In this document: positions 1 to 64,000 of the stretch, piece after piece
Position numbering within the stretch: position 1 is the stretch's first letter
Layout of the letters: each line of letters starts with the position of its first letter
From: an uncultured cyanobacterium
Lineage (GTDB): Bacteria > Cyanobacteriota > Cyanobacteriia > Cyanobacteriales > CAWCAG01
DNA length: 64,000 nt
Direction: 5' to 3'
Assembly (NCBI GenBank): GCA_963793425.1
Contig: CAWCAG010000005.1
Location: 1,920,001 to 1,984,000 of the forward strand
Translations under genes and position numbers: made by a program
The notes under the pieces: model-generated
Databases searched by the model: none
Seen by the model: the letters and a program-made list of their open reading frames with translations, nothing else
What the model was told of the DNA's origin: nothing

Positions 1-35
1 TAGAGTTAGGCCCTTCCTCACCTTAAATAGATCCC

Positions 36-1700
36 ATGAGCAACTATCCAGAACTTTCTCACCAAGGTTATCAAATTGAAAAAGTCTTAGGAAAGAACTC
101 CTTGGGGGGTAGAGTTACCTATAAAGCTCAAAAAGATGAACAACCTGTAGTGCTTAAGCATTTTCAATTTGCTCAATCTGATTCTAGCTGGACAGAATAT
201 AAAGCCTATGAATCAGAAATTGCTATGTTGCAGCAACTCGCTCATCCTAGTATTCCCCGTTATCTAGATTCTTTTGAAACCCCCACTGGTTTTTGCTTAG
301 TTCAGGAATACAAACAAGCGATTTCCCTAGCTTCTCCTTTACAATTCACTCCTCAACAAGTTAGGGAAATTGCCTTGGCAGTGTTGGAGGTTTTGGTTTA
401 TTTGCAACAGCAATATCCTCCGATTATTCATCGCGACATCAAACCAGAGAATATTCTTGTTGAAAGGGGAGCAAAAATTAAAGTTTACTTAGTGGATTTT
501 GGTTTTGCCCGCCCAGGAGGAGACGATATGGCGGTTAGTAGTGTGGTCAAAGGTACTTTGGGTTTTATGCCCCCAGAACAGATGTTTAACCGCCAATTAA
601 CCAAAGCTTCGGATCTTTACAGCTTGGGTGCTACTCTAATTTGTTTATTAACACAAACAAAATCTTCGGAAATTGGTAACTTAATTGACGAGACTAACCG
701 CATTAATTTTCGTTCCTCTGCACCAAAGCTACATCGCCCTTTTTACAAGTGGCTAGAAAAAATGGTTGCCCCTAGCCCCAAAGAGCGTTATCCTCATGCT
801 CAAGCTGCTTTAAACGCCCTGCAATCCATTGAAGCAGTTAAGGAACGCAAAGTTGTGAGTAGATGCTTAAGTCAGAAAAATTCTTCTGCCAAAATGTCTG
901 CTGAAACCGTTGTCTTTGGTTTGCTATGCTTTCTAGTTGCTTTTATCAGTGCTTTACAAGGAGAAGTTGAAAAAACAGCGATTAAACCAGTAGAAAGGGT
1001 GAATCCTCCTAGTACAAGACCCATTAGTGATCTTGACCGTTTGTTAACTACAGGGGAATGTCGTAATTGCGAACTGGCTAAAGCTAACCTCGAAGGATTT
1101 GATTTAGCAGGAGTTGATCTTGAAGGTGCAAACCTAGAAAAAGCCAACCTTAGAGGTACTGTTTTGCACAGTGCTAACTTAAAAAATGCTCACCTGAGAA
1201 AAGCAAATCTCAGCAATTCTGTCTTGGAAGGAAGCGATTTAGAAGAGGCTAATTTAAAAGAGGCTAACCTTGATGATGCTAACTTAATTAAAGCATCCTT
1301 AGAAGAAGCAAACCTCAAAGGGGCGACTTTAAATAGAGCGCAACTCAATCAAGTTAACCTCGAAGATGCTAACTTGGAAGATGCTAGTTTAGAGCAAGCT
1401 CGTTTGATTTCTGCTAATTTACAAGATGCCTATTTATGGCGGGCAAATTTAGAAAAGGCTGATTTATTAGAAGCAAATTTGGCAGGGGCAAATTTGCAAA
1501 ACGCTAACTTAGAAGAAAGCCATTTAGAAGCAGCGGATCTAGAAGGTGCAGATTTGAGAAATGCAGATTTACGGGCAGCTAGTCTCACCAATGCTAACTT
1601 AGAGGGGGCCAACTTAAAAGGGGCTTATTTGGAAGGTTCGCAGATGAATGGGGCTAATTTCTCTGGAGCTATTTTGCCTTATGAGAGAAGCTATGAATAA
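36..1700 (+). CDS. Ser/Thr protein kinase with TM helix and C-terminal pentapeptide repeats
   Basis: HRDIKPEN, DFG and GTLGFMPPEQ kinase motifs; hydrophobic VVFGLLCFLVAFISAL; long A(N/D)Lxx repeat array. Confidence 0.92.
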   Translation: MSNYPELSHQGYQIEKVLGKNSLGGRVTYKAQKDEQPVVLKHFQFAQSDSSWTEYKAYESEIAMLQQLAHPSIPRYLDSFETPTGFCLVQEYKQAISLASPLQFTPQQVREIALAVLEVLVYLQQQYPPIIHRDIKPENILVERGAKIKVYLVDFGFARPGGDDMAVSSVVKGTLGFMPPEQMFNRQLTKASDLYSLGATLICLLTQTKSSEIGNLIDETNRINFRSSAPKLHRPFYKWLEKMVAPSPKERYPHAQAALNALQSIEAVKERKVVSRCLSQKNSSAKMSAETVVFGLLCFLVAFISALQGEVEKTAIKPVERVNPPSTRPISDLDRLLTTGECRNCELAKANLEGFDLAGVDLEGANLEKANLRGTVLHSANLKNAHLRKANLSNSVLEGSDLEEANLKEANLDDANLIKASLEEANLKGATLNRAQLNQVNLEDANLEDASLEQARLISANLQDAYLWRANLEKADLLEANLAGANLQNANLEESHLEAADLEGADLRNADLRAASLTNANLEGANLKGAYLEGSQMNGANFSGAILPYERSYE

Positions 1701-1735
1701 GTATATAGACATCTTTAATTCAGTAATTCCCTCTT

Positions 1736-2497
1736 ATGTCCAAACTAGAAGTATATCAGCCCCCCACATTTGCAACCCCAGCAGCAGAACGTCTTCATCG
1801 ACAACAACGCTTAGCTGCGGCACTGCGCCTCTTTGCTTTGTATGGCTATGATGAAGGGGTTGCAGGACATATTACAGCCCGTGATCCTGAATTAACTGAC
1901 TGCTTTTGGGTTAATCCTTTTGGTATGTACTTCGGTCACATCAAGGTGTCTGACTTAATTTTGGTTAACCATAAAGGTGAGGTGGTAGAAGGCAACAAAC
2001 CAGTTAATGCTGCGGCTTTTGCTATTCATTCTCAAATTCATCAAGCTAGGCCAGATGCGATCGCAGCAGCCCATGCTCACTCCCTTTATGGTAAGGCTTG
2101 GTCAACTTTAGGGCGTACCCTAGACCCCTTAACCCAAGATGCCTGTGCTTTCTATGAAGATCACAGTTTATTTGACGACTATACCGGAGTAGTTCTCGAT
2201 ACAGAAGAAGGCAAGCGCATTGCAGCTACTTTAGGGGAAAGAAAAGCGATTATTCTCCGTAACCACGGCTTATTAACTGTTGGACATTCCGTTGATGAAG
2301 CAGCTTGGTGGTTTATTACGATGGATCGTTCCTGTCAAGCACAATTAATGGCAGAAGCAGTAAGTAAACCAGTTTTAATTGCTCCTGAAGTAGCTAGCTT
2401 AACCTATAGCCAAATTGGAACTCATTATTTAGGTTGGTTTAGTTTTCAATCTTTATACAACAAAATTATTAGCCTCCAGCCAGATTTGCTTGATTGA
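1736..2497 (+). CDS. Class II aldolase/adducin family protein
   Basis: EGVAGHITARDP, AFAIHSQIH, HAHS and LRNHGLLT metal-binding motifs. Confidence 0.9.
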   Translation: MSKLEVYQPPTFATPAAERLHRQQRLAAALRLFALYGYDEGVAGHITARDPELTDCFWVNPFGMYFGHIKVSDLILVNHKGEVVEGNKPVNAAAFAIHSQIHQARPDAIAAAHAHSLYGKAWSTLGRTLDPLTQDACAFYEDHSLFDDYTGVVLDTEEGKRIAATLGERKAIILRNHGLLTVGHSVDEAAWWFITMDRSCQAQLMAEAVSKPVLIAPEVASLTYSQIGTHYLGWFSFQSLYNKIISLQPDLLD

Positions 2498-2515
2498 GAT
2501 GGGAAGATAGAGTAA

Positions 2516-2637
2516 TACCAAATTCGGTTACTAAAATACCTTGATAAAATCGACCAAATAAAGTTCTCAAACCCTTCTCCCTACTCCCCACTCCCTACCC
2601 TAATAAGTAAGTTATGCAACAAGGGCAGGATTTGGTG
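2516..2637. mobile_element. MITE-like element with terminal inverted repeats (copy 1)
   Basis: TACCAAATTCGG...CAGGATTTGGTG ends; its reverse complement aligns along its length with 46035-46163. Confidence 0.7.
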
Positions 2638-2640
2638 TAA

Positions 2641-3543
2641 TTAAATGCTTTTAGCCCGCATCAGCAAAACACTTTCAGTCGGTACTCTAACTTTTGAGGC
2701 TAACTTAAAAAACTCAAGGATTTTAATAAAGCTAAAGGTAGGATCTGGTAAATAGGCCACCTGCTTATCTTTAATCGTGATGCCATGACGACTGGATGAC
2801 TGAAAAGCATGATGAAGATTGTGCCAGCCTTCACCTAAAGTTAGAAAGGCAACAAAGCCATTGTTGCGGCTGTCATCGTCGGTAACAAAGGGTTGCTTAC
2901 CGAAAATATGGCTTAGGGAATTGACGGTTTGCACTCCATGGAATAGTAGAGTTGTGCTGAGGAAAAAAGCACCGAGGTATTCAAGCCCACCGATGAGATA
3001 GGAAATGACCCCAAGGGCTACTACAGGGATGAAATGTAAACGATCAATCACTCTTAACACTACATCTTTTTCAACATCCCCTGGCAGTTTGTCAGGAAGG
3101 AAACTAGGAGATAACAGCCAGCCCCCTTGCGACCAATAGAATCCTTTGATACCTTGAGATGGAGTGTAGGGAGAATGGGTATCAAGTTCTTTGTCTGCAT
3201 ATCTATGATGAGCTAAATGGTGCGCTTTCCACCAACTTGGTCCCATCTGTCCTGCTGATGCCCCGACAATGCACCCCAGCCAGAGAAAGAGAGGGGAAGT
3301 TTGATAACTTTTGTGGGTGAGTAGCCGATGGTAAATCCCTGTAGTTGCTAACATACGGATAACATACAAAAATACGAGCCAAACAACTGCCCCCCATGAT
3401 AAACCAGTCATGAAGACAAGCAGTACACCAACATGGCTAACCAGAATGAGTATCGGACCGATTACATAAGCAATCATTGTCAGTAAAGAATACTGCTTTG
3501 TTACACTAGTTCCTACAGATGCAGGAGAATTCATTTGTTTCAT
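2641..3543 (-). CDS. Acyl-lipid/acyl-CoA delta-9-type fatty acid desaturase
   Basis: His boxes HRLLTH, HHLAHH and GEGWHNLHH; start placed at ATG 3543. Confidence 0.88.
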   Translation of the reverse strand: MKQMNSPASVGTSVTKQYSLLTMIAYVIGPILILVSHVGVLLVFMTGLSWGAVVWLVFLYVIRMLATTGIYHRLLTHKSYQTSPLFLWLGCIVGASAGQMGPSWWKAHHLAHHRYADKELDTHSPYTPSQGIKGFYWSQGGWLLSPSFLPDKLPGDVEKDVVLRVIDRLHFIPVVALGVISYLIGGLEYLGAFFLSTTLLFHGVQTVNSLSHIFGKQPFVTDDDSRNNGFVAFLTLGEGWHNLHHAFQSSSRHGITIKDKQVAYLPDPTFSFIKILEFFKLASKVRVPTESVLLMRAKSI

Positions 3544-3700
3544 GTAGATGAATGGCGATCGCACTAAATTAGTAGTTAATATCAGTCATCATAACTCTTG
3601 CTTTTTAAATAGGTAAAAGATCAAATGCTCATTTATCATTAAATAACCAGTAACTGAATAACTGATCATTGAACATTGATCATTGATCATTGAATAACCG

Positions 3701-5854
3701 ATGCTTAACTTTCCTCAAATTATTGCTCAAGAGCTTTCCTTGCGCCCTTCCCAAGTAGAAAATACTTTGGAATTGTTAGGGGAAGGAGCAACCATTCCTT
3801 TCATTTCTCGTTACCGTAAAGAGCGTACTGGCGGGTTAGATGAGGTTCAGTTAAGGGAGTTGGCTGACCGCTATACTTATCTTAGTGAACTAGAGAAGCG
3901 CAAAGAAAGTATTTTAGGGGCGATCGCTTCTCAAGGAAAGTTAACGGCGGATTTGCAGCAGCAAATTGAGTCTTGCTTACAGAAAAATGAGTTAGAAGAC
4001 CTTTATCTTCCCTATAAAACTAAGCGTCGTACTAAGGCAACGGCGGCGCGGGAGAAGGGTTTGTCACCTTTAGCAGAGTTTATTCAACAGCTTAACCATC
4101 CCGATGCAAAATCTCTGTCTTTAGATCAAGAAGCAAGTAAGTATTTATCCGCCGAACATAAAGTTAATACCGTGGAAGATGCCCTCCAAGGGGCTAGGGA
4201 TATTTTAGGGGAGTTAGTCGCACAAAAAGCTGAACTGCGGGCTTATTTACGGGACTTTTTGTGGCAAACAGGGGAGTTTGTTGCCCAGGTTAAAAAGGAT
4301 TATCCCGAAGGTACAACCAAGTTTGAGATGTATCGCAACTATCGGATTAAGGTGAAAAAAATTGCTCCCCACAATTTGTTAGCTTTGTTTCGCGGGGAAG
4401 CAGAGAAGATTTTAAGTGTAGATTTAGATTTCCCCATAGAAACTGCTATTGCTTATTTAGAACAACAAGAAAGTCAGAGTAAAAGTAGTGAGGTACGCAA
4501 CTTTTACCGAGTAATGTTGAAGGATGCCTTTAACCGTCTGCTGAAACCTGCTTTAATTCGGGAGGTGCGTAGTGAAGCTAAAAGTTATGCGGATTTGGAG
4601 TCGATTGAAACCTTTGCTACTAATTTAAGAGAACTTTTGTTGGCCCCACCAGGAGGAAGAAAGTCAACCTTAGCGATAGATCCTGGCTTTCGTACCGGTT
4701 GCAAGGTGGCTGTACTTTCTGATACAGGGCAATTTAAGGAGTATCAAGCTGTTTTTCCCCATACGGGAGAGAAGAAGCGTACAGAAGCCACAAAAATTAT
4801 TCGGAATCTGATTAGCAAGTATCAAATTGAACTCATCGCTATCGGCAATGGTACTGCTTCCCGTGAAACCGATGCTTTCATTGCTGAGGCGATTACAACT
4901 TTGCCTCAACAACCGATTAAGGTGATGGTAAATGAATCCGGGGCTTCTATTTATTCTGCTAGCGATGTCGCCCGTGCTGAGTTTCCTGATCTTGATGTTA
5001 CCGTAAGGGGGGCAATTAGTATTGGTCGTCGTTTACAAGATCCCTTAGCAGAATTGGTGAAAATTGCCCCCCAATCCATTGGTGTGGGGCAGTATCAACA
5101 TGATGTGGATGGTAAGTTGTTGCAGAAAAAGTTAGAGGAGACGGTGGAAAGTTGTGTTAATTATGTAGGGGTAGATTTAAACACCGCTTCTCAGGAATTA
5201 CTTAGCTATGTTTCGGGCTTAAATCCTGGTGTGGCACAAAATATTGTCGCCTTCCGCAATGAAAAAGGGGCATTCCGCAACCGTCGTCAACTCCTCAAAG
5301 TAGCAAAGTTGGGGCCAAAAGCTTTTGAACAGGGGGCAGGATTTTTACGCATTCGCGGAGGAGATAATCTTTTGGATAATACAGCAGTACATCCAGAGAG
5401 CTATCCTGTGGTGAAGGCGATCGCAACTGATGTAGCTATTCCTTTAACAGAGGTTAGCAAGTTAGGTAGTAAGATGCAAGACTTAGATTTGCAAAAATAC
5501 GTGACTACAAATATTGGCTTACCCACCTTAAAAGATATTATCAAAGAGTTAGAAAAACCAGGCAGAGATCCCAGATCACAATTTAAGTACGCCACCTTTA
5601 AAACTGGGATTAATGAAATTAAGGATTTACAAGAGGGGATGGAGTTAGAAGGAGTTGTGACTAATGTGGTTAATTTTGGTGCTTTTGTTGATGTTGGGGT
5701 ACATCAAGATGGTTTAGTCCACATTTCCCAATTAGCTAATCGTTTTGTCAGCGATCCTAATGAGATAGTTAAGGTGGGAGATGTGGTGAAGGTGAAAGTT
5801 TTGGAAGTTAATGAGAAGTTGAAACGAGTTAGTTTATCGATGAAAGCAATTTAA
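3701..5854 (+). CDS. tex: Tex family RNA-binding transcriptional accessory protein
   Basis: GATIPFISRYRKE, IDPGFRTGCK, HhH region and C-terminal S1 domain. Confidence 0.95.
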   Translation: MLNFPQIIAQELSLRPSQVENTLELLGEGATIPFISRYRKERTGGLDEVQLRELADRYTYLSELEKRKESILGAIASQGKLTADLQQQIESCLQKNELEDLYLPYKTKRRTKATAAREKGLSPLAEFIQQLNHPDAKSLSLDQEASKYLSAEHKVNTVEDALQGARDILGELVAQKAELRAYLRDFLWQTGEFVAQVKKDYPEGTTKFEMYRNYRIKVKKIAPHNLLALFRGEAEKILSVDLDFPIETAIAYLEQQESQSKSSEVRNFYRVMLKDAFNRLLKPALIREVRSEAKSYADLESIETFATNLRELLLAPPGGRKSTLAIDPGFRTGCKVAVLSDTGQFKEYQAVFPHTGEKKRTEATKIIRNLISKYQIELIAIGNGTASRETDAFIAEAITTLPQQPIKVMVNESGASIYSASDVARAEFPDLDVTVRGAISIGRRLQDPLAELVKIAPQSIGVGQYQHDVDGKLLQKKLEETVESCVNYVGVDLNTASQELLSYVSGLNPGVAQNIVAFRNEKGAFRNRRQLLKVAKLGPKAFEQGAGFLRIRGGDNLLDNTAVHPESYPVVKAIATDVAIPLTEVSKLGSKMQDLDLQKYVTTNIGLPTLKDIIKELEKPGRDPRSQFKYATFKTGINEIKDLQEGMELEGVVTNVVNFGAFVDVGVHQDGLVHISQLANRFVSDPNEIVKVGDVVKVKVLEVNEKLKRVSLSMKAI

Positions 5855-6018
5855 TCAATGATCAATAAATTAATTGTGGTGGGCAAGAACAGACAAATTT
5901 TTAATACTTAATTTCACTTGCCTATCTTGTCCACCCTACTACTTTCTAATCATTAAACGTTTATCGTCATGCGATCGCACATTGGTTTTCAATAAAGTAG
6001 GAGATTAATATTATCTGT

Positions 6019-6228
6019 TTACCTTTTTGCAGCTAGCACTGCTTCAGAAAAGCAAGCAGATAAGGGAACTAAATCTGTAAACTCGTGGGAAATTGTTTTG
6101 CTTTCGCTCTCTACTATTATTGCTGATAAATCAGGCATTTTTTCTCGGCAGTGAGGGCAAAACCAATAAAAACTGTTGTGGGCGATATGACGTAGCATTA
6201 AGCGAGAGCAACAAGGGCAGTCAGTCAT
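6019..6228 (-). CDS. Small zinc-ribbon protein (cyanobacterial conserved hypothetical)
   Basis: CPCCS...LRH...YWFCPHCREKMP, two CxxC-type pairs. Confidence 0.7.
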   Translation of the reverse strand: MTDCPCCSRLMLRHIAHNSFYWFCPHCREKMPDLSAIIVESESKTISHEFTDLVPLSACFSEAVLAAKR

Positions 6229-6337
6229 GATTTTATCCTAAATAAAGTTTGTCAAAAAGGTGATTTTTAAATATTAAGGATTAACAAGGAAAAATTCTGT
6301 TTGCTGAACAGAATCCTAAATTAAACCTTGGTTTGAC

Positions 6338-6652
6338 CTAAGTAATTGAGGCTGTTTTTTGTAGGGTAATTTTTGTCGCTAAAATATCTTTGATTCCTCT
6401 ACTAATTATTGACTCTTTCTGCAATCTTTTAGCTACTGGTTCTCGATATAAATATTCTAGTCGAGTTAGTTCTTGCCCTTGCTCTATGGCAATGTATGAG
6501 TTGGGAATTCTACTTAAAACATAAGCAAGTAAGTCTTGATACAAGTCATTCTGGGCGTAAGCAGCTTGAATAGCATTGGGCTGTTCCGCTAGGATATTTT
6601 TAATTTCTTCGCCCACAGAAAACAGTGTTATGTTGACTAGATTTTTACTCAT
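6338..6652 (-). CDS. ComFB family (late competence development) protein
   Basis: LVNIT...EEI...QDLLAYVLSRIPNSY pattern typical of ComFB. Confidence 0.7.
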   Translation of the reverse strand: MSKNLVNITLFSVGEEIKNILAEQPNAIQAAYAQNDLYQDLLAYVLSRIPNSYIAIEQGQELTRLEYLYREPVAKRLQKESIISRGIKDILATKITLQKTASIT

Positions 6653-6776
6653 CTTCTTCTGGAACTATTAATAGCCGGACAAGGTTGAACTGAGAATATA
6701 TACTTTATGGAGTTCAAACAGAAATGCAATGAATTTACTATGCTTTTAAGCATACCTTAGCAACAAGAGATAAATA

Positions 6777-6797
6777 GGGTAAAAATGGGGTAAAAAT
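6777..6797. promoter_or_regulatory. Tandem direct repeat, possible OmpR-family binding site upstream of the comFB-like gene
   Basis: GGGTAAAAAT-G-GGGTAAAAAT, 11-bp period, directly downstream of an OmpR-type regulator gene. Confidence 0.4.
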
Positions 6798-6865
6798 CGG
6801 TTAGGGGAAGTTAACCAGAAAAGGGTAGTTGTTAACCATGAGTCATTTAAGAAAAATCCCTTAAT

Positions 6866-7540
6866 CTAAATTTGTTTTAAGCGATAACCAATACTATGAA
6901 CTGTTTCAATAAGATCACGGGGAGCGCCCGCTGCCCTTAGTTTGCGCCGCAAACTTTTGATGTAAGTTTTGACAGTTTCATCTCCGGGAGGATCTTCGAG
7001 TGACCAAATATGTTCAATAATAATACTGCGGCTGAGGACTCGGCGACCATTACGTAAAAAAAGCTCTAAAAAACTATATTCTTTTTGGGTTAAGTTGAGA
7101 GGCTTGTCGTCATAAAAAGCCTCAAAAGTACTAGGATTGAAAGTTAAGCTTTCCCAGCGTAAAATTGGTGAAGATTGATTATTTCCTCGTCGTAATAAAG
7201 CTCTGATTCTGGCAAATAATTCTGGTAAATCGATAGGTTTAATGACATAATCATCAGCCCCAGCATCTAAACCAGCTACTTTATCATTGCTAGTATCGCG
7301 GGCAGTTAACATCAAAATTGGCATTGTATAGTTTTGGGAGCGCATTTTTTGACAAACCGCTAATCCGCTTAACTTCGGCAACATAACATCTAATAAAACT
7401 ATGTCATATTCCAAAGTTGTAATGTACTGCCAAGCTATTTCTCCATCACTAACAAGATCGACTATGTAGCCAAGATCGCTTAGTGCTTCTGCCAAAGTCT
7501 CAGCAAGAGGAATATCATCTTCTACTAATAGAATCCTCAT
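6866..7540 (-). CDS. OmpR-family response regulator
   Basis: MRILLVEDD, LLDVMLP, GADDYVIKP and winged-helix IETVHSIGYRL; start placed at ATG 7540. Confidence 0.93.
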   Translation of the reverse strand: MRILLVEDDIPLAETLAEALSDLGYIVDLVSDGEIAWQYITTLEYDIVLLDVMLPKLSGLAVCQKMRSQNYTMPILMLTARDTSNDKVAGLDAGADDYVIKPIDLPELFARIRALLRRGNNQSSPILRWESLTFNPSTFEAFYDDKPLNLTQKEYSFLELFLRNGRRVLSRSIIIEHIWSLEDPPGDETVKTYIKSLRRKLRAAGAPRDLIETVHSIGYRLKQI

Positions 7541-7882
7541 GATATTAGTAATAGAATTCCTATAATAGCTAGTAGCCTTAAAGACGAATAAGTAAAGGGA
7601 ATTTTTTCTCCTAGTTTTGAGTAAAAAGTCGCTTTTGTCAGTCTTCTTATACAAATAATTATATCTTTTCCTCAAAATCAATTTATACTTCTTAATTAAA
7701 AGTAAGGAAAATAACCAATTTCTCTGTAATGGTAATCATAAAGTTATTGTCATACTACCAAGCTTTAAGGTTCTGCTGTACAAGGGTTTAAGCTTTCTGC
7801 TCACCTAAGAAAAAAATAGAATTACTAGCTCAAAACATTTATTTAACAATTAATTTCAACATGGCTATTCAGGAGAAGAGAA

Positions 7883-10189
7883 ATGAAGCAAGCTTTAGAA
7901 GAAAAGTTCATTAGGGAAAGGAAATATTTCTCCTTCGATTTGCTGCTCTGCACTAGCGGAGTTATCCTCCTTTTTTTGGTTGCTAGCTTTGAATTTGGTC
8001 AATATTTCGAGAGTAATAGTCAATTTTGGCTACTTTTCACCGTGGTGATTTTATTAGCTAACTTAGGAGGACAAATAGTAGCTTGGATAGGTACTGTATT
8101 AGTAACTATTTACCAAATTTTTTACCTTTTAGAAGTGGGAGTATCTTTAATTCAAATAGAAGAAATTACCCACCTTGCTATGAGTATCGTCGTAACCTTA
8201 CTCGCTGCCACAGTAGTAGGAAAAACCAAAGATTATAATAAACAGTTAATCCAAGCCTTACAACAAGCCCAAGAAGACTTAGAAGAGCGAGTTGCAAAAC
8301 GTACTACAGAACTTTCTCAGGTTAATGAACAGTTACGCTTATTGGAATCTGTGGTGGTTTGTGCCAATGACGCGGTGTTGATAACTGAAGCCCGCCCCAT
8401 TAGTGAACCAGGACCAAAAATAGTTTATGTTAATGAAGCCTTTACACGAATGACGGGTTATACCACTCAAGAAGTTTTGGGTAAGACTCCTAGAATACTA
8501 CAAGGTGAGAAAACTAACCGCCGTCAACTGAATAAGATTCGTACAGCTATTGCTCAATTGCAGTCAATTCAAATTGAGTTGATTAATTACCACAAAAATG
8601 GCAAAGAATTTTGGGTTGAACTAAGTATTGTACCTATTGCTGATGAAAAGGGTTGCTATACTCATTTGCTTTCTATACAAAGAGATATAAGCGATCGCAA
8701 GAAAGCAGAAACAGCTTTACGAGATAGTGAAGCCCGTAACCAAGCACTCTTAAATGCTATACCAGACTTGATGTTTCGCCTAGATCGCCAGGGAACATTT
8801 TTAGATTTCCGTGCTAAAGCGAAAGACTTGTTGATGAAACCGGAAGAGATTATTGGTACTAATATTGCCGACTCATCCATGCCCCCGCCAGTTGTTAGCG
8901 TAGTTAAAACAGCCATCTACCAAGCCTTAGCTACAGGAGAGGTTCAAAGTATAGATTACTCTCTACCTTTGCCAGATAAACTTCATCATTATGAAGCAAG
9001 GCTAGCAGAAAGTGGTTTAGATGAAGTTGTGGCTATGGTAAGGGATATTACCGAACGGAAACAAGTTGAGGAGAAATTACGGGAAAACCATCAATTTATT
9101 CAGCGTATTGCTGATACAACTCCTGGCATTTTATATATTTATGATCTTAAAAAACAAAAGAATGTTTATGTGAATCGCTCTGTCGATGATTTTCTTGGTT
9201 ATCCTACTTTAAATGAACAGCAAAAGCGCCTTAGTAAAAAACTATTTCATCCAGAAGATTTTAGCAAGATTCATCAACACTTTAAATACCTCGATTCAAG
9301 TCCTGATCAAACCATTGCTGAAATTGAATATCGGATGCTTGCTGCTGATGGAGAGTGGCGTTGGTTCAATAGCCGTAATACCGTTTTTACCAGAAATATT
9401 GATGGTAAACTGAAACAAATTGTCGGAGTCGCTCAAGATATTACTGACCATAAAATAGCCCAAGAAATGAGCCTTGCTTTAGAAAAAGAAAAAGAATTAA
9501 GCAAGCTACAACTTCGTTTCTTTTCCATGGTTTCTCATGAATTTCGTACTCCTTTAAGTACAATTTTAATGTCTGCTCAAATTCTTGAACATAATACTGC
9601 TGAGAAATTAACGACCAAGACTTTAAGAAATTTACACCGCATTCAAACTTCCGTTAAGCATCTGCTTCATTTATTAGAAGATTTGCTAACTATTAATAGG
9701 GCAGAAAGTGGCAAGTTAGAGTTTAACTCCGAAAAAATTGTCTTAGAAGATTTTGTTTTTCAACTCATAGAAGATATACAGCTTGCCAATAATCATAAGT
9801 TCCAATTTGAGGTAAACAATTCTTGTCGAGATTATCTTACTTATTTAGATTGTAAATTATTGCGATTTATTCTTGCTAATTTAATTTCTAATGCCCTCAA
9901 ATATTCTCCGGGAGACTACACATCACGCTTAGAAGTTTTTTGTCAAGATAAGTTAGCTATTTTCCGCATCAGAGACAGAGGTATTGGTATTCATGCCGAA
10001 GATATTCCTAAGTTATTTGAGCCATTTAGACGAGGAAAAAATGTTGGTATTCTGCCCGGTTCAGGATTAGGTTTAACAGTGGTGAAAAAGTGTGTAGATT
10101 TGCACGGCGGTACTATTGAAGTGGAAAGTGAAGTTGAAGTAGGTACTATAGTAACGGTTAAGTTGCCTTTAATTTATAGCAGGGAGTAA
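7883..10189 (+). CDS. Membrane sensor histidine kinase with three PAS domains (first LOV-like)
   Basis: N-terminal TM helices; PAS/PAC repeats; SHEFRTPL H-box, NALKYS, DRGIGI and GSGLGL. Confidence 0.93.
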   Translation: MKQALEEKFIRERKYFSFDLLLCTSGVILLFLVASFEFGQYFESNSQFWLLFTVVILLANLGGQIVAWIGTVLVTIYQIFYLLEVGVSLIQIEEITHLAMSIVVTLLAATVVGKTKDYNKQLIQALQQAQEDLEERVAKRTTELSQVNEQLRLLESVVVCANDAVLITEARPISEPGPKIVYVNEAFTRMTGYTTQEVLGKTPRILQGEKTNRRQLNKIRTAIAQLQSIQIELINYHKNGKEFWVELSIVPIADEKGCYTHLLSIQRDISDRKKAETALRDSEARNQALLNAIPDLMFRLDRQGTFLDFRAKAKDLLMKPEEIIGTNIADSSMPPPVVSVVKTAIYQALATGEVQSIDYSLPLPDKLHHYEARLAESGLDEVVAMVRDITERKQVEEKLRENHQFIQRIADTTPGILYIYDLKKQKNVYVNRSVDDFLGYPTLNEQQKRLSKKLFHPEDFSKIHQHFKYLDSSPDQTIAEIEYRMLAADGEWRWFNSRNTVFTRNIDGKLKQIVGVAQDITDHKIAQEMSLALEKEKELSKLQLRFFSMVSHEFRTPLSTILMSAQILEHNTAEKLTTKTLRNLHRIQTSVKHLLHLLEDLLTINRAESGKLEFNSEKIVLEDFVFQLIEDIQLANNHKFQFEVNNSCRDYLTYLDCKLLRFILANLISNALKYSPGDYTSRLEVFCQDKLAIFRIRDRGIGIHAEDIPKLFEPFRRGKNVGILPGSGLGLTVVKKCVDLHGGTIEVESEVEVGTIVTVKLPLIYSRE

Positions 10190-10258
10190 AGGAGAAGAGA
10201 AATACTTACCATGTCCAAATTCCAGGTCTTTACTTATTACTTATTACCTAAATGCGTC

Positions 10259-11248
10259 ATGAGCGATCAAGAAATATCAGAGTTAGATTCCCTACGGCGA
10301 GAAGTTGCTGAATTAAGGAAAATTAAAATAGCTTTTGATACTCAAAATAGCCTGTTAAAAGCATCAGTGGCTGCCACACAAACAGTAACAGGTTCCTTGA
10401 TGCTGAAGACTGTTTTGCAGCAGGCATTATCTATTTGTAGTCAGGTTGTCGAAGCACAAGAGAGTAGCCTTTTTCTCATTAATGGTGAGGGAATAGTTAT
10501 TGAAAGTATTCTTGCTCGTGGTGCTATAATCAAAGAGCAAAAACAAAATATTATTGGTAAAGTTTTAGGCCAAGGGTTAGCCGGTTGGGTAATTAAAAAC
10601 CGGAGAATCGGATTAATTAAAGATACAACTATTGATGAGCGTTGGCTAACTTTACCGAATCAACCTTACAAAGTACGCTCGGTTTTGTGTGTTCCAATTT
10701 TTAAAAGAAGGACTTTACTGGGAATAATTACTTTAATGCACTCTAAACCAGAGCATTTTACCAGAACATCTGTGGAGTTAATGCAAATGTTCGTTGGACA
10801 AATGGTTTTAGTGTTAGATAATGTGCGACTTCATTTAGAAGCAGAACAATATTCATCTAAATCATCTTCTTTACAAGCTAAAGTCAGTGATAACAAACAG
10901 GATTATCCCTCCCCTCCAGCTACTGATAATTTAACTAAACTTGGTATATTTATTATTTTAAATAAAGGCAAATTTCTCTATGCGAATCAGCAATTAGCAA
11001 AAATTTTTGGCTACAGTTTTGCTGAACTTGTTGCTTTGGAGTCTCTGTTTACTTTGGTCGCCACTAGTAATTTAGAGCAAGTCACTCAAGAAATTAACCG
11101 TAGCTTTCAAGATAGAAAAAAAGTTATAGACCTTACTTTTCAAGGACGCTGTAAAGATGCTTCTCTTATTAATGTAGAAATTTATGGAAATCGTACCAAA
11201 TTTTACGGCAAAACTGCCATAATTGGCGCATTGAGACAAGCTGTATAA
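10259..11248 (+). CDS. GAF and PAS domain protein without output domain
   Basis: GLAGWVIKNR, DERW and RSVLCVPI GAF motifs; C-terminal YANQQLAKIFGYS PAS; start uncertain (10211 or 10259). Confidence 0.8.
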   Translation: MSDQEISELDSLRREVAELRKIKIAFDTQNSLLKASVAATQTVTGSLMLKTVLQQALSICSQVVEAQESSLFLINGEGIVIESILARGAIIKEQKQNIIGKVLGQGLAGWVIKNRRIGLIKDTTIDERWLTLPNQPYKVRSVLCVPIFKRRTLLGIITLMHSKPEHFTRTSVELMQMFVGQMVLVLDNVRLHLEAEQYSSKSSSLQAKVSDNKQDYPSPPATDNLTKLGIFIILNKGKFLYANQQLAKIFGYSFAELVALESLFTLVATSNLEQVTQEINRSFQDRKKVIDLTFQGRCKDASLINVEIYGNRTKFYGKTAIIGALRQAV

Positions 11249-11260
11249 AAAAAGTCAAAC

Positions 11261-12916
11261 ATGGCAAAAATATCAATGTTGAAAAGATGGCGATTAGTAT
11301 TAGTAGCTTTAGGGTGTGCCTTAGCTATTATCCTTACCAACTGTAGTCAAGATGAAGGAACAGAAGTTTCTACATCCCCCTCACAAAATCAGTCAGGAGT
11401 TTTAATTTATGCCTCTGGGGGACAACCAGTTAACCTTGAACCGGGCAATGTCACTGATGGCAACTCACTTATTGTCCAGCAACAGATTTACAATCGCCTT
11501 TTGGAAACTAAACCGGGAACCGCTGAATCAATACCAGCATTAGCAACCTCTTGGGAAAATTCTGAAGATGGCAAAACTTGGACTTTTAAGTTGCGAGAAG
11601 GGGTGAAATTCCACGATGAGACGGATTTTAATGCTGATGCGGTTAAATTTAATGTAGAACGGTGGTGGGATGCAGATCATCCCTATGGCTTTCGTGATGC
11701 CGGGAAGAATTATGAAATTTGGGGTAATCTCTTCGGAGGCTTTCGAGGAGATGCAGAATCTTTGCTTCAGGAAATCAAAGTTGTAGATGATTATACAATT
11801 CAATTTATCTTGCAACAACCCTTTGCAGCCTTTCCTGCTGCTATTGGTTCGGGTTATTTCGGCATTGCTAGCCCTACAGCCATTCAAAAGGCCGCAGAAA
11901 AGTATGGTACACCAAATTCCCAAGCTGTGGGTACGGGAGCTTTTAAATTTGCAGAATGGCGTACAGGCGATCGCATCATCCTGACTAACAATTCTGATTA
12001 TTGGCAGCCCGATTTACCCAAAACAGAACAGCTAGTTTTTCGCTTCATCACCGATCCTGCCGCCAGGTTAGCAGAATTAAGGGCAGGTGGAGTAGATTTT
12101 ACCGTTGATTTAAGCCCTGATCAACGGGAGGAAATTGAAGAGGATGCTAACTTAGAAGCCATAGTACGTCCTTCCTTTAATGTCGGTTATTTGGCACTCA
12201 ACCCTAGTTACGAACCCCTTGCCAAGCTAGAAGTACGCCAAGCTATTGCCGCAGCTATCAACCGCCCTGCCATTGTCGAAGCATTTTGGGGAGAATTAGC
12301 CACCAGTGATCCCCATTTTACTCCTCCTGCCTTAGATTGGTCACAAAACCAGGAGTTAGCAGACTATCAATACGATCCTGAAAAAGCGCAGAAACTCCTA
12401 GCAGAAGCAGGCTACGAAGAAGGCTTTGATTTGGATTTATGGTATATGCCTGTTTCTCGCCCCTATTATCCTTCTCCTAAAGCGATCGCCGAAGCATTTG
12501 CAGCAGATTTAAGTGCAGTGGGTATTAAGGTTAACTTGCAAACAAAAGATTGGGCTGCTTATCTTGAAGATCGGCGCAAAGCTCCAGGGTTTCAAGCTTT
12601 TATGTTAGGTTGGACAGGAGATTATGGTGATCCTGACAATTTTTACTACGCTCATTTTAGCCCTGCGGCCACAGCAGATTTAGGGGGCTGGCAAAACGAA
12701 ACCCTCCTAGAGTTATTAGAAAAAGGGCGACAGGAACAACAAAAGGAAGCAAGGGGTAAAATCTATGCAAAGATAGATAAACTTGTTGCCGAAGAAAAGG
12801 TACGCATTCCTATTGTTCATTCCCAACCTTTATTAGCAAAAAGAAAAAACATTCAAGGTTGGCAACCTAGTCCCCTCGGTTCGGAACCTTTTTCTACTAT
12901 CGAAAAGCAAGATTAA
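11261..12916 (+). CDS. ABC transporter peptide-binding lipoprotein (DppA/OppA family 5)
   Basis: Lipobox-like LTNC; WTFKLREGVKFHD, GTGAFKF and GWTGDYGDPDNF. Confidence 0.92.
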   Translation: MAKISMLKRWRLVLVALGCALAIILTNCSQDEGTEVSTSPSQNQSGVLIYASGGQPVNLEPGNVTDGNSLIVQQQIYNRLLETKPGTAESIPALATSWENSEDGKTWTFKLREGVKFHDETDFNADAVKFNVERWWDADHPYGFRDAGKNYEIWGNLFGGFRGDAESLLQEIKVVDDYTIQFILQQPFAAFPAAIGSGYFGIASPTAIQKAAEKYGTPNSQAVGTGAFKFAEWRTGDRIILTNNSDYWQPDLPKTEQLVFRFITDPAARLAELRAGGVDFTVDLSPDQREEIEEDANLEAIVRPSFNVGYLALNPSYEPLAKLEVRQAIAAAINRPAIVEAFWGELATSDPHFTPPALDWSQNQELADYQYDPEKAQKLLAEAGYEEGFDLDLWYMPVSRPYYPSPKAIAEAFAADLSAVGIKVNLQTKDWAAYLEDRRKAPGFQAFMLGWTGDYGDPDNFYYAHFSPAATADLGGWQNETLLELLEKGRQEQQKEARGKIYAKIDKLVAEEKVRIPIVHSQPLLAKRKNIQGWQPSPLGSEPFSTIEKQD

Positions 12917-13021
12917 TTACTAATTTCAGTCTTGCCACAAAATAGCTACCAGAGTTGCATAAATTGCTGGAAGTCAGCTACAGTAACTGCTGAGTCAAAA
13001 ATTGTGGAGGAACAAAATTTC

Positions 13022-13504
13022 GTGATCGGGATCATCTTTTTTATTCTTGCCTTCATCTTTGGTAGCTTCCTCGAATATTGGCTGCACCGCCTCATGCACG
13101 TTTCTCCGCGTATCGGTAGCCGCCATAGAGATCATCACCGTCGTAATGAAGGACAGGGGGTTCTCTGGGAATTTAGAGACTATATTCGGGGTGGTATTCT
13201 GGTCATGTGTTTAATGTTCTTGATCTCTTTACAAGCCGGTATTGGTTGGTTTTTAGGAGGATTAGTTTACGCGGCTTTTTCCGCCTATGCCCACCAACTA
13301 CAACACGAAAATCCCACCAAATGTTTCTGGATGAAAATGCCTGTTCATTACGTCCACCACAAATACAGTATGTGGCATTACAACTTTGGTTTAGCTGTAG
13401 ACTGGTGGGATCATCTCTTCGGTACTTATAAAGCCGTAGAATGGCTAACGGAAGAAGAAGAAGCCCTGCAAGAACTAAATTATTGGCAGTTACGTTGGTG
13501 GTAA
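13022..13504 (+). CDS. Sterol desaturase/fatty acid hydroxylase family protein
   Basis: HRLMH, HRDHH, HYVHH and NFGLAVDWWDHLFGT; GGAGG RBS before GTG 13022. Confidence 0.85.
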   Translation: MIGIIFFILAFIFGSFLEYWLHRLMHVSPRIGSRHRDHHRRNEGQGVLWEFRDYIRGGILVMCLMFLISLQAGIGWFLGGLVYAAFSAYAHQLQHENPTKCFWMKMPVHYVHHKYSMWHYNFGLAVDWWDHLFGTYKAVEWLTEEEEALQELNYWQLRWW

Positions 13505-13553
13505 ACATTTATCATTTATCATTAAACATTTATCATTGAACAAGTTGTTTTAG

Positions 13554-13615
13554 AGCAACTAGCAACTAGCAACTAGCGACTAGCAACTAGCCATTAGCCA
13601 TTAGCCATTAGCAAT
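13554..13615. repeat. Heptamer short tandem repeat array (STRR)
   Basis: AGCAACT-type x5 then AGCCATT x3; overlaps the 3' end of the hydrolase gene. Confidence 0.9.
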
Positions 13616-14646
13616 ATTTGATTGTCACAAAAATCTAACAATCGATTGAAACCCCAAAACTCATCCTCTCCTCCCTTGGCAACGCCGATGTGGGCAACGT
13701 GTCCTCCTTGGGGAGTCATTAATAAATAACCATGGGGATTATTGCTCATGCGTTGTTCGATTTCTTTTACTAAAGTGGGATCGAACATGGGATCATCGGC
13801 GGCATAAACAACCAGGAAGGGCAACTTTAGCTGATCAAGAAGCTCAAGCCCGCTCGTTTTTTGATAATATTCCTCAACACTAGCAAAACCATAGTAGTTA
13901 ATCACCATTTCTCGATCAAAAGAATCAATGGAAGTAATACCCGCTACTGCCCCTGGTTTAACTGCCTGCGGGAAACGATCCTGGCGTTTTTGAGCCTCAA
14001 TTTGTAATTCTTTGGTTAAAGTTTGTTCAATAAACCTTCCGGCTGGAGTGCTAACTAAATATTGCAAAGAACGATTAGACTCTAAATTAGGGGCAATCAC
14101 CGCCCCAGTAAAGATTAACTCACAACCTTCTTCTACTGCTGCTTGTAAACCCCACAGGGCTAACTGCCCCCCCAACGAAAAACCTATCAAAGCTACTGGG
14201 GCAGGACAACCCATCGCGATCGCAGCTTCAGCAATTTTGACTTGATCTACCCCTTCTCGCCAACCATCAGAAGAAGGTGCAGGAGAAAGTTCGGCTGTTT
14301 TGCCATGACTACGCCAATCATAAAGCACCACCGCCCAACCTCTTTGATAAGCTTTGCGGGCAACCACATGGGCATACCAGGCTGTAGCAACAGTACCGGT
14401 AATACCATAATTGAGGATCATCGTACCTTTAGCTTGGGGAGGGCAACTCCACATTCCCCATAAAGGGACATCCTCTGCCCCAGTGAAAACTTTTTCTTGC
14501 CAAGGGATAGGGGGAAGGTGGGCTAACCAAGGTACTTTTTCTCCTAACCAATTCCAGCTATTGCCATACCAAAGGCTGGTGGCAATAGTTTGTACTAAGC
14601 CATCCCTTAAATACCAAGGTGTTTGGTAACTTTTATTTTCTTTCAT
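13594..14646 (-). CDS. YheT-family alpha/beta hydrolase
   Basis: GFSLGG nucleophile elbow, AADDP and GGHV catalytic triad motifs. Confidence 0.88.
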   Translation of the reverse strand: MKENKSYQTPWYLRDGLVQTIATSLWYGNSWNWLGEKVPWLAHLPPIPWQEKVFTGAEDVPLWGMWSCPPQAKGTMILNYGITGTVATAWYAHVVARKAYQRGWAVVLYDWRSHGKTAELSPAPSSDGWREGVDQVKIAEAAIAMGCPAPVALIGFSLGGQLALWGLQAAVEEGCELIFTGAVIAPNLESNRSLQYLVSTPAGRFIEQTLTKELQIEAQKRQDRFPQAVKPGAVAGITSIDSFDREMVINYYGFASVEEYYQKTSGLELLDQLKLPFLVVYAADDPMFDPTLVKEIEQRMSNNPHGYLLMTPQGGHVAHIGVAKGGEDEFWGFNRLLDFCDNQILLMANG

Positions 14647-14860
14647 TAAGGATTTATCAATAATCTTAATTCAACTCCTCACACAAAAATAAGCCAGCAA
14701 ATCTTAAATAAATTTTTAATCTCAACAGTTTTTTCCTGGTAAATCTTTGAAACCTTTAGAAAAAATTTAGGATTACGGCTTATAATAGGACAGGAATTTT
14801 ATATTCTTGCAACACTTCTTCACAAACTGTAAACAAAAGTATAGCCAAAGCTTTCTTGTA

Positions 14861-15625
14861 ATGCCAAGAATACTTGTAATCGATGATGACCCTGCAATTT
14901 CAGAATTAGTCTCTATTAACCTAGAGATGGCTGGATATGATGTCAATATGGCCGAAGATGGCCTTAAAGGCCAAGCCCTCGCCGTCCAGATTCAGCCAGA
15001 CTTAATCATGCTGGATCTTATGCTTCCTAGAGTTGATGGTTTTACAGTTTGCCAGCGATTGCGTAGAGATGAACGCACTTCTGACATTCCCGTATTAATG
15101 TTGACAGCATTAGGACAAACCCAAGATAAGGTGGGAGGCTTTAATGCTGGTGCTGACGACTATATGACTAAGCCTTTTGAGTTAGAGGAAATGTTAGCTA
15201 GGGTGAGGGCTTTATTACGTCGTACTGATCGTATTCCCCAAGCAGCGAAACACTCAGAAATTCTCAACTATGGCCCTTTAACCCTTATTCCTGAAAGATT
15301 TGAAGCAATTTGGTTTGATAAAACAGTTAAACTAACTCATTTAGAATTTGAGTTACTCCATTGCTTACTTCAGCGTCATGGGCAAACAGTTTCTCCTAGC
15401 GAAATCCTCAAAGAAGTTTGGGGATATGACCCTAATGATGATATCGAAACTATTCGAGTTCATATTCGCCACTTGAGAACCAAACTTGAACCTGATCCCC
15501 GTCATCCACGCTATATCAAAACTGTCTATGGCGCTGGTTATTGTTTAGAATTATCCAATAGCGAGCAACCCATTGAAGAGATTGAGAATAACGATGTTGC
15601 TGCTTTAAGCAGTGAAAAGGATTAG
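14861..15625 (+). CDS. rpaA: Circadian output response regulator RpaA
   Basis: [26 protein letters not shown]...[19 protein letters not shown]...[12 protein letters not shown], characteristic of RpaA. Confidence 0.93.
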
Positions 15626-15639
15626 GTTGGCCAGAAAAG

Positions 15640-16707
15640 ATGGGCTTAGGGCTTAGGAGTTCGCAGCTAAAGTTCACTATTGCTAGTTTTGTTGGGCTTT
15701 TCTGTCAGGGTATGATCATCGCCACTCCTGGGGCATTTCTACCCCAATGGCAAAATGTCTTTGGTGAACAAGTAAGTCTTGGTTGGTACTACAACCTATT
15801 TTTGTTAGGTGGTTTGGTTGGATTACGTTTAGCTTCCACTGTACAAAAGCGTCATCCTCTTGTCTCTTGTGGTTTTGCTGCGGCTGCTTTTGGTTTTAGT
15901 TTCGCTGCGGTGTCTGCTAATTTCCTCAGCATTATCATAGCTGCTATGTTCATTGGCTTTGGCAGCGGCATCATCAACCTGCAATCTAATAGCATGATTG
16001 GAGAATTGCACCCCCAACGCAGAATTGCCATGCTTAATTGGGGTAGTGCTATTTTTGGGCTAGGGGCTTTGAGTACTCCTCTGTTAGCTTCTTTCCTGCC
16101 TTGGCGAATCGCTTTACTTTTGATTGCAACTGTGGCTTTGCTAGGTATAACTTTAGCTTGGCTTGCCCCTTGTGTCCTTGATTTCTCCCCAACAGATAGT
16201 AAGATGCCTTGGAGTAAGGCACGTCTTTTATTATTATTATTTTTCCTCTATGTCGGTTTAGAAAGTTCCATCGGTACTTGGAATAATAGCTATCTCCTTA
16301 ATCTCGGTTGGAATGAAGTTGCTAGCGGAACCCTACTCTCTTTTTATTGGGGCGGGTTAACCCTGGGAAAAGCCGTTTTAGGAACTTGGGTAGGAAAACA
16401 ACCAGTTAGGGCTTTAAAGTTGCTTTTGCTCGGTGCGTTAGTTCTTCTCGGATTTATCTGCATCCCTTCCCTAGTAATTCTTCTCCCCTTAGCCGCTTTT
16501 TTATACGGCCCCCTATTCGGAACAGTATTAGGTCTTTTACAAGAACGTTGTGGTCATGTAGCTTTAGGTTACTTATTTTACGCTGCTTACGTCGGTAGAA
16601 CTTTAATACCTGCTTCTTTGGGCTTATTAGAAAGTCCAGCTTATTTACCCTATGGCTTTGTTAGCTTAGCTTTAATTCTTTATCTCTCAAGCTTGCGTTT
16701 AAAGTAA
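15640..16707 (+). CDS. Compact MFS transporter
   Basis: Multiple TM helices, FLYVGLESSIGTW and LSFYWGG motifs of FucP/TsgA-like MFS. Confidence 0.8.
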   Translation: MGLGLRSSQLKFTIASFVGLFCQGMIIATPGAFLPQWQNVFGEQVSLGWYYNLFLLGGLVGLRLASTVQKRHPLVSCGFAAAAFGFSFAAVSANFLSIIIAAMFIGFGSGIINLQSNSMIGELHPQRRIAMLNWGSAIFGLGALSTPLLASFLPWRIALLLIATVALLGITLAWLAPCVLDFSPTDSKMPWSKARLLLLLFFLYVGLESSIGTWNNSYLLNLGWNEVASGTLLSFYWGGLTLGKAVLGTWVGKQPVRALKLLLLGALVLLGFICIPSLVILLPLAAFLYGPLFGTVLGLLQERCGHVALGYLFYAAYVGRTLIPASLGLLESPAYLPYGFVSLALILYLSSLRLK

Positions 16708-16727
16708 AGGCAACGAACAATTGCTGG

Positions 16728-17552
16728 CTAACTCAAAGCAGACGTAATCGCCTGTTGGCTAACGGTTTGATAAACCTGATCTAAATATTGTCTTACTAAG
16801 GTAGCATCAGCAGAAGGTAAAGGAATATCCCCCAGGATTTCTATAGGAGTTTTGCTTTCTGGAGGGGGTGCAATAACTACTAAAGATGATTCTAAAGGTT
16901 CTTCATATCGCCAGAACTTTTCTAAATCTAAGCTAGTATCTTCTGAAGAGTTTTCTACTTTAACCTTTTGTTCTGAAACTACCTCAATTAAATCCTCTTC
17001 ATATTCCCCTTTATAACCATCAGAACGTAATTGCCTTAAGGTATCAAGAATTTCTCCTTTAGTACGTCCCCTTAACTGGAATAAAACAAAAGGATCTTCG
17101 CTGAAGCGATCCCCTAATTGATAGTAAACAGCACCAATGTGTTTACAGGGGTTGGCTTTGTCAGGGCAGCTACAGCGAGAGTGAATATCAGATAAGGTGA
17201 AGGGAAACAAGCTTAAACCACTGGCGGTAAAAACTTCTTCTTCAATGTTAGCAGGCATTTCTCCGGCTAGTAATTGAGCAGAAAAAACTGCTTTTTGAGA
17301 CATGGTTTCAATGGCATAATCCCAATCTTCGTTGCTAAAAGCATCAAGAGAAAGAGAAACATGATAAGGTTCGGGTTCACTGCCTTGTACTTGTGCTAAA
17401 ACCTTTCCTCCCTCAAATTCTATACTGAGGACATTACCTTCTTTCGCATACTTCCTGGCCCTTTCTAAACGCTTTTTAAAACGATAGGAATCAAGTAACT
17501 CTAGCCATCTTTGTACCCACCATTCCCGACTAGAAATTTGATAATTAGTCAT
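16728..17552 (-). CDS. SWIM zinc finger protein
   Basis: CSCPDKANPCKH. Confidence 0.92.
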   Translation of the reverse strand: MTNYQISSREWWVQRWLELLDSYRFKKRLERARKYAKEGNVLSIEFEGGKVLAQVQGSEPEPYHVSLSLDAFSNEDWDYAIETMSQKAVFSAQLLAGEMPANIEEEVFTASGLSLFPFTLSDIHSRCSCPDKANPCKHIGAVYYQLGDRFSEDPFVLFQLRGRTKGEILDTLRQLRSDGYKGEYEEDLIEVVSEQKVKVENSSEDTSLDLEKFWRYEEPLESSLVVIAPPPESKTPIEILGDIPLPSADATLVRQYLDQVYQTVSQQAITSALS

Positions 17553-18388
17553 TGCTTTTGATCATTTTTTGGTTGTTCTTGCTCTTTTAGTTTTTCCAGC
17601 TTCTCTTTTCCTGTCTTAATTTTTTCCTCCTTATTTTTGTAAAAAGTCTCCAAACTTTCAATATCTCCCACAAAACGCCAGTGCCAAGGTTCATAAGCAA
17701 TACCTTGTGGGTTATCTTCAGGAAAAGATAGCTCAAAACTATAACGAGGAGCATTTTTTTCTAGCCATTTAAAAGCTGGAGTTTCCTCAAAACTCGTTTT
17801 CAAGTTTGCGGCTGGTAATTTACCATCACCAATATCAATGGCATAACCGGTATGATGTTCACTATAACCTGGAGGGGCGCTTACTTCGGCTCTTTGGCTT
17901 GCTATTTCTCCCCGTTGTTCTTTAACCTGAAAAAATAGTTGTTTCTGGTCTTCTACAGAACGGAAACCAGAAAGAGCAACTAAATTAATGCCCTCAGCAC
18001 TAGCTGCATTGACCATTTCTTTAAATTTTACCGCAGCATTTTTGTGCATTTTAATGCTGCCATTAGCAGTAACTGGTGCTAACTTTTCTTTATCTATTTC
18101 TTCGTAGGGTAAATGCCCCAGCAAATCTTCTTTTTCTGGACTAGGAATAACTTCCCTTTCAGGAGAAGGAGAAGCTTGTTGAGCTTTAGGCGGGGTAACT
18201 GGATTAGAGAACAAAGCACCAGCAAGAAGAGAGATAATACCTAATATTAATCCTCCACTAATTAGTAATATTTTTCGACGTGAAAATTGTGTTTGAGAAC
18301 GGTTGTTCTCCCTCAATGCTTCTGGGACATCATCTCCAGTGGCGAGGGAACGTTTGACAATTTTTTTTTGCGAACCTGCTTTACCCAT
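17549..18388 (-). CDS. D-Ala-D-Ala carboxypeptidase (M15B/VanY family)
   Basis: SGFRS, SEHHTGYAID and YEPWHWR; N-terminal TM. Confidence 0.92.
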   Translation of the reverse strand: MGKAGSQKKIVKRSLATGDDVPEALRENNRSQTQFSRRKILLISGGLILGIISLLAGALFSNPVTPPKAQQASPSPEREVIPSPEKEDLLGHLPYEEIDKEKLAPVTANGSIKMHKNAAVKFKEMVNAASAEGINLVALSGFRSVEDQKQLFFQVKEQRGEIASQRAEVSAPPGYSEHHTGYAIDIGDGKLPAANLKTSFEETPAFKWLEKNAPRYSFELSFPEDNPQGIAYEPWHWRFVGDIESLETFYKNKEEKIKTGKEKLEKLKEQEQPKNDQKQ

Positions 18389-18489
18389 TCATTGCTCCGG
18401 CTGGTGAGATTCAACCGTATAATGTACATAATTTTCTGCACTGATGCTAGCAAATTAGCTAAATGTTTATCTAATTTTGGAGTCTCATC

Positions 18490-19059
18490 ATGACCCAGGC
18501 TATCACTAAAACCTTAACCATAGAGGAATTTTTACAACGAGAAGAAACGAAACCAGCTTCGGAATTTATTAATGGTAAAATTTTTCAAAAGCCGATGCCC
18601 CAAGGAGAACATAGTTTATTGCAAGGGAAACTTTGCGAGAAAGTTAATCGAGTTGTCAGGAATCAGAAAACTGCTTTAGCTTTCCCTGAGTTGCGTTGTA
18701 CATTCGGTAACAAGTCTATTGTCCCCGATATAGCCGTTTTTCGCTGGTCAAGGATTCCCCTTACTGCTTCCGGGAGAGTTGCTAATCGTTTTGAGATTCA
18801 TCCCGACTGGTCAATTGAAATTCTATCACCAGGGCAGAGCTTAACCAAGGTTTTGAGTAATTTGCTGCACTGTTCTTTCCATGGTACTGAGTTGGGTTGG
18901 TTGGTTAACCCCGAAGAAGAGAGTATTTTTGTGGTACACCCTGAACAAAGGATAGAATTATTTGAGAGAAATGCAGTTTTACCTGTGTTGAGTGGGGTAG
19001 AGTTGGAGTTAAAAGTTGAGAATGTTTTTTCTTGGTTAAGAATTGAGCCAACCAGCTAA
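18490..19059 (+). CDS. Uma2 family (DUF820) putative endonuclease
   Basis: KPASEFING, PELRCTFG, VPDIAVF and PDWSIEILSP. Confidence 0.92.
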   Translation: MTQAITKTLTIEEFLQREETKPASEFINGKIFQKPMPQGEHSLLQGKLCEKVNRVVRNQKTALAFPELRCTFGNKSIVPDIAVFRWSRIPLTASGRVANRFEIHPDWSIEILSPGQSLTKVLSNLLHCSFHGTELGWLVNPEEESIFVVHPEQRIELFERNAVLPVLSGVELELKVENVFSWLRIEPTS

Positions 19060-19187
19060 ATTATCAAGGACGGGGTGACGGGGTGACTCGGTGATGGGGA
19101 GAGGAATTGAATGCCTATTTCCTAGTTTAGTAAAATGTTTAATGATGTCTACGACAACGGCAAATCCGAACAATGAGCGATGATTTT

Positions 19188-19976
19188 TTAACCAAAAATT
19201 GTTTCTTGTTCTGGCTGAAAAATGTAGTCGTAGTCAAAAAATAAGTAATCAATATTTCTAATGATTTCAAAACCTAAATCAACTAATGTTTGGGTCGTGA
19301 AAGTAGCCATAATTAACTCAATAGCTTTTTTCTTACTTAAAGCCGGTTTGCGAATAAAATAACTCCGTTTAGAAAAGAAAATATTTTCATCTCTAGGGCT
19401 AATTAAGCCATTAAGACGATGGGTATGTTGAACAGGTTTAATATAGGTTTTGAAGAAAAATTCTTGGTTGCGTTGCAAACGATAAAGTCTTTCATGTTGT
19501 AACCAACTCATTTGAAAAAGCATTTTAACTAATTCAAAGCCTAAAATATAGTGTAGAACACGATTTTGTTTACTGGGACTTAAGACAAAGCGTAGGGCAG
19601 ATTCTAAATATTGGTCAGGGTTACGGCGAATATCTTGAGCAGAATGAAAATAAAACAACTTAATATATTTTTTTATGGCATCTTCATTTAATGTTGAATC
19701 AACACCGAAGTTTTCTAAATATTTTTGTACTTTAGTTTTGGTATTTTTATTATGAATAATTTTATAAATAAGCCCATCAGCAGTATAATTATCAAGAAAT
19801 TCCGCTTGAGACTTCGGGTTTGCAGCGCATAAAAGATGGCACAAAGACAGTAAACAACGTCTTTGCTCCCAAGGCAGACTTTCTGACCATTTTCTTGCTT
19901 CTTCAGGTAGCAAATTGAGCATTTCTTTCCATCCTCGCTTAAGGCTCAAAGAAGTAATTTCTTGGCTGATTGTCAT
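19188..19976 (-). CDS. Conserved cyanobacterial hypothetical protein
   Basis: Intact 262-aa ORF; WSESLPWEQRRCLLSLCHL and FLDNYTADG family-like motifs; function not evident. Confidence 0.7.
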   Translation of the reverse strand: MTISQEITSLSLKRGWKEMLNLLPEEARKWSESLPWEQRRCLLSLCHLLCAANPKSQAEFLDNYTADGLIYKIIHNKNTKTKVQKYLENFGVDSTLNEDAIKKYIKLFYFHSAQDIRRNPDQYLESALRFVLSPSKQNRVLHYILGFELVKMLFQMSWLQHERLYRLQRNQEFFFKTYIKPVQHTHRLNGLISPRDENIFFSKRSYFIRKPALSKKKAIELIMATFTTQTLVDLGFEIIRNIDYLFFDYDYIFQPEQETIFG

Positions 19977-20313
19977 CCTGGTTTGCCTTTATATACGTTT
20001 GTAAATAGAGGGCAGTATTATTAGTTTTTTGCTCTCGCCTAATAAAATTTCTTTTTTAGCAAATTGAGAACCCCTAATACATTATATGAATAGCTATGTT
20101 TGCGTTAGGGTTTGCTTTCGTGTTCGTTTACTACTAATAAAAGTTGAACATAACATATACCAAAAAACAGGGAGTAGGGAGTAGGCAGCAGGCAGCAATG
20201 ATCAATGATTATTGATTAGTTTTAACCATAACCAACCTATGAGGCAACCGAGAAGATAATGAGGGAAGTCTAACCAAGAAAAGGTTGTTCCTAAAAATAA
20301 GCGCCCGAATAAT

Positions 20314-20598
20314 TTAAACTTGTTGTTCAAATAGTTCTATCAATTCTTGAGGGGTAAATTCAAAACTTTCAAGCCACCAAGTAGTTAAAGCTAACAACCG
20401 CTTTGCTGTCAAACTTGGTGGGCGATAGGAATCACCTTGAGGATTTTGCATCCAATGCCTTACCGTATCTTCACTTACTCCGGCAAGTAAACCAATTTTA
20501 TAGTAAGTAATGGGGTAGCGAATGGCAAATTGTCTAGGTTCAATGCTGCCCCACAGCCAGTTTTGAAAATCTGCTACTTCATCAGTATTCGGTGTCAT
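20314..20598 (-). CDS. Small helix-turn-helix protein
   Basis: TYYKIGLLAGVSEDTVRHW HTH pattern. Confidence 0.7.
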   Translation of the reverse strand: MTPNTDEVADFQNWLWGSIEPRQFAIRYPITYYKIGLLAGVSEDTVRHWMQNPQGDSYRPPSLTAKRLLALTTWWLESFEFTPQELIELFEQQV

Positions 20599-20661
20599 TT
20601 TTTTAGTTGGTGACGCTTTTGATTTGAGCTAAATTGAAAACAAAATGAGACACTGGAAAGA

Positions 20662-20684
20662 AGAGCAAATCAAAGATTTGCTCT
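20662..20684. promoter_or_regulatory. Perfect 10-bp inverted repeat in the 5' leader of the minus-strand HTH gene
   Basis: AGAGCAAATC-AAA-GATTTGCTCT. Confidence 0.55.
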
Positions 20685-20707
20685 ATTAATGTTTTGAAAC
20701 TTGTCTA

Positions 20708-20762
20708 TTCATGTGCCATTATGACGTGCTTTTTTGCTTATGTCAATATGGCACGTCATATT
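20708..20762. promoter_or_regulatory. Overlapping divergent sigma70 promoters with operator boxes
   Basis: Minus strand TTGACA(20746-41)-N17-CATAAT(20723-18); plus strand TTGCTT(20734-39)-N17-CATATT(20757-62); inverted repeat TATGACGTGC / GCACGTCATA. Confidence 0.65.
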
Positions 20763-20768
20763 TGTTAT

Positions 20769-21023
20769 ATGAAAAAGGATCGAAGACCTCAAGAGAGTAA
20801 TTCTTTAATAGAAGCCCTGAGAATCAAGCAGACTAATCTTTCTCAGACTGAATTTGCTGTAAAATGTGGCATTCCTTTGCGTACCTACCAACGCTGGATT
20901 TATGGGGAAACTGAAGCAAAGCTAACACCAACCCAGTGGAAAGCAATGATCAAGTTGTTAGATATTCAATCTTTTGAGGATATACCAGACGATTTTGGTC
21001 CGGTGAATCAAGAAGAAGAATAG
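20769..21023 (+). CDS. XRE/Cro-CI family HTH transcriptional regulator
   Basis: LRIKQTNLSQTEFAVKCGIPLRTYQRWIYGETE; start placed at ATG 20769. Confidence 0.85.
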   Translation: MKKDRRPQESNSLIEALRIKQTNLSQTEFAVKCGIPLRTYQRWIYGETEAKLTPTQWKAMIKLLDIQSFEDIPDDFGPVNQEEE

Positions 21024-21130
21024 GGATTATTGATAAATTAAGAGATGAATTACCAGAAGCTTTGACTGTTGTTAGTCAAACTGCTGTTCGCATCCGTAAA
21101 ACTAATTTTTAGTTATTTTTAGACAACAAA

Positions 21131-24100
21131 TTAATGCTTACTGGTGATTGCTTGTTTGATTTTTCTCCACTGTTGCCGTAGGACAATGGCTAATTTTCTT
21201 TGGAAGCGTTTGATACGGGCGATGAGGGGAAAGTAGCGGACTTTTTCAGGATAAACGGGAATAAAATCTAAGTTCTCTTTGCTGTAGCGGACTGCTAGAC
21301 TTCTGGCGAGAGGAAATATTTCATCATTATAAATGTTTACTTGGAGTAGTTTAATTAGCTTTTCTAAAGCTTTTAAATTACCGATTTTACCCAAAGCCTC
21401 TACCGCCCTTGATCTAAAATAACTATTAGAGTGATTAAGAACAGCAATTAAAGCTTCTACTCCTTGGGCATTGCCGATTTTACTCAAAGCCAATGCCGCA
21501 CTCAATCTAACATCACTATCAAAGTGATTAAGAGCGGCAATTAAAGCATTTACTGCTTGAGTATTTCCTATCTTACCTAAAGCCTCTGCCGCACTCCATC
21601 CAACATCACTATCAGAGTGATTAAGAGCAGTGATTAAAGCATTTACTGCTTGAGTATTTCCTATCTTACCTAAAGCAGATGTCGCACTCAATCTAACATC
21701 ACTATAAGAGTGATCAAGAGCAGTAATTAAAGCTTCTACTGCTTGGGCGTTGCCAACTTTACCCAAAGCCTCTGCCGCACTCCTTCTAACATAAATATCA
21801 AAGTGATTAAGAGCAGTAATTAAAGCTCCTACTGCTTGAGTATTTCCTATCTTACCTAAAGCCTCTGCCGCACCACTTCTAACATCACTATAAGAGTGAT
21901 TAAGAGCAGTAATTAAAGCTCCTACTCCTTGGGCATTACCAATTTTACCCAATGCAAATGCCACACTCAATTTAACATCACCATTAGAGTTATCTAAAGC
22001 AGCAATTAAAGCTTCTACTCCTTGGGCATTACCGATTTTACCTAAAGCAGATGCTGCAATCCATCCAACATCACTATCAGAGTGATTAAGAGCAGTAATT
22101 AAAGCTTCTACTACTTGGGCATTATCAATTTCACCTAAAGCATTTGCTGCAATCCTTCTAACATCACTATTAGAGTCATAGAGAGCGGTAATTAAAGCTT
22201 CTACTACTTGGGCATTATCAATTTTACCTAAAGCATTTGCTGCAATCCTTCTAACATCACTATTAGAGTCATAGAGAGCGGTAATTAAAGCTTTTACTCC
22301 TTGGGTATTACCAATTTTACCCAAAGCCTTTGCTGCAATCCATTTAACATTACTATCAGAGTCATCAAGAGCAGTAATTAAAGCTTTTACTCCCTGGGGG
22401 TTACCAATTTGATCCAAAGCTAATGCAGCACTCAATTTAACAAAGATATCAGAGTCATCTAAAGCAGCAATCAAAGCTTCTTCTACTCCTTGGGCATTAC
22501 CGATTTGACCCAAAGCAGATGCTGCAATCTTTCTAACATTACTATCAGAGTCATCAAGAGCAGCAATTAAAGCTTCTACTCCCTGGGGGTTAGTTGTTTG
22601 ACCCAAAACATCTGCCGCACTCCTTATAACAAAGATATCAGAGTGATCAAGAGCAGCAATTAAAGCTTTTACTGCTTGGGCATTACCAATTTTACCCAAA
22701 GCATCTGCCGCACTCGATCTAAAATAACTCTCGGAGTCATTTAAAATAGCAATTAAAGCTTCTACTCCTTGGGCATTACCAATTTTACCCAAAGCCTTTG
22801 CTGCAATCCATTTAACATTACTATCAGAGTGATTAAGAGCAGTAATTAAGGCTTCTACTGCTTGGGCATTACTTATTTCAGCAAAAATCACTACAACAGA
22901 AGTTACAAATTCAGCATCAGGATAAGCAAGCCAAAACTGATAAACTTCCTCAACAATCCTCCCAACTGAAGCATCCTCAACCTCTTTCCCCTCAGCAACA
23001 CATCGCCCCGCCAACAACAATAAAGTCCGAAAAATATCATCCTTCTCCCCCATAATCGCCTGCAACAAGGGCAAAGGATCATCCATCAATCCTGCGAACA
23101 AAGTTAAAGTCTCATGCCAATCAAAATCCCAAAAATGTTCCTTCGCCAAAGCCACACCATTACTTGCATAGTTTAAATAAGCTGCGGTCAAATACTCCTG
23201 AAAAGTGCGATGCAAAAACAGATACTTATTTCCATCCCTGTCTAACTTCTGAATAATGCCATCCTCTTCCGTCAACTCCCCAATCAACTCCGTAGCGGTA
23301 ACATTGCGAAAATCACTACCACAATCCCCCCGCAAAAACTCTTCAATCTTCTCTCTCAACTCCCGCAACTCAAAAACCTCTTGACTCTGGCAACTAAACT
23401 CATAAGCCAAAAACTCCAACAATTCCGTCTTCGCCACCACCCAACCAGATTCAGCCCCCAAACGCCGATTATCCTTGCGCCATTGACTGAGCATATACTC
23501 AACCGCTTTTTCATAAACCTGACCACGTTTAGCCGGGAGAGTAATACCCTTTTCTTGATAAAGGCTGCAAAGTAAAGATAACAGTAAAGGATTCTGTGCC
23601 AAACCACTGATTTGCGGTTTCTGGCGTAACTCCTCAATTAACCCAGAAGCAGAAATATCTTTCTCTTCTCCCTTCCCCAGAGAAACTGAGAGAGATTCCT
23701 CCGCATTCTTAAACCAAGTCTCAATATACTTTTCCGTTTGCCCTTGATTAAAAGGCACAATCTCCACATCCTTCCCCCCAGCAATAAAACTGCCCCCATA
23801 ACCAACAATGCGGGAGGTGCAGATTATCGGACAAGGATAATATTTGGCGAAGCGGTTTAACTTGTCTTTTAGTTCCTGGCGCTGATCCTTCGGCACTTCA
23901 TCTAAAGCATCCAACAACAGCAAACATTCACCCTTAGCTAACTTATCTTCCAAGAGATGGGCAAGGTTAGGATAACTATACCGATAATCCCGTTGTAGAA
24001 GTTGGGGAATAATCTCAAAAATTTCTCCTTCCCTTTCAGCTAACTCTGAAAGCCTGAATAGCAAGGGAAAAAACTGTTCCGGAATAGTTTTTTCCTGATT

Positions 24101-24760
24101 TAAAAGCTTTTCCCTTTCTTCTTGGGCTACCCTCAAAGCTTCTCGCCGCAACAAAGTTGACTTTCCCATGCCCGGATCTGCTAAAACCATGATTCTGTTA
24201 TGGTTTCGCTTCGCTTCTACCCAATCAACTTGAGTTTTCCTTGTTTCTTCAACTATTCCTTTCAGGGCATAAGCTTTTTTTAATTCCGCTTCCGACTCGC
24301 TATAACCCCAAGTAGTCTCAACTTCGTGGCGATATCTTCTTTCTAAAGTGACTTGAATGGGAATGTACTGCTCTTTAAAAATAAAACTATTCCGCGTGTG
24401 GAATAGTTTTAGATATTTGTATTCCTTTGCAACCTCCTCAAGAAACTGACAAACTTCTTCTGTCGTCGGCGGCTCTGATTTTTTGTTAGCAGGTTCAGAA
24501 TCACTAGGTAAGTTAGAAACTTGTTCTTGCAAAACCTCTCGAATAACTTGCTTCAGTCTTTCTGCTTCAAAACCTTGATAAGTACGATTGTCAAAGGTGA
24601 TTTTTTCCGCAGTCAAGTTAAAATTCCCTTCACCCAACTGCACATTATTGAAATCCCCGGTAATATTCAACTCAGCTTTTAATTGAGCTAAATCATTCTT
24701 ACTATGTTTACCCGCAACAATACGTTGTAAAATTTCGCTCCATTTAGAGGATTTAGCCAT
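21131..24760 (-). CDS. NLR-like protein: EAD10-like N-terminus, NACHT NTPase and HEAT/PBS-lyase repeats
   Basis: Walker A ADPGMGKST, Walker B LLLLDALDE, CTSR, NPLLL and FLHRTFQEYL; 16 x 31-aa HEAT repeats. Confidence 0.92.
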   Translation of the reverse strand: MAKSSKWSEILQRIVAGKHSKNDLAQLKAELNITGDFNNVQLGEGNFNLTAEKITFDNRTYQGFEAERLKQVIREVLQEQVSNLPSDSEPANKKSEPPTTEEVCQFLEEVAKEYKYLKLFHTRNSFIFKEQYIPIQVTLERRYRHEVETTWGYSESEAELKKAYALKGIVEETRKTQVDWVEAKRNHNRIMVLADPGMGKSTLLRREALRVAQEEREKLLNQEKTIPEQFFPLLFRLSELAEREGEIFEIIPQLLQRDYRYSYPNLAHLLEDKLAKGECLLLLDALDEVPKDQRQELKDKLNRFAKYYPCPIICTSRIVGYGGSFIAGGKDVEIVPFNQGQTEKYIETWFKNAEESLSVSLGKGEEKDISASGLIEELRQKPQISGLAQNPLLLSLLCSLYQEKGITLPAKRGQVYEKAVEYMLSQWRKDNRRLGAESGWVVAKTELLEFLAYEFSCQSQEVFELRELREKIEEFLRGDCGSDFRNVTATELIGELTEEDGIIQKLDRDGNKYLFLHRTFQEYLTAAYLNYASNGVALAKEHFWDFDWHETLTLFAGLMDDPLPLLQAIMGEKDDIFRTLLLLAGRCVAEGKEVEDASVGRIVEEVYQFWLAYPDAEFVTSVVVIFAEISNAQAVEALITALNHSDSNVKWIAAKALGKIGNAQGVEALIAILNDSESYFRSSAADALGKIGNAQAVKALIAALDHSDIFVIRSAADVLGQTTNPQGVEALIAALDDSDSNVRKIAASALGQIGNAQGVEEALIAALDDSDIFVKLSAALALDQIGNPQGVKALITALDDSDSNVKWIAAKALGKIGNTQGVKALITALYDSNSDVRRIAANALGKIDNAQVVEALITALYDSNSDVRRIAANALGEIDNAQVVEALITALNHSDSDVGWIAASALGKIGNAQGVEALIAALDNSNGDVKLSVAFALGKIGNAQGVGALITALNHSYSDVRSGAAEALGKIGNTQAVGALITALNHFDIYVRRSAAEALGKVGNAQAVEALITALDHSYSDVRLSATSALGKIGNTQAVNALITALNHSDSDVGWSAAEALGKIGNTQAVNALIAALNHFDSDVRLSAALALSKIGNAQGVEALIAVLNHSNSYFRSRAVEALGKIGNLKALEKLIKLLQVNIYNDEIFPLARSLAVRYSKENLDFIPVYPEKVRYFPLIARIKRFQRKLAIVLRQQWRKIKQAITSKH
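21380..22870 (-). repeat. Sixteen tandem ~93-bp intragenic repeats encoding HEAT units
   Basis: Consensus NAQxVEALIxALxxSDSxVRxxAAxALGKIG; near-identical DNA between units. Confidence 0.95.
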
Positions 24761-24769
24761 AGCTAACCT

Positions 24770-25175
24770 TTACGGCTTATTCGAGGAATGATCAGTAGAA
24801 TCTTCGTTATGCTGAATATTGACGTTGTTATTGTTATTGCCAAACTGAACATTATTGCGATCGCCTGTAATCGTCGGACTGTTAGAAAGAAGTCCGCTAT
24901 TAGAAATAGTATCTTGGCTTTGATTAGCAGGATTAATGGGCTGCTTTTCCGGAGCTGGATCTGATTTTCTGAACGTGGCGTATTCCCAACAAGACTGCCA
25001 AACCAGTAAGCCCCCACAATACTAGCTGAATCAAGTCTGTTAGCCCTTGAATAACATTACTATTCGCTTCGACAAACTGTAACAAAACTGGCATCCATTG
25101 TTCAGCCGATAACGCTAAAGCAGCAAGTAGTAAAACTACCAAGGTTGGAACGATCCACCTTGAAGAATTGTTCAT
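24770..25175 (-). pseudogene. Frameshifted small membrane protein with C-terminal Asn-rich amyloid-like motif (putative NLR effector)
   Basis: 80-aa ORF with two hydrophobic helices; the +1 frame from about 24973 reads FRKSDPAPEKQP...ITGDRNNVQFGNNNNNVNIQ...NKP*, stopping 9 nt before the NACHT ATG. Confidence 0.7.
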
Positions 25176-25291
25176 AGCAAAATTAAGTAAATTGAGGAGT
25201 CAACCATATTAGTAACCATGGTAGCCAAAAAAGTTTTGGCTAGTGGCTAGTGGCTAACGGCTAGTTGTTCTCACCCTAGCTCCCCATCTCC

Positions 25292-27073
25292 CTATTTCCC
25301 CAACTCCCCATCTCCAGGAGAAGTATCAAGAAAAGGGGAACTTTTTGGTTCAGAATCTTCTGGGGATGAATTAGAAGGATTAGGATTAGGAGAATTATTT
25401 TGCAACAAAAAAGTTGCTTCAAAGCGAGTACTTTGAGAATCTATAACTGTTGTCGTAATACCAAAAGCACGAACCCCATTAAGTAAATCCTTTTGCCCTT
25501 CCGGAAAAGCTAAAGTTCCTTTTTTGGCCATAAAATTCTCGACATCAAAAAACAACTCACTATTAACCGGGGCAAAGCCTTTTTTAACTACTTGCTTAAA
25601 CAACTGATTCGATGACAAATTACGTTTCGGTTTTGGTAAGATTTTGTTACTTATTGGAGCGCCTAAAGAAAAGAAAAATACATCTTTTGATAGCCAACCT
25701 CGTACAGCTTCTATACCACCCAGGGGAGATGTCCAATTAACCACAGGTTGCCCCCCTTGTTGAGCAGATTTCACCTGAAATTGATATCTTGTACCCATGG
25801 CTTCATCTAATTGTTGTAGGGCTTTCTCTCCGCTAGCACGATTTTGAGTTTGGGCAACGGTAATTAAAGCAGCCCCCAATTTTACCCCACCTCTATCAGT
25901 AAAATTAATTAAGTTATCTTCAGTAATAGGAGTCAAGGCAAAGGCGAAATCTTCTCCTAACCAAGGGAGAAAATCTTCTTGCCAACTCATGCCCGTGTTT
26001 TCCTGAATAACATTAGCAATAGTCTCTTCCCCAAAAGGTAAAAGGGGCAACAACTCCGCTTCACTGTCCCAACCTTGCCATTGAGTAGGAAGATTTTGCC
26101 CAGCAAAGAAAAATAAAGTCTGTTGGGGTAAGTGGGAAGCTAAACTCTTTTCCTTAAACTGGGTTAAATAATTCCCAAAAGAATTAACTGGCTGCATAAA
26201 TTCTCCCGGTTTTCCCCAAATTATCCCTTCCCAATGCAGAGATTCTGGGGTTAAGCTTAAGCTGCCTGTCACTCCTTGCCGATATTGAGTAGTAGATTCT
26301 GGGGCAGGAGCAAGAGAATTAGTTTTGGCGGTGGCAACTATTGTCGGAAAATGCCCATAAAAACGAGCAAAATCAACTTTTTTGCCTAATTGTCTCAAAG
26401 CTTTTTGATAACTAGAATCAGCTTCTAAAGATGTCTTTTCTTGGTAGCTATCAATCACTTTTTCCATGGCTTGGGAGTTGTTAGCAATAACCAAAAAACT
26501 TTTAATAATTGTTAGGGAATATCTTTGAGATTGACTATTTTGAATCTCTTCAATCTCCACTCCTTTATAGGTGCGTCGCAGTTTCTTACTTTCCAGGTCA
26601 GAGTTAGGAGAATCCAAAAGCTGCCCTGCTTGGACGGAATTCTCCATCGGTAAAATAAATACCATTGGCTTAACCAAATCCTCTGAAGGAGAAGCATTCG
26701 GTACAATTAAGGCAGATTGAGTTGGGGGCAAATAAGCAACGGTGATCTCCTCTCCTACCCAAGGTTGGATATGGGTTTCATAACTATAACCATTGGCTTG
26801 CAAAAAAGTATTGCTAAGCTCAGAAAAATACTTTTTAATCCTCTGTTGACTTCCCTTTGTCCCTAACTGTTGCAATTGCTGCCATTGTTCTTCATCCGTA
26901 GAAATTGAGGCAGCAAAAATCACTTCTTGGGGAACTAATTCTGCCCCCGTTAGCTTTTGCGCCGCAAAAAAATAGGGCCGTACCAACAACCAATAAATTG
27001 CTGTGCCACTACCGAGTAAAATAGCCGTACCTAAAGTCGGTAAGAGAAAGCGCCTAAATTTTTTCTTGACCAT
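25292..27073 (-). CDS. DUF3352-family protein
   Basis: N-terminal TM; IQPWVGEEITVA and DFLPWLGEDFAFAL repeated motifs. Confidence 0.75.
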   Translation of the reverse strand: MVKKKFRRFLLPTLGTAILLGSGTAIYWLLVRPYFFAAQKLTGAELVPQEVIFAASISTDEEQWQQLQQLGTKGSQQRIKKYFSELSNTFLQANGYSYETHIQPWVGEEITVAYLPPTQSALIVPNASPSEDLVKPMVFILPMENSVQAGQLLDSPNSDLESKKLRRTYKGVEIEEIQNSQSQRYSLTIIKSFLVIANNSQAMEKVIDSYQEKTSLEADSSYQKALRQLGKKVDFARFYGHFPTIVATAKTNSLAPAPESTTQYRQGVTGSLSLTPESLHWEGIIWGKPGEFMQPVNSFGNYLTQFKEKSLASHLPQQTLFFFAGQNLPTQWQGWDSEAELLPLLPFGEETIANVIQENTGMSWQEDFLPWLGEDFAFALTPITEDNLINFTDRGGVKLGAALITVAQTQNRASGEKALQQLDEAMGTRYQFQVKSAQQGGQPVVNWTSPLGGIEAVRGWLSKDVFFFSLGAPISNKILPKPKRNLSSNQLFKQVVKKGFAPVNSELFFDVENFMAKKGTLAFPEGQKDLLNGVRAFGITTTVIDSQSTRFEATFLLQNNSPNPNPSNSSPEDSEPKSSPFLDTSPGDGELGK

Positions 27074-27440
27074 AACCCTAAAGATGCAACCCTGACATAT
27101 TCACCTTAAAACCTCATCCTCCCTTAGAAAAGGTGAACATAACTAGTATCGATAGCAACAAACCAGGGAAAAGAAGTAATCCTAACATTGATAGTTCAGT
27201 AGCACTCATCAGCTTTAATCTCCTAACACGCTTCTTTTAAAGTAGCTTGTGAGCAAAAAAAAGTTGGTAAATTCAAGGATTTATTTGCAATTGGTATCAA
27301 GATGTTAAGCTGTCAGGTATTTAGATTGTCTTGCTAGGGTAAGGGAGCAGGGAGTGGGGAGCAATAAAGACATCGGGGAAAATTAGTTAAGGCAAATAAG
27401 GGTAAGGATCTACAATTGAGCTTGGTTACCCATAGAACTT

Positions 27441-27791
27441 ATGCAAAATACTCGTTTAAACAATCTCTTCGCTTTAACCAGCACTCAACTTAATCAATTC
27501 TTCAGCAATCCTTGGCGACGTATAGCACTTGTCCTGCTTAGCTTATTGTTAGGTTTCTTTCTTGGTACAGCCATTACTAGTACCGCCGGACAAACTTCTG
27601 ATTGGGATGTCATCGCTGCTGCTTTTGTGGTTTTGTTTACAGAAATAATTAGCCGCTTTGTTTATGGTCGTAAACGAAATCGTACTGCTGAAGAAGTAGT
27701 TAAATCCTCGCTATTGGTAGAGCTGGTTAATAATTTGAAGATTGGTGTTACCTATGGTTTATTCGTGGAAGCATTTAAACTAAATTCTTAG
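27441..27791 (+). CDS. Ycf20/DUF565 family membrane protein
   Basis: MQNTRL...NPWRR...YGLFVEAFKL. Confidence 0.88.
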   Translation: MQNTRLNNLFALTSTQLNQFFSNPWRRIALVLLSLLLGFFLGTAITSTAGQTSDWDVIAAAFVVLFTEIISRFVYGRKRNRTAEEVVKSSLLVELVNNLKIGVTYGLFVEAFKLNS

Positions 27792-27802
27792 GGATTGGGT
27801 GT

Positions 27803-28870
27803 ATGGTTTTGAGAATAGGGGCGTTATTACAGCAGTTGGTTGCGGGGCAAAAGCTAGATAAGTCAGCATATCAAGAACTTTTGCAAGCAGAATTAAACCT
27901 TGTACAAAAAGCTCAAGCTTTTGGTATTAATGCTAACAATGTTCAAAAAAAGCTGACTGCAAGACTAGAACTTTTCCCGGAAGTATCTGCTGAAGTTTGG
28001 CAACTTTGCCAAAACTTAGGTTTTCAAGATCAAGAAATTGCGATCGCCACTCTTTGGCATTTATGGTTGCCTTTGGCCCTGTGGTTAGCTTCAGAAAAAG
28101 AAAAGCTGGGTCGTCCTTTGATACAGGGCATTTTAGGAGGACAAGGAACAGGTAAAACCACCCTAACTACCATCCTTCATTTAATCCTAGGGCGGTTAGG
28201 TTACTCCACTTTAGGGGTATCTATTGATGATATTTACAAAACCTATGCAGATAGGAAACGCTTACAACAAGAAGATCCCCGCTTAATTTGGCGTGGCCCT
28301 CCGGGAACTCATGATGTTGCTTTGGGTATTGAGTTGTTAGATAAATTGCGACAAGAAAATATCACTGCACCACTTTTCGTACCTCGCTTTGATAAATCTC
28401 AGTGGCAGGGAGCAGGAGACAGGACAAAACCGGAGCAAATTGAGGAAGCAAATATTATCTTATTTGAAGGCTGGTTTGTGGGGGCTAGACCCGTCAATCA
28501 GGAAACATTTGACCATGCACCTCATCCTATTTTAACCACCGCAGACCGAGATTTTGCGATCGCTAGCAATACTCGCTTGCAGGAATATTTACCTCTATGG
28601 GAAAAACTAGACCGCTTAATTGTTCTTTATCCTGTAGATTATCGTCTTAGCCAAAAATGGCGCTTAGAAGCAGAACATAAAATGATTGCCACAGGAAAAA
28701 CGGGCATGGGAGACGAAGAAGTTAACCAATTTGTCGAATATTTCTGGAAATCCCTTCATCCTGAACTATTTATCACTCCTTTAACGAAAAATCCTCAGCT
28801 AGTAGATATAGTTATTGAAATTAACCAAGATCGCACCCTTGGTAAGATTTACCAACCTGTTGAGAGCTAA
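27803..28870 (+). CDS. GLYK-type D-glycerate 3-kinase
   Basis: GGQGTGKTT, SIDDIY, RGPPGTHD, PRFDKS and FEGWFVG. Confidence 0.85.
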   Translation: MVLRIGALLQQLVAGQKLDKSAYQELLQAELNLVQKAQAFGINANNVQKKLTARLELFPEVSAEVWQLCQNLGFQDQEIAIATLWHLWLPLALWLASEKEKLGRPLIQGILGGQGTGKTTLTTILHLILGRLGYSTLGVSIDDIYKTYADRKRLQQEDPRLIWRGPPGTHDVALGIELLDKLRQENITAPLFVPRFDKSQWQGAGDRTKPEQIEEANIILFEGWFVGARPVNQETFDHAPHPILTTADRDFAIASNTRLQEYLPLWEKLDRLIVLYPVDYRLSQKWRLEAEHKMIATGKTGMGDEEVNQFVEYFWKSLHPELFITPLTKNPQLVDIVIEINQDRTLGKIYQPVES

Positions 28871-28921
28871 AAATAAGCCAAAAGCTGCTATCATTTTAAA
28901 AGAGAAAATTCAGCCTAAGAA

Positions 28922-29320
28922 GTGAAGAAAATTCCTCGCACAGTGCGTCTATCAGACACAGATGCAGCAGGTGTCGTCTATTTCGCCAATGCCTTAGTGA
29001 TGTGTCATGAAGCTTATGAAGAGTCTTTACTTAATGCCGGGATTAATTTCCAAGAATTAGTTAAGAGTTCTACTACAGTACTGCCGATTGTACATAGTTC
29101 TGTAGACTTTTTTCTGCCTATGTTTTGCGGTGATAGACTGTTAATCCAACTAACTCCTCAACTATTAAAGGAAAGTGAGTTTGAAGTTGCTTACCAAATC
29201 TTCCCCACTGAAGCGGAAAAACCAGCGGTTAAAGCAATAACCAGACACGTTTGTATCAATCCTTCTAGTAGAAGGAGAACCCCTTTACCCGAAAAGATTC
29301 AGCAATGGCTTTATGGGTGA
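28922..29320 (+). CDS. 1,4-dihydroxy-2-naphthoyl-CoA hydrolase-like hotdog thioesterase
   Basis: DTDAAGVVYFAN...CHEAYEESL. Confidence 0.85.
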   Translation: MKKIPRTVRLSDTDAAGVVYFANALVMCHEAYEESLLNAGINFQELVKSSTTVLPIVHSSVDFFLPMFCGDRLLIQLTPQLLKESEFEVAYQIFPTEAEKPAVKAITRHVCINPSSRRRTPLPEKIQQWLYG

Positions 29321-29805
29321 GGAATTAAAAGTTTGAATTTTGGTATCAAGTGATACAATAAAATAAAGGGTTCTGATTATAACTTTTGTGTTTCCTTCAC
29401 TTAGTTCTCTCGCCAAAAAAACTTGGTTGTGGGATTGCTATGAATACAAGTCTAAGTGAGTTTTCAAAGTTGTAAACCTAGACTGTCATTTTTCTATCAA
29501 GAAATGATAGTTTCTTGCCCCTCTTGCAAAATTTATTATTGCCATAGCTGTCATCAATACTACAGTTAAAGACCAAAAAACAAACTATAAAGATGATAAG
29601 GTCGCCTGATGATGACCTTGATTAGGATGCACTACTAAAAACCAGAAATAAGGGAATACTAAAGGTCATAACTACTGACAAATGAAAATGCGGCTATCTC
29701 GTCTAAGTCTTTGATGAGCTGTGGTCAGTAATTATTTCCGGAATAGTTTTCCTTCAGCCGGACATTTTTACTTAAGGACTATTTAATTAGAACTAGTTAA
29801 ACGAA

Positions 29806-30204
29806 ATGAAATCTTATTTACCCTATGGTTTGAGTTGCGATTTGCCAAAAAGAAAAATTAGTCAAAGCGCGATCGCCATAACTATTTTTGCGGCTGCTAT
29901 GGTAGTTACAAATCCTAATCGCCCAGCTTACCTTGAATATGCTTCAACTAAGTTAGCAGCGGGAATTAATACCAACAATTGCCACTATACTACCGCGACC
30001 TTAAATATTGATAATCAATGCCAAAAATTGAAAAATGTCACCAAAATCAAAAAGACGAAAGATGAATTTCTACAGGACTTTATTTTTCAAGTAACAAAAC
30101 GTCAAAACTTAATTTTCTTGAGTCTTTATACTACAGAACTATCAGGTAAAAAATATCGAACCCTGGCTGCCTTTGGGAACTTTTTGACCTTTTGGGAAAG
30201 TTAG
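29806..30204 (+). CDS. DUF4359-family protein
   Basis: MVVTNP..AYLEYA, RQNLIFLSLYTT and LAAFGNF. Confidence 0.75.
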   Translation: MKSYLPYGLSCDLPKRKISQSAIAITIFAAAMVVTNPNRPAYLEYASTKLAAGINTNNCHYTTATLNIDNQCQKLKNVTKIKKTKDEFLQDFIFQVTKRQNLIFLSLYTTELSGKKYRTLAAFGNFLTFWES

Positions 30205-30320
30205 TTTATGTAGCATTGTTGGTAGGTTCTTTATATAAAGTTGTTTGTTTTTTGTTGAAAAAATAAAAAAGTCGGCTTAAGCTCAAGACAGGTATGTATA
30301 GATTTCAGGAGCCGACAACC

Positions 30321-31058
30321 ATGAATAATACTAAGGTTGTTTCTACAACATTATCCTTAGCCACTTTAGGGATATTAAACAGTGCAATGGCAGCCAACGC
30401 TGCTACTTTTACTCCTTTAACTGACTTAACAGACGGAGGATTTAATCAACTTCTTGGAGAAGGCAAATTTACAGAAGATTTTATTGCCGAAAGCCGTATT
30501 GGTATTTCTGGTAGCGGAGACTTTGAAATTGATATCCAAGAAGTTGAACCACCCGGCCCAGGAGGGATACCTCAGCCGACTGCTGAATTTGAATGGGGTA
30601 ATAACCAACCAGTTGATTTTCGTTTAGAATATGATGGCTCGAAGGTTATCTATACCGTTGGAGGTATAGAATTAATGAAAGAAGATGTTCAAGATTTAGC
30701 CAATATTAATAGCATTTTCCTCCGTACCCGTTCTAATGGAGATGGTAGCATCGCCGAGATTAGTAACTTAGTTGTTGATGATATGGCTTATAATGGCATA
30801 GTCCGTTCTGATGATAGTGATATCATTGACTACTTAAAAATCACCGACATTGGCAACAATTTTGTGGTGACAGGTACATCAAATTTCGCTTGGGTTGATG
30901 GCAGCCGTCCTACCCGTTCGGAGTTAGCTTATCAGTTTAAGGTTGGTACGATGGGGATGCCACCCTCACATTCTGTACCGGAACCTGCCTCTGTTTCTTT
31001 AATCTCTTTGACTTTATTAGGTGGTGCTTTTGCTTCTACCCGCCGTCGTCGTAAATAG
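30321..31058 (+). CDS. PEP-CTERM sorting domain exported protein
   Basis: Signal peptide ending ANAA; C-terminal VPEP, TM helix and RRRRK; AGGAG RBS before ATG 30321. Confidence 0.9.
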   Translation: MNNTKVVSTTLSLATLGILNSAMAANAATFTPLTDLTDGGFNQLLGEGKFTEDFIAESRIGISGSGDFEIDIQEVEPPGPGGIPQPTAEFEWGNNQPVDFRLEYDGSKVIYTVGGIELMKEDVQDLANINSIFLRTRSNGDGSIAEISNLVVDDMAYNGIVRSDDSDIIDYLKITDIGNNFVVTGTSNFAWVDGSRPTRSELAYQFKVGTMGMPPSHSVPEPASVSLISLTLLGGAFASTRRRRK

Positions 31059-31120
31059 TCTGAGTGACCCAAAAGGATATTAATAGGGTTAAAGTAATAA
31101 AAACCCAAAACCCTTAAGTC

Positions 31121-31969
31121 ATGAAGGAACGACTTCTTAGAACAATTGTTTTATTTATTGTTCTCACTATTCTATTCGCCATTCTAGAGCGCTTCTGGCC
31201 TAGTATTCCTAATCAGCGTAAATGGAGACGTGGTGTTGGTATAGATACCTTATATTGGTTCGTTACCCCCATGGTTAGCCAAATTTTGAGTATGGCTACT
31301 ATTGCTTTAATTTTAGTCCCACTTTACCTATTATTAGGGCGATCCCTAGCTTGGGAAGATATTCTCGTTGGCTATGGCCGCTTTGCAGAAATGCCCCTTT
31401 GGGGTCAAGGTTTAATCGCTATTGTTGCAGGAGATTTTATTGGTTACTGGACTCACCGTTGGCATCATACTAGGCAACTTTGGGACTACCATGCTGTTCA
31501 TCATAGTTCCAAAACCCTAGATTGGCTTTCTGCGGTGCGTTTGCATCCCATTAATGATGTAATTTCGCGAGTGATGCAAGCTTCTCCCCTGCTGCTGTTA
31601 GGAATGTCTCCTTTAGCTGTGGAACTTTATGTTCCTTTCCTCTCAGCTTATGTAGCCTTGATTCATGCTAACGTTTCTTGGACTTATGGCCCTTTTGGCT
31701 ATGTTCTCGCTAGCCCTGCTTTTCACCGCTGGCATCATACTAATGAGAAGGAAGGGAGGGGAAAAAATTTCGCCGGACTCTTTCCTGTTTACGATTTGAT
31801 CTTCGGAACTTTTTATCTGCCCCAAGGCAAGCAACCGGGAAATTTCGGTATTTATGGCGAGACGATGACGGAGAATTTTGTTGTGCAGTTGCTTTATCCT
31901 TTCCGGAGGTGGAAATTTCCTCTTCCTTTTACTGGGGCTATAGCCAAGTCAAAAGCCAAAAGGGAATAG
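31121..31969 (+). CDS. Sterol desaturase/fatty acid hydroxylase family protein
   Basis: HRWHH, HAVHHS, IHAN, HRWHH and KNFAGLFPVYDLIFGT. Confidence 0.9.
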   Translation: MKERLLRTIVLFIVLTILFAILERFWPSIPNQRKWRRGVGIDTLYWFVTPMVSQILSMATIALILVPLYLLLGRSLAWEDILVGYGRFAEMPLWGQGLIAIVAGDFIGYWTHRWHHTRQLWDYHAVHHSSKTLDWLSAVRLHPINDVISRVMQASPLLLLGMSPLAVELYVPFLSAYVALIHANVSWTYGPFGYVLASPAFHRWHHTNEKEGRGKNFAGLFPVYDLIFGTFYLPQGKQPGNFGIYGETMTENFVVQLLYPFRRWKFPLPFTGAIAKSKAKRE

Positions 31970-31988
31970 GAATATAGTTTTCTCCCCG

Positions 31989-32642
31989 TCACCTACGTCT
32001 TTGTTGTAACTTACGATAAACATCCTTAATATCGACATTGTGATGGGCTAAGGCAACAAGGGTGTGATAGAAAAGATCCGCTACTTCTGAGGCAATTTCT
32101 TCTGCTTGATCATCCTTGCAAGCCATCACTACTTCGGCGGCTTCTTCACCTATTTTTTTGAGAATCTTGTTATCCCCCCCTTGAAATAACTTGCGGGTAT
32201 AGGAACCTTCTACAGGATTATCTCTGCGATCGCAAATTACTTCGTATACTTGAGATAAGGTATCTGCTGGGGGTGCTGCTTTGGTATTGGCAATTTGATG
32301 AAAGCAGCTACGTTCTCCTTTATGACAGGCAATATCCCCAACTTGTTCTACTGTGATCAATAAAGTATCGCTATCACAATCATACCGAAGCGATTCCACT
32401 TTTTGTCGGTGGCCAGAAGTTGCTCCTTTGTGCCATAATTCCTGACGAGAACGACTCCAAAACCAAGTTTCGCCAGTATTTAAAGTCTTTTGCAAAGATT
32501 CTTTGTTCATCCAAGCCATCATTAAGACCACACCATCTAAATAGTCTTGTACAATAGCTGGGACTAAACCTTGCTCGTTGTAGCGAATTTTATCTACGGG
32601 AATAGCTTGGAGAAAAGAGTTAGCTTTTGTAGTTGACACCAT
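31989..32642 (-). CDS. hisIE: Bifunctional phosphoribosyl-AMP cyclohydrolase/phosphoribosyl-ATP pyrophosphatase
   Basis: [24 protein letters not shown] and KKIGEEAAE. Confidence 0.96.
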
Positions 32643-32719
32643 AATATTTTTAATGAGAGGAAATTTTTGTTTTCTGCTTGTAGATTAATTTATTGGCTAG
32701 TTATTGGGGCTGTTTGAAA

Positions 32720-32928
32720 ATGGAAGAAGGATACAAAAAAGACCTCGCTTACATTCATGATGTCGGCTTTGGAGAAAGGAAGAAGATCCTCAGCAAAATA
32801 TCTTAACTCGTCATATTAGTAGTTTTTGTCAAGAAGGAGAATTATATAGGCGAGATAATGAGGTGCATTCCTTGCAATTGTATCAAGCAGAAGAGTTGGC
32901 TGAAAAACTGCCTAGCCATACAATCTAA
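32720..32928 (+). pseudogene. Internally deleted class I SAM-dependent methyltransferase remnant
   Basis: MEEGYKKDLAYIHDVGFG joined out of frame to KEEDPQQNILTRHISSFCQEGELYRRDNEVHSLQLY; both segments recalled from one methyltransferase family; no SAM-binding core. Confidence 0.65.
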
Positions 32929-32940
32929 ATACCTGACAGC

Positions 32941-33207
32941 TTATTCAACTACAATACACCATTCATGAAGTTCATATTCAACACAACCATGCTTAATTAA
33001 AGGATCTTCTGCGACAATTTCTTGCGCTTGTGCTAATGAATTAGCTGCAAAAAGTAACATTCCTCCACCTAATTCTCCCCAATAACCGCTCCGTGCTTGA
33101 TGCCCTTTGGCAATCAAGTTTTGTACATAGACTTTGTGGGCAGGAATATATTGGTCAAAGGTGGATTTATTGACAATTCCTTTTTCTATTTTAACAAACC
33201 AAGACAT
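32941..33207 (-). CDS. YciI family protein
   Basis: H..YV, GGGMLLF and DPLIK motifs. Confidence 0.85.
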   Translation of the reverse strand: MSWFVKIEKGIVNKSTFDQYIPAHKVYVQNLIAKGHQARSGYWGELGGGMLLFAANSLAQAQEIVAEDPLIKHGCVEYELHEWCIVVE

Positions 33208-33249
33208 TTTTATTAGGGCTATTTTTAACTAAATAATTAATTATTAATT

Positions 33250-33807
33250 ATGTCAGAATCTCAACATCGCTTCTTTATTGCCTTACTACCTTCTGTGGAA
33301 GTTCAGGACTATGCTAACCAGGTTAAACAGCAATTTGTGGAAGTTTATAACTCCCGTGCTGCTCAAAACTCTCCTCCCCATATTACTTTACAACCGCCTT
33401 TCCTATGGCAAAAAGAAAATTTACCACCTTTAGAAAAAAGTTTACAAGAATTTGCTCAAAACCAGTTTCCCATACCAATTACTTTCTCTGGTTTCGGTGC
33501 TTTCTCTCCCCGCGTTATTTATCTTAATGTTAGCAAAACTCCAGAATTACTCCAAATTAAGCAAGAGTTAGAAATTCACTTACAAAACAACTTAGGTATT
33601 GTTCATAAAGAACCTAAAAATCGACAATTTACCCCTCATTTAACTGTAGTTTCTAGAGGTTTGAGTAAAGAGAACTTTTCCTTGGCTTGGCAAGAATATA
33701 AAAATAAAGAGTTGTATTTAAAATGTACAATAGCTCAGTTAACTTTGTTGATTTATAATGGTAAAAACTGGGAGATCAAGAAAGAGTTTTCTTTATTAAA
33801 TAACTAA
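33250..33807 (+). CDS. 2H phosphoesterase (2'-5' RNA ligase family)
   Basis: PHITL and PHLTV twin HxT motifs. Confidence 0.9.
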   Translation: MSESQHRFFIALLPSVEVQDYANQVKQQFVEVYNSRAAQNSPPHITLQPPFLWQKENLPPLEKSLQEFAQNQFPIPITFSGFGAFSPRVIYLNVSKTPELLQIKQELEIHLQNNLGIVHKEPKNRQFTPHLTVVSRGLSKENFSLAWQEYKNKELYLKCTIAQLTLLIYNGKNWEIKKEFSLLNN

Positions 33808-33825
33808 CAAATTAACTTCAAATCA

Positions 33826-34227
33826 TTAGCAATCTCCAAACAAAAGCAACATCTTATCAAAAATCTCTTCCCCAGTACGAGTTTTGAGAATTTCTTGAGT
33901 TAACTCCAGAAAAGGAACATTAAGCTTGACATCAGGAGTAATGATCGCGCTGGTAGGATATAAATGATTTTCTTCCGTCTGCATCTCGTTGGTTTTACCA
34001 GTTTCCCACCTTTGCCGTTGTTCATTCCACCACAAGGAATAACCTCGCAAGGTAAACTGAAGCCATTTTACCTGCTGCTCTTGCAATTCTACAAAGAGAT
34101 CAAAATAAGGTTCCCCACCTTGATACCAAACTTTGACAACTTCTTTTTCATTGACTTTGGTTTTGAGTAACTTTTGGTTAATCCTTCGTAAGGAAGAACC
34201 CAAAGCGTCAATTTCGTTTCGCTCCAT
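33826..34227 (-). CDS. Hypothetical protein
   Basis: Intact 133-aa ORF with WYQGGEPYFDLF motif. Confidence 0.7.
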   Translation of the reverse strand: MERNEIDALGSSLRRINQKLLKTKVNEKEVVKVWYQGGEPYFDLFVELQEQQVKWLQFTLRGYSLWWNEQRQRWETGKTNEMQTEENHLYPTSAIITPDVKLNVPFLELTQEILKTRTGEEIFDKMLLLFGDC

Positions 34228-34386
34228 AAGGGTAACCTTTTTATTTACTCAGATTCAAAGCCCAAAGCCTCAAATCCGGATAATTACAGCACCCTGATTT
34301 AATTTATCACTTATTTGTCAATAAAGTTATGGAGAGATGGGGAAGCCATCTATTTTTGTTACTTACCCCATCAACCTCTCACCTTA

Positions 34387-35166
34387 TTACACTAAGGCTT
34401 TAGTATTAGGAGTGATGGGAAAGAAAGCATACTCGTACCAAGTTGTCCAGATGAAACTGCGAACCCAACGCTGACGTTTCGCCCCAGATAGCTCGTAATC
34501 AAAGCTTCCTTTGGCTTCATCAATCGTTGATAAATGTTTATTGCAATCGCAACCATGTTGATAGGTAAAACCGTAACGAGAAGCAATACTTTGTAGCTTC
34601 ATTTGTATGGCGAATACTTTCCCACCATGAAGGGCTGCATCCCAAGGGCGTTTATAGTCGCGATCGCGAGGATCATAGCGTAAAGCACGTTCTTCAAAAA
34701 GATCATCTTGGTAAATGGGGGAAAGATAAACATGGTAAAAACTAGCCGGAAGTTCATAACCGAATTCGGTAAATAGTTCCTGACAAATGCGGATTACCTT
34801 AACTTGGTTGAGGCAATTTTCACCTTGAGATGTAAAAACTTTGAGAAGATCAGCAAAATCAGGATAACTTTGTACCTGAAAGTCTTGACCATAAAATTCT
34901 AGGGTTTCTTTTCCTAGTTGGCCAAATAGTTGACCAAAATAGGGCTGTAATTTAGCAAGTTCAGGACGTTCATTAAATAAATCAACATCTCCAGTTTCTA
35001 ACTTATATAAGAACAATTGTGCTAACTCTACGTAGCTTTGAGGATTAGGAAAACCAACCTCTACTTTTCCCGCAGCGATATCTTGCCAAACCTGGGGTAA
35101 TTGAGAAATAGGAGTTGCTTTTTCACCAGCAATTGTTGTGCTTCTAGAAGCTTCAAGAAAAACCAT
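34387..35166 (-). CDS. Hypothetical protein with HGCxCxxH motif
   Basis: Intact ORF of about 260 aa; YQHGCDCNKH; start uncertain. Confidence 0.7.
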   Translation of the reverse strand: MVFLEASRSTTIAGEKATPISQLPQVWQDIAAGKVEVGFPNPQSYVELAQLFLYKLETGDVDLFNERPELAKLQPYFGQLFGQLGKETLEFYGQDFQVQSYPDFADLLKVFTSQGENCLNQVKVIRICQELFTEFGYELPASFYHVYLSPIYQDDLFEERALRYDPRDRDYKRPWDAALHGGKVFAIQMKLQSIASRYGFTYQHGCDCNKHLSTIDEAKGSFDYELSGAKRQRWVRSFIWTTWYEYAFFPITPNTKALV

Positions 35167-35277
35167 AGATGACCTCAAAAGTACTAATAATGATCCAATC
35201 TCTAGTACCCAAAGATGTCAAGAGACATTATGTCGTAGTAAAGACAGATTAGTAGATTTTCTCTTAAAAACTCAATA

Positions 35278-36048
35278 TCAAGAATCTGAATATAACTTCA
35301 AAACCCTATTTAATAACTTTTGGGCAGCAGTTTTTTTCGCTTCCTTTAACTTCTTTCCTTGCCCCTGTGACGATAAATTCCGACCTCCGAATCGACAACT
35401 TGCTTTAATGGTGAAAGTAGGTAAATGGGGTTCGCCTATCCTTTTAACCTCCAAATATTCTGGTGGAGATTCCCCTTTTTTAGCGAGGAATTCTTGCAAA
35501 GCAGAAACAGGATTTTTATGCTGAACTGAGGAGATATTCTCTTCTTTAACTTTAGCTTCTACTTGTTTTCTTAATTCACGAGGATTATAAACCTTAGCTT
35601 GATTATCTACCATTAATTCTCTTAAGGTAGCCTGTTCTAAATTAAATAGTTTTTTAATGATTTCTTGACAAGTTTCTAAACCATAATCTAAATAAATAGC
35701 ACCAAGTAAGGCTTCTAACATATCAGCTAGCATTTGCTCACCAATTTGCTCTCTACTGCTTGTACTAGGTATTACAGCCAAAGAAGCTAAATTAATTTTC
35801 TTGGCAATCTGAGCCAAATTTTGATTTTTAACGAGCTTAGCTTTAATATGAGTAAATAGACCAGGCTGGTCAATAAATTCATATTGAGTAACCAAATATT
35901 CTGCAACGATAAAACCGAGAACAGAATCACCAAAAAACTCTAAAATCTCATATTGTTGCATCGTAACGGCCATTTTATACTTATGTAAATCTTCAGGGAT
36001 AATGCCCAAATGATTTCGCAGCCAGTTACGTAACTTTTGATCACTCAT
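35278..36048 (-). CDS. Divergent ribonuclease III family protein with dsRBD
   Basis: EILEFFGDSVL, ADMLEALLGAIYLD and C-terminal NPVSALQE...AKKTAA dsRBD. Confidence 0.88.
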   Translation of the reverse strand: MSDQKLRNWLRNHLGIIPEDLHKYKMAVTMQQYEILEFFGDSVLGFIVAEYLVTQYEFIDQPGLFTHIKAKLVKNQNLAQIAKKINLASLAVIPSTSSREQIGEQMLADMLEALLGAIYLDYGLETCQEIIKKLFNLEQATLRELMVDNQAKVYNPRELRKQVEAKVKEENISSVQHKNPVSALQEFLAKKGESPPEYLEVKRIGEPHLPTFTIKASCRFGGRNLSSQGQGKKLKEAKKTAAQKLLNRVLKLYSDS

Positions 36049-36110
36049 ATAACAATAGTAATTAATCTATTGACCTGTCATCATAAATAATCCCAACCAC
36101 TAAGCAAAGA

Positions 36111-37367
36111 GTGACAATAGACTCCTTACTTCAATCTTTTCAGCGCTTCGGTGTTCACTTAGGATTAGAACGCATTGAGCAACTGTTAGCAAAATTAGGC
36201 AATCCCCATCGAAATGTACCAATTATCCATGTAGCAGGGACTAACGGGAAGGGCTCGGTTTGTGCCTATCTTTCCTCTGTATTAACCGCTGCTGGTTATT
36301 GTGTCGGGCGCTATACTTCTCCTCATTTGGTAGACTGGACAGAAAGAATCTGCCTCAACGAACAGCCCATCACCTCAGAAACTTTACAAGAATTACTACT
36401 AAAAATTCAAGGAGCTATTGAACCAAATCAAGAAAGTCCAACTCAGTTTGAGGTTATCACAGCAGCAGCATGGCTCTGCTTTGCCCAGTCTCAGGTTGAT
36501 ATTGCGGTGATAGAGGTGGGTTTGGGTGGTAGGTTAGATGCGACTAATGTCTGCGACACTCCCTTAGTTAGTGTGATAACTTCGTTAAGTCGAGAACATT
36601 GGCAACGTCTTGGCCCTGAGTTGGCAGATATTGCCAGAGAAAAGGCTGGTATCCTTAAGCCAGGTTGCCCAGGGGTAATAGGAGTTTTGCCTACTGAAGC
36701 AACAGAAGTGGTGGCAAGGCGCATTAAGGAGTTAAATTGCCCTGCTGTTTGGATTCAACCTGCCCAAGAAGTCACTTTAGAAAATGGCATCAGAGGGGCA
36801 AGTTATGAGGGAATTAACTACCCTTTGCCTTTAGAAGGTGAGATTCAATTAACTAATTCGGCGATCGCGATCGCCACTCTCAAAATTCTCCAAAGCAAGG
36901 GTTGGCAAATTCCTCTAACAGCTATTCAAGCTGGTATGGCCAAAACCACCTGGGCAGGAAGATTGCAATGGCTAAATTGGGGTGAGAGAAATATTTTAGT
37001 TGATGGCGCACATAATACTGCTGCGGCCAAGTCTCTACGGCAATACGTTGATGGTTTAGAAGTGGAGATTACTTGGGTTATGGGTATGCTAAGTACCAAA
37101 GATCATCAAGATATTTTCCAAGTCCTATTACGACCTGGGGAGCAATTATACTTAGTGCCAGTACCAGAACACAGTTCAGCTAACCCTCAAGCCCTAGCTT
37201 CCTTGGCTAAGGAGGTCTGCCCTGAGTTGACGGATTGTCAGACCTTCAGCAATCTTCCAGCAGCCTTAGAACAGGCTTTACTAACAAGCAATAACCCCAA
37301 AAGATTAATTGTCCTTTGTGGTTCCCTTTACCTAGTAGGAAATTTCTTAAGTTCTATAGGCAACTAG
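36111..37367 (+). CDS. folC: Folylpolyglutamate synthase/dihydrofolate synthase
   Basis: HVAGTNGKGS, YTSPHL, EVGLGGRLDATN and DGAHN. Confidence 0.96.
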   Translation: MTIDSLLQSFQRFGVHLGLERIEQLLAKLGNPHRNVPIIHVAGTNGKGSVCAYLSSVLTAAGYCVGRYTSPHLVDWTERICLNEQPITSETLQELLLKIQGAIEPNQESPTQFEVITAAAWLCFAQSQVDIAVIEVGLGGRLDATNVCDTPLVSVITSLSREHWQRLGPELADIAREKAGILKPGCPGVIGVLPTEATEVVARRIKELNCPAVWIQPAQEVTLENGIRGASYEGINYPLPLEGEIQLTNSAIAIATLKILQSKGWQIPLTAIQAGMAKTTWAGRLQWLNWGERNILVDGAHNTAAAKSLRQYVDGLEVEITWVMGMLSTKDHQDIFQVLLRPGEQLYLVPVPEHSSANPQALASLAKEVCPELTDCQTFSNLPAALEQALLTSNNPKRLIVLCGSLYLVGNFLSSIGN

Positions 37368-37393
37368 CAATAAGTTAAGTATAATATCTTATC

Positions 37394-37756
37394 CTACTCC
37401 CTACTCCCTTCTTCATAAAACCGACACCCTTCACAAGGGCCTTCCGGATTAACCGCACAACGGATAAGTTCTGATTTAGCATTAAAATTGCACGTCGCAT
37501 CACCGATTACCCAACGCCCTTCTATATAACTTTTTTCTGTAGGCTGTTTAGCTGATTGAACGTAAAGAGAAATCTTTTGTAAGCGATAACCGCTAATTTT
37601 GTATTGATAGTGATGGTGGCGTTCTAAAACAGCGTAGGTTTTGCCCGCAAAATCAAGATAATTGCCTGGTTGCGGTATCCAGTCAAGACTAATTTTCCCA
37701 AGGCTCTGACGAGGGTGCGTCAGAATAAGCTCCGTTGGTAGAGAATCTGGCTCCAT
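37394..37756 (-). CDS. DUF6464-family protein
   Basis: VLERHHHY, IGDATC.FNA.SE..RCAVNP.GPC..C. Confidence 0.8.
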   Translation of the reverse strand: MEPDSLPTELILTHPRQSLGKISLDWIPQPGNYLDFAGKTYAVLERHHHYQYKISGYRLQKISLYVQSAKQPTEKSYIEGRWVIGDATCNFNAKSELIRCAVNPEGPCEGCRFYEEGSRE

Positions 37757-37886
37757 TTTTTTTAGCAAAATGTATGGGGGACTACACCTCAAAATAGTAA
37801 CGTGATCGCGAAGCTACTACCACTTGCTTCAGATTATGCACAGAATTGAAAATTAAAGTTGAAGTCTTATCCTTGCTGTTTCTGTT

Positions 37887-38570
37887 ATGCCAACTCAAAC
37901 ATTTTTCAATTTGCCAGAGAACAAACGGCAAACCATCACCGATAATGCGATCGCTGAATTTGCTACTCATGATTATGCCAATGCTTCAATTACGCAAATT
38001 GTTAAACAATCCAAAATAGCTAAGGGTAGTTTTTATCAATATTTTGAAAATAAAAAAGAACTTTATTTATATCTTATTGATTTAGCTACTCAACAGAAAC
38101 TAAACTTTTTACAAAAAGCAAATCCACCTCAACCTAAGATGGGCTTTTTTCCCTATCTACGTTGGATATTTGAGGTAGGAACTCAATTCGATTTAACTCA
38201 TCCAGCCCTTAAACAAATTTTTTATCGAGCTATTTATGGTGATCTACCTTTTCGGGATGAGGTCTTAGAGATAACTCAAGGTTCATCACTACAATACATA
38301 GAAACATTAGTTAGACAAGGAGTTGAGCAAGGAGATATTGCTACAGATATTGAGCCAGAGTTTGCCGCTTTTGTAATTACAGCTTTAGGAGAAGGATTAG
38401 GAAAGTTTATTCCTAAAAAGCTTGGTATTGACGCTAAACAAATAACTGAACAAGGTGTTGATATAAAAGCAGTAAAGGAGATTTTTGATGACTTATTTCG
38501 TGTCCTTGAATATGGATTGAGTCGTCAAACTGAGCAGCCTGAATCAATAATTTCAGAAAAAAGGGAATAG
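37887..38570 (+). CDS. TetR/AcrR family regulator
   Basis: MPTQTFFNLP...IAKGSFYQYFENKKELY. Confidence 0.93.
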   Translation: MPTQTFFNLPENKRQTITDNAIAEFATHDYANASITQIVKQSKIAKGSFYQYFENKKELYLYLIDLATQQKLNFLQKANPPQPKMGFFPYLRWIFEVGTQFDLTHPALKQIFYRAIYGDLPFRDEVLEITQGSSLQYIETLVRQGVEQGDIATDIEPEFAAFVITALGEGLGKFIPKKLGIDAKQITEQGVDIKAVKEIFDDLFRVLEYGLSRQTEQPESIISEKRE

Positions 38571-38687
38571 GGATAAAGTCATTATAATTGATGATTTCGA
38601 CATGAAAATCTATTCCTTTTTGCTTCCAAGCATGTCTATTGCTCAAGGAAAGTTTTCCTTACTGTGGCGAAAGTCAATTTCATAAGC

Positions 38688-38724
38688 TACAATACGACTA
38701 TACAGTCACATGACCAAGTGGCCA
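38688..38724 (+). promoter_or_regulatory. -10 box followed by two TetR-like operator palindromes
   Basis: TACAAT then CGACTATACAGTCA and TGACCAAGTGGCCA (tGAC-N6-GtCa). Confidence 0.5.
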
Positions 38725-38777
38725 TAAAAATAACCACTTAAAGACTGGCAAGATTTTCACCACAGGAGTTTATACTC

Positions 38778-39452
38778 ATGGCGACCATTAAACGCTTCAT
38801 CAAAGCAATTAAAGACTACTACCAATCAAATCAAGTAGGAGACATAGCGTTTCTGAAAATTGACTTACTTCGTATTGGTGCAAATCCTGATTTAACAACT
38901 CAACTACAGGAAATCGCAGGTTACTATCCCACTGTCGATTTAGAAAAACTTAGTCAGTTACCAGAAGGAACATTAGGTTATGAATATGCTCGTCATATGC
39001 AAAAGCACAATCTATACCCGTTAGAAATCAGTCCTGATTTAATTGAAGCTGCTAAAGCTAATCCTTTTGCTTTAAGGTTTACTGCTACCCACGATATTTT
39101 TCATATCTTACTTGGCTTTGATACTACCTATGCAGGTGAAATAGGAGTAATCGGGTTTATGATTGGTCAAAACTACAGCAAGTTTTTAAACACATACGAA
39201 CCCGTAGCAAAACGCCTTTACCCTCTAATATTTCTCTCCCAAGCTGAACAGATCCGTACTAATCTTCGCCGAGGTAAAGCTATAGGTGAACAAGCCCAAT
39301 GTCTTCTTGCTTATCGATTTGAAGAAAATTGGGAACGTTCGATTGCTGATATTCGTTCTGAGTTAGGGCTAGCCTTTGCAGATGAGCAGATTGAAAGAGA
39401 ATTAAACACAGCAATTACTAATAGTCCAACCCCAGAAACTATCGTTGCTTGA
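38778..39452 (+). CDS. Coq4 family protein
   Basis: LPEGTLGYEY and HDIFHILLGFDTTYAGE (HDxxH...E). Confidence 0.88.
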   Translation: MATIKRFIKAIKDYYQSNQVGDIAFLKIDLLRIGANPDLTTQLQEIAGYYPTVDLEKLSQLPEGTLGYEYARHMQKHNLYPLEISPDLIEAAKANPFALRFTATHDIFHILLGFDTTYAGEIGVIGFMIGQNYSKFLNTYEPVAKRLYPLIFLSQAEQIRTNLRRGKAIGEQAQCLLAYRFEENWERSIADIRSELGLAFADEQIERELNTAITNSPTPETIVA

Positions 39453-39504
39453 ATTGATAAATGTGGGAAGGAAAACTTCTCGTTAAAAGAATATCCTTTA
39501 TCCC

Positions 39505-40578
39505 TTATTCTTTCTGTGTTAATTGAGTTAATGTTGCTGCCATAACATCAGTGGTTTGCCCAGAAACAGAAAACAACAAAGCTTCTTGATAAACTCTTTG
39601 AGCAGGATGATTTGCATAATTAGCAGCACCGCTAGATACTGCTACTGCACCTTGGGCGCAACATCCAGCTAAGTTAATGGCTTTCGCTCTTAAGGTTAGT
39701 TTTTCCCGAAAAGATGCTTCTACATTTTCTTCAGCTTCTAACAAGTTTTCACGAAGTTTGCTTAATTCTTGTTCTAGAATCAGGAAAGCATCTTTGATAA
39801 AAGAGAGTTGTTTTTTATCATAACTTGCTGCCATAATATCAAGCCCTGCCCTAGCACAACCTAAACTATAAAAAGCTTGTTGTAAAACATTATTTTTATC
39901 CTGTTGATGAATCTTTCCTGCTGGCTGTAAAGAGACTACTTGTTCTTGGGGTAAAAACCAGTTTTGTAAGCTAGCACTAACTGTATTTGTAGAGTTCACT
40001 GCTGCTAGTTTTTGAGGTAAAGAAAAGCTGATTTCTCCTTCTTTTTCCTGGCTATTTTGAAAGGGCATCATGCCATAAACAACTTCTCCATCAGGTAAAG
40101 TTGCCCCGACAATAAAGTGATGAAAAAAACTAAAACCCGTTAACCAGGGAATCTTCCCTTCTAAGCGATAGCCCCCAGATACGGGAAATGCTTTAGCAAT
40201 AGGTTCTCCAGGGCGACGAACATGGGAAAAACCGATACCTAATAATATTTCCCCTTGACTGGTGAAAGGTAAATACTTCTGTTTTAATAACTCGTTGCTA
40301 CTTTTCATTAAACGATAAGCAGCACTTTGATGTTGAGTTTGCAGAAAAGCTAATGCACCGGAGTAGCGAGAAATGATTTCTTGAAAGAGGCGAAATTCTT
40401 TGGTACTAAAGCCTCCGCCGCCCCAATTTTGAGATACCCGTAAAGCTAGTAAGTTGCGATCGCCCATTCCTTGTAAAGCGATTGCTAAGGCTTGGCTATC
40501 TTTGTCTATTTTGTCTGCTTGAGGGGCAACAAATTCCTGCAAATACTGTTCGGCAATTTGAAGTAATTTGTTTGGCAT
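39505..40578 (-). CDS. Acyl-CoA dehydrogenase family protein
   Basis: GALAFLQTQHQSA, G..PWLTG and HPAQRVYQEA. Confidence 0.85.
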   Translation of the reverse strand: MPNKLLQIAEQYLQEFVAPQADKIDKDSQALAIALQGMGDRNLLALRVSQNWGGGGFSTKEFRLFQEIISRYSGALAFLQTQHQSAAYRLMKSSNELLKQKYLPFTSQGEILLGIGFSHVRRPGEPIAKAFPVSGGYRLEGKIPWLTGFSFFHHFIVGATLPDGEVVYGMMPFQNSQEKEGEISFSLPQKLAAVNSTNTVSASLQNWFLPQEQVVSLQPAGKIHQQDKNNVLQQAFYSLGCARAGLDIMAASYDKKQLSFIKDAFLILEQELSKLRENLLEAEENVEASFREKLTLRAKAINLAGCCAQGAVAVSSGAANYANHPAQRVYQEALLFSVSGQTTDVMAATLTQLTQKE

Positions 40579-40937
40579 TGAAAGTTGAATGTTTAGGTAC
40601 GGGGAGGCGTTATCGAGAAAATAGTCTTTTTCACAAAAAAGTGATTATGTCAAGTGGTAGTTAAATTATGAAGAAAAAAGAAGTATTTGTAAGGCCTATT
40701 GTATTATGACAATAGTTTTTCTCTTAGTTTGAGATTACGTTCTTTTTACTCTAACAATCTTTAATTAGCTAGCAAAAAGCCAAAATAACAGCTTTTAATA
40801 ACTTGCTCTTAACTATACTACAGAGAGAAGCCTCTAAAATACGTTCTCAAATCATCCTTAACATAAGTTGACAATACCTCCAAAAACTTCCTTTGTTCAA
40901 ATATCTTTAAGCCAGACAGAAAAAAGAAAAGTTTTGT

Positions 40938-41816
40938 TTATATGTAACTGGCAATTAGTAACCACACCTTCTCTAATAAATCCTGACAACCAGCCTCAAA
41001 CCAGTTAATTTCGGGATACTTCCGAAACCAAGTTTTTTGCCGCTTGGCGAATTGGCGAGTGTGTAAGACAATTAAATCCTCTGCTTCTGGGAGAGATAAT
41101 TTCCCCGCGAGAAATTGTTTAATTTCGCTATATCCCAAGGTGTTTAACGAAGGTAAATCCCAACCATATTTCTCTATTAAATTTTCTACTTCAGTTACTA
41201 AACCTGCTTCAAGCATTTGGCTTGTGCGATCGCGAATGCGTTGGTGCAACACTTCTTTGTCACAATCCAAGCCAATTTGTAAAACAGGATAGGTAGGAGG
41301 ATTTTCTCCCTGTTGCTTAGAGATAGGAACTCCGGTCACATAAAAAACTTCTAAGGCTCTTAGGGTTCTAACTAAATCATTGCCATGGATTTTGTTTGCT
41401 GCAAGGGGATCTACTTGCCACAGAAAACTATAGAGTTGAGTTTGTCCTAAAGCTTCGAGTTGTAATCGCAGTTGAGGTTGAGGTGCAACTCTTGGTACAA
41501 TTAGTCCCCGTACTATGGCTTTAATATATAATCCTGTTCCTCCTACCAGGAGAGGAGAAGAAAAATCAGCAATTAAAGCTTGAGCTTTTTGCTGGTATTC
41601 AGCTAGGGTTAAGGTTTCTGTAGGCTCACAAATATCAAGTAAATAATGTGGTACATTAGTTCTATCAGGTTGAGAAGGCTTAGCCGTACCGATATCCAAC
41701 TCTCGATAAACTTGGCGAGAGTCAGCACTAATAATAACTGAGTCAAGTCTCTGAGCCAATTCAACGCCTAACCTCGACTTTCCTGTCGCCGTAGCACCAC
41801 AAATAACAATCAGCAT
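40938..41816 (-). CDS. miaA: tRNA dimethylallyltransferase
   Basis: GATATGKS, SADSRQVY...DIGTAK, VGGTGLY and TRQFAKRQKTW; start at ATG 41816. Confidence 0.96.
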   Translation of the reverse strand: MLIVICGATATGKSRLGVELAQRLDSVIISADSRQVYRELDIGTAKPSQPDRTNVPHYLLDICEPTETLTLAEYQQKAQALIADFSSPLLVGGTGLYIKAIVRGLIVPRVAPQPQLRLQLEALGQTQLYSFLWQVDPLAANKIHGNDLVRTLRALEVFYVTGVPISKQQGENPPTYPVLQIGLDCDKEVLHQRIRDRTSQMLEAGLVTEVENLIEKYGWDLPSLNTLGYSEIKQFLAGKLSLPEAEDLIVLHTRQFAKRQKTWFRKYPEINWFEAGCQDLLEKVWLLIASYI

Positions 41817-41980
41817 CAATCCTCTCCTATTGAAAGAGCGACTATAGCAAATGTGGCAAGGAAATGCGCCAACCCTACTATCTGCTCCCTGCTCCCTAAA
41901 AAAGGGATAGACTCCCTTCAATAATCTATCTTGAGATGGGTCTAGAGCAGTCTTCAACCCTTTTGTGTTAGAATTTTTGA

Positions 41981-43966
<1,986 letters not shown>

Positions 43967-44131
43967 ATCATTCAAGTTTAAACATTGAACATTAAACATT
44001 GTAAGGCTTGCGTTTGCCGTTAATTTTTATTAGACCTGTCCAGATATCAAGCTGAAGCCCACAGAAAACCAGGACTAAATTTTAATTAAAGGACAGGTCT
44101 ATTAGCAATCAGCAATTAGCAACTAGCAATT

Positions 44132-46051
44132 ATGCAACTTCAAATTCAGGGTGCGATCACCGCTAGTCATAATTATTTGCTTTCTCTCCAAGATTCCCAA
44201 GGTTATTGGTGGGCGGAGTTAGAGTCTAATGTGACTATAACTGCTGAGGTGGTTTTACTTCATAAAATTTGGGGAACAGATACCACTAGACCTTTACATA
44301 AAGCAAAGCAATATCTTCTTTCTCAACAAAGGGAACATGGCGGCTGGGAACTATTTTACGGCGATGGGGGAGATTTGAGTACCTCCGTAGAAGCTTATAT
44401 GGCTTTGCGGTTGTTGGGGGTGGCAGCAAATGAGCCTGATTTAATTAGGGGGCGAAAATTTATTGTTCAACAAGGGGGAATTAGTAAAACTCGTATCTTT
44501 ACTAAATTCCATTTGGCTTTAATTGGTTGCTATGACTGGCGGGGCATCCCTTCTATTCCTCCTTGGATTATGTTTTTGGGTGAGCCTTTTCCTTTTAGCA
44601 TTTATGAAATGTCGAGTTGGGCAAGGGAAAGTACGGTTCCTTTGTTGCTTGTTTTTGATCGCAAGCCTGTATTTAAAGTTAATCCAGGAATTAATTTAGA
44701 TGAATTATACTCCGAAGGGATTAACAATGTTCGCTATGAGTTACTTAGCAGTGGCGATTGGACAGATATTTTTGTTCAATTGGATAACTTGTTTAAATTA
44801 GGAGAACATCTCAATCTGGTTCCTTGGCGGCAGGAAGGGTTAGATGCAGCAGAGAAGTGGGTATTGGAAAGGCAAGAAGCTACAGGGGATTGGGGAGGGA
44901 TTATCCCCGCCATGTTGAATTCTTTGTTAGCACTGTGTTCCCTAAATTATCAGGTGACAGACCCCTTTGTACAGAGGGGTTTGCAAGCTATTGATAACTT
45001 TGCTATTGAAACAGAAACTAGCTATCGGGTACAAGCCTGTGTTTCTCCGGTTTGGGATACGGCATTAACCCTGCGTGCCTTAACAGATTCAGGACTCGCT
45101 TTAGATCATCCCGCCTTAATTAAGGGAGGAGAATGGCTTTTGCAGCAACAAATTCTTGATTATGGTGACTGGGCAGTTAAGAATAAGCGAGGTAAACCGG
45201 GGGCTTGGGCTTTTGAATTTACTAACCGCTTTTATCCTGATGTTGATGATTCGGCGGTTGTGGTGATGGCACTAGAAAGTATTAAATTACCAAACGAAGA
45301 GTTAAAACAGGCTGCGATCGCCCGTACCCTTAATTGGATAGCCTCAATGCAATGTCAAGCTGGAGGCTGGGCAGCTTTTGATCTCAACAACAATCAAAAT
45401 TGGCTCAATTACTTACCCTATGCTGATCTTAAGGCCATGATCGACCCCAACACTGCCGATGTTACAGGGCGGGTATTAGAAATGGTGGGTAGATTAGCTA
45501 AGAGTGGGGAAACCCAAAATAGTGACTTAACCCCAGAAAAAATTGACAGGGCGATCGCCTATTTAATTAAGGAACAAGAAGCTGATGGTAGTTGGTTTGG
45601 GCGGTGGGGAGTAAATTACATCTACGGTACTAGCGGTGTGTTGTCTGCCCTGGCGCTTCTTGCCCCCCAAAGCCATGGTAATGTGATTGAACGAGGTGTT
45701 ACTTGGTTAGCCAGTTGTCAAAACCCTGATGGGGGCTGGGGAGAAACCTGTCGTAGTTATGATCATCCCCATCTCAAGGGGCAAGGTGTCAGCACTCCCT
45801 CTCAAACAGCTTGGGCATTGATTGGTTTAATGGCTGCTGGGGAAGCAACGGATAACTGGCACGAAGAAGGCATTACAGCAGGCATTGATTATTTAATTAC
45901 CAGTCAACAAGTAGATGGGAGTTGGCAAGAAGCCGAATTTACAGGTACAGGCTTTCCTAGCCATTTCTACATTAAGTATCACTTTTATTGCCAAAACTTT
46001 CCCTTAACAGCTTTAGGGAAATATCAGCAATATATACCAAATCCTGTTTAA
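44132..46051 (+). CDS. shc: Squalene-hopene cyclase
   Basis: DVDDSA (DxDD), QW-type repeats and GRWGVNYIYGT. Confidence 0.96.
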   Translation: MQLQIQGAITASHNYLLSLQDSQGYWWAELESNVTITAEVVLLHKIWGTDTTRPLHKAKQYLLSQQREHGGWELFYGDGGDLSTSVEAYMALRLLGVAANEPDLIRGRKFIVQQGGISKTRIFTKFHLALIGCYDWRGIPSIPPWIMFLGEPFPFSIYEMSSWARESTVPLLLVFDRKPVFKVNPGINLDELYSEGINNVRYELLSSGDWTDIFVQLDNLFKLGEHLNLVPWRQEGLDAAEKWVLERQEATGDWGGIIPAMLNSLLALCSLNYQVTDPFVQRGLQAIDNFAIETETSYRVQACVSPVWDTALTLRALTDSGLALDHPALIKGGEWLLQQQILDYGDWAVKNKRGKPGAWAFEFTNRFYPDVDDSAVVVMALESIKLPNEELKQAAIARTLNWIASMQCQAGGWAAFDLNNNQNWLNYLPYADLKAMIDPNTADVTGRVLEMVGRLAKSGETQNSDLTPEKIDRAIAYLIKEQEADGSWFGRWGVNYIYGTSGVLSALALLAPQSHGNVIERGVTWLASCQNPDGGWGETCRSYDHPHLKGQGVSTPSQTAWALIGLMAAGEATDNWHEEGITAGIDYLITSQQVDGSWQEAEFTGTGFPSHFYIKYHFYCQNFPLTALGKYQQYIPNPV

Positions 46052-46163
46052 ATAGCATAAGTTATCGGTGAGGGTAGGGAGTAGGGAGAAGGGAGCAGGC
46101 AGTAGGGTTTGAAAACTTTTTTTAGTGAATTTTGTATTTGGTTTTTAATAACCGGATTTGGCA
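46035..46163. mobile_element. MITE-like element (copy 2), supplies the shc stop codon
   Basis: TACCAAATCCTG...CCGGATTTGGCA ends; homologous to 2516-2637 in inverted orientation. Confidence 0.7.
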
Positions 46164-46203
46164 ATACTAGACATCTCCTAAAATAGTCAAAGCGTTGCTG
46201 TAG

Positions 46204-47667
46204 CTATCTTTCTAAATCTCTTTTGGGAGTCACTAAATACAAATCTATCTCCTCGAAATTTTGTTTTTGTTCTACCTGAAACTCTTCTTCAATAACTTCT
46301 TGAACGAGCTGATGTTGTTTTTCTCCTGTGTCAGTAATATGTTTATAAATAATCCAAAGACGAGAAGAAACAGGTGGTAACTTTTCTATAGCCTCCCTAA
46401 TAACTGATTTAGGTAGGGGGCGAGGTTGAGGAGGGCCGGGTTTCCAAACAGAATTAATAGGGGCAGAGCCATCATAATAGTAACCAAAAAGCCTGCCAAA
46501 AACATCTGCGGAGATAGCAATTTCATCACCAGGTTGTTCTTCTGTTTCAATCTTCTCTGCTACACCACGCCAATCAATGCGATCCTGCACGGTGTAGTAG
46601 GTAGTCAGCCCTCCTATGACTGCAATGCTGTAAATCAAGGAGGCGAAAACGGCGATCGCCTTCTGGCTATTCCAGAGTTGTACCAAGCCCACTGCCAGCA
46701 ATAAAAGCAGATAGGGAAGGGCAAACATTAAATGGCGAGGTTGCCAAAGTTTGCTAGATAGAGGAGTTGCTAGGAAGAAAATTATGATCGGTAAGATGCC
46801 CCACATCGCAACCCAATACAGCTTAGGTAAATCCCTGATTTTTAGCAGTGCAAATGCTATTAAAACCAGCAGAAGCAGAGCAAAGCCTTTGTAAAATAAC
46901 TCAATAGTGTTAGAGGGAAAAGGAATTTTATCAAGATAAACGGTATAACCAACCAAACTTCCTAAAAACTCATTAAAGTTAGGAAAGTTACCCAATCCTT
47001 GCTCTGGCCCCCTTTCCCCTGGCTTGCGACTTAGCACGTAAAGCAAAGGCAATAAGGAAACCACAATAAAAGTTAAACGGATGCCAAACTTAAAGATAAC
47101 CTTGGGTTGCTGTCGAAAGCGCCAGCCAATTAGTAAGGTATCAGGAAGCAGTAAAGGGGCAGTGAGGGGAGTATTGTAGAGCATTAAAACCCGCCCCAAA
47201 GTCCAGAGATTTGTAGATAAAGTAGTGGGGGTTTCTAGGGCTGAAGCTAGGGCGAAAGTACCCCCCAGGCTGAGTAAAGCACTTAAGCCATACATCCGTA
47301 CTTCTTGGAAGTGGAAAATAAATAAAGGAGACAAAGCTAGCAACAAGGCAGCTACTGAACCGGTTAATTTACTAAAAAGCTTGTTTCCCAAAAGATAAAT
47401 TGTGGAAACGCTAGCCAAGCCGAATAAAACCGATAATCCCCTTAACCAAACTTCGCTCTCACCAAAAAACATCCACAAGCGCAGAATAGGGTAATAGAGA
47501 GGGCGTTCCTTTTTAACAATTCTCGGTAAAGCTTCTGCATCAAGGATACTAATAATTTCATCACTCCAAAGGCTTTCAGCCCCAAGCTGGTAGAGATAGA
47601 GTCCTCCTGCCAGTAATAGTATTAAACTAAGGGGAAACCATTGACGTAAGAAAGCTTGTCTATTCAT
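46204..47667 (-). CDS. GT-C fold glycosyltransferase (PMT/GT39-like)
   Basis: SLWSDE, PLYY and QEVRMYG; many TM helices. Confidence 0.85.
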   Translation of the reverse strand: MNRQAFLRQWFPLSLILLLAGGLYLYQLGAESLWSDEIISILDAEALPRIVKKERPLYYPILRLWMFFGESEVWLRGLSVLFGLASVSTIYLLGNKLFSKLTGSVAALLLALSPLFIFHFQEVRMYGLSALLSLGGTFALASALETPTTLSTNLWTLGRVLMLYNTPLTAPLLLPDTLLIGWRFRQQPKVIFKFGIRLTFIVVSLLPLLYVLSRKPGERGPEQGLGNFPNFNEFLGSLVGYTVYLDKIPFPSNTIELFYKGFALLLLVLIAFALLKIRDLPKLYWVAMWGILPIIIFFLATPLSSKLWQPRHLMFALPYLLLLLAVGLVQLWNSQKAIAVFASLIYSIAVIGGLTTYYTVQDRIDWRGVAEKIETEEQPGDEIAISADVFGRLFGYYYDGSAPINSVWKPGPPQPRPLPKSVIREAIEKLPPVSSRLWIIYKHITDTGEKQHQLVQEVIEEEFQVEQKQNFEEIDLYLVTPKRDLER

Positions 47668-47792
47668 AATATTTGAGCCTAGTAAATGAACCCGAACTAA
47701 TAAAAAATCAACAAGACATCTTTAATTTAAGGATAATATTGAATCACAAGTTTACTAACCACCAACAAGCAATGATTAGTAATCATTGATCA

Positions 47793-50513
47793 ATGACCAA
47801 GATTAAAACAATTTTTAATTGGTTTCAATCACGACTTCTAAATCGTTCCTTAGATAGTCGTTACGCCCTAGCCGAAGCTTGCCTCATCGGTTTAGTCTCT
47901 GCTCTTTCGGCTTTATTACTTAAACAGGGTATCGGTTGGTTAGGATTGTATCGACTCCAAGCAGCAGAAAGGTTTGGGGCTATTTGGGTTTTACCTACCG
48001 TCGGTTTAGTATTTGGATGCTTAGCAGGTTTAGTTATCGAAAAATTATCCCCAGCCGCCGCAGGAGGGGGCATTCCTCAAGTTAAGGCTGTGTTGGCACA
48101 GTTTTCTATCCCTTTATCTCTGCGGGTAGCCTTAGTTAAATTAGTTGGCACTATCCTCATTTTGGGGGCGGGGTTAACCTTGGGTAGACGTGGCCCCACA
48201 GTACATATTGGCGCAGCTTTAGCAGCACAATTAAGCAGTTGGGTTCCCAATTCCCCAGAACATCGCCGCCAACTTATTGCGGCGGGGGCAGCGGCAGGTT
48301 TGGCAGCAGGTTTTAATACTCCTTTGGCTGGCATTCTTTTTGTGATAGAAGAGTTGATGCGAGATATTTCTAGCTTAACTTTGGAAACAGCCATCCTTGC
48401 TTCTTTTACTGGGGCGGTAGTTTCTCGGTGGTTGGGTTCAGGAGAACTTAATATACCGAAAACTATTCTTGATGAATCAATACCAAATACCATGACTCCT
48501 TCGGAAATTCCCTTTTATTTGGTGTTAGGGATTTTAGCTGGGGTTTTGGGAGCATTGTTTAATCGTGGTATTCTCTTTAGCTTAAATTGCAACCGCCGCC
48601 TCAGTTTGTCGATGCCCCTGAGAATTGGCTTAGCTGGGCTTATTTCTGGTATTATTATTGCCTTGCTACCTCCTTTTTTCCAAAACAACGCTGGATTAAG
48701 GGAATTTTTAGTTACTAGCGAGACAGGAGATTGGCAAACCACTGCTGAAGTTTTTGTTGCTCAATTTTTCCTTACCCTCATTGCTTATGGCTCCGGTGCG
48801 CCAGGGGGAATATTTGCACCTGCTTTAGTTTTAGGAGCCGCTTTAGGCTATCTATGCGGTAACGTTGAGATGGCTGTTTTAGGCATTGGTTATCCTCAAA
48901 CCTACGCCCTGGTGGGAATGGGCGCTTTTTTCGCTGCTGTCGCCAGGGTTCCTGTTACAGCTATTGTGATTGTTTTTGAAATTACTGCTGATTTCCGTCT
49001 CGTATTGCCTTTAATGGTTTGTTCTATTGTGGCTTATTTAGTGGGGGAAACTGTATTTAAAGGTTCTCTCTATCAACATCTTTTGGAACATAACGGCATT
49101 GAACTTCAAGATGAAACCATTAGTAATTCCTTATTCAAGAGGTTAATCGCTTCTGAGGTGATGCAGCGACGGGTAGAAACTTTAGCCGTTGATACTTCCC
49201 TGGAAGAAACAATTCAAGCTTTTTCTCGCTCCTCCTATCAAGGTTTTCCTGTCCTTGAAGATAACAAGTTGGTAGGGATCGTTACCCAAACCGATTTATC
49301 TAAACTCTCAAAACGCAAAGAATATCTGTCTTTGAGGGAATTTATGACTCCCAAACCAATTACTGTAAGCGCGAATACTCCCCTCTGCGATGTTCTTTAC
49401 TTGTTAGATCGCTACAAACTCTCCCATTTACCTGTTACCGAAGGGAGCAAGCTAATTGGTATCATCACCCGTGGCGATATTATCCGCGTTGAAGCAGAAA
49501 GTTTGCAAGGAAGCAAGAGTTTTGCTGGTAATAAGACAGTAGATACTAAACCAGATCCTTCCTATTTAATTTACCAAACTCGCTCTCCTGCGGTGGGTAG
49601 AGGGCGTATTCTTTTGCCTTTGTCCAATCCTCATACTGCTTCGGCACTAATAGAAATGGCAGCCGCGATCGCCTCTAAACGCAAGTATGAGTTACAATGC
49701 TTGGCGGTTATTTGCGTTCCTCAGCACAATTTTCCGGCTCAAACTAAAGTTGATACCAAGGCTTCTCATCAATTACTTGCAGAGGCAGAAGAGATTGCTG
49801 CGGAGTGGCAAATCCCCATACACAAGCAAATTAGGGTGGCTCATAATATTCCTTTAGCCATTGCCGAAACTATTAATGAGCGACAAATTGATTTAGTTAT
49901 AATGGGTTGGAAAGGTTACAATTCCACTCCTGGAAGTATTCTTAGTACTATAGCAGATCGTCTTGTGCAGTTGGCTCCCTGCGATTTGCTTTTGATCAAA
50001 TTGGGTCAAGATTTAAAAGTCCGTAATCGACAATTTCCTCCTCGTTTGAAAAGAACTCCTATTCGCAATACCCCAGCTTTACTTAGTGATTCTGGTTCCC
50101 CAGGATTAAGCCATATCTATTCCTCTCGCTGGTTAGTTTTGGTGGCTGGTGGTCGCAATTCACGAAAGGCAATTCGCTTCTTAGAGAATCTCACAGCGGG
50201 CATTCCAGCCGCTCAAATCTGGCTTTGCCAAGTTTATCATCCCCACGAAACCGAACCAGATTTGTCAAGTTTGCAACGCGCTGCTCATTCTCTTAATAAT
50301 CATCTTGATGCTCAAGTTATGGCTATTTGTATTTGTGCTTCTTCTATTGTGGAAGGAGTGATTGATTGGGTACAAGATAATCAGTGTGATGTGATTGTCT
50401 TGGGGGCAACTCAAAAGGGAATATTACAACAAAATGTTCGTGGCAGCATACCAGAAAGGATTGCTAAAGGTGTAGGGGCAACGGTAATTTTAGTACGGGA
50501 AGGTTTGGATTGA
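47793..50513 (+). CDS. ClC family anion channel/transporter with CBS pair and two USP-like domains
   Basis: GGGIP, GRRGP, GAAAGLAAGFNTP and GGIFAP; CBS; USP domains. Confidence 0.92.
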   Translation: MTKIKTIFNWFQSRLLNRSLDSRYALAEACLIGLVSALSALLLKQGIGWLGLYRLQAAERFGAIWVLPTVGLVFGCLAGLVIEKLSPAAAGGGIPQVKAVLAQFSIPLSLRVALVKLVGTILILGAGLTLGRRGPTVHIGAALAAQLSSWVPNSPEHRRQLIAAGAAAGLAAGFNTPLAGILFVIEELMRDISSLTLETAILASFTGAVVSRWLGSGELNIPKTILDESIPNTMTPSEIPFYLVLGILAGVLGALFNRGILFSLNCNRRLSLSMPLRIGLAGLISGIIIALLPPFFQNNAGLREFLVTSETGDWQTTAEVFVAQFFLTLIAYGSGAPGGIFAPALVLGAALGYLCGNVEMAVLGIGYPQTYALVGMGAFFAAVARVPVTAIVIVFEITADFRLVLPLMVCSIVAYLVGETVFKGSLYQHLLEHNGIELQDETISNSLFKRLIASEVMQRRVETLAVDTSLEETIQAFSRSSYQGFPVLEDNKLVGIVTQTDLSKLSKRKEYLSLREFMTPKPITVSANTPLCDVLYLLDRYKLSHLPVTEGSKLIGIITRGDIIRVEAESLQGSKSFAGNKTVDTKPDPSYLIYQTRSPAVGRGRILLPLSNPHTASALIEMAAAIASKRKYELQCLAVICVPQHNFPAQTKVDTKASHQLLAEAEEIAAEWQIPIHKQIRVAHNIPLAIAETINERQIDLVIMGWKGYNSTPGSILSTIADRLVQLAPCDLLLIKLGQDLKVRNRQFPPRLKRTPIRNTPALLSDSGSPGLSHIYSSRWLVLVAGGRNSRKAIRFLENLTAGIPAAQIWLCQVYHPHETEPDLSSLQRAAHSLNNHLDAQVMAICICASSIVEGVIDWVQDNQCDVIVLGATQKGILQQNVRGSIPERIAKGVGATVILVREGLD

Positions 50514-50533
50514 TTAGTGCTGTTATAATCTAC

Positions 50534-50845
50534 CTATGTCAATTTGTGAATTTGCGACTCCTGCCAATGCTGCATTTCTTCATTAATAAAGTAATTAACT
50601 AAATCCTGATAAACTTTTTCAATCACATCAGCATTTAACCCTTCTTTCTCTGCCCAAATTCGACGTTGTTTCAACATCTTTTGAAAGCGTTCAGGCGCTC
50701 TAACATTTGTTTCACTTGTCTTAAACTTAGAAGCCGCTTTAACGTAAGCGAAACGTTGTCCAAGTAGTGAAATAACTTGGCTATCTAAGGCATCTATTTC
50801 AGACCGAATGTCTGCCATATTTTCGCATTGATCTGGTGTTTTCAT
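50534..50845 (-). CDS. pchB: Isochorismate pyruvate lyase/chorismate mutase (PchB-like)
   Basis: MKTPDQC..MADIRSEIDALD...KAASKFK...RAPER. Confidence 0.8.
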   Translation of the reverse strand: MKTPDQCENMADIRSEIDALDSQVISLLGQRFAYVKAASKFKTSETNVRAPERFQKMLKQRRIWAEKEGLNADVIEKVYQDLVNYFINEEMQHWQESQIHKLT

Positions 50846-50933
50846 TGGCTTACAATGTACCGTAGTGTAACGTCTCAATTGTTCTGCAAGTATTAGACAA
50901 TTAGTATAAGTTCACGATTAATAAATCAGATAT

Positions 50934-51248
50934 TTAATAATGAACTGCTAACCATATTGTCTCAATATTAGGGTCAGTCCACTCTACTTTATGTTTTTTA
51001 TATGCTTCTATATTAATATAATCACCTTCTTGCAGATTAACTGATGATTCATTTGCAAATGATAGAATTGCTTGACCTTTCAAGACTATAACCCATTCAT
51101 TTTGTTTTTGTTCATACCAACCAGATTCTGGTGATGTATGTCCTTTCGAGACAATGCGTTCTATTCTCACATTATCACTTTCAACTAGTTTTTCAAATAC
51201 CTCATGTTCTAAGTTTGTGGGAATTTTATCAAATAGATTATTTGCCAT
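50934..51248 (-). CDS. Cupin domain protein
   Basis: RIERIVSKGHTSP, EWVIVLKG and HKVEWT. Confidence 0.88.
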   Translation of the reverse strand: MANNLFDKIPTNLEHEVFEKLVESDNVRIERIVSKGHTSPESGWYEQKQNEWVIVLKGQAILSFANESSVNLQEGDYINIEAYKKHKVEWTDPNIETIWLAVHY

Positions 51249-51274
51249 AATTTCATCTTGTAGTAAATCCGACT

Positions 51275-51508
51275 TTAGTCTTCTTTATTAGAGCGATGTT
51301 TTGCAATCAAGACTCGCATCTCATTCCGGACTTCTCGCCACAAGTCAGAATTAGCCTGAAGCTGTTCTTGAAAATCATTTCCTTGAAGATAAGCGTTACC
51401 TTTATTATCAAATGCAACTTTTAAATCATCTACTTTCACAAACGGTTCAAGTTCTTGAGTTAAGTTAGAAAATGTATTGAATATTTGACTGACGTTTCGA
51501 GTACTCAT
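51275..51508 (-). CDS. Hypothetical protein
   Basis: 77-aa ORF co-oriented within a run of small genes. Confidence 0.5.
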   Translation of the reverse strand: MSTRNVSQIFNTFSNLTQELEPFVKVDDLKVAFDNKGNAYLQGNDFQEQLQANSDLWREVRNEMRVLIAKHRSNKED

Positions 51509-51572
51509 AGAATTTATAATAAATATGCCAACTTTTACCAACAATAAATATAAAGAGTTTCATATTCAACTC

Positions 51573-52133
51573 TCAATAAGACTTCGTTTCATTGGGCCTG
51601 CTGGTAAGCTCTGAAAACAAAATAAAAATGCTCCAAATTATTGCACCTTCCCAAAAGATAAGATAAATTCCTAAAGGTAGCAATTTCCAACTCCAAAACC
51701 AATTAATCTCATGTTTAATTATCAACGAAGCTTCATTAGAGTCAAGAAAGGAGTTGATTTGAGCAACAAACTCTTGCATTTTTGCGGCGTTTCCTTTGAA
51801 AATATTTACTTCTCCTTCTGAGGTTACTAAAGTCACAAAGTTACGTACTACTTTATTTCCATTAGGAGTGTGACTTGTCAAAGACTTGAATTTAGCTTCA
51901 GAAACTCTTTCTAATGAAGTAGAAGGTAGTTTGATCAAACTAAAAAACCTTAACTTACGATTGTTACAGCTAACTTGGCTAGACTCTATGCGTTGACAAG
52001 AAAGAGTTGTTACTCCAAGCTCATAAAAGATAAATAACAGTGGTAATATTGCGAAGATAGCTAGGAGTAGAGCATAAGCAGAAATAATTAGTTTGTCTTT
52101 GAAGGTTAGCTGTAAAGATGTTTTGTTAGGCAT
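51573..52133 (-). CDS. Hypothetical membrane protein
   Basis: Two TM helices flanking a TTLSCQR...C domain. Confidence 0.7.
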   Translation of the reverse strand: MPNKTSLQLTFKDKLIISAYALLLAIFAILPLLFIFYELGVTTLSCQRIESSQVSCNNRKLRFFSLIKLPSTSLERVSEAKFKSLTSHTPNGNKVVRNFVTLVTSEGEVNIFKGNAAKMQEFVAQINSFLDSNEASLIIKHEINWFWSWKLLPLGIYLIFWEGAIIWSIFILFSELTSRPNETKSY

Positions 52134-52171
52134 CAATAACTCCCTCAATAATCTGACATAATCAAAAAATC

Positions 52172-53053
52172 TTAACGAATTTGTCCATAAACATCCTTAT
52201 CCTTACTCAAGCGCAAACTAATAATTGAAAGAGAAAAAATAATTACGAAAAGCACTAAACCTATGGTACAAGCATAACTAATATCGAAATCGCGGAAGGA
52301 AGCTTCGTAGATATAATAAACAACGGTTTTAGAACTATTTAAAGGACCACCTTTCGTCATCACATAAATTTCTTCAAACACTTTTGTGGCCGAAATTGCC
52401 GAAATAACCGCCACCAAAATTAAATAGGGACGCATTAAAGGTAAGGTAATATCCCAATGTTTCTGTAACCCATCAGAACCATCAATAGCTGCTGCTTCAT
52501 ATAATTCTCCATCAATAGATTGCAACCCAGCTAAGTAAATAACCATGTAATAACCTAAACCTTTCCAGATAGTTACTACCATCACACTCCACATAGCTAA
52601 AGCAGGATTGGTTAACCAAGGAATACCATTTGTAAAACCCAATTGTTGTAATAACTGATTAAAAATACCATTAGAATCATAAAGGGCCCGCCAAGCAATT
52701 CCCGCCACCACCATAGAAATAACCACCGGGGTATAAAAGGAAGCGCGAAACCAACTGATTCCTCTCAGTTTTTGATTAACCAAAATAGCTAAACCAAGGG
52801 GGGCAATCACTAAAAAAGGAACGACACCAATAATATAAATTAAAGTGTTTTTCATGGTTTGCCAAAACACTTCATCTGCCCATAATTTGCTTAAGTTTTC
52901 CCAACCTTCAAATTGCGGCTGTTCAGTTAAATATAGTTCGTAGTTAGTGAAACTTAAATAAAAGGCTTGTATCGCCGGCCAAAATACCGTCAAACCTAAA
53001 AGAACTAAAGCAGGTAATAAAAACAAATAAGCAGTTAAATTCTTTTTTCTCAT
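52172..53053 (-). CDS. Carbohydrate ABC transporter permease
   Basis: ELYEAAAIDG EAA loop and MTKGGP. Confidence 0.93.
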   Translation of the reverse strand: MRKKNLTAYLFLLPALVLLGLTVFWPAIQAFYLSFTNYELYLTEQPQFEGWENLSKLWADEVFWQTMKNTLIYIIGVVPFLVIAPLGLAILVNQKLRGISWFRASFYTPVVISMVVAGIAWRALYDSNGIFNQLLQQLGFTNGIPWLTNPALAMWSVMVVTIWKGLGYYMVIYLAGLQSIDGELYEAAAIDGSDGLQKHWDITLPLMRPYLILVAVISAISATKVFEEIYVMTKGGPLNSSKTVVYYIYEASFRDFDISYACTIGLVLFVIIFSLSIISLRLSKDKDVYGQIR

Positions 53054-53101
53054 TTATAATTTATAATTTGTCACTAACAATTTCACTGAGGAAAGCAATT
53101 T

Positions 53102-53800
53102 ATGGTTCCTTTAAAGGATGAAAACCCGATTCAGATTACACCTTTTGTTACCTATGCCCTAATTGCCATTAATATACTAGTTTTCCTCTATGAGATAACT
53201 TTAACAGAACCTCAGTTAAATGCTTTTTTTGAGCTTTATGCTATCGTACCAAAAGAGTTGACAGGTAGCTTTAATGGCTTAGTGATTAATCAACCAGTAC
53301 CCGAACCTGTTACCTTAATCACATCTCAGTTTTTACACGGTGGTTTTGCCCATGTAGGCTTTAATATGTTGTTCCTGTGGATTTTTGGTAACAACATTGA
53401 AGAAGAATTAGGACATAGCAAATTTTTAATCTTCTACTTAGCCTGCGGTAGCTTAGCCGCCCTTTGTCAGTGGTTTTTCTCTCCTTTGTCCTTAACTCCT
53501 ACCTTGGGGGCTAGTGGTGCGATCGCCGGAGTTATGGGAGCATATATCCTTAAGTTTCCTGCCGCCCGAATTTTAACCTTAATTCCCCTGGGCTTCTTCT
53601 TCCCCACAGTAAGAGTACCAGCAATTTACTTCCTTGGTTTCTGGTTTGTCCAGCAGGCTTTTAATGGTATAGCCTCTTTAGGAGTTAGGGCTGATATTGG
53701 TATGGAAAGCGGCGGTGTCGCTTATTGGGCTCATGCTGGAGGCTTTGTTTTTGGTGCAATTTTGGGGCCGATGTTGGGGTTGTTTTCTGATTCTAAATAG
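53102..53800 (+). CDS. Rhomboid intramembrane serine protease
   Basis: FLHGG..H..FNM, GASG and AHAGG. Confidence 0.94.
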   Translation: MVPLKDENPIQITPFVTYALIAINILVFLYEITLTEPQLNAFFELYAIVPKELTGSFNGLVINQPVPEPVTLITSQFLHGGFAHVGFNMLFLWIFGNNIEEELGHSKFLIFYLACGSLAALCQWFFSPLSLTPTLGASGAIAGVMGAYILKFPAARILTLIPLGFFFPTVRVPAIYFLGFWFVQQAFNGIASLGVRADIGMESGGVAYWAHAGGFVFGAILGPMLGLFSDSK

Positions 53801-54201
53801 AGAGGATTTCATTGAACATTTGTTAGTGAACTTTTCAACACCGATTTGGTATAAGCACAGCTTTTTCTTGCAAAAGCAAATCATTTAATTATTTAAACCA
53901 AAGTGATTTTTGTGGTTCTTTATGAAGTTAAATTAAGAACGAGGCGACAAGCTCTTTGAAGCTCTTGCTTTTGTAATAGGATTAGTTAAAGATTATTAAA
54001 AATGATACACTTGCTGTTTTGTATCTAAAAATATCCTTAACAAAGTAAAACTCTTGTATATCAAGCTTTACCCCGAATTGCATAGCTTATAAGAAGAGAT
54101 TTAATAGCAATACAAATATCAGACAAATACTTCTTTGATGCCTCAAATTTAATCGCCTATTGACGAAATGACATTTTCGTGAAATAGACAATAAGAAGAA
54201 T

Positions 54202-55086
54202 TTACAAATCCTCTTCGGAGATCATCTTACCAAAACCGACAAATGGTTGATTGGCGATGCCTACGGCCGGCTTTGCCAACGCACCATCTTCTACTTCTTG
54301 TAAAATACTTTGCCAATCTGCTTTAGCTAAGGAATTGGGGTTAGCATCTAATAATTTTGCTAAGCTATTCAAAACTGAATACCAAACACCTTCCTCTGCA
54401 AAAGAAGCAGCTTGTTGAGATAGGGGCTGTTGTTTAATATCAGCCACTTCAGGGCTATTATCTAACTTAATTAATCCAGAAAAGTGAGGATTTCTGGCTA
54501 AATCGGTATCTGCTGGATTGCAAAAAACCATTACTTGCCAGACATAATTTTTACCCGGTTCTAGTTTAGCCCTTGCTTCAGTCTCAGGAACTTTAAGACC
54601 AACTATGCCTGGTTCTTCTGGTAATTCAAAATAGCCGAAAAATATTTCTTTGCTTTGTCTTTTACCTTTCTCATCAACAGCCACAATTTCTTTTAACAAT
54701 AAACTTGCTTTCATAACAGGATTATTGACATCCTGAGACTTACTCGGTACATGGAAAAAAACTGTTGTTATTGGTTCTGCGGTGAGAGGAATTTCTTCAT
54801 CTTCAGCAATTTGACCTTGTGCTTCTGGATCTGGCGGTAGTAAAGAGGTGACTTTTGTATCTTCTGCAAGGCAACCACCACGTCTGGCCCCCGGTCTTCT
54901 TCTACCCCTAACTCTGTATCTACCTCTACGGCGAAATCTTAGCCTTGCTAGTAACAAATCGGATTGATTCAATTCTGTGGTGGATTCACTAGCTGGTGAG
55001 TAAGCTAATGCGGGTAAGCTGCTACCCATAGTTAAAATAACAGCTAAGAGTAAAGGTAGTTTGCGTAGGTGCAAAAAAGACTTCAT
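54202..55086 (-). CDS. DUF928-family exported protein
   Basis: Signal peptide; GARRGGC, LEPGKNYVW, GVWYSVL and DWQSIL. Confidence 0.8.
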   Translation of the reverse strand: MKSFLHLRKLPLLLAVILTMGSSLPALAYSPASESTTELNQSDLLLARLRFRRRGRYRVRGRRRPGARRGGCLAEDTKVTSLLPPDPEAQGQIAEDEEIPLTAEPITTVFFHVPSKSQDVNNPVMKASLLLKEIVAVDEKGKRQSKEIFFGYFELPEEPGIVGLKVPETEARAKLEPGKNYVWQVMVFCNPADTDLARNPHFSGLIKLDNSPEVADIKQQPLSQQAASFAEEGVWYSVLNSLAKLLDANPNSLAKADWQSILQEVEDGALAKPAVGIANQPFVGFGKMISEEDL

Positions 55087-55215
55087 TGCCCAGTTCCTTA
55101 ATATAAATTGCGAAGTTACTAAATTCTGGCTCTAGTTCTTAAAGACTACTATTTTTTAACTCTAGTTTCCGCAAATCAAGAGAAATTTTTTTTGTTTAAT
55201 CTTTTTAAATACAAA

Positions 55216-55253
55216 GCTGGGTTGTGGTACAAGAATCTGTGCCACAACCCAGC
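55216..55253 (-). terminator. Intrinsic terminator-like hairpin after the DUF2808 gene
   Basis: GCTGGGTTGTGG...CCACAACCCAGC stem followed by TTTGTATTT on the minus strand. Confidence 0.7.
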
Positions 55254-55314
55254 CCGATAGTATTTTGGTGCTATTTCGCTGCTAAGCTTTGACAGTTATC
55301 ACCACAAACATACC

Positions 55315-55854
55315 TTAACGATCAATACTAATAATCCAGCTACCAAGATAAAGAGGTAAAGGAACATCATCAGGTGCTAAAGCCCCAGCATGGAAGTAGT
55401 AAGTTCCACCAAAGAAAGGATTCCTAACATTGTGAAGTACAGCTTCTAAACCAGTATCAGCCGGTACAGCTTCTTCTAACTCAAAGCGAATTTGATAATT
55501 TTCTTTATCCCATTGCATACTCTTTAAAGGTAAGGACTCACCATTGGCACGGATTTCCATTTTGCCTTCCCGGTCATCAAACTTACCGTTATAGTAATCA
55601 GGATATTTAATGATTAAAGTTTTGATAGGCTTTTTGACTTTCTTGGAGGCAATCCTTAACTTGTATCTATCAAAGTTGTTGGGTTGTCCCCCAAAATCTA
55701 AGTGATAGCTGAGGATATCGGGTCTTTCAATACCACTGAAAAGAGTTACGCCACCATCAGCCTTGACTAGAGTAGGAACACCTACACCAACCAAACAACT
55801 CGTTGCAGCCAAAACAGAAAGGATAATTCGTTTAGTAAGTTTTTTAGTGAACAT
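55315..55854 (-). CDS. DUF2808-family protein
   Basis: Signal peptide; LSYHLDFG, YPDYYNG, VRNPFFGGTYYF and YLGSWIISI. Confidence 0.8.
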   Translation of the reverse strand: MFTKKLTKRIILSVLAATSCLVGVGVPTLVKADGGVTLFSGIERPDILSYHLDFGGQPNNFDRYKLRIASKKVKKPIKTLIIKYPDYYNGKFDDREGKMEIRANGESLPLKSMQWDKENYQIRFELEEAVPADTGLEAVLHNVRNPFFGGTYYFHAGALAPDDVPLPLYLGSWIISIDR

Positions 55855-55925
55855 CTTCTAGCGCTAGATAGGTTAATATTTGCAACAAAGTAACTAATCT
55901 TTACTCTTCGTAGACTGTAGCATCT

Positions 55926-56189
55926 GTGACATACTCCCACACTTACAGCAATCTGAAGTGTGGGCTTCTCACCAACTCCGGCTATTGCTTAGGATCTAAG
56001 GTGAGCTTTATTGACGATACGGGATGCCCCTCCGCACCGGGTTTGAGGAAATTTTCAAAAGTTGAATGTAGGCTGCATTTACGCATTTAATTGGGTTACA
56101 CCTACTTAACTGATGATAGCATAAACCTCGTCTCGGCTTCGGTGTCACCGCCTCACTACGTGTAGGCGGAAGGCTTCCCGCCGAGAGAG
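55926..56189 (-). mobile_element. Non-autonomous IS200/IS605-family element (TnpB-derived, both ends retained)
   Basis: Right-end hairpin CCCACACTT...AAGTGTGGG ending GTATGTCAC; left-end hairpins after TTTAG; residual TnpB-like tail GAEGHPVS; no transposase. Confidence 0.75.
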
Positions 56190-56421
56190 CTAAAGCCTTA
56201 GTTGTATTAATTGACGTTAACGAAAACCGAAAGTGCCAACAAAAATTCTCTGCAAAACTATAAGACAAGTTAAAGAACGTCAGAGAAAATTGAGGATCAG
56301 CCTAAGATGCCATATAAATAAGTAGGAAAGGTAAGAAATCGAAGATTCGAGTTGACATTAAAACCTGAATGTGTTTGGCTTTGTCCTATATTTGATCTTA
56401 ACCAGTTAATAAGGAGAGTTC

Positions 56422-57561
56422 ATGAAAATAGCGGTTGCCAAAGAAATTGAAGTTGGCGAACGTCGAGTAGCCCTAATTCCAGATACCGTAGCTAAACTAA
56501 CTAAAAAAGGTTGGGAAATCTGGGTAGAAAAAGGTGCAGGATCAGCTTCTTTATGCCCAGATGAAGCTTATCAAGAGGCTGGGGCCAAGCTAATTGACGA
56601 TACTATAGCCCTTTGGAGCGAAGCTGATATCATCCTCAAAGTGGCAGCACCAAAGGATGAAGAAATAGAGCGCTTATCAGCAGGTAAAACTTTAATTAGT
56701 TTGCTTAATCCTTTAGGGAAACCAGAACAAGTCCAAAAACTAGCGGATAAAAAAGTAACCACCTTCGCTATGGAGTTGATTCCCCGCACTAGTCGAGCCC
56801 AAAGTATGGATGTCCTTTCTTCCCAAGCTGGGGTAGCGGGTTATAAAGCTGTCTTAATTGCTGCTGCGGCCCTACCGAAATTCTTCCCCATGTTAACCAC
56901 CGCCGCCGGAACTATTCGTCCGGCGAAAGTATTTATTATTGGTGCTGGGGTAGCTGGTTTACAAGCGATCGCCACAGCCAGAAGATTAGGGGCAATGGTA
57001 GAAGCTTTTGATATTCGTCCTGCGGTTAAAGAAGAAGTACAAAGCTTAGGGGCGAAGTTTGTCGAAGTTAAGTTAGAAGAAAATACCGTAGCCGAAGGTG
57101 GTTACGCCAAAGAAGTTTCTGATGACTCCAAAAAACGCTCTCAAGAATTAATCGCCGAGAGTGTTAAAAATGCTGATGTAGTTATTACCACTGCCCAAGT
57201 ACCTGGTAGAAAAGCCCCTGTTTTAGTTACAGAAGCGATGGTAGCGGCTATGAAACCAGGGGCAGTAATAGTGGATCTGGCGGGGGAACAAGGAGGAAAT
57301 TGTGAATTAACCGAAGCTGGCAAAGATGTTCAGCATCATGGCGTAACTATAATTGGCCCCATTAACCTACCTTCTTCTGTATCCGTCCATGCTAGCCAGA
57401 TGTACGCCAAGAATATCTCCACCCTACTACAGTTTTTAATTAAAGAAAGCGAATTAGAACTAGATTTCGCAGACGACATCACTAACAGCACTTGCCTCAC
57501 CTACAACGGCGAAATTCGTAACCAAAGAGTCAAGGATGCTTTAGGAGTCGCCGTAGGGTAG
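56422..57561 (+). CDS. pntA: NAD(P) transhydrogenase alpha subunit, domain I
   Basis: ERRVAL, RAQSMDVLSSQ, GAGVAGLQA and GGYAKE. Confidence 0.96.
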   Translation: MKIAVAKEIEVGERRVALIPDTVAKLTKKGWEIWVEKGAGSASLCPDEAYQEAGAKLIDDTIALWSEADIILKVAAPKDEEIERLSAGKTLISLLNPLGKPEQVQKLADKKVTTFAMELIPRTSRAQSMDVLSSQAGVAGYKAVLIAAAALPKFFPMLTTAAGTIRPAKVFIIGAGVAGLQAIATARRLGAMVEAFDIRPAVKEEVQSLGAKFVEVKLEENTVAEGGYAKEVSDDSKKRSQELIAESVKNADVVITTAQVPGRKAPVLVTEAMVAAMKPGAVIVDLAGEQGGNCELTEAGKDVQHHGVTIIGPINLPSSVSVHASQMYAKNISTLLQFLIKESELELDFADDITNSTCLTYNGEIRNQRVKDALGVAVG

Positions 57562-57568
57562 GGGTAAA

Positions 57569-57628
57569 GTAATAAGTAATAGGTAATAAGTAATAGGTAA
57601 TAAGTAATAGGTAATAAGTAATAAGTAA
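57569..57628. repeat. Heptamer tandem repeat array
   Basis: GTAATA(A/G) x8 between the two pntA parts. Confidence 0.9.
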
Positions 57629-57739
57629 GACAAAAGATTACTATTTACTGTAGGGCTTAGCCATTGACGCATCTATTACTGTTTACTGATAATCTCCCCA
57701 TCTCCTCTCAAAATCTCCAATCTATAAATCAAGTACAAA

Positions 57740-58033
57740 ATGACATCAACATTAATAGCCAGTTTATTCATCTTCGTATTGGCCGGTTTTGTTGGCTTTG
57801 AAGTCATCAACAAAGTACCGCCAACTCTCCATACTCCTTTAATGTCTGGGGCTAATGCCATTTCTGGTATTGCTGTCATTGGTGCTTTACTCATCTCCAG
57901 TGCTAGTGATTCTCCCCTCACCGTTATTTTAGGTTTAATCGCCGTCGTACTAGCCACAATCAATGTCGTAGGCGGTTTCTTGGTAACCGACAGAATGCTG
58001 CAAATGTTCAAAAAAAAGGAAGTTAAAGCATGA
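57740..58033 (+). CDS. pntA: NAD(P) transhydrogenase alpha subunit, membrane part
   Basis: VPPTLHTPLMSGANAISG and GGFLVTDRML. Confidence 0.95.
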   Translation: MTSTLIASLFIFVLAGFVGFEVINKVPPTLHTPLMSGANAISGIAVIGALLISSASDSPLTVILGLIAVVLATINVVGGFLVTDRMLQMFKKKEVKA

Positions 58034-59442
58034 ATATAGTTGAATTTTTGCCCACAGGAATACAGCTTAGTTATTTAGTTGCTGCTTCTTTGTTTATTAT
58101 TGGCTTAAAAAAGCTCGGTTCCCCAGCTACTGCCCGTAATGGTAACTTACTAGCAGCAGTGGGAATGCTTTTAGCTGTGGTCGTTACCTTATTAGACAGC
58201 CAGGTATTAAACTACCGAATGGTACTTATTGCGATCGCCATTGGTTCAGTCCTTGGTGCAGTTATTGCCCGTGCTGTATCTATGACAGCCATGCCGCAAA
58301 TGGTGGGCTTACTTAACGGTTTAGGTGGTGCAGCTTCTGCTTTAGTTGCTGTGGGCGAGTTTTGGCGCTTATTACATTCTCCCCAAGCTGTCCCCCTAGA
58401 TGCTACCATCACCGTCATCCTTGGTATCTTAATTGGCGGTGTTACCCTCACAGGCAGCTTAATAGCCGTAGGTAAGTTGCAAGGGCTTATTTCTGGTAAA
58501 CCAGTACAATTCCCTCTCCAACAACCAATTAACGCCTTACTACTAATCAGCTTCTTGGTTTGTAGTGGCTTTTTACTCGTCACCCCAGAAAGCCAGCCCA
58601 TTTTCCTCGCTTCTATCGCCATTTCTTCGGTTTTAGGAATTTTATTCGTCCTACCCATCGGCGGAGGAGATATGCCTGTGGTTATCTCCTTACTTAACTC
58701 CTTATCGGGTTTAGCAGCAAGTGCTGCTGGTTTTGTAGTGATGAACAATATGCTCATCGTTGCTGGGGCTTTAGTGGGAACTTCCGGCTTAATTCTCACC
58801 CAAATTATGTGTAAAGGTATGAACCGTACCTTAAGCAGTGTCCTTTTTGGTGCTTTTGGTGGTGGTAACACCTCTAGTACTGGCGGTGCTAGCGGCGACA
58901 TGGGAGATCAAGTCGTCCGTTCCATTGGTGCTGAAGAAGGAGCTATGATGATCGGTTATGCTCGTTCTGTGGTAATTGTACCCGGTTACGGCATGGCGGT
59001 TGCCCAAGCACAACACGCTGTTAAGGAATTATCAGATCAATTAGAAAAGTTGGGAGTAGAAGTTAAGTATGCCATCCATCCCGTGGCAGGAAGGATGCCA
59101 GGGCATATGAACGTCTTGTTGGCAGAAGCGAATGTTCCTTATCCTCAACTTTATGATATGGAGGATATTAATCCTCAGTTTGACCAAACCGATGTCGCTT
59201 TAGTTATCGGCGCAAATGATGTGGTTAACCCTGCTGCCCGTTCTGATCAAGGTAGCCCTATTTATGGTATGCCCATTTTAGAAGTAGACCGAGCTAAAAA
59301 TACCATTGTCATCAAACGTGGCATGAGTGCTGGTTTTTCTGGTGTCCAAAACGAATTGTTTTTCAAAGATAAAACAATGATGCTTTTTGGCAGTGCCAAG
59401 GATGTTGTTGGGCAACTAGCAGAAGAAGTTAAGCAGCTTTAA
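58030..59442 (+). CDS. pntB: NAD(P) transhydrogenase beta subunit
   Basis: GGGDMPVVISLLNS, PGYGMAVAQAQH and HPVAGRMPGHMNV. Confidence 0.97.
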   Translation: MNIVEFLPTGIQLSYLVAASLFIIGLKKLGSPATARNGNLLAAVGMLLAVVVTLLDSQVLNYRMVLIAIAIGSVLGAVIARAVSMTAMPQMVGLLNGLGGAASALVAVGEFWRLLHSPQAVPLDATITVILGILIGGVTLTGSLIAVGKLQGLISGKPVQFPLQQPINALLLISFLVCSGFLLVTPESQPIFLASIAISSVLGILFVLPIGGGDMPVVISLLNSLSGLAASAAGFVVMNNMLIVAGALVGTSGLILTQIMCKGMNRTLSSVLFGAFGGGNTSSTGGASGDMGDQVVRSIGAEEGAMMIGYARSVVIVPGYGMAVAQAQHAVKELSDQLEKLGVEVKYAIHPVAGRMPGHMNVLLAEANVPYPQLYDMEDINPQFDQTDVALVIGANDVVNPAARSDQGSPIYGMPILEVDRAKNTIVIKRGMSAGFSGVQNELFFKDKTMMLFGSAKDVVGQLAEEVKQL

Positions 59443-59512
59443 TGCAATTAGATAGCAAAAGTTAAAAAAAGCTTAAGAATATCTTTCTTTACTTTTGCAG
59501 TACTCTTTTAAT

Positions 59513-59560
59513 AAATAGCTTATTAGAGAATTTTATCATCTCAGAATAAGCTATTTTTTT
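59513..59560 (+). terminator. Terminator-like hairpin after pntB
   Basis: AAATAGCTTATT...AATAAGCTATTT followed by a T run. Confidence 0.55.
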
Positions 59561-59644
59561 ATTGGAAAATATTCGCAATTTTGGTTAAGATATGTTAAAA
59601 GATATATGAGTTTTTATAAAAAAGTTATAAATCAGGAGATTTAA

Positions 59645-60463
59645 GTGGGTTACTCTGTTGAGGTAAATGGGGATAGTTTTCGCAGCGAGGTTATCGAAAA
59701 GTCTTTTGAAAAATTAGTTATAGTAGACTTTTTTGCTACTTGGTGTGGCCCTTGCAAACTGCTTAAGCCAATTTTAGAGAAACTGGTTAAAGAATATGAT
59801 TTTGTCTTTGCGAAGGTGGATATTGACCAAAACCAAGACTTAGCAGACAAGTTTAAAGTAGAAGGAGTTCCTGATGTCAGGATTTTTAACAAAGGAGAAA
59901 TGCTGCCAGGATTTGTTGGGGTTTTTCAAGAATCTCAAATTAGAGATTTGCTAGAGAAGTTAAATCTTACTTCAAGTTTAGAACAAGGATTAACCGAAGC
60001 AAAAGTCTCCGTAGCCATGGGAGATATGCAGGCAGCGAAAAGGATCTATGATAGTTTATTTGAGATGTATCCTGACCATAGTAGATTAGTTATTGAAGCT
60101 GCCAAATTTTTGATACGCTGCAATCAATTGGATGCTGCTAATAACTTTTTAAACCGAGTCAGTATAGAAGATCAAGAATACGCTCCTAAAGCCCAAGCCG
60201 TCAAAGCTTTGATTCAGCTTAAGTTAGAAGCTGACAATCCTGGAGAAAATGAATTAGATAAACTCTACACAAAAGCAGCAGGGCTTGCCGTAGCAGAAGA
60301 ATATGAAAGGGCTTTGAAAATCTTTTTAGATATTGTGGGTAGGAGTCGTCAATATAAGCAAGATGGGGCAAGAAAAGCGATGTTAGCGATCTTCAATTTG
60401 TTAGGTAAAAAGCACCGTTTAACTCAAGTTTATCAACAAGAATTAATGTTAACTTTGTACTAA
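59645..60463 (+). CDS. Thioredoxin-TPR chaperedoxin (CnoX/YbbN-like)
   Basis: WCGPC plus C-terminal TPR-like helices ending ARKAMLAIF...TLY. Confidence 0.9.
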   Translation: MGYSVEVNGDSFRSEVIEKSFEKLVIVDFFATWCGPCKLLKPILEKLVKEYDFVFAKVDIDQNQDLADKFKVEGVPDVRIFNKGEMLPGFVGVFQESQIRDLLEKLNLTSSLEQGLTEAKVSVAMGDMQAAKRIYDSLFEMYPDHSRLVIEAAKFLIRCNQLDAANNFLNRVSIEDQEYAPKAQAVKALIQLKLEADNPGENELDKLYTKAAGLAVAEEYERALKIFLDIVGRSRQYKQDGARKAMLAIFNLLGKKHRLTQVYQQELMLTLY

Positions 60464-60855
60464 CCTTCAACAATAATTTTAGCTATCATACCTGCACCAC
60501 GATGAGGTTGGCAGTAATAGTCATATTCCCCCGCCGGAGCATCTTCTGGAAACTGGGTAGAATAGGATTGACCCGCGCTAAACATTAGTTTCGGATTAGA
60601 AAGCTGTCTTGATAAAGCACTATCTCCACTAGGTACTCTCCAAAAGACAACATTGTGAGGAGCCAGTTTGTTCATCACAAATTTAATTGTATCTCCTGGC
60701 TCAATAGTCAAGATTTCTGGGACAAATTCCAACTCCCCGCTATCGGTTCCCATTTTAACTGTGTAGGTTTGAGCTTGAGCTGGCTGAGCTGATAGAATAA
60801 AACTTGCCACAACAAGCATTAAGATCGTTAATTGTTTGAGTATTTTCTTAATCAA
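60460..60855 (-). CDS. petE: Plastocyanin
   Basis: PHNVVF and YYCQPHRGAGM type-1 copper ligands; signal peptide. Confidence 0.93.
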   Translation of the reverse strand: MIKKILKQLTILMLVVASFILSAQPAQAQTYTVKMGTDSGELEFVPEILTIEPGDTIKFVMNKLAPHNVVFWRVPSGDSALSRQLSNPKLMFSAGQSYSTQFPEDAPAGEYDYYCQPHRGAGMIAKIIVEG

Positions 60856-60976
60856 CTTAATTGTTTCCTTTTTTGAATAAAATCAATCAATAAAAAACGG
60901 TAACAAACAGTTAATAAAAAAATCATCTGTCTGCACCGTTTCTGTTACATAGGTAGTTCCTTAATTCTTTTGAAAC

Positions 60977-61498
60977 TTAGTTGTAAACCTTACCACCTCC
61001 CCACACTTTACCAAGTATCTTCTGTTGTACAAGAATGTGGCCAGCAATATCTTCTAAATCCTCTTCAGTAAGGTTTCTCATGGAGAGCCAAATATCAGAT
61101 CTACTGGTGTTGGGGTGTATCTCTTTCAGGTCAATTTCCCCATCATAACTAGTGGGGTTTTCCATGTAATCAACCAATGCCAACACATTGTCTCGGCGAG
61201 GTTCAGCCCCCTCAAGGGCCTCTTGATTTAAGGTAACATTAGGATTGGTTTTTGTTCTGCCGGCGGCATGGCATTTAGAACAGGTGTTGCGAAATAATCG
61301 CTGTCCTTGATCAAGCTGTTTGGTACTGAAAACAACTTCTTCCCCTCCTTCATTTAAAGGTACTGTGCGGACACTTTCTTCTAGTTCATAAGCAGAAGCA
61401 TTGGCGATACCTAATTGAAAGGTAAACAACAAAGTGGCTACAGTTACCCATAAAAGTCGCTTGAGGTTGGTTCTCCTCAAAAAAATTGGCTTTTTCAT
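60977..61498 (-). CDS. psbV: Photosystem II cytochrome c550
   Basis: RTVPLN, CSKCH, NPTSYDG, IHP and WGGGKVY. Confidence 0.93.
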   Translation of the reverse strand: MKKPIFLRRTNLKRLLWVTVATLLFTFQLGIANASAYELEESVRTVPLNEGGEEVVFSTKQLDQGQRLFRNTCSKCHAAGRTKTNPNVTLNQEALEGAEPRRDNVLALVDYMENPTSYDGEIDLKEIHPNTSRSDIWLSMRNLTEEDLEDIAGHILVQQKILGKVWGGGKVYN

Positions 61499-61731
61499 GA
61501 TTGTTGGTTTTATACAGCAATAACTCAATCTATTTATTTCATCCCAGCTAGGATTAGCTGAAATAAGCACTTTAAAAGAGCGTTTTAGAATAATCTTCAT
61601 AAACTAATGAAGTTAGTTTCTGCGATGATTGTCGCAAAATTCTTAACGAGCTTCGGCCTAGCTGTAAAGAAACTATAGACTTGTTCTCATAAATATCATG
61701 CCATGAGCGATGCTCAATGATAACTGTTCAT

Positions 61732-61757
61732 TGTACGGCTTGCCGTTGCCGTTAGGC
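61732..61757 (+). repeat. 26-bp dispersed repeat copy
   Basis: TGTACGGCTTGCCGTTGCCGTTAGGC, identical to 63510-63535. Confidence 0.85.
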
Positions 61758-61776
61758 TTCATTGATAACTATTAAT

Positions 61777-62568
61777 TTATGTTAAGTAGGGGCGACAAAT
61801 AGATAAGGAATCATGAAGATTGACTACATTACCAATAACGGCAATGGCTGGTGCTGTGAATTTATTTTCTTCTACTTGCTTGACGATGGTTTCTAAACGA
61901 CCAATTAGTTGCTGTTGTTCTGGCCTTGTTCCCCAACGTACTAGGGCAATAGGGGTTGTGGCCGCTAAACCTGCTGTTTGTAATTCAGAAACTATGTGGG
62001 GTAGGTTGTGAACGCCCATATAAATAACAATAGTTTCTGAACCTTTAGCGATTCCACTCCAATCTACTTGAGGGCGATATTTACCTACTGACTCATGACC
62101 GGTAACGAAGGTGACAGAGGAACTATAATTGCGATGGGTAACAGGGATTCCAGCATAAGCAGGGGCCGCAATTCCGGAGGTTATTCCTGGTACAACTTCC
62201 ACAGAAACTCCTGCTGCTAACAAGTCTTGCATTTCTTCTCCACCACGACCGAAAACAAAAGGATCACCACCTTTGAGGCGTACTACCACAGCGTTGGTTT
62301 GGGCTTTTTCTATTAATAATTTAGTGGTTTCGTCTTGCAATTTTGAATGACGACCTCTCCTTTTCCCTGCATCAATACGTTCGGCACGGGAACCAATCAT
62401 CCCTAAAATCGGTTCACTGACTAAAGCATCATAAATAACCACATCAGCGTGTTCGAGTAAAGTTTTCCCTTTTAAAGTAAAAAGTCCTGGATCTCCTGGC
62501 CCAGCACCAACTAAATAAACTTTACCTTGGCAGGGAGATTGCTTAATAGGAATATTTGCTTGATTCAT
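61777..62568 (-). CDS. cobA: Uroporphyrinogen-III C-methyltransferase
   Basis: LVGAGPGDPGL, RLKGGDPFVFGRGGEE and GIPVTHR. Confidence 0.96.
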   Translation of the reverse strand: MNQANIPIKQSPCQGKVYLVGAGPGDPGLFTLKGKTLLEHADVVIYDALVSEPILGMIGSRAERIDAGKRRGRHSKLQDETTKLLIEKAQTNAVVVRLKGGDPFVFGRGGEEMQDLLAAGVSVEVVPGITSGIAAPAYAGIPVTHRNYSSSVTFVTGHESVGKYRPQVDWSGIAKGSETIVIYMGVHNLPHIVSELQTAGLAATTPIALVRWGTRPEQQQLIGRLETIVKQVEENKFTAPAIAVIGNVVNLHDSLSICRPYLT

Positions 62569-62621
62569 AGAACAATTTTCATACTAGTTAAATATATCTA
62601 TCTCTAATTAGCGATTAGCGA

Positions 62622-63416
62622 TTAGCAAACATTAAGTTTTTCAGCAACTAAATCAGCTAGTTCAGTAGTTGTTCCTAAAGGTTCTCCTAAAAGGAGTTGG
62701 AGATGGGTATAATTGCTTTGTAGCTGTTGGAATTGGGTGGCGATCGCTTCTGTTATGCCGCCGTTAAAAAGGAAGTAAGGTAGGATAGCAATTTTTTGAT
62801 GTCCGATGGCTTCTAAGGCTGTTACTTGGGCTTGTAAATTAGGTTCTACAGACCAATAAGCAACTGCGGCGTTTAAACTTGAAGCCATAGCTTTGACAGG
62901 TTGATTGCCTCCTAAGCGGCGACTTCCATGGGAAAGAAGAATTCTGGCTGAGGTAGGAAATTGAGCGAACTTATGAGCTAATATCTCTTTTAAATCATTA
63001 TTACTACCGAGATAGGGTAATAGTTCGAGGTTGATTTCTTCAGGGATATTTTTCTGTGCCACAGCAATTTCATTCGGAATATCCTCTTTAACATGAACTC
63101 CAGCTAAAAGGAACATTGGTAAGATTTTTACTTGTTTTATTCCTACTTGTTGTGCTTGGAGAGCAAATTGGGTAATACTTTGATGTAAAGAAGTTTCTCC
63201 TAATTCTAAAACTGCTGTGGCTATTAAAGGAGAGGCAGTTTTGTTGAGTAAAGCTAAGGAGTTGGGTTGCTGCTTCTGTAACGATAGTGGAGGAGTATCC
63301 TGAACAACTAGCCCTAAACGCTGTTGAATAAGATAAGCTAGCCTTTGCCCAGCTATTTGTGGTCGAGGATCACGGCTACCATGAAATATAAGTAGGTATG
63401 CAGAAGATAATGTCAA
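62622..63416 (-). CDS. cbiX: Sirohydrochlorin chelatase (two CbiX domains)
   Basis: HGSRDP, PMFLLAGVHVKEDI and second HGSRR. Confidence 0.85.
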   Translation of the reverse strand: MTLSSAYLLIFHGSRDPRPQIAGQRLAYLIQQRLGLVVQDTPPLSLQKQQPNSLALLNKTASPLIATAVLELGETSLHQSITQFALQAQQVGIKQVKILPMFLLAGVHVKEDIPNEIAVAQKNIPEEINLELLPYLGSNNDLKEILAHKFAQFPTSARILLSHGSRRLGGNQPVKAMASSLNAAVAYWSVEPNLQAQVTALEAIGHQKIAILPYFLFNGGITEAIATQFQQLQSNYTHLQLLLGEPLGTTTELADLVAEKLNVC

Positions 63417-63509
63417 GGTAGTTTAAATAAAAGTTAGTTTTTTAAAAATTTATCCTTTTATTTCAGGATATTCTGTATCAATGGTCAGTTATCAGTTATC
63501 AGTTATCAA

Positions 63510-63535
63510 TGTACGGCTTGCCGTTGCCGTTAGGC
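63510..63535 (+). repeat. 26-bp dispersed repeat copy
   Basis: Identical to 61732-61757, embedded in AGTTATC heptamers. Confidence 0.85.
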
Positions 63536-63582
63536 ATCAGTTATTAATGTACGGCCCCTAATTACCAATTCCTAAATTAACA

Positions 63583-64000
63583 ATGACAGAAAGGCCTGAT
63601 TCAGTTTCTCCAGATTCGGAGGTAGTTGGTAACAACAATTCTCATGGTGCAAATAATCAAGGTGATGAAGCCCAAGCCTCAGCCACAATTTTAGCTCGGC
63701 AAATGCCTGAAGGGCCTTTAGCAGTATTGCCCAACAATCAACTTATCTATCAAGGTGATCCTCTTAGTAAAGAAAAGGCTAATTCTTCTAAGTCTTGGAT
63801 TATTCTCACTGCCGTTACGGTGATGTTGGTAGGATTGTTTTTGAATAATACTTGGATTGGGCTTTCTGGCAGCTTAGTTGCTCTGTTAACTTCTTTGGGA
63901 GTAATTCTACCTCCAATCAAAACATGGCTGTCTGAGAACCTGAGAAGCACTGAAGGAGTCCAATTAATTGCCTTTGTGGGTTTTATACTGGCTTCAGCTT
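63583..64000 (+). CDS. 5' part of a membrane protein, truncated by the window end
   Basis: ATG 63583 opens a stop-free frame MTERPDS...WIILTAVTVMLVGLFL... to the end of the window. Confidence 0.7.
   Translation, partial: MTERPDSVSPDSEVVGNNNSHGANNQGDEAQASATILARQMPEGPLAVLPNNQLIYQGDPLSKEKANSSKSWIILTAVTVMLVGLFLNNTWIGLSGSLVALLTSLGVILPPIKTWLSENLRSTEGVQLIAFVGFILASA

Follow-up and report, generated by a model that had tools for sequence, protein, structure and literature searches.

An EAD10-NACHT-HEAT gene and a frameshifted gene for a two-helix membrane protein form a candidate NLR-like sensor and effector pair in an uncultured cyanobacterium

Gene Arrangement of the Locus

The locus was found in a window of 64,000 nucleotides, which is the whole stretch of DNA analysed, and all of its features are on the minus strand. 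It consists of a long sensor gene (21131..24760) and, directly upstream, a short effector gene coded in two reading frames. The first part of the effector gene is an 80-aa ORF (24933..25175), recognized by ORF and hydropathy analysis as the two-helix membrane domain and ending 15 codons past the second helix. The second part, the effector tail (24770..24964), is read in the +1 frame and encodes a Pro/Ser/Asn-rich linker, a short motif, and a stop codon at 24770-24772. A spacer of 9 nt (24761..24769) separates this stop from the ATG of the sensor at 24760, suggesting operon-like coupling. The intergenic region upstream of the effector (25176..25291), where the promoter of the operon would be expected, holds a dispersed repeat, and no convincing sigma-70 promoter was found in it, as the scan returned 8 sites versus a mean of 9.4 in shuffled sequences.

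The sensor is 1209 aa long, with the domain order EAD10, NACHT NTPase, and HEAT-repeat array according to ORF and Pfam analysis. The EAD10 adaptor domain covers aa 1-76 (24533..24760; Pfam PF19954 and AF2 model), with E 2.6e-12 and 47 bits against a cut-off of 24.1 when the whole protein was scanned, and with 52.1 bits for the isolated N-terminus. The NACHT module at aa 190-352 (23705..24193) reached 28.8 bits against a Pfam cut-off of 26.7, and its P-loop GMGKST can be read in the sequence. It is followed by a repeat sensor of 16 near-identical copies (21377..22872; 93-nt unit, 16.1 copies, 81% matches in Tandem Repeats Finder), recognized in Pfam as HEAT_2 (E 9e-173) and HEAT_PBS. The sensor-side motif ITGDFNNVQLG (24632..24664) is the first beta segment of EAD10 and pairs in a multiple alignment with GDRNVVQLG in canonical EAD10 domains; its proposed position inside an EAD10-like domain thus agrees with the Pfam assignment. 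In the survey of the order, this EAD10 was the most divergent one found, with 51.8 bits versus 75-121 bits for most others.

The AF2 model of the sensor EAD10 has helices at residues 3-15 and 21-30, five short strands within residues 31-62, and a helix at 64-82, so that residues 1-82 are predicted to fold together into a compact alpha+beta domain (pLDDT 79.5 on average; beta part 81-90). No PDB structure matched the model in Foldseek at E≤0.001 (best E 1.0), and the EAD10 profile matched no PDB sequence below E 0.047, with RIPK chains absent among the matches. A homologue from the same genus is 75% nt identical over the body of the gene and has a trypsin-like domain replacing EAD10, and further close homologues carry either a domain of the trypsin or CHAT-like type or a short matched motif. 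The N-terminal modules are thus, as judged from these alignments, exchanged among close homologues.

The effector tail frame, open from stop to stop at 24770..25021 (83 codons), lacks a start codon (ATG, GTG, or TTG). It overlaps with the frame of the 80-aa ORF at 24933-25021, and the AAAA run at 24965..24968 is the sole homopolymer in this overlap and the place of the required +1 frame change, likely the site of a one-base insertion. Crossing the run by +1 gives a joined effector of about 133-134 aa. The chance that a random frame in the 64-kb window stays open over 69 codons is about 1.2%. Two hydrophobic stretches at about aa 7-24 and 48-65 of the 80-aa ORF were identified by Kyte-Doolittle analysis, in accord with the two-helix membrane effector previously suggested, and the N-terminus is basic. 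The AF2 model of the membrane domain, a single long helix with pTM 0.37, was uninformative. The effector-side motif ITGDRNNVQFG (24839..24871) is followed by NNNNNVNIQ. Both motif sites, the distance of 9 nt from stop to ATG, the tail frame missing from the ORF list, and the joined protein of about 134 aa, all given in a preliminary description of this DNA, were verified in the sequence.

Family of the Two-Helix Membrane Domain

Exhaustive search with the 80-aa ORF revealed 104 relatives (E≤1e-3), in all of which the domain is N-terminal; the word-based search, which returned the query only, was not sufficient to find them. Related loci were gathered with an alignment of 8 rows. Conserved in the family are W27, F34, N38, IQGL42-45, Q50, and LW53-54. 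Behind the two-helix domain, 15 of 18 long relatives scanned have a NACHT, NB-ARC, or other STAND NTPase, accompanied by FGE-sulfatase, TPR, HEAT, or CARDB domains. Fusion of the domain to a long P-loop protein was seen in all 10 genome loci and in most of the metagenome loci. This domain context places it in a STAND-associated family, in which it is a predicted STAND effector module. The relatives come mostly from Chloroflexota metagenome bins, and no member was found in 400 other cyanobacterial genomes sampled, so the focal arrangement is without a cyanobacterial replicate. DNA search of 40 related genomes gave no homologue of the effector, and only the dispersed repeat of the intergenic region was matched there.

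The family is uncatalogued, with no model in Pfam, NCBIfam, or PADLOC; two-helix proteins and the tail gave nothing meaningful when compared with the latter two. In the literature library searched for EAD10 with amyloid, and for amyloid motifs of cyanobacterial NACHT proteins, no paper equating EAD10 with a BASS family or describing the two-helix family was found.

Two stand-alone relatives are close to the focal effector in design. P0004 (125 aa) is an intact homologue with both halves in one frame: aa 3-66 align with the frame of the 80-aa ORF, and aa 87-107 with the tail frame (11/21 identities, E 5e-4). It includes ITGDRNRVQ, starting at about residue 99 versus about residue 101 for the motif in the joined focal reading, so the tail motif and its spacing from the membrane domain are the same in both. 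In ESM Atlas, P0004 fell only into unnamed clusters at 0.83-0.84, which is below the level of evidence. The second relative, L079, is a two-helix protein of 122 aa; the ORF that follows it has an N-terminus to which its tail is matched (12/23 identities, E 3e-4). Both relatives bear out checks proposed in the preliminary description. The downstream partner of L079 is incomplete because the contig ends within it; no domain was recognized in it, and no longer relatives of it were found. Direct fusions also have beta-rich stretches of similar flavour between membrane domain and NTPase, such as TIITGDYNKV in L078, so the motif could be intrinsic to the effector family and not a recruiting tag.

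Frameshift in the Effector Gene

The focal effector gene is split by a +1 frameshift at the A4 run. An error of sequencing or assembly, with the gene whole in the living organism, would be consistent with a break that falls within a homopolymer and with a +1 frame in which no stop interrupts the 64 remaining codons and the well-conserved motif is retained, as in an undamaged gene. However, separately assembled contigs from four out of four metagenome runs span 24600-25300 with no letter inserted or missing (word depths 6.5-24.7), and a homopolymer of 4 bases is short for a systematic error, which makes this explanation improbable. The four runs belong to one study, possibly the source of the assembly itself, and therefore do not confirm the frameshift independently, and contigs drop rare variants. 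As these contigs reproduce the frameshift, the module is probably uncoupled in this population, and it is more likely than not non-functional at present in this genome.

Programmed +1 ribosomal frameshifting at AAA-A would be another source of full-length effector, made in small amounts. A lysine tRNA on AAA could re-pair with AAA after a +1 slip on AAAA, the frame downstream of the run is intact, and a limited dose would be sensible for a toxic protein that kills the cell. But ATC, the codon that follows in the A site, is neither rare nor a stop, no upstream stimulator similar to a Shine-Dalgarno sequence was noted, P0004 and all fused forms are coded in a single frame, and the same site was present in no other genome, either in the DNA search of 40 relatives or among the 400 cyanobacterial genomes sampled. 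Programmed frameshifting is therefore considered very improbable.

Matching Motif and EAD10 Pairs in Cyanobacteria

The effector tail and the N-terminus of the sensor have 11/17 identities (BLASTP, E 1e-5), and the motif cores ITGDFNNVQLG and ITGDRNNVQFG are identical in 9 of 11 residues. The alignable stretch is 20 aa long, with 11/20 identities. The two motif sites lie about 200 nt apart on one strand, and they are the only two sites of the pattern [IVL]TG[DE].NN[IV]Q[IVLF]G in six frames of the 5.28-Mb genome. The match extends to canonical EAD10 domains of other loci, with scores of 54 and 46 for the effector tail. There was no Pfam match for EAD10 in the tail even at E≤10; of the 77 positions of the model the tail spans only about 20, so that its description as a partial copy of EAD10 is based on pairwise alignment. 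The match, together with the gene arrangement, agrees with the previous claim of an NLR and an effector with the same motif, and the two genes apparently constitute such a pair.

EAD10 is present in 15 of 151 genomes of the order. At 13 of 31 EAD10 loci, an upstream same-strand ORF was recognized in which the C-terminal 60 aa score 38-89 against the beta part of EAD10; at the others, the best tail scored 17-25 (14 loci) or no upstream ORF qualified (4 loci). The sum of cognate scores was 789 versus a permuted mean of 531 (sd 45), and none of 100,000 shuffles reached 789. The focal pair ranked first of 13 in both directions. In the commonest caspase-tail subfamily (L019, L021, L024, and L047), the cognate partner ranked only 4-8, so matching specific to the pair is clear for divergent variants only. 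The expected co-variation of the motif with the neighbouring gene thus held for the 13 pairs taken together, where cognate tails beat shuffles, but not for these four caspase-type pairs, in which the cognate was not first. Two upstream proteins of the 12 other matched loci were scanned or read and are caspase-like (Peptidase_C14), and the rest are similar in length and sequence. The focal genome also has a second pair, in which the tail of a Peptidase_C14 caspase is matched to an EAD10-GUN4 protein.

A functionless likeness, arisen by chance or left by local duplication of the 5' end of the sensor gene, could be suspected with motifs of 11 residues and a tail that is Asn-rich and of low complexity. 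Chance is contradicted by the occurrence of the pattern at the two focal sites only. The motif DNA is identical in 26/33 nt, four of the nine identical residues use differing synonymous codons, and the extension is identical in 37/60 nt; such synonymous differences mean that the motif was kept at the protein level and not copied by recent duplication of DNA. The motif of P0004, at equal distance from the membrane domain, and the same design at the 12 other EAD10 loci also argue against this explanation, which is extremely improbable.

Proposed Mechanism and Relation to Known Systems

The locus is interpreted, with a probability of about 0.7, as a two-gene NLR-like (STAND) module for cell death or defence, in which the sensor is coupled via EAD10 to a membrane effector. 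The original effector of about 134 aa would have begun with the two-helix membrane domain, continued with a Pro/Ser/Asn linker, and ended in a tail that seems to copy beta segments one and two of the unusual EAD10 variant present in the sensor itself. Binding of a ligand by the HEAT array would cause the NACHT module to oligomerise and the EAD10 domains to cluster. Clustered EAD10 domains could then catch matching effector tails through homotypic beta-sheet contact, and the two-helix domains, concentrated in the membrane in this way, may damage it, leading to death or arrest of the cell. The role in defence is putative. In this genome, one extra A in the A run would part the membrane domain from the tail, so the effector as encoded would no longer be recruitable.

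The form of the beta interaction can be described only tentatively, either as a stable amyloid, which is the less favoured possibility, or as a discrete strand-addition complex. Strict amyloid signalling of the BASS/HET-s kind would mean that the motif of the oligomerised sensor templates a cross-beta fold in the effector tail and so activates the membrane domain. The architecture fits that of BASS pairs, with collinear genes, a 9-nt gap, and the motif C-terminal on the effector and N-terminal on the NLR. The effector has the beta half of EAD10 only, and with the helices missing its tail could not fold as a whole EAD10. In L043, the closest NACHT homologue in another genome, a short N-terminal motif is matched to an upstream helical protein, and in E. 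coli, amyloid signalling by Bab/Agp operates in phage defence according to 10.1101/2024.11.07.622273. The segments that match in the 13 pairs show an excess of G (1.9x), N (2.2x), and I (2.0x) and a deficit of P (0.13x) and L (0.30x), which resembles the bias described for BASS motifs, but there is no deficit of K and hardly any excess of Q and V. Furthermore, the sensor motif is not at a free N-terminus, as it begins at residue 33 behind two helices. The compact AF2 fold of residues 1-82 also speaks against a free motif, though it is not decisive either way, and EAD10 is treated as an alpha+beta domain in passages of Kaur et al. (PMC7159879) as well. No profile of RHIM or of another amyloid family was matched. 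Strict BASS/HET-s signalling is thus rather doubtful.

The label RHIM-type, used in the preliminary description, was not supported. The N-terminus of the sensor, the tail, P0004, and a canonical EAD10 gave no match to Pfam RHIM (PF12721) at E≤10. NVQLG and NVQFG keep the phi-Q-phi-G core, but N precedes it in place of the G of the published G-phi-Q-phi-G.

The closest known systems are EAD10 conflict systems. Passages of Kaur et al. 2020 (PMC7159879) describe EADs as adaptors present on the core NTPase and again on the adjacent effector, with adjacent copies the most alike. As far as these passages and those of PMC8195603 go, the focal pair is similar in having a STAND NTPase with N-terminal EAD10, a neighbour gene coding for an effector with a partial cognate copy, adjacent copies being the most alike, an effector domain fused elsewhere straight to the NTPase (two-helix family), and its occurrence in cyanobacteria of multicellular habit. 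It differs in that the effector side is limited to beta segments one and two (about 20 residues), which Pfam does not recognize as EAD10; in that the effector is a small two-helix membrane protein, whereas mostly enzymatic effectors are listed there; and in its most divergent EAD10 and frameshifted effector gene.

BASS pairs, as given in passages of Dyrka et al. (10.1101/2020.01.06.895854), have a motif of about 20-25 aa, C-terminal on the effector and N-terminal on the NLR, and collinear genes with a gap of up to 10 bp; the published Bell domain is a bundle of five helices in which position 2-3 has an acidic residue. The focal pair shares with them a short G/N/I-rich motif common to the effector C-terminus and the NLR's N-terminal region, collinear genes, a small effector of 120-140 aa predicted to act on the membrane, and the existence of fused all-in-one forms. 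Unlike in Bell/BASS pairs, the focal motif does not form a free peptide at the N-terminus but lies inside an alpha+beta domain that is predicted to be folded, and the effector, with two hydrophobic helices and a basic N-terminus, differs from Bell as described. Its earlier designation as non-Bell is also in line with an hhalign probability of 0.12 for the two-helix family versus the upstream protein of L043, whose own identity as Bell is a guess.

Passages of Kibby et al. (10.1101/2022.07.19.500537) include EAD and TM among the domain abbreviations for bacterial NACHT proteins, and the two-helix family is not named in those on bNACHT. The focal sensor is like bNACHT proteins in its NACHT and HEAT repeats, but its TM module is separate from the NACHT protein and is linked via an adaptor motif.

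The pair would leave the known principle unchanged and, although the copy in this genome is probably broken, would add a membrane executioner to the effectors recruitable via EAD10 by cyanobacterial NLR-like sensors. The two-helix family would act like a classical N-terminal death domain of NLRs, mostly fused and in a few cases split off with a matching tail.

HET-S/NWD2 of Podospora is an amyloid-controlled system with a pore-forming executioner. The same is described for Bab/Agp of E. coli in 10.1101/2024.11.07.622273. In both, as proposed for the focal pair, a sensor triggers a separate membrane-targeting executioner via a short motif common to adjacent genes; the focal pair, known here from sequence alone, has no sequence or fold relation to HeLo or Bab, and its motif is of another family. 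A broader and speculative reading, unlikely as a whole, is that EAD10 has in its beta half a portable tag that templates itself in an amyloid-like manner, that the EAD adaptors of Aravind's group and the BASS motifs of Saupe's group are one mechanism in the case of EAD10, that the two-helix domain represents a new family of membrane-disrupting NLR executioners in fused and split form, and that the frameshift at A4 could act as a switch, reversible or leaky, by which a lethal effector is restrained. An effector with the beta half only could serve as a compact test case for EAD adaptors as folded homotypic domains versus amyloid-like templating.

Organization of the Sensor and Effector Genes

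The sensor is a STAND protein with EAD10 as its adaptor; next to it is encoded a membrane domain known from the N-terminus of STAND proteins in other organisms, and the effector tail reproduces a portion of the EAD10 variant present in this sensor. Three reading units are present on the minus strand at 21131-25175. The sensor ORF (21131-24760, 1209 aa) has the N-terminus MAKSSKWSEILQRIVAGKHSKNDLAQLKAELNITGDFNNVQLGEG, with the motif ITGDFNNVQLG encoded at 24632-24664. The second unit is an 80-aa ORF (24933-25175) that is hydrophobic in two segments (about aa 7-24 and 48-65). The third is a frame of 83 codons from stop to stop (24770-25021) without ATG, GTG, or TTG, in which a Pro/Ser/Asn-rich stretch is followed by ITGDRNNVQFG (24839-24871), NNNNNVNIQ, and a stop codon at 24770-24772, 9 nt ahead of the ATG of the sensor ORF. 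Compared with the frame of the 80-aa ORF, the tail frame is shifted by +1; the two overlap at 24933-25021. AAAA at 24965-24968 is the only homopolymer within the overlap, and a switch of frame at this site yields about 133-134 residues. The preliminary description, which proposed a RHIM-type amyloid motif pair between an NLR and an upstream membrane protein, was accurate on re-reading in all its factual statements (ORFs, motifs, frames, stop, 9-nt gap, and fused length). The RHIM label was not retained, as the search gave no RHIM match at E ≤ 10 and only phi-Q-phi-G of the G-phi-Q-phi-G core (Dyrka et al. 2020, Discussion; 10.1101/2020.01.06.895854) is present.

The tail is similar to the first 120 residues of the sensor, with 11 of 17 residues identical (BLASTP, E 1e-5). 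In a six-frame translation of the whole 5.28-Mb genome, the pattern [IVL]TG[DE].NN[IV]Q[IVLF]G has exactly two matches, namely the two members of the motif pair. The motif cores are identical at 26 of 33 nt, and different synonymous codons are used for four of the nine residues in common; the likeness is thus held at the protein level and does not come from a fresh DNA duplication. The chance of a random frame staying open over 69 codons is about 1.2% at the window G+C content of 39.7%.

Two-Helix Effector Family and Frameshift

A word-based search with the 80-aa ORF recognized no match but itself. Exhaustive phmmer revealed 104 relatives (E ≤ 1e-3), all of them matching at their N-terminus, and their alignment has a conserved signature of W27, F34, N38, IQGL 42-45, Q50, and LW 53-54. 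Domain scans of 18 long relatives placed a STAND NTPase (NACHT, NB-ARC, or other) in 15, with FGE-sulfatase, TPR, HEAT, or CARDB behind it; two of the remainder had no match and one was of low complexity. The domain is fused directly to a long P-loop protein at all 10 species-genome loci, mostly from Anaerolineae bins. The nine metagenome loci examined comprise four fusions (one of them split by a frameshift), one apparent broken fusion, two that continue past the contig edge, one ORF of 119 aa beside a contig end, and one stand-alone two-helix protein of 122 aa (locus L079). The tail of this last protein resembles the N-terminal sequence of the ORF that follows (12/23 identities, E 3e-4), which starts about 40 nt downstream and is cut by the contig end. 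No model of the family was found in Pfam, NCBIfam, or PADLOC, nor any member in 400 other cyanobacterial genomes sampled. As the fused relatives have similar beta-rich stretches between the membrane domain and the NTPase, e.g., TIITGDYNKV and GRDV.GDVI, the motif may be native to the effector family itself.

The joined reading is borne out by P0004, a 125-aa homologue that holds both halves in one frame. Its residues 3-66 align with the 80-aa frame and residues 87-107 with the +1 frame (11/21 identities, E 5e-4). ITGDRNRVQ starts at about residue 99, compared with about residue 101 for the focal motif in the joined reading. Because P0004 aligns to each frame and has the motif at a similar position, the two focal frames were formerly a single gene. 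The break is recent or tolerated, since the +1 frame is still clean. Contigs from four public metagenome runs of one study, each covering 24600-25300 at word depths of 6.5 to 24.7, revealed one substitution (24734) and no insertion or deletion, although these runs are possibly the source of the assembly itself and contigs hide rare variants. An assembly error is unlikely as the cause of the frameshift, because AAAA is consistent in the four assemblies. A programmed +1 event, in which the lysine tRNA slips on AAA-A, is conceivable, but nothing speaks in its support.

EAD10 Domain and Sensor Homologues

Pfam places EAD10 (PF19954) on aa 1-76 of the sensor (E 2.6e-12), so the sensor motif lies inside a catalogued adaptor domain. 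NACHT was recognized on aa 190-352 (28.8 bits, cut-off 26.7), and the HEAT-repeat signal is very strong. The HEAT array (21377-22872) consists of 16.1 copies of a 93-nt unit with 81% matches. Such high internal conservation over 16 units is of the kind tied by Dyrka et al. to rapid NLR repeat diversification. Effector-associated domains (EADs) are described as small modules without enzymatic activity that occur in two copies, on the core NTPase and on an effector that is often encoded next to it. The highest similarity is seen between adjacent copies, homotypic interaction is proposed to couple both proteins, and three EADs, EAD10 among them, are alpha+beta in character (Kaur et al. 2020, PMC7159879). 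In an AF2 model of sensor residues 1-95, computed from an alignment of 24 EAD10 sequences (mean pLDDT 79.5, pTM 0.65), helices are predicted at 3-15 and 21-30, five short strands within 31-62, and a helix at 64-82, in agreement with the published alpha+beta description. No structural or sequence relative of EAD10 was found in PDB.

In the closest NACHT bodies (46-66% identity), the alignment begins only past residue 89 or later, with one exception. The N-termini are trypsin-like in L042, L045, and L046 and CHAT-like in L044, while L047 has an EAD10 N-terminus and a caspase upstream. L043 (G046:C4:180656-184975) is a NACHT-HEAT homologue with 57% identity and the short N-terminal motif ENWQGINTKDGVNTIKDNTINIYNN, matched by the C-terminus ENWKGINIKGGVNTIQNNTLTIN of a helical 139-aa protein upstream; judged by sequence, it is a classical short-motif pair within the focal sensor lineage. 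The closest homologue, L081 of the same-genus genome (G001, C7:254239-260361), has 1411 aa and a body 75% identical in DNA, carries a trypsin-like protease domain at the position of the focal EAD10, and is non-syntenic. With trypsin-like, CHAT-like, short-motif, or EAD10 N-termini among its homologues, the lineage exchanges its N-terminal module freely, as expected if EAD10 and a separate two-helix protein replace an effector. An inverted repeat of 12-13 bp followed by a T-run (24382-24411) lies in the coding region of the sensor (aa ~117-126), near the point where homologues swap N-terminal modules. It may be due to chance, or may be a recombination or attenuation feature.

Matching of Effector Tails and EAD10

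Of 151 genomes from the order, 15 carry EAD10, often as clusters with as many as nine genes. Clusters in G017:C136 and G022:C89 (L013, L014, L027, L028, L035, L038, and L040) hold six matches in about 19 kb of one genome and nine in about 18 kb of another, which suggests that many sensors share a small number of effectors. At 31 EAD10 loci, the last 60 residues of same-strand ORFs of at least 60 codons ending no more than about 330 nt upstream were aligned to EAD10. Thirteen loci scored 38-89, the best tail of 14 others reached only 17-25, and four had no qualifying ORF. Upstream ORFs of matched loci have 250-361 codons, except the focal locus and one ORF of 152 codons. Matching tails align to the beta part of EAD10 (consensus QLGKYNVNIGEGKDIHIGDR), three of them also to a degenerate first helix. 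The focal motif aligns with the first beta segment of canonical EAD10s, e.g., IVGGDRNVVQLG in L017, and NVNI of the effector tail with the second. Within the matched segments, G (1.9x), N (2.2x), and I (2.0x) are over-represented, and P (0.13x) and L (0.30x) under-represented.

Cognate scores added up to 789, compared with an average of 531 (sd 45) under permutation, and the observed sum was reached in none of 100,000 shuffles, a figure that overstates independence since the 13 matched loci are related to each other. For each divergent variant, matches are confined to the cognate partner or the variant's closest relative: GKNVVG.I.G (L001 and L031), GNVNFGNIARAGEIRI (L023), and ITGD.NNVQ.G (the focal locus). 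The cognate rank in four pairs of the commonest caspase-tail type is only 4th to 8th, which counts against pair-specific matching. L001 is a second EAD10 pair of the focal genome (C5:21207-24434, outside the window), in which the gene for a 322-aa Peptidase_C14 caspase with the C-terminus GKNVVGSIKGDNIQVGDRT precedes, by 30 nt, the gene for an EAD10-GUN4 protein of 496 aa with the internal sequence GKNVVGKIEGQDIQIGDRN.

In the proposed mechanism, the activated NACHT oligomer would cluster EAD10 domains, which would capture effector tails and so gather two-helix domains in the membrane; by analogy to proposals for published classes, the result would be cell death or arrest. Amyloid-like templating fits the contact, as the tail is partial and helix-less and its composition is suitable. 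Beta-strand addition to a globular domain fits as well, since the AF2 model is predicted to be folded and the motif is internal.

The EAD coupling principle (Kaur et al. 2020, PMC7159879; 2021, PMC8195603) and NLR-associated matched motifs (Dyrka et al. 2020, 10.1101/2020.01.06.895854) are already published, and the non-Bell effectors of the latter include CHAT, TIR2, alpha/beta-hydrolase, and guanylate cyclase. New are the unnamed two-helix membrane domain as an effector family, its pairing with EAD10 by means of an incomplete copy limited to the beta part, and the frameshifted state of the effector gene. In the literature covered, which includes the preprint text of Dyrka et al., no paper was found to name the two-helix domain or to equate EAD10 with a BASS family.

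Additional Observations

In one metagenome run (X4, record 16), a second contig of lower depth has 10 differences over 24618-24730, changes the motif to ITGNLNNVQLG, and shares no further sequence past 24618; it represents an allelic or paralogous relative. The intergenic region preceding the effector gene holds a short dispersed repeat (25233-25300) with 13 further matches in the focal genome and 15 in the same-genus genome; branch points at 25233/25237 and 25267 are seen in contigs of every one of the four runs, and an 8-nt tandem unit (4.5 copies, 25280-25315) adjoins it. Outside the window, at about 358.4-359.2 kb of C1 in the focal genome, a helical ORF of 141 codons with the C-terminus NSNVQLGDKNVEIKEVKGDANF lies directly upstream of an ORF with the P-loop GLGGAGKS, and the two may be a Bell/BASS-type pair.
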